DNA from: Guillardia theta CCMP2712
Taxonomy: Eukaryota > Protista > Cryptophyta
Reading direction: 5' to 3'
DNA length: 64,000 bases
Assembly: GCF_000315625.1 (NCBI RefSeq)
Contig: NW_005434671.1
Span: 62,001 to 126,000, forward strand
The position numbers and the translations under genes were made by a program. The notes beneath the pieces were generated by a model, which saw only the letters and a program-made list of their open reading frames with translations, did not search any database and was not told the origin of the DNA. Positions 1 to 64,000 of this stretch are shown piece after piece. The stretch's first letter is position 1, and the number at the start of each line of letters is the position of its first letter.

Positions 1-175
1 AGTTTTGTGTGCCTTGAGGGTTCAAGGTGAATCCATCAAAGACTACATAGCAGAAGTGCATATCAATCAAGTGTGTCATTATGCCTTATATTCGTCATTT
101 ACATTACATTGTGATTTGCTTTCAGAACACCAACCTACAATACAACAGAACCTCAGCTCTTCTCTCGCCCAGTAC

Positions 176-830
176 TCAACGATTCCATCCGGCTTGACAA
201 GGAAGCTTCTTGCCGTCGATGCTGCCGCCTTCAAGTTCCCGGCAGGCCTCGATGTAGGCTATCGACCTCGAGAGACACAAGAGGCGCTTCTTTCCCTCCT
301 CAGAGAAGGTGACGAAGGAGCATGGCTGGATGTCGAAGAAGATGTCCGGACGGTTTGGGTCTCGCAGTGGTTTGCTGTACATTGGAACCGAGCAGATGAC
401 ACGAGTGCTTGACGTCAAGATGAAGTGAATAAGTTGTTGGACTGGAAGAGTCTTGCGACTTTTTGTTCTCTGTTTCGCAGAAGCAACGTAGGCCGAAGTT
501 GTCGAGTTGCTCTTGCGCTCGTGCCTTCTTTTTCACGCCACAGTCGATAGTTGCTTCCGTTGTAAGCGTGGAAGGTCAATCAGTCTTCAGCCTTCTGTTT
601 CCAGCTATGTTCTCAAACCCTATTTCCTTACTTCGTGGATTTACCTGCAACTGTGTTGCATTGACAAAGCTCCAGCGAACGAGCAATTGTTGTTGTGTTG
701 TTGTGTTGCTAACTTCTTCCTGTTCTGTTTGTTTCCGATCTTCTTGTCCCACAGACACCCTCAGCCCTTTGAGACTGTTCCTCTCCTCCTCCTTCTCCTG
801 TGCTTGACAGCCCCCGTGGCGTCGTCTAGG
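176..830 (-). CDS. Spliced hypothetical protein with an RRM-like C-terminal half (boundaries uncertain)
   Basis: Chained minus ORFs 576-758, 300-536 and 176-418. CSFVTF...IEACRELEGGSIDGKKL resembles RNP1 plus the last helix and strand of an RRM. Confidence 0.35.
203..362. repeat. Left arm of a 160-bp inverted duplication (partner 1826-1985)
   Basis: The reverse complement matches 1826-1985. Both ORF translations share DPNRPDIFFDIQPCSFVTF...GSIDGKKL. Confidence 0.95.
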
Positions 831-1623
831 TCTTGGCTTGACTGGAGGATATGCTTCGTCTGCTGCAACCTTGATAGTGATGCCAAGGAGGCAGAAATCT
901 TCCTTAAAACATTTTTCAAAAGTATTTATGCTAGAAAGATGCCTTTTCGACTCATTGTTCCTTTTACTACAGACTGGGGGGCAAAAAGGAGGCTGGCCGC
1001 CTTACACATTTTTGGAAGATACGACGAATTCATTCCCCGAGTTTCAAATTCGAACCCCCAGCTTTTGAGATCTTGTGGCTGTCACACCCCGCCCCTCCTC
1101 CACTTCTCCCCTTTGAAAGAGGGGGTGGGTCCCATATTTCAAGGATACATGACAGAATTGCAGAGACTCTTCATGTAAACCCAAGAAGTCAGGGGACGAC
1201 CAGTGCTTCGAAAAAGTCTCTCTTGGACCCAGGGGCCGCCCGTATCGTGACCTGGCGCGTGATATTGGGTGGGATAGTATGACAGTTTGCCCGGGGCGGA
1301 CCGGGTTTATTATTATACTCTCCTTCTAATGACATTATTACTACTAGTACTCTCCCAGAGTCACTCGGCGATGTACTGGCAGTCAACCTGTCACAAGGTT
1401 GACACGGCCCGGTCGCGGCGGTCGCCGGGGCCCGGGCCACCGTCTTCTCGATAAAATCATCGAAAAGGATAGTTATCGTATCTCACACAGGAGGGAACAG
1501 GATTCTTTTCAGGACTTTCCCCGCTCCCTCCCAAAAAAAGAGCATCCCCCTACTCGCAATCCCTGCTTCCCACACTTGCGGCTCATTCCTTCTTCCCTCA
1601 CTTGTCATCAGGCCCAATATAAT

Positions 1624-1717
1624 TGCCTCCTGCCTTCTGCCTCCTGCCTCCTGTCACTCCTGCCTCCTGCCTCCTGCCTCCTGCCTCCTGCCTCCTGCCT
1701 CCTGCCTCCTGCCTCCT
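1624..1717 (+). repeat. 7-bp microsatellite (TGCCTCC)n, about 13 copies
   Basis: Direct tandem repeat seen in the sequence. Confidence 0.95.
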
Positions 1718-1790
1718 ATACCTCGTGATCCTCCTGTCGTTCCCTCCAACACAAGATCCCCTCGTGTAGATTCTGTGCAGCACCTGGAAG

Positions 1791-2012
1791 ATGCGAAAAT
1801 ACTCCGCTGATGGTAAGCCAATACTAGACCCAAACCGTCCGGACATCTTCTTCGACATCCAGCCATGCTCCTTCGTCACCTTCTCTGAGGAGGGAAAGAA
1901 GCGCCTCTTGTGTCTCTCGAGGTCGATAGCCTACATCGAGGCCTGCCGGGAACTTGAAGGCGGCAGCATCGACGGCAAGAAGCTTTCATGCCAGAGTGCC
2001 TTGCGTACATGA
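1791..2012 (+). CDS. Last exon or fragment of a paralogue of the gene at 176-830 (RRM-like half)
   Basis: Contains the duplicated 160 bp in an open frame, and its flanks differ from the other copy. Confidence 0.35.
   Translation: MRKYSADGKPILDPNRPDIFFDIQPCSFVTFSEEGKKRLLCLSRSIAYIEACRELEGGSIDGKKLSCQSALRT
1826..1985. repeat. Right arm of the 160-bp inverted duplication (partner 203-362)
   Basis: Reverse-complement match to 203-362. Confidence 0.95.
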
Positions 2013-2120
2013 TGAATTTTGGCTTGTAATCTTGTGCAAACCCTTGTATATAATCTTTGCTTGCTGTATTTTCATGTAACAAAAATCATTTCCAATGCGC
2101 TCAGAAGCATCGTTTCTGAC

Positions 2121-3451
2121 TCAGTCGAACATTCTCAATAGAATCTTCGCGGATCCCACAACCTGCGAGGACGTATGCCTTCGCAACGCTCCTCGTACAA
2201 GTTCTAAAGCTCCACAATCGATTATCCTCGAGCGATTATCGGCACATCCTCTTGCCAGACTCCACAAGCCTCCACATCCGTGTGCTTGGATTCCGGCCTT
2301 CAACGGATGATTCTTCATCGCAACAACAATGCTTTCTATTCCATTCTCATTTGCAATCTTTCCCTGAATGACTTCGTTTTCAAAGGCGAGATATCCAAGT
2401 GCCCCACAGCACTGTTCTTGAATTGCAGCACAGCCAGGGAATTGGTTCATGGCCTTAATTATGATATCGATCCCTCCCAGTTTCAATATTTCATCTTGGT
2501 TCTGATTGTTGAAAGCTGACAAAAACCATAATGCTCCACATGCCTGCTCCAAAATAAATTCGTTTGAACTGAAGTTCTGCATGGATGTTATCAAAACACA
2601 TATTCCATCTTGCTCAGAAATCATTGTTTTCATGGAAGAGTTCAAAGAGAAAATTCTCAGTGCTGCACAACCTTGTTCCTGCACCTTGACAGAGCCTTCA
2701 TGCATCCTCATCCCATCAAGAACTGTCTGGACACACTCCGGGTACCTTGATATCATTGTTCGATGATGACAACTGGCAGCAAGCCATCCCAACACGCAAT
2801 ATGCATTTGTTTGTACAACTCCAGAGCACACATTCTCACTCATGACCCTCAGGAAGTTTTGGAAGGATTTCTCTGACAAAGGCCTTGATATGCAAGTGCG
2901 ATCAACCTCAAGTCCTGTTGGACCACGCCATCCACCTTCAGCAGCGATTGATAGATTGAACAGGAAAGGGGAAATCTGCTTGGATTTGGTAATTGTTATG
3001 TGAAGCTTGGCTCCGCTAAATCTTGTGAAGTCCACCTTTTGAAGGTACGAATCTGAGATTTTCTTTGACAATTTGATGTTAAGCTGCACTGAAGAATGTT
3101 TTGAGGTCAGAACAACTTTCATATTTGATCTTATTGATTTTGAAATCTGCCCAAACGCTGTGACTTTCGATGAAATTCTCTGATAGTGGATTACCTGCAT
3201 TGCCATCAATATTTTTCCAGTAGGCCAGATCAATTCAAGCAATCCGGGAATTGCCAACACTTTTTCACATATCGATAACTCATTGCTTGTCTTGGTCTGC
3301 ACATTTGAATTCTTTCCTGACGCAAGGAAGTCAAAGAATGATCGCAAACACTAGGCATTTTCTTCATACCTTGTTTTTTTGTGTTCTGCTCGCCTCGTGA
3401 GCACTTGAATGTCTTAAGTTCAGGCGAGCCGAAGCTGTTTGGCTTTTTCAA
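2121..3451 (-). CDS. Armadillo-repeat protein, possibly with an F-box-like segment; upstream exons may extend to about 4224
   Basis: Repeats VQEQGCAALRIFS, ILEQACGALWFLS, IQEQCCGALGYLA and IQAHGCGGLWSLA at about 43-aa spacing. VLAIPGLLELIW resembles an F-box start. Confidence 0.85.
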
Positions 3452-4328
3452 ACATGTATCAGAATTCCTCGAGACGATTTTTGCTTTCTTCTGAAAATGA
3501 TTGATCAGTTATCGTGAACGTTTTCGGCCACAAAGAATACCTTTGTGATATGGTTTGGGGAATCGTTTTGCACATTTGTAATTGACTTGGAACACAGTCG
3601 TTTGTTTGTTGACTTGAGTCCGAAGGTCTACAATCATGCATAATCACATGGACGTAGGTGGATATGTCAACTCCGAAGACATGTTGCTTACCTCCTGTTG
3701 ATCTTGATTTTCATCGTTCTCAAGTCTTTCTTCCGTCGTCGATTGACATTTTGAAACCCTCTTCTTCTGAGTCTTTGATCTAGTGCATTGATACACTGGC
3801 GATCTCATCTGACAAATCATCAGTTTTGAATGACAGAAAACGATTTCGACTGCGAAAAACAATCACCCCTTCTGCTAGTCTGTTCTTGAAGCTATCATTA
3901 TTATTCCGCCACTAGCCCTCGGACTGATACATGCTGTACTCCTGTCATCTTTCTACAAACTAAATCACGAATACAACGAGCTTGTAGCTGCTCATCACGT
4001 GAAGGTGCGGCGGGCGGGAGCGCGCGTGATCGCGGCATACATGTATACATCAAGTTCCCGCCTTTCTTGAGTTTGCCTGCTGTCAATGTTTTTTTCCCTG
4101 ATGGGTTTGCAGAACCCAACCGAGCGCGCCTCAGAGTAATGAGCGAGCGGGCGCAATGCTTGAGCGACAGGTCTACTGGGTGGCGATGAACAAGACGATG
4201 AGAGGAGAAGAGACGGGTTGACATAGTTGTGAGTCTTGAACATGTTACGATCGATTTGATCGCTTTGAGTTCGTGCCGCAAGCAGCATACGAGCAGCGCA
4301 GATGTTGCCATTATTGGAGCGGTCAAGA

Positions 4329-6916
4329 ATGATGTGCAACCCAGCTTACAAACACCGGAATACTTTTGTTGCGTTTGTGCAGTTCTTCCTTGTTTGCTGC
4401 TGTTTTCTACCGCAATGCAATTCGTTTACAAATCCCTCTGTTTGGCTAACGAGATCAGCCATCGAAACTTCTCGCTCGATCACTTCATACTACTGTAAAC
4501 CGCGACATCTTTACGCGAGACCGAGACAGAGACAAACCACCTCATGCAGGCTGGTCAGCGAAAGCGAAGATCATATGATCGGAGAGCAATCTGAAGAGCG
4601 CAAACTCATATGGAGGCAAATAGCAAAGGGCTGGAAGGACACTGGAGACCAGTCAAACTCAAAAGGAGTCAGAGTTATGATCTCCCTGCTTCCGAGAATT
4701 GCCATGCTGCCTAAACTCCAACAGAGTCAGCTATACATGCTCGTGTTCGAGAAATTGAACATGTACGCAAGAAGTAGGCATTACTCTGAGGCAGCACATA
4801 GCCTTTCTCTTTGTGTCTTCTTCCATTTGACTGAAAGCAATCATCAAACGCCAAACCAATGCACAGTCTGGATGGTCCATTGCCTTTTCTCTCCTGCAAT
4901 TTCTCAGTCATTCTCTTCGAAGGCAGTCTCAGAACTTTTCTCCGATTTGTGAGCCAGAAAACTTGAAGATTGTTCTCGTGACTTACTGTCAGGATGAGAA
5001 GAACATTAAGAAAGAGTGAGACAAGGATACAGGAAGAGAAGATGAGAATGATTCACGATATGATACACTCAGGTCTTCTAAAGTCAATAGAACCATATCT
5101 GTTCGCTTGAGCTTGTCTTCCAGATGATCAGTTCTTGAGTGCACTAAAATACCTTCACTTACTGCGAGCCTCGAGTGAGTTTTGATATTTCTCGCGAAGA
5201 AGTAAGATGTTGGAATCAGATATCAAGCATGATGTTAAGACTTTCAATGCTATCAGCTCAAGCATCTTGGAAGCTTTCAAGCAATCTTCTCCTGCCGACC
5301 CCCTTACAGTCGCTTCCCAAATCTTTCTGGTCTACAGCTACATGACAGCAGCTGAACAACAGGTAAATGAACTTGTGAATTCATTCCTGGTGTTGCACAT
5401 TTCAAACTTGTTTTTCAGCCAGACGATGTGACATGGCACCACCTTCTTGTGGCATGCAGGTAAAACTAGTGGAAGTGACTGGCAGCTTTAATGACTCTGT
5501 CTACAGATTGATGGGTGGTGAAAACTTGTCCGCAACGGAGACTATCAAATACTTCTTGAAACAATATCGAAAACAAGGTTCGATGATAGAAGTTGTATGT
5601 TTATTCAGGGGGTCATGGTTCTTTTCGATCACAGGAATTAGAGATAGAGCTCGTTGTGTACAATCTTTCGACATCACATCATTCAAGTCATTGTATGAAG
5701 CTCTCAGTCCAAGCAAGGAACAAGTCAAAAGACAGGCTCGTCCTCGCATCATCTGTTTGCATACCCTTACTGGACATTGCAGGGCAAACTTTACGATTAC
5801 ATCAAGAAATTTGTCAGGAAAGTTTACGGCACTTCGGCGTTTTGTGCTCCTTTCGGATCTTCGGTCAATGGGCTGGTCAGCTGCTGCTTTTGGGTGCATT
5901 TTCTCTCAACCCTTGTCACCATCAGGCAACGTCAGGAAGTGACGTTGACCTTCTACTCTGGTTCCGTCAGACTCCCGAAAGAAGAGAAGAAGCCGTCAAG
6001 AACTTTCGAAAACTTTTCTTCTCTCTCAAGAAAAGGTTTATCTAAGTTTTTTGTGGCCAGGGATTGAGCGATGCTGATAGCCCAGGCATCCAAGCGCAGC
6101 CACTTTTCCATGCTCGTACTCCCATCATCAAGCTCAACACCTCGGATGGTGTGCAGGCAGACATTGCCCTTCAGGTTCCAGCCATTGCCATGTCTATCAG
6201 GTCAAGCGATTAGCTCGGCTTCTTCTGACTGCCATCCCTCCTGGTAGTTGACAGAGGATTTGAGCCCTGTCGAAGATGCCGTTCTGCTCATCAAGCGAAG
6301 CTGCCAGATCGACAAGCGGTTTCGTCCTCTTGCTCTGCTGATTAAGGCAAGACTGCAGCTCACAAAGAAAGACGAGTGACCCGTGATCGTCTTGTAGACT
6401 TGGGCCAAGCAGAGGAGAATCAACGACGCGTCCAAAGGAACGCTTTCTTCCCATGGATACATCGCGCTTCTCTTGCAGCTCTGCCAGCAGTCAGAGCCGA
6501 GCATCCTTCCTCGCACCGGTGATTGAGGAAAGTCTGTGAGACACAGTGACCAGACAGGCAGAGAAAATCCTCGACGAAAATTTCTTCTGGGTTTCCAAGA
6601 ACAAATCCTCTCTGTTGCAGCTTTTCCTCCTCTTTTTGTCAGACATTTCATCCTCCATGCATCGACCCCCCCTCAACGCAAATCCTGGTGTCCTCCTACT
6701 CGCGCAAGATCCGCTTGACCCTTCCAACAACATAGCCAAGACAATCAACCCACATGGATTGAAGAGAATGCAGTTCGAGGTGATTCATCCCCTACTTTGC
6801 CACTGTTCCTCTTCATATCACTGAACTTTCTACCGAAGGTTGACCGGGCAGTGGAGCTTCTTCGTTACGACGCCATTGATATTCTTCTCTTTGAGAATCG
6901 AATCTCAAAATTTTAG
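4329..6916 (+). CDS. Non-canonical poly(A) polymerase / terminal nucleotidyltransferase (Cid1/Trf4 family) with N-terminal PPR-like motifs and a bipartite leader
   Basis: Catalytic-domain motifs PFGSSVNGL..GSDVD, HARTPIIK, ADIAL, TWAKQRRINDASKGTLSSHGY and AQDPLDPSNNIA. PPR-like IKHDVKTFNAI and PDDVTWHHLLVAC. Hydrophobic N-terminus ending CNS-F. Joining the 5' exons to the catalytic exons is inferred. Confidence 0.75.
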
Positions 6917-6994
6917 CAACGCGAACTCCCCAAAAACGAGTTTCCATAGTGACAGCAGCTAAAATTCTCTCTCTGGTGTGATTTCTAGGATGAT

Positions 6995-9081
6995 TCAGGG
7001 CCCTGATTCGTTCTCTGCCCTGATGTTAAGCGTTGATAGCCAAGTGGATAGGAAAGAGACGTCAGCTTCCCACACCTCTCGAGACTTCTCCTCCTCCTCG
7101 TCCCACTCTTCAACTAGATGCATCAGCGCTCCTGGATATATGATGAGCACTCAACTATTGTTGCCACTGCAGGGGCAGACTGAGAATATCGGGAGTTTTC
7201 GGTGCAGGAGCAAACTGGGAGAAAGTGCAGGGAGGAAGAGGAGGAGGAGGAGGAGCAGGAGAAGGAGGAGGAGGAGGAGGAGGAGGAGGAGGAGGAGGAA
7301 AACTTCACCGAAGTAGTGATGGCCAAGAAGGCTTGCAAGGTAAAGCATGCACATGTTGAGACCCGCGAGACCCGTCGAGGGATGAGAAGGAGACGAGGGA
7401 TGGAACTCAAGGACATGCAGCCCAGGTCTGGCACTCAGCATGTTGACCATGCCAGCTCCTGCTCGCTGCTATCACTGCCATGAGACAACGGGAAGCAGCG
7501 AACCGTGCGGGCCCACAATGGCAGAGGCACAGGAGAGGATTGAGAGGAGAACGACGGGATGCAGCCCAGCGTCTGAATCGAAGACGAAGAGCTGAAAGCC
7601 TCGAGCCTCTACCGCTGAAAGAATCGTTTCTTCCGATCGCCTGCGAGGCTTTGCTGTGAGCGAGAGCGGAAGAAACGACAAGAGGAGGTGAGAGTGGTTG
7701 GTGTGAAAGGTGAGGCAAGATGGCAATGGAGAGACCTTGATAGTCGCCGCGTTCTCCCGCTCCTCCGCACCAACACAACCAGCGGAGTTTGAGGATGAAG
7801 ACAGGAAGTGAGATTGTTATCCTTGTGACAGACATCTAGACAAGTCTGCAGAGACTCTCCACCCATCTCCAGATCCACATGGTCAAATGACATTGACCGG
7901 AACCTTCGGAAGAATTCGTCTGTAGCATAGGAAAGGAACGAAGAAAGTAAGTGCGAGCGAGCAAGACGAACGTATGAAAGGAGCAAAGGAGGGAGGGAGG
8001 GAGGGAGGGAGGGAAGGAAGGCAGGAGGGAGGGAGGGGGGGAAGGGAGGGAAGGAAAGGTCCTTCACCTCTCAAGGAGAGCACGAGAGGAGGAGACGCTA
8101 TTGCACATCGAGTCGGAGACACGAAGTAAGTCTGCGAGTGTACTCGGAGGGGGCCAGAGCAGAGTCGATGAGGAAGAACGCCGAAAGCTACAGCAAGGCG
8201 TCACTGGAGCAGTAGGGCAGGTCAACACCTGATAGATACTCCTCGACCATCGACCTCTCGGCACTGTGAGGAGTGTCGGACGACAGGGGGACATGCAGGA
8301 GGAGGTCAGAATCTCCCAGCAGCTCTCGTGCTATCATGATCTTGGGCAGGCATTCAGCCACGAAGTGAAAGATGGTGTGTCCCCATGGCTGGCAAGGAAT
8401 CCGTCAGGCGGGAGAGCAAGAGGGAGCGACTGACTTGAGACAGCACGAGCACGCGAGCATGCCAGGTCAGACCCTCCCAACGCTCCTCGTCCACCAGGTC
8501 GCCGATCAGATCAGGTTCCCTTAGACGATGGCAAACTCCATGCTCTTCTGGACTCAACACGACGCGCCCTTGCGACGCTATGCTGCCATGGCGCGTGACG
8601 ACAGCATACCCCTTGAGCACCCAGAGGGACGGCTCCTGCCAGCTCTTCAGCCTTCCTTCCAGCATGTCAGCGCTGTTGTCTCACCTGCGTTGGAACATGC
8701 GGGAGGAGGGAGGAAGAGTTCGGGCAGGCAGAACCGAGCTCCTCGTACCACCAGAGCTCTGCTTCCTGGCGAGGAAGACGTAGGAGCTCGCAGAGACCTT
8801 CCTGCAAGCACAGTGACGTGTCGTGCTATCAGGAGAGACACGCTCACATGCAGATGTACCCTCGAGGGAGAGGAGGAGGAGGAAAAGGAAGGAAGGTTGA
8901 GGGTTGAGATGCACGAGACATCGATGCTCGTCCCTTCTACCCTCCGTTGTATCTTCGCAGCGAAGCTGGCATGGCTCCAGTTCCTCTCGTAGTGAGATGG
9001 TAGGTTGGCCTCTTGCGCCTTCACTGCCGCCGCTAGCAAGAGACACAACAAGTTCGCTAGCCCACACGACCTCTGCGACAT
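6995..9081 (-). CDS. Glycosyltransferase family 61 (DUF563-type) with signal peptide
   Basis: PWGHTIFHFVAECLPK, IVGPHGAGMVNMLSARPGLHVLEF and NMCMLYLASLLG after splicing; N-terminal LLCLLLAAAVKA. Confidence 0.8.
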
Positions 9082-9543
9082 GCAGGCATGCTCTAGGTAC
9101 AGAGAGGAGCGAGGAGAGGAGGGAGAGGTGCGAGGACCGGGAGAGGGCAGCTGGCAGACATGGAGAAGGATGCGGCAGCGGGCGGGAAAGTAGAGGCGTA
9201 GGAGCGGGCGGGGAGCTGCTGAGAGGGGCGGTGCGGGCAGGGAGGGAGGAGGCGCAAGGGAAATCAAAAAGCTTCAGATGTACGAACAAGGAGGAGCAAG
9301 GTGACGGGTAGAGGAAGCGATCGAGACAACATTAAGGAAAGTGCAGGCAGAAGTTGATCCAGGATAGACAAGGATAGGGATGTGTGCGTGATGACGCCGC
9401 TGGAGAGAGCAGTGCAGGGTAGCGATGGTTATGATGATACGACGACGACTACACCCATGTCGACGATGAACGTGGAGGAGGAGGAGGGGGGGGAGGAGGA
9501 TTTATCACTTGAAATATTACAAACAAGCATCAGCGCATGGCGA

Positions 9544-10454
9544 CTAGTTCGCCACCATGGGAAGGCCAAACTCGTCAACCTGCTCGTTAGAGGATATCGG
9601 CCTTGCTGGCTGCGGAGCCTCCGGCGCTGCGACTTCATCCTGAAGGTACGCGGGAGTTTCCGACTCGCCGAGCTGCTCAGAGTCAGATGAGGGAGGAGAC
9701 AACAAGACGAGCAGCTCACCTCATCGTCCAGCGCCAGCTGCTCGTCAATGGCCGCGAGCTCGTCGTCGAGATCGGCCTCGTCGATGTCGTCCGATACTCC
9801 GTAGCTTCTCGCCATCGCCTGAGGGGGGCACATGAGCACAGCAGGAGACGAGGAGGAGGAGGAGGAGGAGGAGGAGGAGGAGGAGGCAGACCTCTTGGAT
9901 CTCGTTGGTCATGTCGAGAAGGTCCGCCATGTCGTCCAGGTTGTCTTCAATGTCGTCGATGGACACATTCTTCATCTCGGCCTTGAGAGCTGCTGTGCCG
10001 CCTTTCATAGCCTGAGATGTGTTGATGGCTGTCTTGACTGCAAAGATCTCAGCGCTTGCAAGACCAGGCCATACACCTCACTGTTCTCATGCGCAAACGA
10101 AGCTTGTTCCATGTTCCATGCCATGCCTTCTAGCTGCGTGACGCAAGGGGAAGAAACAAGGCAACCGATCAGACATGCTCGGCACACAACAAGTCACGAT
10201 GTGTCTACCTGATCTCTTTGTTGCTCGATCATCCGTTTTTGCTTCAATATCTGCAGCGCTCTCTGTTTTATCCGATTTTGTGCAGGGCCAGGTCGAGTTG
10301 CTTTGATTTGAGTCTTGAGCGTTAGAAGCTGTTTGTCCAAACCTCTGATCTTTTCTTCCAGCACTCCAGTCCGCTTGTTCACTGTATCCGTCGCATCTGT
10401 CAAGCTCGGAGGAGGGGGACCAGGCTCCTTCTTTCCACCAAATAATCTTCGCAT
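9544..10454 (-). CDS. CHMP5: ESCRT-III subunit CHMP5/Vps60 (Snf7 family)
   Basis: MRRLFGGKKE...KQRALQILKQKRMIEQQRDQL, NMEQASFA, IDDIEDNLDDMADLL, DIDEADLDDEL and VDEFGLP; four GT-AG introns resolved. Confidence 0.93.
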
Positions 10455-10830
10455 TCTGAATGGTTCAACAAAGAGTCAGAGCGCACACCGCATCGTGGTC
10501 CTACTATTTGATGCTCTGAACCAGAGTCCTCATGGGATAAAGCAACACAAAGATAGAATCAATTCAATCAAATACTGTTCAAATGTGACTCAAGCATCTG
10601 GCTCTTGTCCCTTTTCAATAGAGTGAACAAGTTTTAGCGATGTTCGGCTATGAAAGCTCTACAAACTAATGCTCTCTCTATGACCAGCCGTAACTCTTTT
10701 GTGAAATGTCATACATATCACCAAAGAGATGCGCGCATACATCATTTGTCACCATTCAATGATTCTCTACCCTCCCTCTCCCTCGTTTCCCTTCCCTGCT
10801 CCCACCAACATGGCAGAAAACTACAGCTTG

Positions 10831-10971
10831 TCTATAGTCAAACAAGAACAGACTATAGTCAATATTCTTCCGAAGCCGACCCTATAGTCAATAATCATGA
10901 GCTTGTAAATGCTTCTAGTCAATATTGAAGTCCGTATAGTCAACACTACAGTAGTCAAGTGTTGTAGTCAA
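10831..10971 (+). promoter_or_regulatory. Cluster of seven TAGTCAA motifs just upstream of an ATG
   Basis: Copies start at 10835, 10856, 10885, 10916, 10937, 10952 and 10965. A regulatory role is inferred from position. Confidence 0.5.
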
Positions 10972-10995
10972 AGGGTCCGCCGGGCTCGCCCCGCC

Positions 10996-12081
10996 ATGCA
11001 GTCTGGGAGTACGAGTGACGGGCGGGAGGGCCGCGCGTGCAGGAGGGAGGAGGGAGAGGATAGCGACGTGAGGATGGACAATGACAATAGTAGAACGCCT
11101 CCTCCACACGTTGACCACATGGAGCCCTTGGATGATGTCCTACCAATCTATCACTCCATGGTCCGCTCGTTGAACAAGGAGCCTACCCTTACCCGAAAGG
11201 TGAAGATCTACGCCAAGACTTTGCTCACATTTCTCGCGCTTGTGCTCTTCTGGTATGCAATCTATGAGATCCTGGGATACATGGTTGTTGGCAATGTTAC
11301 AGCCTTTGTTGCAAAGATATCAACCCAAACCAATCACACGATTAGCCAAGGGAACCAGACCTCAGTTGATACCCAAACCGCCAAGCATCTTGAAGGATGG
11401 ATCACACTGGCAGTGGGTCAAAGTTACTTCTGGTTTGCAGTCTTTCTCCTCGTTGCCAGCCAGGAAATAAGGTTCTGCTCCCTCTCGAGGCCAGTCGATG
11501 ATAAGGCGGACTTGGGTGAGGGGGCGAATGAGGGTCTTGAGGGAGAGGCAGAGCAGGCGGCCGGGGCAGTGGAAGGAGAGGAGAGATGCTTTTCGACGGC
11601 CAAGAAAGGTTGGCAGACACCAGCGTCATACATCCTCAGATGGAACTGGAACTGCATGCTGGGGGTCATGGCATGGATGGGGTTGGACTTCACGTGCGAT
11701 TCTGTCCATATCATCATTCAGAGCCTCAACGGATTCTTTCCGAGGTTAGCGATCAATCTCGCGTTTCTCCTCGTGGCCAACATTATCTTCATTTCGTTGA
11801 ACCAGATCAACGGGACGGTGAGATCGCGAGGAGGGGGTCTGTACAAGAAGGCGAGGAAGGGAAAGCACTATTTCCGGCTGAACGGGGCCCGCGATTCAAA
11901 GCGCGGAGGCTATGCACATGCTTCAGATAAGGCAGCTGAGAAGCTTCTGAAACATCCGGCACGGCGTCAAGATTTCTTTCAAAAGTTGCCAGGAAGAACT
12001 GGACCCTTGATGCCTCCCTTTCACAGGTTTCACCCCGCAACCTCATCGAAGCAGAGTGCTTCAGGTGAAGAAATCGTTTAG
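10996..12081 (+). CDS. Hypothetical multi-pass membrane protein (about 4 hydrophobic segments)
   Basis: Long open frame with hydrophobic helices; no family recognised. Confidence 0.7.
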   Translation: MQSGSTSDGREGRACRREEGEDSDVRMDNDNSRTPPPHVDHMEPLDDVLPIYHSMVRSLNKEPTLTRKVKIYAKTLLTFLALVLFWYAIYEILGYMVVGNVTAFVAKISTQTNHTISQGNQTSVDTQTAKHLEGWITLAVGQSYFWFAVFLLVASQEIRFCSLSRPVDDKADLGEGANEGLEGEAEQAAGAVEGEERCFSTAKKGWQTPASYILRWNWNCMLGVMAWMGLDFTCDSVHIIIQSLNGFFPRLAINLAFLLVANIIFISLNQINGTVRSRGGGLYKKARKGKHYFRLNGARDSKRGGYAHASDKAAEKLLKHPARRQDFFQKLPGRTGPLMPPFHRFHPATSSKQSASGEEIV

Positions 12082-12224
12082 AAACGCACAAGGCTTGATA
12101 ACTGGAGCTTTTGCGCGATGTTCATAATGTAAATAGCTAATTTCAAAGAAGCATACGAATGTGATACCGTTTGAATGAAGTTTTATTCTCCTAGGACATC
12201 TATACGGTTGATACATCGACGCCA

Positions 12225-13460
12225 TCAGACTTTGACGCCTGGAAGTTTCTTGCCCTGCCCAGCAGGGTGGGTACCATACTCCCATGGCCAGGAGTAGAGG
12301 TTGACACCAGCCTTGGCAAAATGCTTGTCATCGCCTTTGATCTCGTCGGCCAAGGGATTCTTCTTCATATTCACACCCGACTGCGCAAGTCGCGATCCCG
12401 TGTCGAAGAAGTGCTGGTAGAACTGCAGTTGCAGAGGGTTCTCGTCGTCATGCTGCTCGGGCATCACCTTCTCCTTCCCTTGTGGCCAGGAGTCAAGAGC
12501 TACACCTAGAAATATAATCGTCACTGGCACACACACATATCTTCAATGCAGTGCAGGTCACCTTTCTGCGACAGCTTGTTGCCATTGCCGTCAACAGGGA
12601 AATAACCCGAGAGATGGAAGTTCTGATCAAGCTTGGATGTGGACCTTGTAGCGAGCTGCTGCTGAGTAGCTCTTGAAGCTAGCTGTACATTTGCTTGCGA
12701 GTTCTTTGCTCTCGCCTCAATGATTGAGTCAATGTCCCCGCAATGTTGAATGCACAGCTTGTCAAAATCCTGCCATGGGGTCGTTATTGGAAAGGCTATG
12801 GAAGAAACCAGTTTCACCTCAACGGTGAAGAACTTGTCTCTGAACCCGCATTCATCTGGGCAGATCTCGTTCGGCCCAGCATTCTTATATGTGAAGATAT
12901 CTTTGGGGTAGTCTACATTTCCATACATCAACATCTGCACAACCCATCTCAGTCAATTTAGCACAGGGAACATAGACATACTTGAGGTCTGCCCTTCTCA
13001 CTCCTACGAGTCACAAGGCTGCCAGCTTTGATGCGATTCTGATTAATCTTGTCGATCGGAGTGTTGTCAGTGATGACATCCCATTCTGAAATAAGCTACC
13101 ACAGAAAAAATATCAATATCTTTACATCGAACAGAGGGCACGATACCTTTGTCGGCTTCGAAGCTGTCTGTCGGGAGATGCTATATGCAACTGCAATGCA
13201 AAGAGTGAAGCTCCCGGCAGCGATGAGGAGCTGTTAAGTCATTGGTGAGCACTGGCCAAAAACTTTGAAAGCAGAAAACACTTGGATGCTAGCCAACATG
13301 AACCACCCAGTTGGTATGGAGGAACAACCAAGGAGACAAAGAACAGAACATATGACAACAATGAAAAACAACACACCTTCCTCAACGAGCTGGTTTGCTC
13401 CCCTCTCCTCCTGTGCGATGTGCTCAAGTTTGCCGTGCCATATCCCCCCATTCCGGCCAT
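12225..13460 (-). CDS. Spliced hypothetical type II membrane protein with a Cys-containing C-terminal region
   Basis: MAGMGGYG start, a hydrophobic segment, then chained ORFs 12521-12940 and 12225-12536. Confidence 0.55.
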
Positions 13461-14340
13461 TGTGCGGCTCTTCGCAATACCCAGACCCGCCTCAGATCTC
13501 CATAACTGAACCACTATTATTATAACCGGATCTCGGAGAAATGACCCACCCTCCGACTTTTTGTGGTAGACGAGGGGGTGGGGTACTAGAGACTCTTCTG
13601 GTGGTAGGAGCAACTTTTAGTAGAGATTGAGACCCGAGAACTCTTTTCGCAAAGATTAGCATAAAATTGATATTATATTGAATATTTGACTATTGTACTA
13701 TTTATATTTGAAATTTGGCAACAATATTTGGAGAACCTTTTTTCGAAGCACCCTCTTGGAAAATGTGTATGCTTGTCTGAATTTCGAATGCGCAATTCAG
13801 GGAATGGCGGGAGAAAGGAGCAACGGCAATGCTGGCAGGGCATGCAAGCAGAGATGCGAATGTAGAGAAGATACAAACTAGTGGCGAAGAAAGTTAGATC
13901 ATGGTTTTGGAAAGAAGATCGCGCTGACAATTACAATCCTGCGAAGGAAAGTCAGCAACTGCGAAATCCAGCAAGTAGCCTCCAAGTCGTACATTTCAAA
14001 TAGACCAGGGAGAAGGTCATACTATAGCAGAAGAGAAGAAGAGGCCACATTGTCATGAACATAGTACAAGTTTGGTGGGAAAACAACTATACTCCATTGT
14101 ACGAGTCTATTTTAGATGTACGAAGAAGACATCGGTTGATCTAACGAAACTCTCTAAGCCTTGCCACTTTCACAGAGATTGAAAAGTGTTGACTTTAGGG
14201 CTGACTTATTCCAAAGGAAACTAGTGATCTTGACTCAACATCGACTCAAAGCCTCGTCGTCTTGCATTGGACGAACTGTTTTGCTCAGCTCTCAACTCTA
14301 AAGGAGTCCGAGGTATCAGGCCTCCTCTCAAGCAGGCCTC

Positions 14341-17179
14341 TTGACTACCAGCGTCGTCATGCCAGCCCTGTCTGAGACAGACATGCCGTTTGCGAACAAG
14401 TCTGACATGTTTGGAACTGACTCCCAACGTCATTCGAACTCCTCCAACCTGTCCTCCAACTCTGAGTTCGTTGGGAGCTCTGCGGATGCAGGAGTTGGAT
14501 CAAGAAATGCAACCCCGTCCTGGCAGCATCCGAGCGTTGTTCATGATTTCAGGAATCAAGGGACTGATCTGAGAGCCTACCTTGCCTCCCTTGAAAAGGA
14601 GTCACGTTCGAGAGATGCCAGGATCGCTGACTTGAAGAATTTGGCTGAATTCCTTGATTCCCAAAATCCTTCAGTAGCGCAAGAGCAGGTAATCCCTCAC
14701 AATGCTTCATGCTAAGGCGTCTAATGGTGTTTGTCAGAATGAGCCTAAGCTTCCCTCAGAGTCCAGAAGGGCAGATAGCAGAGGGGAGTTGGGCATGAAC
14801 AAACAAGGGGCAGGATCATTGTCTGAAGCTGCATATTCTAATCTGCAAGGCACGGAGAACCTTCGATATGCTTTGAACTCCTCGAGTCAAGAGGGTCAAG
14901 CCTATCATACGTCTCCCGGGGTCGAGTCCTTACATGAAGATGCAGAGCACTCAGAGACTGGCTCTGAAGGAGACAACGGTTGTACTCGTCCCCCAAGACC
15001 CTCTTGACTTCTCACTACCTCCTTCAGATGAAGTTGGCAGCACGACCAACACTCCCATGAAGGCTTACTTGAATGACTTGAGTCCGCAAAGATATCAATC
15101 GTTCGGCGCAGGTGACGTCAGTTCACCAGACGTCTGTATCAGTGACTGCTATCAGATCACGATGCAAGTGATACATCTGAGTACTCTGATTCTTCAGAGG
15201 GTATCCACATGGAGGCTGGAGACGAAGTCGGTGGGGCGTACAGTGATGATAGAAACCATGACCTCAGCTCCCGCGAAGCTCTTCTGCGTCATCTGCGATT
15301 TCTCAACAGTCAGGTGAATGTCAGCACTTGAATGTTCTGCTGTTGAGCTCCAGCCCTCAGGTGGGAATCGAGTCTGAACCGGTGGAGGTCACGTCAGGAC
15401 GCGACTCAGTCCGGTCTGACCTGTCGAGCAACATGCAAGCACATGTGTACTCGAGTAGCATGAGGACGGCGATGGTGATGAGATGCTCTCCGGCCGACTG
15501 TCAAGTGACATCGTACAGACTGCTGACCACCCCGAGGGGAGGAGGCTTCAGGAGAATAAGCCAGAAGTGAGCTATTCAGACCCAGTCATGCCGACGTTTG
15601 AGCCCAAACATCAGTCCTGGTCATCCAGTCTGAATGATGGAAAGCTCCGTGAAAATCTCGGATCAAGAGAGAACCTCAGAAATAATGTAAGTGCATGACA
15701 AGAAATCCACGCTATACAGTATGTGATCTTTCTTCGACTATGACTCAATGAGACAGTGGGTTCGAGATGCTTTCTTGACTTTGTTTTCAGCATGCGGATC
15801 TTGGGCAGGCAAGCATGCATTATGTGGATGAGGAAGATCCGCACAGCAAAGAGTATCACCATGGACTGAACCACAATCGAAGATTCCCATTCCAGAGAGT
15901 GAGTCTGGATTTGACCACTACGCTGCTGATATGTCCTTCAGTCCATCAGCGAAAATATCTCAGCTGAAAGAGCAAACAGCACGAGGTCAAGGTACCACGA
16001 AGGTGGCTGGTTGACAGAGGAGTTATCGTTTCGCACAGCATTTATGAGTATAGGGCGCAAGAGCTGCAGAAGCGATTGAGCATCGTTGAGGTAGCCCAGG
16101 GTCCTACATGGAGACTCCTGACGGCTTGTTGAAGGCGGAAGCTCAGACGTACGCGGACAGTCTAGCAGAGATGCATCACGTTCTCAAGGTGAATCTGCTG
16201 TTCGATAGAGAGTGTTGCTCAAGCGAAAGGCAGAACACGGTCGACGAGGCGTTGGAATATCGGTTGGCTTGGCTTGCAGCCTTCATGCCTCTTGCCTCTC
16301 ACTCTTTTCTTCAGCAAACGAGAAAAATCTCTCAGGTCGCATATCGAGCGACTTCAGGTAGAGCATGGCGATGACGACGGTGGTTCTGACTTGGGTAGAT
16401 GGAGAACAGAAGACATGCGCACAGTCGTGCAGCCGTGGAGGAGGTTCGAAGTCAACGCCTCCCCCCCGCCTCCCCCCTTACTATCCCTGGCAGATTTACG
16501 TGCAGAAGTTGGAGGCATCTAGGAACGAGAGGGACATGCTCACCCTCCAGCTCGGAACAGCATACGAGGAGATCGCAATGCGGGATGCGGCGCTAGCCGA
16601 CTCAGCGGCATACATGCAGGTGCAGTCAAGTTATAAGGATGGAACGATATGGTTTAGGCTCGCTGCAGGCCCTGAAGCGGCGCAATGCTGAGCTGCAGAT
16701 TCAACTGAGAACTCTCCTCCTCGAGAGGAACCAGGTGGCAAGAGGAGGGTATGCTGTGCGCGTGTAATGGGATGCAGCAGGGGAAGGCGGAGAAGGCGCA
16801 GGCGTCTGAGAGCGAGGACAACATCTTCGGTCTTGCGCACATCCGCTCCAAGGTCGATGCGATGTCCTTGTGCGATGAGACGCCTTGACGTCACACAGAT
16901 CGAGGAGGCTGTCAAAGAAGCTGCGCAACTGAAGGAGAGGTGGGAAGTTTGGTCGTGCGTTCATTTCTGATGAGACGGCAGTGAACGGAAAGACAAGATC
17001 AAGCAGCTGAGGATCAGATGGCATCCGGACAAGAATCCTGTGCTTCAGGTGACACCTTCCTGACGTCCTTGCTGCCTGCGTTTTCCAATTAGAAGTCTGA
17101 AAGTTTTGTGGCTGAGCAGGAGTTTGCGACGGAAGTCACCAAGATCATCAACGAGACCGTTCAGAAGTACAAGCTCTGA
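14341..17179 (+). CDS. Multi-exon low-complexity/coiled-coil protein with a C-terminal J-domain-like HPD module
   Basis: Last exons read ERKDKIKQLRIRWHPDKNPVLQ-EFATEVTKIINETVQKYKL*. The start is uncertain. Confidence 0.65.
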
Positions 17180-17223
17180 AGTTGCTCAGTTAACAGGTGA
17201 AGCCTCCCTGCCTTCGCTCGTGC

Positions 17224-19569
17224 TCACCCTCGGAGCAGTCTTCTGCTCCCTCCCGCCTCGCTTGCTTCCTTTATTTCATCAGCTTCAACTCGCGGAGTCT
17301 TTCTAGTAGAGGGTCTGCCGGGGCCCCGTATATCTCCCACTGGTCGAGGATGTTTTGTGCTGTGTCCACGGCCTGCTTGTGACTCGCCTCCTCCGCCCGC
17401 TGCTTCAACCTCTTCATCGCCTGTGCCAGCCCTGCCGCCTACGTCAGCCGCATTCCCTCCTCTGCCCTTCCGTCCCATGCACATCTCACCTGCGTTGAGA
17501 TGCTGCTCCCGGATCTGAGGGATCGCACACCACAGCCCGATGGCATCAGCGGCGGCAGCAGCGATGGCTGGCGTGCGTTAAGTCGAACCCCAAGAGAGGA
17601 GGAGCTTACCGAGGTTAGGAGAGTCAAGCATGGCGCGTACAAACGATGAGAGGGAAGCGAGCTCTAGCACTCTCACGGCGCTGCACGGGTGCCGGCTTAG
17701 CGCTCGGATGAGCATCAGGGCTGCGGCAGAGTTGGCGATGTTGGTACCCTCCAGCCCCTCCTTGCACATGCAGTTCATTGCCCCAAGGAAACTCTCACTG
17801 CAGAGCTGCCGGGCCATGTCCTGCTAGAGCTTCTTACATGCCTACACCTCCAGTCCTCCCTCCTCTGACCTCACTGTGTGCCAAGTAGGACAGAGCCATG
17901 ACGGCCATTCGCCGTAGCTGAGCTGAAGTTTGCTCCTCCTGCACCATCCGCTGCAGCTGATCGACCACTCCTGAGCTTCTCCACACATCGAACTTCGCGT
18001 CGATCTGGCAGCAGGTCAGGCAGCCTTGTCAGGTCGTGACCTCTTCACCGAGGACTGGAGGATGGAGATGGGCGACGCAGGCAGCAAGTGGTTCCGGTCG
18101 TCCTCCCTCCGCTGCATGATGAAGCATGGCAGGTCCCCCCAGATGTGCGGAATAAGGCGGAAGTCGAGGAGGTGGAGGCCGGGAGAAGGAAGACGTCGGT
18201 GCAAGGAGACCAACACGGTCCCTTGCTTCAGCTCCATGGCAACCTCGCTGGTGCAGACGATCATGAGGGACCGCAAGGAGTGCAGGCAAGAGACCTCAGC
18301 TCCTTCACCTCCTCCTCGCTCTTGCCGAGGAGATCGATGAAGATATGGCTCGCTTCTTCCCAGGTGACGTCCAGGCTCGATGCTTCTTCAAGGCTCACCT
18401 CCCAGCTAAAATTGTCTGCCACCTCCTGCACCTGTGCAGCACATTCACAGACAGAAGCTTGCAACCCGAGGATGCGTACTTGGTTGCTCTCCATCGACTT
18501 CTGCAGGATTTCCAATCGCTTCCTGCTCTCCTCAACTTTCATGGTGTTTTCATCGATTCCTATCACCTGGCATGCGTCATTCATTTCCTTCAGTATTCTT
18601 GCAAGTCAACCAGATCGAAGGGGTGAAGAAGGCACGTCGCTAGGGTGAGCTCGCCGCTCCCTGACGTCAAGTCCATCAGCGTTCCTCCCTGTCTCGGCAG
18701 AGCTTCAAGCACGCGCAGCGCGCGGACAAGCTCGGCAGCAGTCTCGAAATTCACATCCCCGTACTTCATGTTCTCTATGATCTGCTCGTCTTCGGCATCC
18801 CCTGGCTGCTCGTCCGCCTCCCCCTCCATCACATCTTCTTTGAAAGCTTCCTCCCAGATCCCCTTTGCTCTCTCATGCAGCTCACGCGTTTCCTCGTCGA
18901 GGTCTTGCAGCTGCAGCGGCCGGATCCCTTCCATGCTGTCTGGTTGTAGCACAGAGATCAGTTCGCGGATGCCGAGATCTTGCTTGCTCGCTTCCCCGGA
19001 TGCCAGCTGCTCTTTGATCTCCCTTACACGCTCCTCCTCCTCCTCTTGTGCGAAGGTCAAGACTTGATCATGCATATGACGCGGAAGCTGCCAACTCACG
19101 GCGAGCCTGAGAGGTCGGATTTTATCTCTGCGAATGCTTGATGGTGAGCACACGATGGAGTAGGAGCAAGAACGGATCCTGTCTTCCCATAGTATCCACG
19201 AGCCCTTGCAGCACGTAGACATGCGAGACAGAAGGCTGGTAAGAGGATACCTGCCGAGCAATTCACTCCTGGAGTGGCATTCGTGCAATTCACTCCTGGA
19301 GCAGAATAGGCACGAATGCCTATTCTGCTCCCTCCTCTCCCCTGCTCTCTTCCTCCCCCACTCTCCCTCCTCCCTCTTCCCTCCTCCCTCCTCCCTCCTT
19401 CTTGCCCCCTCCTTCTTGCCCCCTCCTCCCTCCCCAAGCTTCCTCCTCCCCTCTTCCCCTCCTCCCCTGCGTCTTCCTGAACAACTATCGCACCTGCGCA
19501 TGTTCTGTGAAATGCAGCTTTAGATTTGTTTTTTATAAGCAAAGTTTCAAAAGATTTCAAACTTGTCAC
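17224..19569 (-). CDS. DOT1-like class I SAM-methyltransferase-fold protein with a C-terminal helical region
   Basis: KYGDV...GGTLMDLTSGSGELTLATCLLHPF-VIGID...LKQGTVLVSL...WGD; ends approximate. Confidence 0.55.
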
Positions 19570-20138
19570 GTAGTCCGGATCTACTCAGGATTTGATGCCG
19601 GATTCTTCTTCGAGTCAACCGTCCAGCCTCGGAGCCTCCGAGGCTCGGAGGAGGGACTGACTCAGAAGAAAGGACGAGGATCAGGAGAGGAGATGGAGGG
19701 GGAGGAGAAGGGGGAGCGGGAGGGAGAGGACGAGCACGAGGACGAGCACGAGAAGGAGGAGGAGGACTCCTGAGATAAAAGGCTCCTTGAGGAAGAGAAG
19801 GATCTTTCACCCCATCTCGAGATTGATAACATTATGAATCAGAAATTTTCTGATAAGGACTGAAAGGAACTTGAAGACATCAAGAGGTCAAAACAGAAGC
19901 GGACAAGAAGCCGAAAGTGGGGAGAGACTCAAAAAGGGGCACGAAGCACGAGGCAGCAAGCGCGAGTATCCACCAGATAGCTTGTAGGCAGCTTCAAAGC
20001 GCTAGTCGTGAACAATCAAACATTCCCTTCACTCTTTGTGTTGTTCAAAGAAAATGTGAGGTACTACTCGGCACAAGTGTAAAACTTCCTGAGCGAATTT
20101 CAATCGATGAATCCGTCATGAAGAAAGTAAGAGGAGAG

Positions 20139-20951
20139 TCATTGACAGTCGTCCATTCCTTTCAAACTTCCCAGCAGACCTTCTTCATATCCTGGTACGA
20201 TGGAGCGGAAAGTGAGGGAAATGCGATGAGGCGATGGAGTACACGGAAGCCTGTGCTGCCAATGAAGCTGCGTCCTTCCTGCCATCACCACAGCTGAGCC
20301 ATGGAGGACGGGGAGAGAAACCTGCCGCTTGCTTGCTACATGGCGGAACTCAAAGAGCCGATTACCATCAGGTGATAAGGTGATGGAGACGACGAGAGGA
20401 CAGCTGCCATGCGCTCTCACCTCGTCATGGTGCCACACGATCCGCCCTGCTCCCTGCTCGTAGTTGTTGAGGAGACAGGCTGTAAGGGGAGGAAGCCCGT
20501 GCGAGGTGAAGAAAGAGTTGACATGGTTCTTGATCGGCAGCAGACTACCAGTCCATGGTTGTGGGGTGAGCCGGAGTCCCACGTAGGCGAAGGTACAATG
20601 TGGATCGCCGAAGTATGCCGTCAGTCGCTCCTGTACTCCGACGCTGTCTTCTTCTCTCCTCCATTCAACATTGTCACGCAGATGTTCAAAGAGCTCAGTT
20701 GCTGCCCGGGGCTGCATGAACTTTGGCAGGTATGTTATGAAGCAGTTCTCGCCATTTTCGTTGGGATGCACCAAAACGTCACCGAAGGGTTTGAAATCTT
20801 TCCCGAAAACTTGTTCGACACTTTCACCCTCTTCCAGACTGCTCATCTTTCTTTTCATCAGCGTATTTTTGTCTTTCCACCATCTTGCTCCGCTGCTCGC
20901 CATCAGTGATCTTATCGCCTGCCCTCCCCGCGCCATCCTGGGCCATACCAT
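20139..20951 (-). CDS. AlkB-family 2OG-Fe(II) dioxygenase (ALKBH2/3-like)
   Basis: RLTAYFGD, CLLNNY, WHHDE (HxD), WQHRLP and RISLTFR. Confidence 0.9.
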   Translation of the reverse strand: MVWPRMARGGQAIRSLMASSGARWWKDKNTLMKRKMSSLEEGESVEQVFGKDFKPFGDVLVHPNENGENCFITYLPKFMQPRAATELFEHLRDNVEWRREEDSVGVQERLTAYFGDPHCTFAYVGLRLTPQPWTGSLLPIKNHVNSFFTSHGLPPLTACLLNNYEQGAGRIVWHHDEVRAHGSCPLVVSITLSPDGNRLFEFRHVASKRQVSLPVLHGSAVVMAGRTQLHWQHRLPCTPSPHRISLTFRSIVPGYEEGLLGSLKGMDDCQ

Positions 20952-21269
20952 TGCAATGGTATGTCCAACTTCCGCCCCTCAACCTCCCCGACGATTACCG
21001 AACCCCACCTCACCACTACCCCCTTCCTTCTCCGATAGCAATGACCCCCACCCCTCCGTATATGTGGGAACAACGACAACCCCATGGGAGAATGGTTACT
21101 GCGACCCTAGAGTACCCCTACCACATCCACAATGAGCTCATCCGGTCCCTCTCCGCATCGCTAATCTCCTTCCGCACCCTCTTACGTCCTCTCCTCCTCT
21201 TCTCCCCTGCTGTCAGCTCTCCGCCTCGTCTGTATTCTGTTCCCTCTTGTAAATTCTCCTGAAGCTGCT

Positions 21270-22302
21270 ATGAAGTCCCTTCATTTCCTTCTCCTCGCGT
21301 GTGTCGGGCTCAGTATGGCAGCGTCAGATGATGAAACGAAGCTGATTGGTAGGAGACCGAAGATCATTTTGTTTGGCGACAGCATAACCCAGCAGTCTAC
21401 TGGCGCTTGGGGCTGGGCGACCTTGCTGGCGGACTTGTACACAAGAAAAGCGGATGTGGTAGTGAGGGGGTTCAACGGATACACGACCAACATAGCGAGG
21501 TGAGAGGAGGTGCAAGCAGAAGAAGCATCAACTCATGGCGATGTCTTTATTATCCCAGGACAATCATAGAGCAAGCTGCAGATATCAAGGCAGACGGAAA
21601 TTCAACACTGCTGACGATTTTCTTCGGCGCAAACGATGCTTGTGAACCCGGTCATGACATGCATGTTGAGTTGGACGACTACGGTCAAAATTTGCGGAGC
21701 ATTGTCAACAAATGCGAGCAAAAGCTTCCAGGGATCACCATTGTGATCATCTCTCCTCCTCCCATCGACGACGATAAGATCGCGGAGTGAGATGTGTGTT
21801 GTGTTTGCAGTCGATCATATTTCAATCAGATTCTCCTGGTGTGCTGGGAGGTCAAACGCTCGAGTCAGCGCGTACGCAGAAGAGAGTGCTCGAGCTGCTC
21901 AGGATACAGGATCTCTCTTTCTCGACCTGTACAATCTGATGATGGAGAGTGAGAATTGGCGGACTTTCCTATCAGGTCCTGACGAAACATGCGCATTCCT
22001 ATGAGTTCTTCTTACATCCAAGACAGACGGGCTGCACCTCTCCCGTGAAGGTCAAAGATTTCTCTTCGATGGTCTTGTCTCTCTCGTCTCGAGCGATCCC
22101 TTTGCCAGGAACGATGTCTCTGATCCTCCGTCACCTGCTGACCTGATCCAACAGGCGTTGGAGCCCTTCAAACATGCCGGACCACTTCCCAAACTTCGAC
22201 TCTTTCTTCGGGATGGATACTTTGGTGCTTCGAAAGGTTTGCGAATGGCCTGACCACAAGGGAAGATATTGCACCCAGCAAAATCACCTCGACGAGTTAT
22301 GA
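21270..22302 (+). CDS. SGNH/GDSL esterase, IAH1-like, with signal peptide and probable C-terminal HLDEL
   Basis: ILFGDSITQ, DVVVRGFNGYTT, IFFGANDA and DGLHLS. The 3' end depends on a GA-AG intron (see findings). Confidence 0.88.
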
Positions 22303-22391
22303 GAGCTTGATTCAATGTGAAATTCCAAGTTCTAGCGAGTTGACGGTCAAACTTTATTCTCATCTAAAGTTTTCTGCAAGATGCGTGCTTC

Positions 22392-23996
22392 TCACTTGGG
22401 CCTGCACTCTGCAACCCTTGCCAGGATTGTTGGTTCGACGGGACTTCCTGAAAAAGCAAAGAATATGAATCTCCATCAGAAAAGTTTCTTCTGCGAACCT
22501 GTGAGATACAAAGGGCGCTGACCACTCTTGAGGTACTGTGCAATATTTGGTCGCTCCATCATACTGAGAAGTATGTTAGATCATCCTTTCCTGATTGCAG
22601 AGACACTTTTACGTGAACATAAATTTCGAGCAGTGGGGAAATCCATTGAAGCTTTCCTGCATGTCAGCCAATTGAGATATGAACCATTCACACTGAAATT
22701 TCATCTACCTTTCCTAGAATCATGGCAATCAGGTCCATTGCCTCAAATATCTGACGTGGAGATGAACAAGTCAAGGAACAATGCGAGTAGCCGCATCTGA
22801 GAATTTACAAAGTAATCTCCCATGCACGGAGCATCCTTGTTCACCAAGTATCCGCCATTAGATTTTGCAAGATTTTCAATCCTTGGAAGAAATCCATGAA
22901 TCCTTGCGTGACTGTTGACTGTGAGAAGGAGCAAGGTAATGAAAGGTATCCTTACAACTGCCCAACGGCACTTACTAGGTCTTCGGCTGCAATGGGTGTT
23001 AAAGAAAACCAGAACCAGTTCTTCGTCCACAAAATTACGTTTTGCATTTTGCATGGTGCCTATGATGTTGATGAGTTGCAAGGAGAGAACTGCACGCATT
23101 GAATGAGGCAAACTAAGCAGTACATTGCATTGAGCTCACGAATTATATCTTGGTGAGCAAAGCTGGTGAGGGAACTGCTCTTCAAATCAGAGTTCTTATC
23201 TTCAGCAATTGAGTGATTCTTCTAGGCTCTTACGCTGAACGTGCTGCAAGCTGTAAATCATTTGCATTTTGCTCCGCTGAGTGAATAAACGATCACAATG
23301 ACGAAGTACAGTACACATGCCATTCACCATGTCCTAGTTTGTTGTACAAGAAAGTTGAAATGGCCTCAGTCTGCAGGAGTAATAAGATGATAGACTGAAA
23401 ACTTTAATTGCCAACCTGTGAAAGCTGGAAGTTGTCCCACTCCAACACCGGAAGTGAGCCTGAAGAAATGCCATGATGTCACAAATGCCGACGGTACTTG
23501 ACTGACAGCACAGCATACCCCAAATGCCACTGATTGAGGCGTTGTTCTTCATGTTGAACCAGTTGCCGCTCATGATATTCTGATCCTTTGTAAGACATCA
23601 AGAGCAAATCTGACTCTGGCTTCACCTGCATGGAAATTCGGTCGTCTTTGAAGTTCGTGTTGGCATCCACCAACGCATAGCTGATGCGCAACAGCAAGAC
23701 AATGTTAGTCCTCGGATCAGCAAGACGATGACAAGGAATAAGAATTACCGAAGGGCCTGAGCTCTTCCCCTGCTCTCAAAGTAGCGGAGAACAACCTTGC
23801 CTGCCACGAAGATGTCAGTCGAAGAAGATCGAGGCTTCTGTAGAACCTTCAACAGCAGCAGCTGTCGACAAATTCCTTGCTGCATGACAGGATCAGAAGC
23901 GCGAAGTGACAGCATGGCGTATCGTCAGCCATGAAAGTCGCAGCGCATGTCGCTCCTATCACCCTCACCTGCTGCGCGCATGCAAGAGCGCAGCAT
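22392..23996 (-). CDS. Glutathione S-transferase with a probable mitochondrial presequence
   Basis: Spliced reading MLRSCMRAAARNLSTAAAVEG-KVVLRYFESRGRAQALRYALVDA...GSLPVLEWDNFQLSQTEAISTFL...RPNIAQYLKSGQRP. It does not appear as one ORF in the track. Confidence 0.85.
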
Positions 23997-24149
23997 TTTG
24001 TCGAGGAAAAATCCAACCCCGCCTCAGAGATGTTACGCCTCGTAAATCGTTTTGGAAACGCCCCCCCTCCCCCCCCGTCGGACGCTCAAAAGATGTAGAG
24101 ACAAGCCAGGAGACAAGCGCAGAGGACAAGAAAGGCAGTGATGATGATA

Positions 24150-24526
24150 CTTCATGCTCATACCTCATGCTCATACCTCATCCCCATACCTCATCCCCAT
24201 ACCTCATCCCCATACCTCATCCCCATACCTCATCCCCATACCTCATCCCCATACCTCATCCCCATACCTCATCCCCATACCTCATCCCCATACCTCATCC
24301 TCATGCCTCATCCCCATACCTCATCCCCATACCTCATCCCCATACCTCATCCCCATACCTCATCCCCATACCTCATCCCCATACCTCATCCCCATACCTC
24401 ATCCTCATGCCTCATCCCCATACCTCATCCCCATACCTCATCCCCATACCTCATCCCCAGACCTCATGGCAGACCTCATGGGCGCCATGAGGTATGGGGA
24501 TGAGGTAGTATGGGCATGAGGTCTGG
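24150..24526. repeat. 13-bp minisatellite (CCTCATCCCCATA)n, more than 20 copies, ending in a short inverted arm
   Basis: Tandem units to about 24480, then reverse-complement units ATGAGGTATGGGGATGAGG from 24488. Confidence 0.95.
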
Positions 24527-24891
24527 CGTTGCTTCAGCCTTCCTTGCCGTCTTCCCGATGTCGTCTTGGATTGCACTCGTGGAGGATCTAGGCGAGGGGG
24601 CTTCACTTAACGGACCATGCAGAGACGTGGGCGATCTTGACGGTAGAGCGGGGGGCGGGGAGGGGGGACATGCTTGCGCGAGCGAGGGAAGGGGAGGGAA
24701 GGTAGCGAGAAGGGAGGGGAGGGAGTCTGTAAGTAAGAGGGGGACGGAAAGCTTCATATCTGATGGGGAGCAGTTACGGAGGTCTGGATGTTAGGAGACA
24801 CAGTCGGAGGCCCGTCACTTCAGGCCCGGGCCTGGGAGTCAGCACCAGCCTGACCGAGGCTGCGCGAACTGACTTCGAGAGTCAGAAACGT

Positions 24892-25023
24892 TTGAAGCCT
24901 TGTGTCAAGTTGAGGCGAATTTGTTGGTACATCCTTTCCTCCTTCGCTTGTCTTTTCCATAAAAAGATATCAATCTCGCAAACTACTCGAGACTCGAACT
25001 GGTGATGCTGCACTGCGGCACTG
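24892..25023 (+). repeat. Direct repeat of about 132 bp, copy 1 (partner 26768-26899)
   Basis: TTGAAGCCTTGTGTCAAG...GCGGCACTG, about 3 mismatches to copy 2. Confidence 0.92.
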
Positions 25024-25189
25024 TCAAGCCTTCGGGCCAGCCAGCCTGACTGAGGCTGGGCAAGGCTTCAAGTTGACTTCCTGACATGGGCCGCAAGGCT
25101 CCACGAGTCAACTTGACTCTGCCTGACCTGGGCCGCAAGGCTTCAAGTTGACTGGCCGCTGTTTGACGGAGACCGCAAGTCTTCACGGT

Positions 25190-26110
25190 GCTGCCAAGTT
25201 GCCCTCGGCCCCGCCAGCTCTTCATTTTTTCCCCTCTGGAGTTTGCCTCCTTCAAGCGTCAGCTTCCATATCAGAGGGGCGGGGAAGGTTTCACACCTCA
25301 AGCAGGGGGTAGTCTATCTGCTTGTTACATACCCCTCCTTCAAGCGGACGAGCAGGATCTGGCCCTCCCTCCCCTACTGGCTTCCTTCCTGAGGGTGCAT
25401 CAGGCCCTGGTTGGTCGTGGAGTGCTGCAATATATCCCCTCGGTGACCTGATGACGCACGTCTAACGCACGTCTAACGTCTGAGCAACGAGATCCATCGC
25501 CTGCTCTCTTTCAGCTCGCGGGTGAACCTCCTTTTCTCCCCACCCAGCGTTCAGTCAGAGGACGGTTGATGCAGACTTTTCCCCCTCATCTTGAGCAGCG
25601 GGCGCACTTATCCCCGGTTCTATCCCCCCGAGTCAACGAGTCAGTCTTCTAGCCCGTTCCCCCTGAAGCCCCTCCTCCGGAAGGCTCTGAACCCTCAGCG
25701 GGGCTTGCACTACTCTCTGATGCAGGCCACCACCATGGGCGACCTCTGGCTCCCTGCCCTTTCCACCGCCACCTGGAATTCCAGTCCCACCCAAAACAAG
25801 ATCTCGGATCATCGCGTAAGCTATGCCGCCCATCACCCGCCGCGGGGAAGCCTTTCTTCGCTTCACTGCAGGTAGATGGTCTTCGTCATGCTCACGATTT
25901 GCGGTTTCTCTGGTACCTGGCGGATCACCATGGAACCTCCGCTACGCTGACAGCGGAGTGGGATGGATGCGCTCAGAAGCCGGTGTATGGAGACCCTGCC
26001 TTTCATCGTCTGCCGCGTGCTCGTCTGTTTCGGCAGTCTCGAGCTCGCATGGGGCTTGCAAATATGTCCATGGAGCCGGTTTCTTCCACTAAGGTAAGGC
26101 AGTCAACTTG
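25190..26110 (+). mobile_element. Degenerate 3' remnant of a non-LTR retrotransposon (CRE/R2-type, post-RT and zinc-knuckle region)
   Basis: Frameshifted fragments QLPYQRGGEGFTP (compare LPxxxGGLG after the RT), LPTQRSV..LM, LWLPAL, VYGDPAFH (compare DxxGDH..C) and GL...MEP, in the expected order. No RT core seen. Confidence 0.5.
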
Positions 26111-26499
26111 ATTCAGTGGAAGCAGAGGCGCTTCTATCACTGCAGTTTCCATGGCTCTTGCCGAAACGTTTGTGTTAGAACTTTTTCGTTCTTGTGTAGA
26201 TGCTTGTTCACTTGGTGCGTCAGTAACTTACCTGATCACGTTTGATCTGATGGCGATCGCCTAGTTGCAGTACGAGACGCTTGCGTTGACCTCAGCCTGC
26301 TTGTACCAGACTGTAGATGACACGTTCAGGCTAAAGGCACCAACCCCTCAAACAATGCACTACTCGATGTCTGAATCTCGCGTGCAAAGAGCCGAATGTA
26401 GCGTGATGAGTTTTACAAGCTGACCTAGAGGTATAATCTATCATCACGAACAACTCTTCTATGCTCAATCAAAGCGTAAAAGGTCGAAGGTATCGGTTG

Positions 26500-27100
26500 T
26501 TCCTCCGTATGTGCTTCCTTCTAGGCGAGCCTGCACATGATTTGGTGAGCTTGACGATCTCCGTCGCACGAGGCTGGGCCGTCTGACTTGCATCTGCTTA
26601 CAGCTCATCTCAAGCTGAGCTTCATGAAAAATGCTTGCCTTTGACGTTCAACGAGGGCTCCGCGCATACGCAAAGAAGGACCTCCCGATCCCTGGAGTTC
26701 CTGTGAGGGTGAGGTGATGGCATTAGCTCATCTAGGCTTGGAGGTCGGCGCGAGCGGCGAACTGACTTTGAAGCCTTGTGTCAAGTTGAGGCGGATTTGT
26801 TGGTACACCCTTTCCTCCTTCGCTTGTCTTTTCCATAAAAAGATATCAATCTCGCAAACTACTCGAGACTCGAACTGGTGACGCTGCACTGCGGCACTGC
26901 CTGACCTGGGCCGCAAGGCTTCTCCTTCTTCTCTCATACCCCTGGCTTCCTATTGTTAGAGAAAGGTATGGATTATCAGTTCGCAAATGACAGCTCTCCC
27001 TGATCGCTAGGGTGAAGAAGGAGGTTCCTTGTATTGAAAACCTCGCAAAAGAGAGCAATCCAAGGAAGAGCTTAAGACTAGGTCCATTCAGCAAACATGT
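26500..27100 (-). pseudogene. Decayed paralogue of the Crinkler/RHS-type NTPase gene
   Basis: The minus strand near 26665-26715 reads LTLTGTPGIGRSFFAY versus LILTGTPGIGKTCFAY in the neighbour. Downstream GSPRRKH matches SSPKKRQ. Stops and an inserted repeat interrupt it. Confidence 0.6.
26768..26922 (+). repeat. Direct repeat copy 2, extended by CCTGACCTGGGCCGCAAGGCTTC, which also occurs at about 25122-25144
   Basis: Sequence match to 24892-25023 and 25122-25144. Confidence 0.92.
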
Positions 27101-27332
27101 CAATCAGATCAGCACATTTTCTTGTCTGTGTCATCGTCCACTTTCTCACTCCATGATTGCAAGTGGATGATTTCTGAGATCGCCGAGGTTGATGGAACTC
27201 GTTTGTCCGAGCAGTTCTTCGATCGATATGTGCGCCGATCTTGTCTCATCTTTAACTGTACTGTCGACCTCCAGCATGCTTGTAACATCTACAGAAGATT
27301 AAGAATTATGACTGCTCCGGCGGCGGCTTGCA

Positions 27333-29434
27333 CTAGTTCCCTCTATTTAAACTTTTTATTGCGACTCTCTTCGACAGGACCATCGCATACTGCGTCAGAT
27401 TGTACTCTGCCAACTCCTTTGGTATTGACCCCTCAAACTTGAAGCTTTGAGCTCGTCTCCTGGAGCGCTTTCGTTCCAGGTGTTCAGGTAGAACAAACAC
27501 AAAGCATACGCTTTCAATCGTGTTCTTGACTCGCAAGGCCTTCAAGATTTGATAAAGAGGTTCAAGCTTGATCGGATGCTTCCCCGCCCCTGTCATCTGG
27601 AACATGTACAGTACCCCGCTCTTCGATAAGGACAAGGCATCCATGCACGGAAAGTTTCGAGCCTTGGGCTTGCAGTATGTGTTGTAAGTGATCACCATAT
27701 CCTTCATCGCTCCATACGATTTCGGGAACTCGTAGAACGTTTGTGATGCTTTCAGGATCAGATCTTTCACTGCAGCCTCGTCGTCCCCATCCGTTTGCAG
27801 CCTGTGAAGTTTGAACTTTCCTCCTCGCTTCAGCACCTCATGTGCAACATATTCAAAAGCTGAACCAGGAGTATTTTCAAAACCAGGACGCGAGAAAGCC
27901 AAGTCAACAAACTGAACCCTGTCATGCCGGACAAGCTGTGCAAAGATAATCCTCTCAGCCCTGTTTGAGCATATCCGAGCGGTGAAGGTCTTATAGTCCG
28001 ACTTGGGGTAAAGGTGAATCAGCTTCGATGGCGTTCCCAGGTCCTGGTTGGAAGCCACAACGATCTTTCTCTCTAGGTCTGAACAGCCATCTATCTCCAT
28101 AGCAGCCTCCTTGAGAAGCTCCTCAGGTCCAATGATTAAGTTCCTCGGTATGTTGCCCCAGTCCTTGATGATCTTCCTGGCTTATTGCTCGTTAATGCGC
28201 CCCTTGTGCATCTCAATGAAGATTTCCATCTCCTTGTCTGACCACACCGGCAAGAAATATCGCTGCGCGAAATAATCATTCGAAATGTCCTTGAACTGCC
28301 TCTTCTTCGGTGAAGAGATTATAATTGTTCTTGCTATTTCTGATATCTCGTAGTCCCCCCGCTCGCTGTACAGGTCACAGATATACCACACCCGATTGGT
28401 TTCAAGAAACACAGAAATTTCAGAAGTTTCCTTCCTCAGGTAATACCATTTCCTTCCGTCGAAGTACCAATACTGAGTTCCTATCTGATAGACCACTTGC
28501 TCATTAGACCGGAGAATATGAAGGAGCAAGAAGTACGCAAAGCAGGTTTTCCCAATACCTGGAGTTCCTGTCAGAATCAAAGGGCGAACTCGTTTGACTG
28601 GCTCTTTGTCCTTGAACGTCTCTGGGACCAGGTTGAATTGATCTACAATTATCTGCAGCATCTTGAAGTAGCACTCACGTAGGAAAAGCTGATTTCCAAA
28701 TTCCTCTTGGCCTCGCAAGCATATAGAAAACTTTACTATCTCATTGGCCAACAAGGTGTTCCCTTTGCGCGTAATGTAGAGAAGCTCGTTCAAAAAAGCT
28801 AGCATGCATTCTATCATTTTTATCAGATGACAAATGATCATCACATTTCATGCAGTCTATACCTTTCGATTTTGACATATACTCTGTTCGAAGTACACGA
28901 ATTCCATTCCCTTCTAGCTTGTCAAGCTTCTTGAAAAGCTGCTTCTCCTCCTCTCGAAGCTGCTTTTTTTTCTCTCGAAGCTGCTTCTTCTCCTCTCGGA
29001 GCTGCTTCTTCTTCTCTTGCCAGTAGCTTCGCATATTTGGGTCAGAGATGAAGTTCCTCTCTGCCACTTCTATCTTTCCATCAATTGCTTCAATCTGTTC
29101 ACCAACCCTGGCGATCGTCTCATTCACTCTGCTGATCTCCTCCTTTACCCACGCGATCCTCTCATCAGGGAGCTCGTCTACAGGGAAACCATCATGAGCC
29201 ATATTCCATCTTGCACCACTTCCTCCTCGTATCTTCATGCAAGAGTCCTGGAGTGACATATCTGCCTTGACCTGACAAACACGTTGACAGCAAATCGAAG
29301 TTGCTAGCTCCTATAATCGAATCGAAGCATGTCAAATCGAGCGCATGCAGCAAGGCAGATGTCTCCACCTCTGCGATTGCCGTGTACATCGGGACCAGAC
29401 AAAGAAGCAGAGACACGATCTCATCGTGTCCCAT
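27333..29434 (-). pseudogene. Crinkler/RHS-type effector gene: signal peptide, coiled coil, P-loop NTPase and PD-(D/E)xK-like nuclease, with a single in-frame TAA
   Basis: GT-AG introns 29311-29368 and 28811-28862 join the ORFs in frame. NTPase motifs GTPGIGKT, WYICD, ISSP, PVWSDKE and WGNIPR. Nuclease-like KPKARNFPCMDAL..LYMFQMT..KHPIK. TAA at 28182-28184 with the same frame on both sides. Confidence 0.82.
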
Positions 29435-29650
29435 TGCTACCACCATTGTCAGTATCAACCTTGTCCAAGGAGCGTATACCACAAAAATCCGCCTCAACAG
29501 AAAACTAGCAAAAGGAAAAGGCAGCAAAAACCTTCAGTAGGGGAACAGATTCATCTTTGATTTGCCCTCAACAGTCGGTACCCAATTAATTTACTCAACT
29601 TGATTAAATTTGCGCGTAAAAGGAGGCTGGATGGGAGATGAAAGCGAGGC

Positions 29651-29656
29651 GACGAG

Positions 29657-29718
<62 letters not shown>
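29651..29718 (+). repeat. (GACGAG)n microsatellite, intergenic
   Basis: Direct tandem repeat. Confidence 0.95.
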
Positions 29719-29894
29719 TATGCATTATATGGCTGAAGATGATATCATCTGGTGCAGATAAGAAAAGAAGAAGCATAAAGTAGCAGAGAGTGAGGGCTTT
29801 CACTTAAGAATGTTAGAATGTTTCACGAACTGACGGATAATCAGCACAGGTTGGAAGGTGGCATGAATCTTTAACCGAGGTAGAAAATTTCGAG

Positions 29895-32092
29895 ATGGAT
29901 AAGACATTCAGAGCTTCTCAAATTTGCTTTATCGTTTTCACTTCGCTCATCCTGCAATGCTCCGCTTTTTCCACTTTTTGTTCGCCTACTAGTTTCAAGA
30001 CATCCAGATTTCAACGCCTGTCACCCTGTATGTGCGAGGAGCAAGGGTCCCAAGTCCAGGGGACAGATGGAGCATCGGCCATGTGCGGAGTGCCGGTGAA
30101 CAGCTTCCTGCATCAGCAGAAGGAGCTGGTGGGGCAGGCTATTCCTGGAGCGCAGCCTCGGTCGAGCTGGACTGATGCCCTGTCAGCTCCAGCGATCCCT
30201 AGGGTGATGAGCGGGAAAACGATGGAGGAGATGCCAGCTGGGAAGAAGCAGAAGGAAATCTCGGGCCGAGCTCGTCCTGACTGGTTCCGTGTTCCTGCTC
30301 CTCCCCCTAAAGACGCAAGCACCAAGTACAACAAGCTCAAGGATGGACTGCGCGATCTCAAGCTTCATACGGTATGACCCTGACTCAGTGCTTCCACCCT
30401 CCCTCCCTCCCTCCCTCCCTCCCTCCCTCCCTCCCTCCATCCATCCATCCATCCATCCATCCATCCATCCATCCATCCATCCATCCATCCATCCATCCAT
30501 CCATCCATCCCTTTTCATGAGCAGGAAGTCACTAGTTTTACCTTCCCCGGCAGGTCTGTGAGGAGGCTCAGTGCCCCAACATCGGAGAGTGTTGGAACGG
30601 AGGAACGGGAACGATCATGCTGCTGGGAGACACTTGCACGAGAGCATGCAAGTTCTGTGCCGTCAAGACGTCCAACTCTCCTCCTCCTCCTGACCCGGAG
30701 GAGCCCTTCAACACCGCCAAGGCCATCGCTGAGTGGGGCCTCGACTATGTCGTCCTTACTTCCGTTGATCGCGACGACATGCCAGACGGCGGAGCCTCAC
30801 ACTTCGCACAGACAGTCCAGTACATCAAGGTAACATGGAGGAGGCACAAGTAGAGCTGAGCCGGCTGCAGGTGTGGAACCCCAAGATTCTGGTTGAGTGT
30901 CTTGTGTCAGACTTCCAGGGTATGGAGGAATCAGTCAAGACCCTGGCGCTCTCGGGTACCAAGTCTTGTCAAGAACAAGGTTTGACATGCTGTGAACACT
31001 TGTGCAGGTTTGGACGTGTATGCGCATAATATCGAGACTGTCGAGCGCTTGCAACCGGTTGTTAATCCTTGCCAAGCCCTGCAGTTCCCTCTTTTCTTTC
31101 TGTTTGAATTCCCTTCATAATCATGCTCTTCCATGCATACCTGCGCATCGTGATTTCTGCCCCCTTCTCTCCTCGTTACCCTTACCATCGTGCTTCTAGT
31201 TTGTTCGGGACAAGCGGGCCAACTACAGACAATCACTTCACGTGCTCGAGCACGCCAAGAAGGTGAAAGGCATGGCCAGCAGAAGATTCGCTGATGGGCG
31301 ATGCAGGTGAATCCAAAACTCTTCACCAAGTCATCCATAATGCTTGGGCTTGGAGAGACAAAAGAAGAAGTAAGAGTACTCCATGGATCTCTACCTGCTC
31401 GAATCTGATTATCATGTGCTTGTAGGTGAAGCAAACTATGCTAGATTTGCGTTCCTGCGGTGCTTCCTTCTCTCCCTCCTTCCCATCTCCCTGCTATTCC
31501 CTCTCTGCTGCCTCTTTCCTCTCCCTCCTCTCTCCTACCTACTTCTTCCTTCTCTTCGTTACCGTCAGTTGCAGGCACAGACGTTCTCACCCTCGGACAA
31601 TATCTCCGTCCTTCTCCCCACCACCTTGCCGTGCAGGAATTCGTTACTCCTGAAGTGTTTGACGAGCTTCGGAAGGTGAAGAGGACGAGAGGAGGAGGAG
31701 GAGGAGGAAGAGGAGGAGTAGAAGTCATGATGTGGTGCGGCAGATGGGAGAGGAGATGGGCTTCAAGTACGTTGCTGCAGGCCCGATGGTGCGATCAAGC
31801 TATAAAGCTGGTGATCATTCAGCTCTGAATTCGCCTTGTGCTGCTTTCTGAGCAGTGAACAGGAGAGTTCTTTTTGGAGAACATGATCCGAAGTGCGAAT
31901 GAGGAGGAGGCAAAGAAACTTCTAGGTCAGTGAAGGCTATCGGGGAAGGGAGGAAGGGCAGGGGGAGGAGAAAGGAGGATCATGGGAAAGCCATAGCCAT
32001 GTAGCTGCGCATGGTTGTCCTAACGCTGTTGACGTGCAGAGGATTTCAAGACTGGACATGAGCATCACCGAACGATCAAGCAGAGCAAGTAG
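29895..32092 (+). CDS. lipA: Lipoyl synthase (radical SAM), probably plastid-targeted
   Basis: [61 protein letters not shown] and GPMVRSSY; leader LILQCSA-F. Confidence 0.96.
30397..30510 (+). repeat. Intronic compound microsatellite (CCCT)n(CCAT)n
   Basis: Lies within the first lipA intron. Confidence 0.95.
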
Positions 32093-32308
32093 ATGAAAGT
32101 AATAGAGCCAAAGAAAGATGTCAAGACTCTTATTTCCAATTGTTGAGATGAAATATTACAATGACTGTAAATGGTGTTCCGAGGGTCTGACAAGTTAAGA
32201 TGAGCTACAGAGGGGGAGAGGAGCAGATCGGGAGAGAAACTTTCATCGTCTCATTTCTCATCCTCATGCTGCCCCTGAGCAATTCCCCTGAGCTTCATGA
32301 TGGCATCG

Positions 32309-34114
32309 TCAATTTGGGACGAGGGGCAAGCTTGCGTTGCTCACGTCCAAGGCCTCGACCCCATGGTTGGCGAACCATTCCTTCACCTCCTCGTCTGCTG
32401 AGTTTCTCTTGTTGACGGGTTTCAGTCTCATGATCGCATCCTTCTCCTCTTCCAGGAACTTGCTGCACAGCTTCCCGACCAGCTCCGTGATTTTTTCTGT
32501 CTCTGGGTGCTCTGCTCCCTTCGTCTCCTGAACGATCTTCCGCGCTTCGTTCATATGCTCAATGATCTCTGCCTTGCACACTCGCATGTTGTGCTGCAGT
32601 TCTGAGTGCTGCCTTGACAAGTTGGCGATGTCCTTGTCAAGCCCGAACATGTCTTGCTCGAGTCCAGCAAGTTCGATCCCCTCTGCCTTCCTCTCGATCT
32701 CTGCTCTGTTGCGTAGAGAGCTCTCGAGTTCTGCATCCACCACGTGGAACTGCTCAGTCATCTGCTTCAGCTGCTGCCGCTTGATCGTCCCCATCGCCGT
32801 GTAGAGCTTGCCGATCTGTGGGTCCTTGTGGCTAGAAGAGCGAGCTTCCTTCAGCTCCCAGGCCTTCACCAGGTAGTTCATCGCGTCGTCAAACAGTTTC
32901 TGTGCTGAGTACAGATCGCTCATGGCCACGTACAGGGACGCCACTGTTCCGTCGGGATCGTCAGGCACTTCATCCTCCTCTTCCTCTTCTGTCGCCATGG
33001 AGTCTCCTGTCTTTCCTATCCTCCGCATGCAGATCTTCTTTGCCGTCCCGAGCAACGAATGAGCCGACTGGTAGTTTCCAAGCCGAGTCTCGCAGATTCC
33101 CATGCCCTCGAGGATTCTGCAGCGAAACGCGAGGGACTCGTCGGTTTGCGGGTTGAGCTGGTTGATGTTGTCAGCAGCCTTGAAGTGAAAGAGAGCCTGC
33201 ACGATCATCTTCAGCCGCAGGTAAGTCGTAGCGAGATGAAAGTGTGAGCGAACGAGCAAGGGATGGCTGTCGGAGTGCTGCATGCGAACACATGCTGAAT
33301 ACTCCACCCATGCCTTGATGAGCTCTTCGAAGTTACCCTCCTCGTTGAGCTTCTTGATCCTCTCTTGAATAATCTCAAGCCTGACTGATGGCGGCTGCAA
33401 ATATTCTGACTCTTCTTCGTCTTCGTACGAGACATCCAAGGGAGGAGATCGGGAGGCTGGCTTCTCCTGCTTCCTTTGAAATTTGCTTCTGTTTGCGTCT
33501 GGATGCAACTGCAAATGAGCATCTCGATGTTGTCCTCTCAACGCCAGGGCCGCCACCTGCCGTCCATGCCCCATCGCCAGCTGCACAGTCGGAATGCCTT
33601 TGGTATCAATCGCTTTCAGTCTTTCCTCACTCAATTGTTTGGATGCGGACGGGGGTCGCGTCCTCTTGCTTTCCAGCGTCTTAGTCTTCAAATCTTCTGC
33701 TCCTCGCATCTTCCTATCTTCCGGCGTCCAAAACTTTGCCCGCGCGTCCACGATCTTCTCGTCTTGCGCTGCCTTCTTCTCAATGCGCAGCTTCGCTGGG
33801 TAGATCTTATCCATAGTCATCCTCGCCCTTTGAAACGGATCTATCAAGTCCTCCTGCACCTCTCTCCTCATGGAGCTTCCTGCCTTGGCTCTCAAGATCG
33901 CAATGCTCTTCAGCATCTTGGTTCTGTGCCCTAGCGACGTGACTCCCAGCCTTCTCTTCAGTTGCTCAGCATCGAGGAGGATCAAGTCGGCTCCCTCCAC
34001 TCCTGCAGCCTCGAAGGCAGGGAGGTAGAGGGAGAGGCCGAGGCTCTCCAGCCATGCCTCCACCTCCTCCTTCTTCCACGCCTGAGGCTTCGGGAACTGT
34101 CGGAGCAGCTCCAT
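32309..34114 (-). CDS. SAM-domain + TPR-repeat protein
   Basis: WKKEEVEAWLESLGLSLYLPAF..VEGADLILL..LGVTSLGHRTKML (SAM), followed by TPR-like helices. Confidence 0.85.
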   Translation of the reverse strand: MELLRQFPKPQAWKKEEVEAWLESLGLSLYLPAFEAAGVEGADLILLDAEQLKRRLGVTSLGHRTKMLKSIAILRAKAGSSMRREVQEDLIDPFQRARMTMDKIYPAKLRIEKKAAQDEKIVDARAKFWTPEDRKMRGAEDLKTKTLESKRTRPPSASKQLSEERLKAIDTKGIPTVQLAMGHGRQVAALALRGQHRDAHLQLHPDANRSKFQRKQEKPASRSPPLDVSYEDEEESEYLQPPSVRLEIIQERIKKLNEEGNFEELIKAWVEYSACVRMQHSDSHPLLVRSHFHLATTYLRLKMIVQALFHFKAADNINQLNPQTDESLAFRCRILEGMGICETRLGNYQSAHSLLGTAKKICMRRIGKTGDSMATEEEEEDEVPDDPDGTVASLYVAMSDLYSAQKLFDDAMNYLVKAWELKEARSSSHKDPQIGKLYTAMGTIKRQQLKQMTEQFHVVDAELESSLRNRAEIERKAEGIELAGLEQDMFGLDKDIANLSRQHSELQHNMRVCKAEIIEHMNEARKIVQETKGAEHPETEKITELVGKLCSKFLEEEKDAIMRLKPVNKRNSADEEVKEWFANHGVEALDVSNASLPLVPN

Positions 34115-34410
34115 TGCGCGCTCAAATCTTGACTACACCTGTGAAATATTGACTATGGTCAACCTCAATCAACCGAAGTAGTAGTTTGGTCAAAAGGGTG
34201 GGTATATGCAGTTGCATGGGGGGGTATCATGTCGAAGGCGCTTCACGATCTTGAACTGCTTGACTATAGACGAGCAATTTTTGAGGATAACTGAAGGCGG
34301 CCGGGCCGGCCTGGGGGGTTGCCAGTCACTGGCAGGGCCGGCGGGCCATCCGGCCGCCGTTCCGAAGTTCGAATCCGACTGATCGTGACTTTGAGTAAAG
34401 ATCGTGACTT

Positions 34411-34472
34411 TTTACTCAAAGTTAAGTTAAAAATCAGTACGAGGACAATCAGGAGAGTCGAGGAGGCTTGAC
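34411..34472 (+). repeat. 62-bp dispersed direct repeat, copy 1 (partner 36872-36933)
   Basis: TTTACTCAAAGTTAAGTTAAAAATCAGTACGAGGACAATCAGGAGAGTC(G/C)AGGAGGCTTGAC, one mismatch. Confidence 0.95.
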
Positions 34473-34925
34473 CCTGACAGCTTTACTCAAAGTTTTAAGC
34501 CCTGACACTGTCGCACTCAGTGAGTCGTCACTGGGGCCCGGGGCCCGGCCGAGCGAATCGGACTGGGATCCCGAGTCCCGGTCCTGGCCCGCCAGTTAGC
34601 ATATGCGAAGAGTCATTCGTGACTGCAATGGCATGAGAAGGGAGGGAACGCAACGAAAGAACGCTTAAATGCTGAGACAGCGAGGATGTTGAGACCAGGG
34701 CTGTATGCTTGACTGCGATGTACTTGTGATCTTGCACCTCCTTGTGAAAGTCCAGCACGAGTTTAGGTCATATCTGTCCTCTTGTAGGTGGTTGAGCACT
34801 AGCATGATTGTTTGCTGGCTTGCAGCAGTTTTTATTCTGATGAAAGGATGTGCATGTATCTAACGTTTGATGGCAGAAGAATCGCTGAAGCATCTTGTCT
34901 TCGTCCCAGCTTGCCAGTCCCGATC

Positions 34926-36616
34926 ATGTCTTCATGGCTTGATCCGTTCGAACGCCGGCAAGACCCAGAGTCAAGGCAGGAAGCAGACCTGCCCTGGGAT
35001 GGACCTGGAGGTGACAAATCATGAACGTCTGACTTTACCTGCTCAGCTTTCTGAACTCGAATGCGGCAGGTTATCAGAAGCAGCCCGAGTTCCGAGATCA
35101 CATGATGCTGCCTGACAAGGATCCGATCAGCGGCATTCCCAACCGTAACGAGTCCAGCGTGACAGTGACTTCGATGGGAGACCCAAACCCTAAGAGCTCT
35201 AATGAGGGAGTGACGTTGATGTTCTACTTTGTCACTTCATGGGTCTTGTTCCTGCAAGGGATCAGCTCGATGTCGTCTCTTGCGGTCAGCTACTTCTACA
35301 AGAACACATTACAGGTACTGCACCTGAGTTATGATCTTTCTTGATATATGTTTCATCTGATGTGTCTTGCCAGGTCGAGCCAGCTCTTCTCTCCACTATC
35401 ACGAGCCTCACAGCACTTCCTTGGACTATCAAACCGTTGTACGGCTTCTTGTCTGATGGGTGGCCTATTCTCGGTTATCGCCGCAAGCCGTACTTGATGA
35501 TCTCAGGAATCCTGGGAAGGTGCGAAGATTGCATGTCTTGCGAAGTCTTCTCTGATCGATATTGGCAGTGTATCGTGGTTCTGCATGGCAGTGTTCGTCA
35601 ATGACGTATGGTTTGGTTTCGTCTGCATGTTCATCGCATCCATGGGAATGGCTGTTTCCAACGTGATAGCGGAGGGTATGGTGGTGGAGAAGAGCAGAGG
35701 GCAAACGCAAGAGTTTGCGTCGCATCTCCAGGCGTTTGTGCATGGAGCACAGGCTATTGGAGGGATCATCGCCGCCTACTTTGGAGGATTCCTGCTTCAG
35801 TACCTTGCAGATCGCCACATGTTCATGCTTTGCGCCATCTTTCCTCTCACCATCATCGTGGTAGCTTTGATCTCACCTGAGGTTCGTTTTGATGGCGATC
35901 TGACGGCCATTCGTGCGGACATGGCTGGAAAGCTCAAGGAGCTCTGGGAAGCTTTTCAGCATCCACAAATTTACAAACCGGTTGCATTTGTGTTCATGCT
36001 CAACGCCACTCCAGCCACTGGAGCGACCTGGTTTTATTTCTACACCAACGTCCTTCATTTTTCTTCAACGTTTCTTGGGACGATCAACGTTGTAGGTGCT
36101 ATCTGCTCTCTCGGAGGCGTGCTCATCTTTGGGAATTTTCTGGCCAACACCCCCTTCAGGCCGATTCTGATTTGGTCTACTATCATCTCGACCGTCTTTG
36201 GCTTGACTCAGCTCGCGCTGGTTTTCCGATGGAATAGAGAATGGGGGATCCCGGACGCTGCCTTCTGTATAGGTGAGAGCGCAATCCTCTCAGTGCTTGG
36301 ATGGATCAACACAATGCCAATATTGGTTCTTGCTGCTCGCCTCTGCCCCGTTGGGATGGAAGCAACCATGTACGCATTGATCATGTCCGTCAACAACCTG
36401 GGAGGAGTGATTGGAACTCAATTCGGAGCTCTGATTACATGGGGGCTGGGTGTGACAGACAGCAACCTGGACAACTTCTGGATCCTTGTTTTGATCTGCA
36501 ACTTGTCTACAGTGTTGCCGCTAGTCTTCATCGGGTGGATCCCCCCTGATGGAGAAGATTATGGGGCGGAGATCACTGCTGAGAGCGAAAGGAATCAGCA
36601 CAAACAGAAGGCTTAA
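34926..36616 (+). CDS. Folate-biopterin transporter (BT1/FBT family, MFS)
   Basis: LPWTIKPLYGFLSDGWPILGYRRKPY, ATPATG, FYFYTN and MPILVLAARLCPVGMEATMYALIMS. Confidence 0.93.
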
Positions 36617-36871
36617 GTTGCTATCGTATTGAATTCTTTTTCCAAAGTCGCTCTTTGTGAGTCTTTACTGCGGGGCGCAGCGTGTGGCCGTCACGTGCGG
36701 CACTGCAAGCGACGAGTCTGGGGATCGGGACTGCTGCGGTGTCCTGTGCACGGCCGTCAGTTCTCCGAGTTTGTCAGTGTCTCGCCGGTCGTGTCCGGCG
36801 CGGAGACCGTGCCGTGCCTCCGGCTCGTAGTACGGTACGGTAACTGAGTACAGTGAGTGCTTCTCAGCTTC

Positions 36872-36933
36872 TTTACTCAAAGTTAAGTTAAAAATCAGTA
36901 CGAGGACAATCAGGAGAGTCCAGGAGGCTTGAC
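36872..36933 (+). repeat. 62-bp dispersed direct repeat, copy 2
   Basis: Match to 34411-34472. Confidence 0.95.
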
Positions 36934-37266
36934 GCCCTCACGCTGTCGCACATCAGTGGGCCATACGGCGAGAAGAGAAAAGACAGCGAAACAAACCCTT
37001 ATATGGCCAACTGCTGTCCTCCAAACTTCGTCACCCAAAATGGTCGTCCATACACCCGGTTTCTCTTCATTGTTGACTGATCCGCTCGGCTTCGCCCCTT
37101 CCGCATGCGCGGCATATCTTAGACACGAGTCTCCACACTTGAGTAAACTTTTATATGAAAAATTGCATATTAACTAACTATTGTAGTATTTGTAAAAGAA
37201 CTGGGTGGGTGCAGAAGCAGATCAGGCAGGGAAATACAGCCTAAGCTGCAAGAAAGTTTAGACAAC

Positions 37267-40200
37267 ATGCCGGTGGGCGGGGGGGTTCGGCATGGGGGGG
37301 GAGGGGGAGGGGGGGCAGGAGGAGCAGGGAGCTCAATGGCGGTACAGGCAATAAAGGGGGAACGCAAGGAGAAGAGGAGTAGACCCTCTGGGGAGGATGA
37401 ACGTCCATCGAAAGGCAGCAAGCTGAGCCAACAGAGCACCCCAAAGGATAAGGGACGGGCTGACGATGACAAGGAAACCGGCAAGGCGCAGCAGCACGAC
37501 AGTCAGTATGAAGATCACTTTGTGGACCTCTGCGACAGGATCAAGAGAATGGGAGGTCCTGACATCACAGCAGAGGGCTGGAGCTTTAGAATAGACCGGA
37601 TCCCTCAAGATGGCGAAGGAGAGAACGGAAAGGATCAGGTAGGGATGGTGTATGTCGATCCGGATGGCAACACGTTCAGGAAGAGGAAGCATGTTATGAA
37701 AAGGATCGGTTTGTCCGATCAAAAGGTGACGACGAGAGAGGATGCTTACCAGAAAGCTAGAGAAAACTTCAAGAGCATGGAAGAGAAGTACCCTCTCCCG
37801 ATGAGAGCCAACGCCATCACCATTCTCAAGTGGGGGAAGATAGAACACCAGCGAGAAAGCTTTCACAGCTCTCGTCACATCTGGCCAGTAGGGTTTCAAT
37901 CTAGCTACAAGGATGCAGACTCGGGAGTTCTGTTCGAAAGCACTGTGGTTGACGGGTCCGGGGTGCCCGAGGGGCTAGAATGCGGGCAACCCGACGGGCC
38001 GGTCTTCAAGGTGACAGTCAAGAAACAAGGGGAAGCGTTGGTGGAGATTTGGGGAAAGTCGCCAAAGGAAGCGTGGAGAAAGGCGTTGAATGACGACAAG
38101 GCAGAAGAGCGTTTTGGGTTCCATTTGCCACAGGTGAAGGCCAGGATTGAAGGCCTGAGACATGCGATCAACTGCCAGAACTATCAGTTCCTGGAACTGC
38201 GACAGTTGGGAGGAAAGGATGAGAAGAAGTCGGAGAAGAAGTCGGAGAAGAAGTCGGAGAAGAAGTCGGAGAAGAAGGGTGCTGCCAAGTCCAAGGAAAC
38301 ACCCAAGAAGAAGACTAAGGTAGTCAAGGGAAAGAAAGAGCCGGCGAGCCAGTCAAAGAAGGAGAAGAAGTCTAAACTTTCTGAGAGGGCGCAGCAGCGG
38401 AGGGATGCGGCTGAAAAGAAGAGGATAGCAGCGGAGGAGAAGAGGCTGGCAGCGGAAGAGGCAGCCAGGAAGAAGAGGGAGCAGAAAGAGATCGAGCAGG
38501 AGGAGCAACGATGGCTCGCGCGCTACCCCATAGAAGACATGTGCGTGATGTTAGAGGAGTTCGTGATGGAAAGAGTGGCAAAGAGAGGGATGGACGTCCT
38601 GCCTCAACGCGCTGCAGCTCGGGCGGTGGAAGCAGCGATCGAGCATGGCCTATCGAACACAGCTGCCGTCGCTGCTGCAGACCGGGCAGCGGAGCATGTG
38701 AGCAACGGCGACAGCATGGAGGAAGCCTTAGGCAAGGCAATGATCTATGCGGAAGAAATGGAAGAGAAGATCCATCAAGAAGGAGATGATGAGCTGGGTG
38801 GAGTGCAGGAAAAGCCCTTCAAGGATGAGCTGCAGATTTTGAGGAGAGGAGCCCGAGTTCGTATGCTCTTCATGGCAGATCAAATCGAGACGTGGTATCA
38901 CGGTTTCGTGACAAAAGTTTGCGACACGACCAACAAGTAAGAATCCTGTCGCCGAATGGCTCCACCGCATGATGACACTTCCCGTGGTCCCTTCGCTATG
39001 TCCTGCTCCCCCAGCTACATGTCATGCTCCCCCAGCTACTTTGGCTGTGTTGACTTATCCCTGCTCCGCTTCTCCTCCCTCTTTCTCTTTCGCTCCTCTA
39101 CCTCCTCACTCTCTGATCAGGCTCAGCGTCTCGTTTTACGATGGGGAGAACGTGGAGGTTCCTCGAGGTGACCAGGACCTGGAGGTTCTCAACCAGGGCT
39201 GCCTTCTCCTCCCGCAGGGGTTCCCTCCGCCTCGTCGAGCTCAGACGCACATCGCCGACCTCTTTGCTATCACCACCTTCGTTGACGCCTTTAGAGCTGA
39301 GTTGGCTCTTCCCCGTGGCAACATTTATGACCTGCAGGTCTTTCTCAACTCCTCCGCCTGTCCTCCTTCCCCTTGTCCACCCTCTTTCACTGCTTCCATC
39401 TGTTTCCACTCCTCTTCCATGCTCGCTCTTCACTCTCTGCTCCCCTTCCCGCCTTCCTCGTCATCCGCTCTCTCCTCCTGTGCTTCTCCTCCATCCCGAC
39501 ACCTCCCAGAGCTCATTCACCTTCAGGTTGGATTGTCCGCCCCCGCTCAGTCGCACTTCTTGAGCGACCTCTACATGTCCCTCTTGACAGGAGCCATGCA
39601 AGCATTCAAGGAGCATGGAACGCAACATGCCCCGCACAACAGCGTTCCTCCTGTAAGTTCAGCAGCACCCGCACCTCATCCCTCATCCCTTGGACTGACG
39701 AAGTCGCAGACGTGGATCGGAGAGCACACGCTCAACCTATACACTTGGCCGGAGGTGGCGAGGAGGTGGATCCTCTTCGGGCCCCTTGCAGAGCTTCACA
39801 GGAGGAGATTTCCCGAGGCAGTCTCTGCTGCCGGCTCCCTGTCGCAGGGGGTCAGCGGCATCCGCACTTGCCCGGAGGGGCACATGATGGTGCTGCTCTG
39901 CCTCATCGAGGACTGCATGGACCACGCGGACGTTCGCAGCGCCATAGAGGCGAGGTCTGTGAAGTGAAGGGAGGGTGGGATGAGGGAAGGGAGGGGAGGG
40001 TGAGTGAAGTAAGGGGAGGGGCAGAATGAGAGTTGAAGTGTCACTTTTCCGGTGCTGACAAGAAAGGTAGGATCGAGAGCATGGACAAGTTGCAGCGGGA
40101 GCATGCGCAGAAGCAGAAGGAGCTCAGCGAGGAGGAGAAGAAAATCACCGCAAGAGTGAAGGCGGCCAACGATAGGCTACAAGTCGTCGACAGTGGCGAG

Positions 40201-42085
40201 CAGGGAGAGGATCCAGAGCCTGTGAGCGACGCTCCTGCTGCCCTCCCTCCCTCCTCAGTTGACACCACTGTGATGTCAAACGGGACGGAGGAAGGAGTTC
40301 CCAACGAAACGCCTCCGGCTACTCAGCAGCCGCAGGATGACGAGTATGCTATGAAGCTTGCGGCCTGGAAGCAGAGGAGACAGGAGAGGGGAGGGGAGCA
40401 GGCAGACAAGGAGAAAGGAGACGCACAGAAGGAGGAGAAGAAGTTTCACGAGCGATTGATGAAGTACGAGGTTGAGCATGCGCACAAGGTGGAGCGAGCA
40501 AGCGTGTACTACATGCCCATCGGCATGGATCGCCACCGGAACAAGTACTGGTGGTTTCCGTCCGACAAGAACTGCCTCTACGTAGAGCCTCCCGCTCCCT
40601 CCTCTGTGGTGGAGCCGCCCATGACTCCGAGGTCGGACGAGGACATGAAAGGCGTGAACAGCCCAGCGAGGAACCCGGTGGAGTGGAGGGTGTGGGTAGG
40701 AGGGGAAGTGATCAAGACTATGCTTGAGAGCCTCTACGACAAGGGAGCTCGCGAGTCAGAGCTCAAGAAGTCGCTGCTGAAGCTGCAGGACAAGATGGGG
40801 ACCGCGGGAGTCACGCAGACTGCCGTGTTTGACAACCTAGGGGATACGGGCTCTTCTCAGCTAGGAGCTCTCGCAGCTGAGACGGAAGCGTTTGCGGCTG
40901 CTCACCAAGAGGCAAAGAACGTGGCGGAGATCATGGACCAGGAGCAGATGAGGCTGCTGAGGCAGACGATGGAGGACTGGGAGGCGATGCTGCAGGAGCC
41001 AGGAGACTGCTCGAACCTCGCCCGGCTGCTGCTTGCGATGGAGGACGCGATCTTCACTTCTCACGCTCCGGTGAAGCGGACGAAGCAGGTCAATGCGCAG
41101 GCACCGGCGGAAACAAACCAGGACGAGCAGGCGAGTGAGAGCGTAGCGATGGAGGTGACAGAGGCGGAGAACGGGCAGAGTGCTGGGCCGGAATGGAGCA
41201 AAGACAACGAGTTTGTGGGGAAGCGAGTGAGACGGAACGTGAAGGGAGACGACGGGAAGCCAGCAGGACAAGCGAACGGGACGGTGATAGGCTTCCTGCC
41301 CAAAGAGATCTCCGACTTCATTTCCAAGGAGACGAACCAGGCGGCGGCTCTCTGGCGCGTCGCGTTCGACGACGAAGACATTGGGGAAGAAGATCTCGAG
41401 GAGTTTGAGATCGTTAACGCGATCCAGGCCTACGAGAAGCTGCAGGCCGACCTGCGCGTCTCCTCCGCCGCCATCGCCCGATCCCGTGGGACCAACTTCA
41501 GCAAGGAAGCCTCGATCGGTGAGCATGGGGCCAACGGGACGGAGCAGGAAGTGAAGAGCGAGAGCTCTCGGCCCCTGAGCTCTTCGGCTGTCGGCAGCGA
41601 CCTTCAGATCTACGAGGAGGGAGCGGTTGACATGGCTGAGGCAAACAACAAGCCCTCCCGTCGGTCATTGTGGACAAGGTGAGGGAGGAGGTGAGAGGAA
41701 GGCAAGAGAGTAACAGCTTGCAGTGCGATGCAGCGGCAAGCGTGGAGGGTCGAGAGCGAGACGGCAGGGAAGTCAGGGTCGCTACCTCGGCTGTGCTTCT
41801 CGGCTGCTGTAAGTTTGGATTCTTTCCTTGCTCGCGCTCACAGTCGAGCAGTCTCTCTGCGAGAACGCGCTGCGAGTGATGGGCAGATCAAGAGACTCTC
41901 TGTCCTCAGCCCCACGAGGCGGGAGACGCGGGAAGCGCACGAGGGGGGAGATGGAGCTTGCCTCCCTTGTCTCCTCGGGGTACACGGAGTCTGGCAGACG
42001 AGTAAGCCTGTCACATATACCTTTCGCGGCAGCTTCTGACGGTGAAACAGGTGAAGAAAGTTTCTTACGCGGAGCAAAGCTCTGA
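37267..42085 (+). CDS. Chromatin protein with MBD-like, FYRN/FYRC, DDT, WHIM/WSD and Tudor-like domains (ISWI accessory subunit type)
   Basis: GWSFRI..VYVDPDGNTFR (MBD-like); FHSSRHIWPVGF, GPVFKV and SPKEAW..RFGF (FYR); RYPIED; DLFAITTFVDAF (DDT); TWPEVAR; PIGMDRHRNKYWWF and LYDKGARESEL (WHIM2/3); VGKRVRR..LWRVAFDD..EDLEEFE (Tudor-like). Confidence 0.82.
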
Positions 42086-42652
42086 GGAGGAGGAGGAGCC
42101 ATGACACGGGGAGGGCAGGGGGGTGGGACAGCGGGTGATGAGCAAGGTGGAGGATGCGTACGTGTGGTGTACCAGTAAACTTGTGGGGTTGTACCTTTAC
42201 TGTCTCATGATTGAACGTACATGATCACCCGCTGTGAAGGTGAAGCTGATTGGAAATCCTTCTCCTTGTTCAACCTGAAACATTCCGATGATGCTCAGAA
42301 GTTCTAGACAATGACGGGCAATCAAAGGGATCTTGCGGGTGACGAGCTCAAGATTTGACTGCCGAGGTGGAAGACAGCAACTTGTTGATATAGTAGAAAG
42401 CAGCAACGTGTTGACATCGATCTCTTTCAAGCCTGATAAAACAATCACTTTGAAGTGCCTTGGAGATGGAGAAAGTCATGTGGTCGCAGGTCAGGACCGA
42501 GCCAAGCAGGTCACGATGACATCTCCAACCAGACACTGAAGAGTTGCGCACATGAGCAAGCTGCTGATTCAACCTCATTGTGATGAAAGATGAACCTTAC
42601 ATCAGATTTTCACATCCAACGCTCTTGGGATATGCTGGAACTCTGCTACATA

Positions 42653-43102
42653 CTGCTGTCTTCTACTACATCGACACGTTGCTGTCTTCTACTACATCGA
42701 CACGTTGCTGTCTTCTACTACATCGACACGTTGCTGTCTTCTACTACTACATCGACACGTTGCTGTCTTCTACTACATCGACACGTTGCTGTCTTCTACT
42801 ACATCGACACGTTGCTGTCTTCTACTACATCGACACGTTGCTGTCTTCTACTACATCGACACGTTGCTATCTCAGGCTTCTACTACATCGACACGTTGCT
42901 GTCTTCTACTACTACATCGACACGTTGCTGTCTTCTACTACATCGACACGTTGCTGTCTTCTACTACATCGACACGTTGCTGTCTTCTACTACTACATCG
43001 ACACGTTGCTGTCTTCTACTACATCGACACGTTGCTGTCTTCTACTACATCGACACGTTGCTATCTCAGGCTTCTACTACATCGACACGTTGCTGTCTTC
43101 TA
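42653..43102 (+). repeat. 26-bp minisatellite (TTGCTGTCTTCTACTACATCGACACG)n, about 16.5 units, with 29- and 32-bp variants
   Basis: Contiguous tandem units with no spacers. Confidence 0.97.
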
Positions 43103-43586
43103 TGGTTTATCAGCTTTGAAAGAGATGGGTCTGTCAGCTTGAAAGAGAGAGGTTTATCAGGCATCCGTCACCTGATTCTTGATGTATCATCACAGGCAAT
43201 GCCGCGCAGTGAGCAGCTGTTCACGTCTCTTCCTCGTGCAGCAAACATACAGCAAGACACTATCCTGCTCTTGGGTATTCCATCCACTCAACTTGAAATG
43301 TCCATTTAGCATGCAGGCACTAACTCATCATATCTTCTTGCGGGCCATTCGAAGTTCAACACTACAACTTACCGTCAGTCAAAGGAAAGTTTGCAGTGAA
43401 GCCATGTGCGTGTTACCTTGCAGAACTCTTTGCAAATTCAGGTCAGTCTGCAACAGTAGCATACGCAAGGGATTGCATGACCTGCAGGTCACCAAGTGGA
43501 GGTATCGATAGGAAGGGATGACAAGTCAAGTATCGGCTATTTACTTGTTAACTATGTACATGAACAAAATCCTTGAATCTAGATCA

Positions 43587-44701
43587 TTAGAAATCCGCGT
43601 CCAAGTCAGATATGATTCTGAGGATGTCGTTTTCCTCAAGTTTTCCAACCATCTCTTCATGATTGTTAATGAAGTCCACAAGGGACGTGTTGTTGTCTGC
43701 CTGTCCTATCTGCCCTGTGGCAATAGAGCGGCTTCGCTTCGTCGACATGGACTGACATAGTGCAGGGTCCCTCGTGACCGGTTCGATCATATGGAGAGTT
43801 TCCGCATTCAACCCTTCAACCTCCGACAGGTGCATTTCTATCTCGTCGCTCACCCCACTGGTTTCACTGGTGAGTACGAAAGAATCGTACTCGACCTTGT
43901 TCCCCACTTCGAACTCCTGCTTCGCATTCAAGTAGAAGATCGCTTCCTCCTCCAGCTCGCTCTGCGTTTCCCCACAATTGCTGGAGAGATCCGATATCGG
44001 AGAATGGGTTCGAAGCTTCTTGTTCGGAGAGCACTCGCTAGAAGTCAGCGATGACATGCGTTTCCGTGACGTCAGCTTGTTCCATTCGTTGTGAAATTCC
44101 ATGCAGACATTCAAAAAGTGGTCGAGCTTCAGCGCAGTGGAGGGGGCCAAGCACTCTTTCCATCCTTGTTCCAAGATTTCAAGGTCATGCTTGTCTGCGG
44201 GGTTTCTCCATCGTCTGCCCGTGTAGAAGTAACGGATACCTGAGCCAGATGTAAGGAACAAGTTTGCCGGCCGAGCGACAAGGTAATTCTCACCTTGAAC
44301 GTTTCGGCAATCCTCTGTGTCTTCCCAGTCCTCTGAGTATGGGCTCCTGGTGCGCATTTTGACAAACCCGTTCTTTTCCAAGTGCTTGTTGAACTCGATC
44401 TCTGTCATTCCATGCCGTCCAACATAAGGATCTTCATTACGGACGGACGCTGGACAGCAGATGCTGAGAGCGCGGAAGATTGAGTATTTGCCAGCACGAT
44501 CAATAATGCTGTGCGAGCCTTTTCCAGGGACTTTTTCCGTGACCTGACACATAAGTAAGTCATCGAAGAAGAGAGGGAAAGGAAGGGGAAAGGGAGGGAA
44601 AAGAAGGTAGATCGCTATCCGAAGACAGCATGGCAACTTACAATGTTGGCAAAAGTAAGGCCGATCTTCTTGTTGTGCTCGGATGCGATCGGGCGTCCCA
44701 T
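43587..44701 (-). CDS. Hypothetical, probably nuclear, protein
   Basis: Exon 1 MGRPIASEHNKKIGLTFANI followed by gtaagt, spliced to VTEKVPG...GRRWRNP; basic KRM..KKLR motif and acidic tail. Confidence 0.7.
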
Positions 44702-45644
44702 GCTGGTTGTTCTACTATCGCCGCTTCCAGCTCCTCTCGTTTAATAATCACATTTCCCCGTCCCCCACCCCACCCCTTCCTATCCTTTCTTTACATCTGT
44801 GAAACCACCCCTCTCTGCCTATTGCTTGCTACAACCCATTCCGACCTTGGTATCTTCTCACAAAATGTGTAGTAAAGCAACCATGATGTGGTGGGGTGCT
44901 CTCATTACCGGTTCGATCCTCCGTAAAAAGACTGAAATTCTCATGGTAGGGTCCTTTATATACATCAAATGTGGGGTGAGATTAAACAGTGTCAGTCGAA
45001 TGTGTCATGCTGCATATCATGTAGATTTCTCCAGTACCCCTCGTTTCAACAACACTTTTCAGGGGTACAACAGAGTGAGCAATGTGATTGTCGAGGTTTT
45101 TTTTAAAGCACTTGTCTGTGACGATGATGACTTTACTCAGCCATGCTATAAACTCATTATACATTATATTTATTTCTATAAGTGAAACGTTGTCTTATTT
45201 TAACGGAACTGATATCCAACCTCATGAATCGATGAACCCCACCTACCTTTTTCTAACAGATGTACCCCCTTATTAGATAGTTCGGCGAAACCCGACCCCA
45301 TGACTTCATTGCACCGAGTTTTTTAATTATGATCATCCTCCGATGTCCGAAGCGATGAGATATTATATTTGTTTTGGTTTCCGTAAGAACGAACGCCGGT
45401 CTGGCCCTGTCGGAAGATCGGAAAAGTACCCCCACATTCTATTGAAAGTACCCACCCCATTGACAGGTTGTATGCGAGGGTCTTGAGTCCTTCGGTGAAA
45501 TCCGGGGGCATGCGTGGGGAAGTGGACCTCAAACCTCTTGTGTACATTGTAAAGATATGGCGTTCGGAGAAATCCGGGATGTAACAGTAAAATAAGGAGT
45601 TAAAAAAGGAAAGAGGTTTATTAAGAGGGTAGATGGGGACACTA

Positions 45645-46906
45645 GGTGTGTCCGGTACGCTACTATCTGTACGTTGTTACTGTAGGTTAAATTCACGTAC
45701 AGTAGGAATTTCAAAAAGTGATTCGGTACGAGCTGTACTATCCGAAAGAACGAATTTCAATTTGTTTCAAAGTTTTCAAATTTTTGATCGAACATACAAA
45801 ATGATGAGGACCCACTTGCCATGCTGCGGGACGGCCAAGTTGATGATGGAAGCTACAGCGGTTCCGCCGACGTTGCTGGTGAAGATAGATAGGTGATGTC
45901 AGATACATGTTATCATCCATTCAGAATCAGGTCCATTTTCTGCAGCATGGATGAAAGCCGCGCATTCACGAGTGCGTAACGAAAAGAATCCAGGTTAAAC
46001 ATGCAACGAGGTTCATGCTGCATACTACAGGCAAAGGCTTCTTATCGTTTCAACTTTGAAGCACAGGCAAGTCAAAAAGACTGTATGCATCCGATGTGAA
46101 GGCTTGTTATTGTCGCGGTACTGGGCAATTCGCAGCATGCGGCAAGCAAACCTGAATCATGCTCGCACAGAAATCTATATCATGAAGCGACGCTTTGAAT
46201 GCCGGGCGAGATCCACTCGCTGTAGATGAATGGAAGCAAGCAAAGACAATCAATGAACACCTCGATGCAATCCGTACTGCAGAGTCAGACATTGGCGGGG
46301 ATAGGAAAAGTATATTGAACAAGCACATTGAAGGTGGGAATACCTTGATTGAATTAGAGAAGTTTTATATCAAGATTCAGCTGCTCTACTAGAAACTCTT
46401 TATCAGTAAACTCTTACAGCTCGGTTTGGAATTTCATCCACTTGCCTTATGACATGGCTTCTGTTGATAGCCTGGTGGAAACTTACGAATGTGTCTTGAT
46501 CTAAAAATGGTTTGCACCGCCTTGAATGATCGAGGTTTGAGAAAAGAACGATGGTTGGTTGACGATTAATGAACGAATGAACGATGTATTCATCAGAGAA
46601 CATTCATCTAACCATCAACTTGATCAGGATCGCGGTAAATCGCGGTCGGAAGCGAAGGGCTGATGAGCGGGAAGGATGGGAGAGGGGGCAGGGCGGTGGG
46701 CAGGGGGGGGCGGTTTAAAAACTTGACTTTTAAATTTGACGAACCTACAGTAAGTACTAAACGTTCTTATTTTGCTCGGATTTGAGAAATAGCGATTATC
46801 GTACTATCTGTACGTTCATCGTTAAAAACGGTTGTAGTGAAATTTAACGGACTGTCCGTAACATTTGTACCAGGGAACGTACAGATAGTTGCGTACCGGA
46901 CACACC
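45645..46906. mobile_element. Non-autonomous DNA transposon, 1262 bp, with 31-bp TIRs flanked by TA
   Basis: GGTGTGTCCGGTACGCTACTATCTGTACGTT at 45645-45675 and its reverse complement (1 mismatch) at 46876-46906. TA at 45643-44 and 46907-08. Subterminal repeats present. Confidence 0.85.
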
Positions 46907-46909
46907 TAC

Positions 46910-47750
46910 TTGCTGCCCTACGGCGGCGGCCTGGGGGCGGAGGCAGACAGAGTAGTGAAGAAACTCTCTGTCCTCCAAATGTTTTATCTGACGTCCTGAG
47001 GCAAGCTGGATCTTCCAGAACAAACGAATCAGCTAGAGCCAAGCGGATCTTCAGCAACTGCTTGTTTCCAGCGTGATTCTGATTCAACCTGTTTACACAA
47101 GAAGATAGAAAGAGAAACTCACGTAGGCAAGAAGAAATCCAATACAAATTTTCTTCAAATTGTATTTGCTGAGAGTGCACAAAAATAACCAACAGAGGTT
47201 GTGTAGCACAACGTTCACGTTTTCAAACATATGACAGCTTACACCCCATACTACGGAGCAAAGGTGTGATCACCACTGTCAAGCGAACGCACGAGCGATG
47301 CTCGCTCCTCTGCAACCCGTAAAGCTTCGGGGTGTGACAGTACTGTCGAATGTATGTGAGGTGATCACATCATGACCTTGCACCCTGTCCGTCTAGCTCC
47401 GTCACCGCAATCAAAGCAAAATGACTTTTTTTCTAGAAGACTCGATTTGCGACGAACTGCTAACTTTAAGGTACTGTGGATTGTGTTGAGAAGGAGGAGC
47501 AGACCAATCTGAACAAATTACATTCTTGATCCTTGCTGTTTGAATTTATTGAGATACCTTTACAACTCACATTACTCCACTGAATAACCTCGACCTGGAT
47601 ACTTTTGTGCTCCCTCAGGCTTATGACACAAGATAGCTCTGCGAAAGTGAGCTCAAGTCTCCGCAGGAAGGAATCTTCTTGAGTATGGAAGGGATGTCAC
47701 TCGCAGAAGCGGTCCGCTGATGTTCGGGGTTACCCGGGTTGTAAATGAGA
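46910..47750 (-). CDS. Spliced hypothetical gene whose 3' end abuts the TIR element
   Basis: Short plausible exons such as LSHPEALRVAEERASLVRSLDSGDHTFAPYG bounded by ag and gtaag; no family recognised. Confidence 0.35.
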
Positions 47751-48386
47751 ACGTTGCGATATCACATCGATTCGGGTACTTTCTAAAAGGTAGTCCGGGT
47801 TTCGCCGGGAGGACGGGAATTCCAAAAAAAAAAATGGCAGTTTACTACTTTTTAACTTACTAGTATCACACTGCAATAAATTCATCCTGGCACGGAGGTC
47901 GCGCATCCTCGTGTGCTGACGCCTGCCGGCGTGCCGCCGCTGGTCAGGCGCGGGCCCGTCTCACGCCGATAACTAATAAAATTGTAACGGTTATAAAGTC
48001 CTGATAACCGTTCGGCGGCTCGCGGTGCAAACTTTCAACAACAATCATCAGGCCAGACTGCTAGCAATCACGAATGGCAATTCGGGCGCAGGGGAGTAAC
48101 CGTTGGGGCAGAGAGCGCAGGACGCGATAGATGGCGAAGAAGGAGAAGAGAGTTCAACGTCTTCAAGGGGATTGTGAGGTAGTGGTTGGACGAAACGATG
48201 CTCGGCCCCTGCTCATGGTCAGATGTCAAGAGCGTCCAAAGAGAATTTTGCAACAAGGATCACCACAAACTGTTCGCTTGTTGGGTTGATCTCAAGAGTT
48301 GTGGCGGCTTCTGCAAACCCTTTGAGAGGAAGATCTGTAAACTCTCAGGACCTAACACTCGGACAAGAGGAGGAAAACCAAGCTGC

Positions 48387-49893
48387 ATGTCTGCTAAAGA
48401 TCCTGGTAGCACCCATGCCAATCTCTGGCTTCGCCCTACCAGCTATATACCACCGGTGCTTTTCCTGATGCTGGTCTACACTATTCTTTCATCGCCCTCC
48501 AGGTATGTTTTGATTGTTTTAAACCTGATTTCATTGATTTAATGATCTGCAAGAGACCTCCTCTTGGTTTATGTTTTCCTAACACTTTTTCAGTCCCCAA
48601 TTTCTTGTTGTCTTCGCGCTGTCGTCCTCTGCTGCGATGATGGCTGAACTTCTCACTTTTCCCTGCGACGCCATCAAGGCCAGGACGTAAGCACAGCTAC
48701 TGACGTTTTCTCAACTCGACTCAAACTTTACAGGCAACTCGGACCGTCGGATCGCAACGCGCACCCACCCCCCGGGATGATGGACACATTCTCCTCGATC
48801 CCAACCCTTTATTTCGGCATACGTGCAGGGCTTTTGCGAACTTTGCCCTATAGCGGACTGAGAATGGTACTCTACCGAACGATCCGTGACCTGGCTCAAG
48901 CTACCGCATCTGAATCCTTGAGCCTCTTGGCTCTAGCTGGCCTCGCCATGCTATCCGGGGCGGTAGCACAGTTCATAGTCTCTCCTCTGGATCTGTTCAA
49001 GATTAGAATGCAAGCAGATGGGAGGCGAGTTAAGATGGGACTGAAGCCGGTGTATCATGGTCTGTGGGATATCATGGTATGCTCGCTCCCTTTACTCTAT
49101 TCCTGAGTGACCTTGGGCAAAAGACTTCGGTGCCAAAGCAGGAAGGGTTCAAAAAGTTGTGGGCTGGAAGTACGCCAAACGTAATCCGCGCATGTTGTGT
49201 TAACATTGGAGATCAAGTGAGGACATGCTCCTTATCCGTTGCAGAAGTAACGAATGGCCTCCAGGCAGTCTACGACGTTGCAAAGAGAACTTCGAATGAA
49301 TTGGTGATCAAATGTCGCTGCTCGCAGGATGTCTGTACTGTCAGGGTGTTTGTCTGGCCACCATCCATCCGTTTACTTCACTCCTTCTACTCAAATTGGA
49401 GAGATGACGGATGCTGATGCTACTGGTCTTCAGTTTGGTCAAGGAGTGCTTGCTCAAATTTTGGCAAGCGCCATCACAGGCGTGTCTGGTAGTGCGCACT
49501 TGGCCATGTTGCATTTATCTGATCCTGGTGCAGTCTCAGTTCTAGCTTGCCCAGCAGACACCATCCGCTCCAAACTGATGAACAATGGCCCCTCCTCGCC
49601 GCAACCTCTCCACAAGAGTTTCCGTGACTGTGTTGTCAGCACATGGCGAAGTGGCGGAATTACAGCGTACGGTGTGGCAATGGATTTTCATGTTTGACGA
49701 CCATGACAGTTTTTATCGTGCACTCATACCCATGTACATGAGAGAAGCTCCTTATTACCTTATCATGTGGAACACCCTTGAGCTGTTGAATCACTTCAGG
49801 TGACATTCTTTCAAATCTTCTCAGATTATGTGCATCGCTGCCAAGTCACTGAGCAATACGTGCGGATACAGGAAAGTTGCCGTCGGCTCGTAA
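48387..49893 (+). CDS. Mitochondrial carrier (SLC25), uncoupling-protein-like
   Basis: Three Px[DE]xx[KR]x[KR] signatures: FPCDAIKAR, SPLDLFKIR and CPADTIRSK; also MQADGRR and PNVIRA. The start is uncertain. Confidence 0.88.
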
Positions 49894-50304
49894 TCCTGAA
49901 TGCATCATTGCCCGGCCCGGCGGCGGCACGGTGCCGCGCCAAGTTTCAGTCGGCTGAGTGCCAGTGATGAGAGCATAACTCAAGTTAACACAGTGAATGA
50001 AAAATTTTGACCGTGACAACTGAGTTCCGCTGACGCGCCGGCACGGCGCGCGCCTGGTACTCAGTGACGGTGTCGATCGCCCTGGGTCCGGCGGGGCCTG
50101 CCCGGCCGCACGGGCCGGGTCACGGGGGCCGCTGCCACTCCGATTTTAGATTCAACTCTGCCGAGGCGGGTCAGATCTTGGACTAGGTAAAATTCCAGAA
50201 CCTGTTCCAGAACATGCTGGTGAGATGGTAGGAAAGGGGATGGGAGGGGTAGGAGTTGCAAGAGTGATTGAGTGGAATCAAAGAGTTTCGAGACAAGTTG
50301 GAAC

Positions 50305-50953
50305 ATGATCGAGCATGGACAGGTGAGAACGAGCTTGGCTCTTGGACTGCTCCTGCTGGCTCTCTTGGTAACCCCCTCTGAATCGAGTGAAGACTACACG
50401 ACATTGAAGTCAGTAGAAGATTTCGAAGACAACGTGGTATGCAGTTTGTTTGATGTCTGGAATGAGAGGATCTCTTATCTTGCTGTTTGATCGCTCTGTG
50501 AGTGCTCTCCTCTCACTCGAGATGCTATCTCTGCAGATGAAATCGGCCGACGTCTGGCTCGTGCTGGTTGTGGGCATGAGCTCGGATGAGATCAAGGCGA
50601 GGGGGATTGACCGAGAGAAGTGTCAGAGGGCAATCGATCAACTTGCCGTCATCACGGAGGAGATGAAGAAACTGAGTGTACAAGTAGCCCTTGCAGACGT
50701 CGAAGACATAGCTGGTATTGCATCAGAGTTCAACGTCAGGAAAAGAATGCTCCCCAAGATTTTGCTCTTCAAGACAAGAGCGAGGGATGCTGAGAGCATC
50801 AAGTTTGAGACCTTTCAAGATGTCGATGCCTTGAGACAGGAAGTGCTGGAGATCTTGAAAGATAACCCCACGAGGAAGGTGAAGAGCGAGGATCAAACTG
50901 AGCGGATCGTTTTCGACAAGATCACCCTTGCTGTCGGGGGATCAGAGCTATGA
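50305..50953 (+). CDS. Secretory-pathway thioredoxin-fold-like protein lacking CxxC, C-terminal GSEL
   Basis: Signal peptide; FEDNVMKSADVWLV; VALADV..IASEFNV..LPKILLF. Confidence 0.6.
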
Positions 50954-51038
50954 AGAGGCTCCTCTGACCCTGATGGCTGAATTTACGATATTGACACTTG
51001 TTGACTTGTATAAAAGTTTCAAATCTGCTTGCACGAAT

Positions 51039-52561
51039 TCAGATTTCACCGATGACAATCACAACAAGAACTAAGTCGACGGCAAGAATCAGTGTAAGGC
51101 AAGACAAGACAGAGAAGAAGCAAGAGACGCGGGCTAGCCTGCTGCTGCTCTCCCTGTTATAAGCTCTCTCGACGAAACTCTCATAGCAGACGACCGATCC
51201 GAGGTAGAGGAGGGCCAGGAAGAGAATTTCGGATACGAGCGATGAGTCTGGCAAAGGAAGGGAATCCAGGTTGCGGCTGATCCAGGAGAGAGAGGAGGAG
51301 GAGGGATCTGGTAGAACGATGAGGAGGACAGAAACTGCGATCACATGGACTTACCTAGTGCGAAGAGGATGAGAAGAGAGGACAGAAGGGCGACGAGAAA
51401 ATTGAGCATGAGCGTTATGTTGCTGTACAGGGGCATTCTTAGTTTGTTGGAGAGGTTGAAGACCAGGGCTGCAGCGAGGTACTGGAACAGGCTGAGGAGA
51501 AACGTGACGCTCGTCTCCTCCGATAGGATGTTCTCCTTGGTGTCTGACCTTATCGGTCGGTCTGGACATCCAAGTGGCTGCAGCAAGCAGCAAGCAGCGC
51601 CTTGCTGATAGCAGGAGGAGACGTCCTCAGTCACGCTGGCACAGCCGGCGCGGCAAGTGAAGGAGGGAGAGTGTCTCAGCATGTCTGACGCAAGAACCTG
51701 TGCGGAGAGGATGAGCGGAACGAAGCAGAGGAGAAGGGTGGAGAAGAGAGGAGGGTACCTGGAAGGTAACGCAGAGAACGCACTGGCCGAGCATGGAGAG
51801 GAGAACTTGAAGGGAAGCAAGGTGGGTCTTGACGAGGATGGGAAGGAGAGTGGCTCGAGCTCTTGTCCTCGGCATGGAGACGGTGAAGGGCAGGATGAGA
51901 AACATGTCGATCCATAGGAATTGAGCGTCCGAGAGAGTGGAATTGGTCTGACATGATGATGTCGTTAAAGCAAGCAGCAGAACTATCAGAATGAATGACG
52001 GATAGCAGAGGGTGACGACGGACACGAGGGACACGAGGACGAAGAAGAAGGGGGAGGAGCAGGAGAGGGGGAGGAGCAGGAGCAGAAGGACTGGAGGGGG
52101 GGGAGAAGGGAAGGAATAGGAAGGACGAGGAGAGGGAGAGGGGGAGGGAGAGGAAAAGATGATGATGTGTAGAGGGGAAGTTCTCACCTGATATAGCCAA
52201 AGGACGGAAATGGACTGGATGAGGGAATACATGGCCATGAACTTGAAGCAGGATACCGAGCAAGCAAGCGCTGCTCGCCCCTCTCGCACCAGCGTTACCA
52301 TCCCTCTGATGCTGGGGCAGGAAGAGGTAAAGGGAGCAGCGGCAGACGCCTCAGCAGGGGAGAGGGAGAGGCCAACATGCGCCGCCTTGAGTGCTCCACA
52401 GTCGTTGGCTCCGTCGCCACAGAAACCAACCTGAGAGAAGCAGCAGGCAGGTGAGAAGGCTGTAGAGCATGGAAGAAGGAGGAGGATTGCAGAACACGTG
52501 AAGGAACGGGATAGAAAGTAGGAAAGGAGGAAGCGAAGGAGAGGAGAAAACGAATGTGAAT

Positions 52562-52625
<64 letters not shown>

Positions 52626-55600
52626 AAGGAGGAGGAGGAAGTTTTTCCTGACCATCAGATTCTCTTGGACCTTGAGGAACTCAATGAGCTTTTGCTTCTG
52701 CAGCGGCGACATCCTTGCGTACACAACGGCCCGCGACAGGAGAATGCGAGCGGGCAAGGAGTCGAGGTCATCTTGGAGGAGAATGAGGAGGAGGAGGTCG
52801 AAGGTATCGCCAGTCATAGCGACAGCAACATCTCCCCTTTCGATGGACGCCATGTCAAGCTGCTGGAATGACAGAAACTTCTTGCACTGCTCCTCCTCCT
52901 CCTTCTCCTCCTCCTCCTCCACTCCCTCCTCATTTGCTCCTCGCCCCTCCCCCCCCACCTCTGCCTCCTCTGCCTCCTTCCCCCTGGAAAACAATCCTTC
53001 TCTGCGCGGGGGAATGACCTGAAAACGGAGGAATTCTCTTCCTGTCTTCCCTTCCTCCCCATCCTCACGCGTCCCACCCTCCTTGTCAGGGGCGAGAGCG
53101 ACGAGCACTGCCCTCCTCTCTTCCACCATCCGACACGCCCGCGCTGCGCTCAGAGCAGTCAGCACGTGATCGCCAGTGACCATAGAGCATCGGATGTTGG
53201 CGGCCTGCAGCTGGAGGATGGAGGGCAGCGAGTCGCTCTTGATCGGGTTCTCGAACACGAGGAGGCCGCAGAAGACAAGGTCGCGCTCGATCTGCCGCCT
53301 CTCGATCCCCTCTGTCGCCTCGTCCTCCCGCATGCTGATAAAGCCTGTCAGTCCCTTCGTCCCCTCCCCACTCTCCTACCTGCGATGTGCGCACGCAATC
53401 ACTCGCTTCCCGTCCTCTGCGAGAGATCGAAGAAGCATGAAGGCTGAAGGAGGAAGGGAGGAGGGGAGGCAGAGTTGGAAGATGACCTCTGGCGCTCCCT
53501 TCACGAAGATCCATCGAACAGGTGCACGCGAGCACGCGAGCTCAGCTACACAGGAGCAGCGCTTGAGCTCCGAGGTGAAACGAAACCGACGCAGCAACAC
53601 AGCAGCCGAAACGTCCTCCACTTGCCTTCCCTGCTCCTCGTCCACCAGCTTGAGTCCAGCTCGCTCAAAGTGAACCACATCCACATGCTCCTGCTCCTCT
53701 CCTGTCTCAGACTCCCCCTCCTTCCCCTCCTCAGCTTTCCGACTCGCAAGCTCGAGCTTGCACCCAGTCCTGGCGAAGACCTCCTCATCGAGAGGGTCCC
53801 CGACGAGCCCCTCGGCCGTCCGCGTCAGATCATGACAGCAGGACATGCAGGCCAACAGGTTGTGGTCTTGCTGAGACGAGGAGAGCGAGGGGGTTGCATC
53901 TTGAGGGGTGCGGGAAGCAGAGAGGGAGGAGGGAGAGGAAGGTAAGGAGCAGGAGGGAGAGGAGGAGGAGTACGAGGAGGAGGAGAGGATCTCGGCGAGC
54001 GAGAAGGAGCGGAGGAGGTGGACGCGGTCCTCAGTCAAAGTTCCCGTCTTGTCAAAGCAAACGACGTCGAGCTGACCGGCCGCGTTGACTCGCACGGGGC
54101 TGGAGCAGAAGATCTGCTGCGCTCGTAGGCGGACCATGGCGATCTCCAGGCCGATGACGAGAGCAGCTGGGAGGGCAGGAGGGACGGTGATGGTGATGAT
54201 GTCGCATGCTCGGATGATGAGGTCTTGGAGGGTGACGCCGAAGGTCAGCATGCGAGAGAGGGAGAGGAAGAAGCCGAGCACAGCGACCACGGCGAGGCCT
54301 GCGGAACAGACTCGTCACACTCACTGAGGGAGGAGAGAAGGAGAGGAAATGAGGTTTGAGAAGATAGTGTGAAAGTGGAAACAATAAGGTGAAGAGGGGG
54401 GGGGGGGGAGGGAGGCAGGTGAACGCATAAAATGTGAGATGAAAATAGAGGAGAGAGGAGAGCAGGAGCAGAAGCAGGAGGAGCAGGAGCAGGACCAGGA
54501 GCAAGAGCAGAGCAGGAGAGGGAGAAGGAGCAGGAGCAGGAGCAGGGAAGGGACTTCACAGCAGAAGTTCAACCTGCTACAAACAGGAGGGAGTCCCTGT
54601 AGAATTGCATCTTTGCACTTCCAGAGATGAGAATGGATCGAACAAGCTGTCCCTTAGCTGTGAGGTACCCTGTCCTGACGACCACAGCAGACGCCTGGAC
54701 GCCAGGAGCAGAGATGACCTCCGTGATCTTCGTGCCTCCTCGCACCAGGCTCGCACACAAACACTTGTCGCAGGAAAGCTTGTCCTCCTTCCTCCTTTCT
54801 GCCTCCTGCAGCTCTTCACAGGAGGGAGGGCTCTTGAGGATCGGAACAGACTCGCCGGTCAGCATGCTCTCGTCGACCACGCAGCTTCCTCGAACGAGGA
54901 GGAGGTCACAAGGAGCAGCCATGGAACCATTGAGGATGAGGATGTCACCGGGAACCAGGTCGCTCACGTCGACTTCCACGTAGTTCTCCTCCCTTCTCAG
55001 TGCCAGCTGGCGGTAGACAGTCACCGTCTGCCGCACCTCCGCCATCCTGCGGATCCTCATCAAGTTTCTGCGGGTAGTGTAGGTGGATGAGACAGCAGAC
55101 ACGATCGACATGATGGCGATGGCGCACGCGTAGTAGGTGTAACCATCGATGAGCCAGATGAAGATGGAGAAGACCTGAAAGACGTAGAACGGGTTCAAGA
55201 CTTCGTCGAGGAGCAGGGACAGGCTCGACTTGAGAGGAACATGAAGTTCGTTCAGCCCGAAAATCCTCTTCCTCTTCTTCACCTCTCCTGTGGTCAGCCC
55301 CTGGGATGTAGTGTCGCGAATGTAGTCAAGGTGCGCGTTAATGTTGAAACATGCAGGGAGGAAGGAGGAGCCACCGATCTGGAAGTACCTCAGGCTCCTG
55401 TACAGGAAGAAGGAAGAGAGAGATGTCTCAGTCTCATCCTCCACTCTCTGCATCTTGCACACAGTCTTCGAGCCATCGGCTCCTTGTACAAGCACACTGT
55501 CTGCCTGCTGCCTGTCGCTTGTTGCTCGGTGAGTCGCATGGAGCTTCAGGACGGGGAACCAACGTAGAACGAGTCCACTCAGGCCGAGAGAGAGGAAGAA

Positions 55601-55822
55601 GAGGAGAGTATGAGCGAAATTCCTTGTTCCGTCACTTTGAAAGAACTCCACATGCTCGATTCGCATGTCGTCCTCCACGTCCTCCTGCACTTCAAACAGG
55701 TCTGCTGACCACTTTCTGTCATCTGCAGCATCTGTAACGCGAGCATCCAGCACCAATCTGATTGTGTCTGAACTGGTTTCATGTTCATGGGAGATTTCCT
55801 GTAGTTCGACGTCTCTTGACAT
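51039..55822 (-). CDS. P5B-type ATPase (ATP13A2/Ypk9-like)
   Basis: NPFYVFQ, DESMLTGES, PPALP (P5B-specific), CFDKTGTLT, KGAPE, VFEN, MVTGD and CGDGANDCGALK. Confidence 0.95.
52563..52625 (+). repeat. Intronic (CAGGAG)n microsatellite
   Basis: Tandem repeat in a P5B-ATPase intron; it produces spurious poly-Leu in the ORF track. Confidence 0.93.
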
Positions 55823-56437
55823 TCGAGCACAGTCAACAAACTTTCAGTACTCTGATGATCATTGACTGCCTGTTTAACATGTCACTGAAAACTTGACTTC
55901 ATCGTCCTTCACATATATGCGAGTTCTCCTCACCTCTTCCTCTCCTTGCTCCTTCATTCCTCCTTCTCCCTCCGTCCTCCTGAGTCCTCCAAGCCGCTTG
56001 CATGCCCCGACATTCCTCACTTCTAGTTGTATAGGAGGGGTACCAAGTGATCTAATACCGGCCTTTGGATTACAAATTTAATTAGGAAAAGGTGGGTAGT
56101 GCACTACCCCTACCTAGGATTTTCCCTGAGCCTTGCTTCGATGCCCGGCTGAAAGGAACAACCATACCCAAGCTGCTGGGGAAGCGAACAAGTTGTTAGA
56201 TCATGTGTCGCCGTGTGCGGTAGAAGATATGATTGTCACATCTTGACTCGCTATGAATGGAGATCCGATATGGATGAGCTGGAACAAAAACCAACCCTAC
56301 CACAATGAACTCCTTCATAAGGAGGGCAGGACATACAAACTCTGATGCCGGTCATGGAAACAGCAAAACATGAAATGAAACAGCTCCTTCACTACTATTA
56401 CACACATGAACGAAATTCTCAAACGAGCTTCCTCCTA

Positions 56438-59400
56438 TCACGAACTCTTCGAGAAGAATCCGAAGATCCCCGTCTGCTTCTGCTTCTTCTCTGTAGAGTG
56501 CCCCAATCTTGCCAGCTCTAGCGCATGCTCGACCTCCCCCTCCTCGATGTCAGGCCCGAAGGCTGCTTCCCTATCCATGGCTCCTGACATGACGAGGTCT
56601 TGGAGGAGAATCTTCACTAGATCCTCCTCTGTGGCGAAACTCGTCTTCCTGTCCACACTGAACACGACGCGGAGGATGAACTGGTTGACGGCATCGTACT
56701 GCATCTCGATGGAAGGAGCGCAGCCCAGCCACTTGAGCTCGTTGTCGTCGTCTCCCTCCTCCTCCCACTCGACCTCTCGCAGGGTCACCGTTGACTCCAC
56801 GTCGGTATCGGTGAAGTCTACGATCTTCTCGCTGAAGAAGGTGTGAAGCCCCTCCACGCTCTTGTACTTCTTGTTCAGCTTCACCCTCAGCGTCAGGGCC
56901 CCTGATGCGGAGAACTCCAGGAATCGCATCAGGCGGATGAGCCCGTAGGAGCTAGCAAGGAGCCAGATCATGTTGAACGCAAACCACAAGCCTGGAGGGA
57001 CGATGAGCGGCTCGTAGAAGATGCTGTAGACCCAGGCTGGCTGGTTGATGTTGAGGGTGCCAGCCGCCAGCCTGTCGACCACCATGAAGCAGAAGCCGCC
57101 TGCCAGCACAACCTGCATGACGCTGAGGGAGGCGGAGGATCGCTCGTTAGCCGTGGAGGCGTCGACGAGGAACTTGGTGTTGCTGTCGATGTTGCGGAAG
57201 ATGTTCTCCAGCTGCCGGGTGGTGATGATGTCCATGCTGCGCTGGAGGATCTTTAGCTGATTTCCAGCTCCGGTGATGAGCTTGCTCATGTCTTCGATGC
57301 GCGAGCTGACGTTGTGGCTCATGCCCTTGCAGTTGAGGATCTCGAACAGTCGCTGACCCTTGGAGTCCTGCGGCAGCTCGGGCACGAGCAGATCCTGCAT
57401 GGACTCTGCGAGGTAGGAGAGAGTCTCCTCCATGAGGATGAGGTCTCGGGAGGCTTCGGAGAGTGCTGTACGGAGCCTTGCAACGTTGTCGGGGTCGGTG
57501 TGGTACTGCAAAGTGAGCTGCCTGATCTTGTTGAGAGTGTCGTTCAAGATGAAGGTCCGCAAGAAGAAATTCCTGACGAACGCCTCCCGACAGAGCAGCG
57601 ATGTGTAGTAGAGGAGGAAGGGCTCGAGGATCAAGGCATCTGGCCCACACAACATGATCCCAATCTTTCCGATGATGATAATGTTCTCGTCACTGATATC
57701 TTCGGCTGCGTAGATTTCCCCCACCACTTGCTTCAGCTCGTTCTCAAGGAAACCTCGATCCAAGTAGTGGGCAGCGGGCAACTTGGGGTGGATCATATCA
57801 GCTACGATGACATTGACTTTGCTGCGATTTGACGAGTCCCCGATGAACATCATGTCCATCAAAGATCTTTGATACCCAGAAAGCAGATCGTCCATGATTT
57901 TGCTGGAGTCTAGCTGAATATCCACGAGGATTCTTGCAAGCAAGTCAATCGATACATTGGTTGCTGCTCTGTCCATCACTGCCTCTATCTTCATCCCATT
58001 CAACGCGGTCCCATCCATGTTCAGGTGCATTCCGAAATTCTCGACCTGCACGATGCCTGTCGCTTCAGGGAAGTTGATCTCTGTCTCGATGTTGATAAAG
58101 TGCACGAGATCGAAATCAATCACTTTCACGGACGTGAGTCCTGGGGATATCTTGAAGTTTGTATTGAGCGGAGTTTTGTCAACCTGCAAGAAACGATTTC
58201 TCACGCGTCGTCTCGTTCAAAGTTTGATAGTTCACCAGCGACGTGAAAAATCCTCCTTGACAACGGTCCAGAGCTCCAAGCCTTTCATTCAGAGCCACGA
58301 TGTTGTTTGCCCCTGACATGTCACGTTCAGAAACTCATCACTTTGCAGAAGGATTCACCAAAAGGCACCCATTCTCCAACAAGTATGTTCACGTTTGAAA
58401 GCCGTAGGGCTCTAAAACATGAATCAGTGCAACCTTGCACAGAACACAACAGAAGAATCACTCATTCAGCTCGTCTTTCACATTCGTCACTCCTAGAGCA
58501 CATTCATGTGCTCTGTGCGTGTTGCTCGTTAGCGGCTTTCCCCAGGGTGTTCGAAGGTTGGCCGGCAGAAAGGGACTGGTAACGTAGCTCACATCTTCTA
58601 CATCTGAGCAGGTTGATTGTCTCTGGTATCCAGATCTTGTTGTCAACAAGAAAGCGTCTCCGTCATAGCTGGCAAGCACATCAACCAAGAAAAATTACAC
58701 TTTCCATTGCACCTGCAGTGAAGAAGCTCAGAGTCATAGTGCTAGCAACACAGCAGGTCAGTTGCTTTCATTGCAAGGATCTTTTGTCACACTGGGGCAT
58801 TGGGAGCGTAGGTGAAGCTATCTATATCTTGGAAGAGAGTGTTGGGGAGCGTTTTGAGATACTGCAACGATGTCAAGTCGAAATTCAAGAAGATGATTGT
58901 TGCAGACCTTAATCCCAGAGGTGGACACTTGGTATGCAGTGATGGGCTGAAAATCCTCAGTAGCAATCTTCAGACCATTGAGAAGTTTGTTTTCACGCAA
59001 TTCGTCTATGCAGGACTTTGCTTCCTGTGAAATATTGAGAAATTGCCTTCTGGTTATCCCAGCATGGCTGATGGTAACTGATTGCGGGCTATAATCGATT
59101 TCAAACACTCCTGTAGAATGCGAATCAGGCAAGATGGACTTCTGCAGCATGAAGAACCTGAAATGATTCCTTCATAGATCAAAACCAAAAGAGGCAACTC
59201 TCGGATCCAAGTTTCTTTCACATCCGGTCCTGTTGACGCTTGGGCATATTTGCTAATCAGGATGAGCAGCTTGGAATGGATCACTGTCATCTTAAAGTGA
59301 TCACGATCCACATGATCTCTGACTCTTCCCGCATGAAAGTCTTCTTGTGACAACTTGGACATCCCAGACTCCATCGACGCGATAGAAGGCGTCTTTCTCC

Positions 59401-59572
59401 CCCAAACTCCTTTCGCAGCCCAGTTCTCTCTTTTGCCAAACTTGCCTTCCCGGATGTTTGACATGGCACTGTTGTCAGAGTAGGCTGGGGAGGAGGCGCC
59501 ACTCCTCCTGCTTCGATCTCTTTCCCTGCCCTCCGACGACCCCGCCTGCGAGTATGCCCTGTACTCCGCCAT
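56438..59572 (-). CDS. Large uncharacterised protein: winged-helix-like N-terminal domain, long helical region and two C-terminal TM helices
   Basis: Chained ORFs 59054-59572, 58818-59150, 58458-58688 and 56438-58204 on one strand, separated by intron-sized gaps. Confidence 0.75.
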
Positions 59573-59744
59573 GACCCCGCCGCCCTTTCAAGTTTGACCC
59601 GCTGCCAGTGCGCTTTCGTCTCTGTAACGGAGGAAAACCGATTAGTACCAACCGTTATTTTTGACCGTTGTTCTTACCGTTACATAATTCTCGAAATAGC
59701 GCTTTGGGCATGCTGAGTAGTTGAGAATGCAGGTTGCGAATGCC

Positions 59745-60946
59745 ATGGAAGAGCGAAGAGGAGGAGCAGGAGGAAGACAACAGGGGAGAGTAAGATCAAC
59801 AGCCATCGCCATCGTATGCGCAGCAGCACTGCTGTTGCTTGTTGTGGGTGTTGAAAGGGAGTCGACCGGGAGCCAAGATAGTGTATGGCTTCTCAAGGAG
59901 AAGGTTGCGGCGTCTGGAGTGAAGGATTCATCCTTTGCCGAGTGGTTCAGGAAACAATCAGCAGCCATTTGGTATGCTTGACGTTGCACCTTATTGGTCT
60001 CTGATGCCTTGGTCAGGTTTGGAAAACGAACCTTCAAACAGAAACTCGCCAAAGAGAAGACAGAAAAACTCTCTCGCTGGCTGACACAGCATGATGTGCA
60101 TGGGATGCAGTCGGTGATGAAGGAAGAGGCAGAGCGTCGCCTCAAAGCAAGGAAAGTTGAGCTGGCCATGGAGAAGTTGGCTCGCAAGGAGCACTCAGAC
60201 AAGCTTGCGAAGGCACTGAAGGAGGAGCTAGCGAGCTACAGTGAACTTAAGGATGTGAGCCGACGAAAGGCCCGCATCAGTCAAGAACTTGCGGAATATC
60301 AGCCCATTCGAACGGAAGGTGATTATGCTGACCTGCCAGAAGCTCGGGTTCTGTCAGTCATCAACAGTCTGAACGACAACTTCCGGTAACAGGGACCGTG
60401 ATGGTGCATGGGTGACGTGACTGAGCTATGCAGGAATCGATCCAGCAGTGAGATCAGCACACAGGCATCACAGGCAAAAGAAACTCCTGAGCAAGAAGCG
60501 CAAAGAAAGGAGGAGGAAAGGAAAGAAGCTGAGGAAGGTGTTGCTCACATGTTGTCGATTGCCGCCGCTCATCTCCTTGTGTAGTTGCCAAGACAGAGAG
60601 GACAATGGCGTCAACAGGGCCGACTTTGAAGAAGATGTATGACGACGTGGTTGAGGTTGACCCAAGACTTTGCAATCATTTTCCTGATCTTCGTTTCCAG
60701 TTGAAGAATTCACAGAAAAATGATTTGGATAAGATGGACAGCAACCTGCAAGCTATCTATGATGAAGTAAGTTTGGCGTGATATTCGAAGGTCATTCTGA
60801 CTCCTTTGCATAGCACGGCTACAAGTCGGCAGACATTTCCCAGTGCGGTGACCACTGCATTGAAGTTCAGGAGCAGAATGTCAAAGAATCGCAACAACAG
60901 TCTGCAAGAGAGGCGCAGCAGAAAGCAAGAGAAGACCAGGAACTGA
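59745..60946 (+). CDS. Hypothetical N-terminally anchored coiled-coil protein
   Basis: Hydrophobic IAIVCAAALLLLVVG followed by charged helical exons. Confidence 0.6.
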
Positions 60947-61054
60947 AGGATGGGTTCAAATGATGTAATCATCGATCTTGAATGTGTAAATCTGTACATA
61001 TAGCAACAAGACTGTTAAATCCTCTACGCACAGCATAACCTCATCAGTACCCCT

Positions 61055-62944
61055 TTAGCTCCAAACCCATCGGGCTACCATGGAAGCGATTGCTATCAAA
61101 ACAAATAGAACGATAGAGAAATTAGGCCATCTTCCTGCCTGTTCTAAATTTTGATTTCGCTGTTGTGCACTCGGTACGTGAGGATCGTTGTTCTTTCCAT
61201 CGGCAAAGATGATCAACGATGTTGTCATGATGTATCGGGGTTCGCGAACAACATAGTATGTGTGAGGAAATTCATCCATTGGGCGATTTCCAACTTTGAC
61301 AGTCTCCTGCATTCCAGCAATATCAACCTTCTCCTGTACCGGTGCAAGCTTACCTTCCGACGTTTTACCGATGGGTGCAAGACAACACGACAGCATCTGA
61401 AAGCAAGAGTAAACAGACTGGATATCAGTGAGATTTCTGTCTCTTACGCTACAACAGTCAGAAACTTTCCTATCGAGCTTTTCTCCCATGCCATTCCTCG
61501 TTTCTTCGCCATGAAACATATCAGGCAAGTCCTTTAAATGCTCAAACAAGTCACCGCGAAGGAGCTTGCCAAGCGGATATCAGACGACAAATATACACCT
61601 TCACCGAACACATCTCCTGTACTCATCCTTTCTTTGTTGCCACTGTTGAAAAATCAACCTTTGGCACTGATTGCACGTTGCAAAATCACCTGAAAGACTT
61701 CAACCCACACCGGAGAATACAATGGAAATTTTCTAGTGATGAGCCATGAAAAGTTTCTACTTCACCATACTCTCGAGCCTTCAAGTTTAGATTTCAGTCT
61801 ATCCAGCCTATCAGACAAGCTTTATACCGCAGCCTCAAATTCGGGATCATTTCCATGTTCCAACTGAAAACGCAAATTGTGATTAGCTCAAACTGCAATT
61901 GTGCGTGCAAGGAAACAAGACAATAAGACGCAAAGAAACTGGTCAACGGCTCCCCAAAAAACTCAAATTCGTTGTTCAAATCAATGGTGCACAGAGATGA
62001 TTAATTTCAGACTCACCTGCAGCTCAAAGACTGGGTAAGATATGCTACCATTTGGCCCGTCAATAGAGTGCCTTTTAACAGTATCCATGTTAACGGCCAT
62101 TTCATCCTCCAAAACCCAGTCATTCAAAGTACAAGTCATTGCTTCTAGAAGTTATCCTTACCTTCGCTGCCACACCCTTCATGTCTATCAAAAATCTCAG
62201 CAACAACCCTATGTCTTGAACCGAAGGATTTGCAGTGTTGGATAAATGTCCACTGATGTCACTAATCGCAGGTATATTTCGCAATGCATCGTCCAACTTT
62301 CTGAAATCTTCGCCACCACACAAGTCTACAAAACAGTCAGGAAATGGATCAAATACAGTGACTCTGCGAAAAGATCGGTTCGCTGCCACCGCCAAACAAA
62401 TCAATGTATCCAATGTCTTGCGCTTGTTTGAAGCAAACTCTACGACATCAGAGAAATCGTTAACAGCATGTTGATACTTGTTCGTTCTGAAATCTGGATC
62501 AATCGAGCATTCACACCTTTCGATCGCCTCGACAATGAGCTCAATCAGAACATTGATGGGTGTTCGTTTTTCAGCTGCTCGGCAGGCAACAGACTCGAGC
62601 TCGGTGCCTGATCCCGAAGGAGACTTCTCACCCCCGAAGATGAGGATGGTTCCCTCTTCACACGAAGGAATGTACACGAAGACGTTGGAACACTGACCAA
62701 GTGCTTCAAACGCAAACCCAACCCCCACCGACAGCAGTCGCTCTTCATCATTCCATTTCAGCCACCTCACCATCATTCGCGCCCCTGCATCGTTGGCCCC
62801 TCCTCTGAGGAGTTGCCGCCTACCAGGACCACATGTCCTGTCCTGTCTGGTTGGAAATTTCCCATTGAAGCTGCAGACAAGCGCGGCAATCTCCGCGTCC
62901 CTTCCCCTCGCCATCTCGCCGCCCCCTGCCATGATTTTGACCAA
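61055..62944 (-). CDS. PARP16-like mono-ADP-ribosyltransferase, tail-anchored
   Basis: AANRSFRRVTVFDPFP helical domain; spliced FHGSSLENFHCILRCGL, VFGEGVYLSSD and PHTYYVV; C-terminal TM FSIVLFVLIAIASMV. Confidence 0.85.
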
Positions 62945-63192
62945 TTTGACCAGCCAGCTAGAATTTTCTGAACAAACTCACTAAGCTAATCGGATAACCG
63001 GGCCACCCTAACTGAGGCAAGCCTGCTTGGGAATAGCAGGGCAGCTCGATGAGATAGAGCAAGATATAGAGCGCCGAAACGCTGCCACCAGAGGATCACA
63101 GGGCGATGCGGCCTGCAGAAAGGCGATGGTGAAGAAGGTGAGTGGAGGAAGAGATGAAGAGATGAAGAGATAACGAGACGATGAAGACTAAG

Positions 63193-64000
63193 ATGGCGTT
63201 TCTAAAGGTGTTATAGAAGGCAAGCCAATGAAGAACAGATTCGGATTCTCTGTTTTGTTGACCATTGTAGTTTTCGGAAGCTACCAGGTGAAACACCTGC
63301 CTCATGTTGAGGTGATGACATGGGAAACTGAAGACTTTGATTAGCTGAGTGTTGAATCCAAGAAACTTTTATCCCAAGTGAGATGTGAATGTTCCGACGA
63401 CTCTGCACTGAAACATTTTTGAAGGACGTTAGGAAGAAGTTGAAGGAATTCGGGATTTCAAAGGATCAGGCGTGTTGTTGCATTTAAGACATCTTGGATC
63501 ATGACATGCGTGCAGATTGGCGGTCTAGAAGTTGTACTCAAAGCTGAGAAGGAGCAAAGGAAAGAAACTGTTTGGTTGTCATTTTTGTCGGGGAAGTCTG
63601 AACAGAAAGAAGTTAAGAAGCTGTTAAAGGCTAAGCATCCCAGCCTGAAAGCAAAGCGAAAGACAGTTGAAGGGAGCAAATGCCTCAAGATCTCTTCAAA
63701 CCCAAAAACGTCTACAAAAGCAGAAGTAAAAATCATCATGTTTTGTCGATGTGAATGACCGTGACGCTTTCAGTCGGAACAGAAGGAGCCACCAAAGGAA
63801 AAAGCAGTTCAAGGTTTGTCTTGGACCACATCCTAATCCCCTCTGCCTCTGCCTCTGCCTCTGCCTCTGTCTTTAGGCCTCATCATGCCCCTACAACCTT
63901 TCTTCTTTGCTCTGTCATGGCGTTAGTCGATTTATCCTCATCTCTATTCCACGATCTAAATGTTGGTTGCGACGCAGTGATTACAGGGGAGGATAACGCA
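63193..64000 (+). CDS. Partial spliced hypothetical gene running off the window
   Basis: Lys-rich exon 63517-63725 bounded by ag and gtaa; (CTCTGC)n near 63840 is probably intronic. Confidence 0.3.

Follow-up and report, generated by a model that had tools for sequence, protein, structure and literature searches.

To our knowledge, the enzymes that tail RNA in plastids derived from red algae are poorly known. In the green lineage, plastid tailing is attributed to PNPase and to transferases of bacterial type, and in mitochondria the Cid1-family enzymes rely on separate PPR partners. A locus of the cryptophyte Guillardia theta CCMP2712 raises the question whether such an enzyme and such a partner can be joined in one plastid protein: within the window (a stretch of 64,000 nucleotides, positions 62,001 to 126,000 of contig NW_005434671.1), an earlier note made from the sequence had proposed a gene in which a plastid leader, PPR-like motifs and a non-canonical poly(A) polymerase follow one another. 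If true, a Cid1/mtPAP-type enzyme carrying a plastid leader and a PPR-like module would represent a Rosetta-stone fusion that joins a tailing enzyme with its PPR partner, and would give RNA tailing in a cryptophyte plastid its first concrete candidate. In the literature we found no description of a protein combining a plastid leader, PPR-like repeats and a Cid1/mtPAP-type enzyme, nor of a PPR-nucleotidyltransferase fusion.

Gene structure and transcripts

Based on splice sites, reading frames and the transcript proteins P0003 and P0004, the locus is a nuclear gene that extends over window positions 4329-6916 on the forward strand, as do all features described below, and comprises 14 exons with 639 codons and a TAG stop (6914-6916). 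The gene limits given in the earlier note were thus correct, and so was its view of a single gene; its reading frame, however, is not continuous, being split by 13 short introns (43-73 nt each), two of which are of the GC-AG type. The start ATG at 4329 is conserved in L003, a close relative known from metagenome data (93% identical), while an upstream ATG at 4302 is not.

Over its first 400 residues the model agrees exactly with P0003 and P0004, two transcript proteins of G. theta in public data (MMETSP/UniRef), so that one transcript joins the leader and the helical region to the beginning of the catalytic domain, as the earlier note had required of its 5' and 3' parts. Separate 5' and 3' genes could be excluded, since the transcripts cover both parts and no intron exceeds 73 nt. 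Exon 1 (4329-4948, residues 1-207) is found in both transcript proteins and shares 89% identity with P0001, the protein of L003, and 52% with P0002, a transcript protein of Hanusia phi. The junctions of exons 2 (4993-5072), 3 (5124-5174), 4 (5220-5362) and 5 (5419-5459) are seen directly in P0003, which also sets the 3' splice site of exon 6 (5507-5577). Exon 7 (5635-5735) is followed by a GC-AG intron (5736-5782), the GC donor of which is required by the P0003 reading ...KEQVKRQGKLYDY... and is also present in L003.

Exon 8 (5783-5875) is again documented by P0003. Exon 9 (5926-6035) was placed by its frame and by homology with Hanusia, and its junction with exon 10 (6081-6174) is discernible in the out-of-frame tail of P0003, which fixes the 3' site of exon 10. 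For exon 11 (6248-6346) the acceptor at 6247/6248 is the sole fit for the last residue of P0003; the GC-AG intron that follows (6347-6397) has a putative GC donor, kept in L003, and the resulting junction (...LLIK/TWAKQ...) agrees with paralog motifs. Exon 12 (6398-6518) encodes the WAK..RIND..GTLSS nucleotide-binding helix region, is present in Hanusia P0002 and was aligned to G. theta paralogs; exon 13 (6562-6779) starts at the only in-frame acceptor, and exon 14 (6839-6916), with splice sites kept in L003, continues in frame the alignment to the C-termini of the paralogs.

Intron 8 (5876-5925, 50 nt) is retained in both P0003 and P0004 (494 and 517 aa), which read through it, shift frame and end without reaching the DVD motif in frame; transcripts of this kind would yield truncated, inactive proteins. 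The gene might therefore mostly make a truncated non-catalytic protein, or be controlled by unproductive splicing, and if intron 8 were usually retained the product would consist only of the leader and the helical/PPR-like domain. Both public G. theta transcript proteins fit such an outcome, and several introns are also kept in the Hanusia transcript. Nevertheless, we regard this explanation as highly improbable, given that the spliced frame after intron 8 shows 19 synonymous versus five non-synonymous differences from L003 (dN/dS 0.075), none of the 271 second codon positions in exons 8-14 has changed, and the intron 8 junction is spliced in Hanusia, where P0002 reads GLATAGSDVD. Pre-mRNA is, moreover, frequently present in assembled transcriptomes.

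Selection and distribution

With L003 as the reference for selection, dN/dS was highest in the leader (0.39), lower in the N-domain (0.23) and lowest in the enzyme half (0.077), which is under strong purifying selection; the possibility of a pseudogene was dismissed on these values. Differences at codon positions 1, 2 and 3 reached 5.3, 2.2 and 9.5%, respectively, and 9.6% in introns. L003 has kept every one of the 13 pairs of splice sites, and the two indels that separate it from G. theta are intronic, one of 2 nt at 5411-5412 (before exon 5) and one of 1 nt at 6528 (before exon 13).

In the Hanusia transcript protein P0002 the parts occur in the same order, so that the fusion from leader to enzyme suggested by the earlier note is conserved between the two genera. 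No homologues beyond Guillardia and Hanusia were detected in a word and region search with P0002 or in an exhaustive search with exon 1, and the fusion so far appears confined to Guillardia and its sister genus. The weight of the finding is limited by this narrow distribution, and whatever goes beyond the sequence is prediction.

The nucleotidyltransferase half

Judged from its motifs, the protein is an intact Cid1/MTPAP-type nucleotidyltransferase. The hG[GS] motif FGSS (exon 8, 5852-5863), the pair Asp406-Val-Asp408 (exon 9, 5941-5949) and Asp464 (exon 10, 6160-6162) are all present. By way of the Hanusia ortholog, in which these motifs are identical, FGSS could be aligned to PFGSS of mtPAP and DVD to mtPAP and URT1, while Asp464, within V-Q-A-D-I-A-L, aligned with F-Q-C-D-L-S of mtPAP as well as with paralogs. 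The catalytic set reported in the earlier note (GS, DVD and a third Asp) is therefore complete, and its counterparts are the catalytic residues of chicken mtPAP. The nearest solved chains were chicken mtPAP (E 1e-4, 25 bits) and URT1; Trf4 (3nyb) gave a weak match (E 0.11) behind both.

In Pfam, Hanusia P0002 matched MTPAP-like_central (PF22600) with 58.1 bits (E 1.4e-15), well above the gathering cut-off of 27. The G. theta exons taken singly scored 12.6-13.8 bits, exon 8 alone giving a weak match to MTPAP-like_central, because the palm domain is split over five exons. For the same locus, exon-by-exon searches of Pfam and PDB were nearly empty owing to exons of only 14-73 codons, and a genome scan with PF03828 and PF22600, which found at least 13 other transferase loci, missed the present one because its exons are short. 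Alignments of the C-terminal half to paralogs from G. theta scored 65-80 bits and extended through the recognition loop. In the PAP-associated region PF03828 was unmatched on single exons; the local alignment to PF03828-bearing paralogs covers this region.

The recognition loop (exon 13, 6702-6740) carries Asn597 (6726-6728) where TUT4, TUT7 and URT1 have their His; the D-P-x-x-x-x-[H/N] register is free of gaps and was obtained in two steps, from the loop to the paralog L001 and from L001 to the three TUTases. The Asn that the earlier note had read in place of the TUTase His is thus located at the equivalent position. From the absence of this one His alone we infer a putative adenylyl preference.

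The leader and its predicted destination

Residues 1-32 (4329-4424) form a signal-peptide-like leader with a hydrophobic core (maximum 11-residue Kyte-Doolittle mean 2.58) that ends in C-N-S, with small residues at -3 and -1. A transit-peptide-like stretch (4425-4583) follows, beginning with Phe33 (4425-4427); over 50 residues it contains 28% Ser/Thr, carries a net charge of +4 and has few early acidic residues. All elements of the leader described in the earlier note, from the hydrophobic segment and C-N-S followed by Phe to the transit-like stretch rich in Ser, Thr and Arg, were recovered. The layout is common to G. theta, L003 and Hanusia, the last having C-D-C before the Phe, and the +1 Phe is invariant in the three taxa. 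An aromatic residue, Phe, at position +1 of the transit peptide is the rule for import into the stroma (PMC12136025). The leader thus carries the bipartite signature of cryptophyte stromal proteins, and a plastid location is predicted.

The cleavage site was assigned solely by the -3/-1 rule, and the true site may not put Phe at +1. The same enzyme could then act elsewhere, either in the periplastid compartment, on nucleomorph transcripts, or along the ER/secretory route; stromal and periplastid leaders differ chiefly at the +1 residue (PMC12136025). Against this, the small-x-small pattern followed by Phe has been kept in all three taxa although the leader otherwise evolves fastest, and the stretch after the Phe is Ser/Thr-rich and net positive, so that a destination other than the stroma is considered unlikely.

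The helical region and the PPR-like block

Between leader and enzyme, residues 86-235 (4584-5128; end of exon 1, exon 2 and start of exon 3, with introns at 4949-4992 and 5073-5123) constitute a region that AlphaFold renders as entirely helical, pLDDT values of 50-77 being reached for residues 89-170 only. This region is single copy in the genome and matched no Pfam family, and language-model leads pointed weakly to organellar PPR-type proteins. In the Pfam searches of the locus, a weak match to DUF7238 (20.9 bits, below the cut-off) was recorded, with no further match in the genome.

The next segment (5129-5648, residues 236-340, exons 3-7) is a PPR-like block of about 2.5-3 helix-turn-helix units, which contain loop insertions and measure 40-45 residues each and not 35. 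An HMM built from 39 PPR_2 segments of G. theta scored 16.7 bits on the block, a value reached by none of 500 shuffles. Atlas features of the block pointed to PPR clusters, at 0.87. In hhalign, residues 254-311 matched the whole profile with a probability of 90.4%, residues 236-262 with 95.6% and residues 299-337 with 93.4%. The hhalign score of 35.4 compares with a mean of 10.4 (SD 1.9, maximum 22.1) in 150 shuffles, and with 12.1 for the reversed sequence and 11.9 for the enzyme half. The PPR-like motifs placed by the earlier note at 5207-5270 and 5419-5457 were picked out by both approaches in exons 4 and 5, except for positions 5207-5219, which are intronic. With regard to its proposal that PPR repeats should be detectable, the profile from G. 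theta PPR motifs does match, but the Pfam PPR models (PF01535, PF13041, PF13812, PF12854 and PF17177) gave no match at E up to 10 on the exons, on P0003:10-405 or on P0003:90-345. Likewise, the locus is missing from the 70 genomic PPR_2 matches. A PPR signal was undetected in the Hanusia transcript protein as assembled, which lacks the equivalent of exons 5/6, corresponding to one unit, and retains an intron inside the block. On profile evidence, about 2.5-3 degenerate PPR-like units would thus adjoin the enzyme on its N-terminal side.

Whether these units are genuinely related to PPRs has to be weighed against a helical N-region acting as a generic scaffold or protein-interaction domain, its PPR likeness being a convergent composition of helical hairpins. 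The silence of Pfam and the length of the units would be in line with such a scaffold. So would the Atlas scores, which lie below the level called reliable, and the low-confidence fold: the AlphaFold mean pLDDT (42.5 for residues 1-400, from a 3-row alignment) is too poor to provide fold evidence for the block. Convergence is nonetheless a doubtful explanation of an hhalign score that lies far above the shuffled, reversed and enzyme-half controls, of a match that extends over the diagnostic pattern P-D-x-x-T-[FW]-x-x-[LI] where helices join, and of loop insertions comparable to those that canonical G. theta PPRs bear.

Proposed function

Taken together, these data lead us to propose, with moderate confidence, that the gene encodes a lineage-restricted, nuclear-encoded RNA 3'-end nucleotidyltransferase of G. 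theta that is probably imported into the plastid stroma. The signal peptide would direct the protein into the ER lumen surrounding the complex plastid, and the transit-like stretch with its initial Phe would mediate passage over the inner membranes. The mature protein, predicted at about 550 residues, would consist of a helical N-domain, the last ~105 residues of which form 2.5-3 degenerate PPR-like hairpins, abutting a Cid1/MTPAP-type palm and a PAP-associated domain with three catalytic carboxylates. The short PPR-like module may hold single-stranded RNA by the active site, as a built-in accessory and not as a long sequence reader, and the enzyme would lengthen the 3' ends of plastid RNAs by untemplated nucleotides, probably A or A-rich given the absence of the uridine-selecting His. 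Such tailing would serve decay or maturation; we know of no report of RNA tails in cryptophyte plastids.

The earlier note went further and envisaged one protein that recognises and tails specific plastid transcripts. In this case the PPR-like module would read a defined sequence, and only selected transcripts would be tailed by a self-contained system. The block is indeed directly N-terminal of the catalytic domain, and PPR proteins bind RNA sequence-specifically and direct tailing in trypanosome mitochondria. However, each PPR unit reads one base, and three PPR-like units are too few for transcript-specific tailing; they are, in addition, degenerate, interrupted by long loop insertions and missed by the Pfam models, one of them is absent from the Hanusia transcript, and dN/dS in the N-domain is threefold the value for the enzyme. 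The claim therefore exceeds the evidence, and we consider transcript-specific tailing distinctly unlikely. A related reading, which we also hold to be unlikely, takes the protein for the RNA 3'-tailing enzyme of the plastid, equipped with a PPR specificity module of its own; one chain would then correspond to the pairs KPAP1-KPAF or MTPAP-LRPPRC. Should this nevertheless be true, selected transcripts in a complex plastid of the red lineage would be tailed by a Cid1-type enzyme under PPR guidance, and the protein would offer a template for finding the tailing enzymes of other plastids of this kind.

Comparison with known systems

For several algal NTRs, which are candidate organellar RNA-tailing enzymes, targeting to organelles is predicted (PMC5727444). 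The green-lineage enzymes of Chlamydomonas and Arabidopsis (PNPase and PAP-type NTRs) are likewise candidates for organellar RNA tailing, but the enzymes described there have no PPR module and are assigned to a primary green plastid or the mitochondrion (PMC5727444), and our homologue searches detected no orthology to green-lineage organellar polyadenylation enzymes. Cid1, TUT4, TUT7 and URT1 share with the G. theta protein the fold family, the catalytic triad and the loop layout D-P-x-x-x-x-[H]-N; they differ in having the uridine-selecting His where the G. theta protein has Asn, and Tyr/Phe after L-S-S where it has His, and they are cytosolic enzymes without leader or PPR block.

Among organellar systems, MTPAP (chicken 5a2v, human 3pq1) gave the best match to the palm among solved structures and belongs to the same Pfam family, MTPAP-like_central, although the similarity is remote (25 bits) and the enzyme is mitochondrial, not plastid. 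MTPAP tails organellar RNA with a separate PPR partner, LRPPRC, and has an RNP-like N-domain and no helical repeats. In trypanosomes, PPR factors reportedly stimulate the mitochondrial tailing enzymes (Aphasizheva 2011, cited in PMC11732105). KPAP1/RET1 and KPAF1/2 resemble the present case in that PPR proteins work together with a tailing enzyme of the Cid1 family at the 3' ends of organellar mRNAs, but they are separate polypeptides with long PPR arrays in a mitochondrion, and no close sequence relationship to them was found in the present analysis. In architecture, the likeness extends to PRORP (PPR plus NYN nuclease) and other PPR-enzyme fusions, organelle-sent proteins in which a short PPR array is joined to an RNA-processing domain; the G. 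theta protein would share this layout of short array and catalytic domain, with a nucleotidyltransferase as the catalytic domain instead.

Gene structure and transcript evidence

The gene at window 4329-6916 (plus strand) encodes 639 codons in 14 exons, separated by 13 introns of 43-73 nt; apart from its first 620 bases, this interval contains no long open reading frame. The exon model was built by hand, with three junctions set from P0003, a G. theta transcript-derived protein, and places exons at 4329-4948, 4993-5072, 5124-5174, 5220-5362, 5419-5459, 5507-5577, 5635-5735, 5783-5875, 5926-6035, 6081-6174, 6248-6346, 6398-6518, 6562-6779 and 6839-6916. Two of the 13 introns (5736-5782 and 6347-6397) are of the GC-AG type, and the GC donor of the former is proven by transcript protein. 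Single exons and the public proteins P0001-P0004 served as database queries. The joined 639-aa model was translated locally and used to count substitutions, to estimate dN/dS and to run HMM, hhalign and phmmer comparisons against retrieved sequences. Genome-wide scans covered an assembly of 87.1 Mb in 669 contigs. Head-to-head with the gene lies a 408-aa open frame (2121-3347, minus strand), which by eye looks like a protein with putative armadillo/HEAT-type repeats.

The two public G. theta proteins P0003 and P0004 (MMETSP; UniRef A0A6U6CFH1 and A0A6U6CFG8) agree exactly with the window, which is therefore nuclear DNA of G. theta, and they are identical to the model over residues 1-400 (exons 1-8). 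The exon 9/10 junction is visible in their out-of-frame tails, and the final residue of P0003 also fits the exon 10/11 junction. Since these proteins reach exons 9-11, leader, helical region and catalytic exons belong to one RNA, which removes the possibility, raised in the earlier note, that the 5' and 3' parts are separate transcripts.

Selection and the retained intron

A 4950-nt metagenome contig (L003; ENA ERZ930064), reached via its protein P0001, is 92.9% identical to the window at the DNA level over the whole locus, including gene, introns and flanks (L003:1-4843 versus window 4169-9000). It seems to derive from a close yet distinct Guillardia relative in an environmental sample. All 13 splice-site pairs are kept in this contig, both GC donors among them, and the only two indels within the gene are intronic. 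Differences at codon positions 1, 2 and 3 amount to 5.3, 2.2 and 9.5%, respectively, compared to 9.6% in introns. The corresponding dN/dS values were 0.39 for the leader, 0.23 for the N-domain and 0.077 for the enzyme half. Just downstream of the gene lies a (GAG)n tract of low complexity, rich in Glu and Arg (7150-7300); of the indels that separate the window from L003 over 4169-7300, the stretch compared base by base, most fall in this tract.

Intron 8 (5876-5925, 50 nt) is kept in both public G. theta transcripts, where its retention causes a frameshift and an early stop ahead of the catalytic Asp pair (DVD). This could reflect pre-mRNA in the assembly, or it could be regulated unproductive splicing. 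The Hanusia phi ortholog P0002 is continuous across the junction, and the dN/dS of residues 401-639, downstream of the intron (0.075 against L003), shows that the spliced frame is the frame under selection.

PPR-like block

Pfam PPR models gave no match on the exons or the transcript protein, and the locus is absent from the 70 genomic PPR_2 matches in G. theta. AlphaFold returned an all-helical model of low confidence (pLDDT 42.5), and language-model features pointed to PPR clusters (0.87, 172 shared features), which is taken as a lead only. For a PPR profile, 39 canonical PPR_2 segments of G. theta were combined; with this profile, hmmsearch scored the N-domain at 16.7 bits, reached by none of 500 shuffles. 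In hhalign, residues 254-311 were aligned to the whole profile with a probability of 90.4% (score 35.4), compared to a mean of 10.4 and a maximum of 22.1 for 150 shuffles, 12.1 for the reversed sequence and 11.9 for the enzyme half; residues 236-262 and 299-337 reached 95.6% and 93.4%. Residues 86-235 carry no significant PPR signal. The PPR-like motifs proposed in the earlier note thus find support at both of its spots (hhalign 90-96%), while the Pfam PPR models remain blank there.

These comparisons establish, at the level of sequence profiles, a short predicted PPR-like block of about 2.5-3 units of 40-45 residues each, with loop insertions, stopping a few residues short of the enzyme. Three degenerate units are too few to support the proposed transcript-specific recognition of plastid RNAs. 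Pfam DUF7238 also matches weakly over the block (5297-5639, residues 270-337; 20.9 bits against a cut-off of 27, E 4e-4) and has no other match in the genome.

Relatives and distribution

An exhaustive exon 1 search matched only P0001 and P0002, and word and region searches with P0002 gave no homologues beyond P0001-P0004. P0002 (595 aa, EukProt) is partly unspliced and colinear with the G. theta model, in the order leader, N-domain (52% identity) and enzyme. Several stretches at about residues 195-345 and 493-560 resemble retained introns, and nothing in it corresponds to exon 5 or to the beginning of exon 6, so that one of the PPR-like units may be missing or skipped in Hanusia. As assembled, P0002 yields no PPR signal because of the intron retained within the block and the missing exon 5/6 equivalent.

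The N-domain is single-copy in the G. theta genome, and the closest palm-domain paralog is only 33% identical. As the searches gave no other relatives, the fusion is kept in two genera, Guillardia and Hanusia, but is so far lineage-restricted. A limited literature search, in which absence is not proof, turned up no account of a PPR-nucleotidyltransferase fusion, nor of such an enzyme in cryptophyte plastids. Judged from sequence, a single transcript and a conserved fusion can be considered established; what the earlier note observed is confirmed, and its interpretation is partly supported.

Leader and enzyme

Residues 1-32 contain a hydrophobic core and end in C-N-S, followed by Phe33; the next 50 residues comprise 28% Ser/Thr, 16% Arg/Lys and 8% Asp/Glu. 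The hydrophobic leader ending in CNS-F and the Ser/Thr/Arg-rich stretch described earlier are therefore borne out, with a layout common to G. theta, L003 and Hanusia. Of all parts of the protein the leader evolves fastest, yet the Phe is invariant. An aromatic residue at +1 separates stromal from periplastid pre-sequences in algae with red complex plastids (PMC12136025), and by this rule the leader is predicted to be of the stromal type.

The Hanusia ortholog matches MTPAP-like_central (E 1.4e-15), and the catalytic set noted earlier is in place (FGSS, D406-V-D408 and D464). Two G. theta paralogs can be aligned with the C-terminal half, across both the WAK..RIND..GTLSS region and the recognition loop. 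At the level of sequence, an intact and constrained enzyme of the Cid1/mtPAP type is established. Its top relatives of solved structure are chicken mtPAP (E 1e-4) and URT1, followed by TUT4/7, Trf4 and Cid1. One of the paralogs, L001, aligns with TUT4, TUT7 and URT1, and through this alignment Asn597 falls where these three carry the His that selects uridine, in agreement with the earlier reading of an Asn where the Cid1 TUTase has His.
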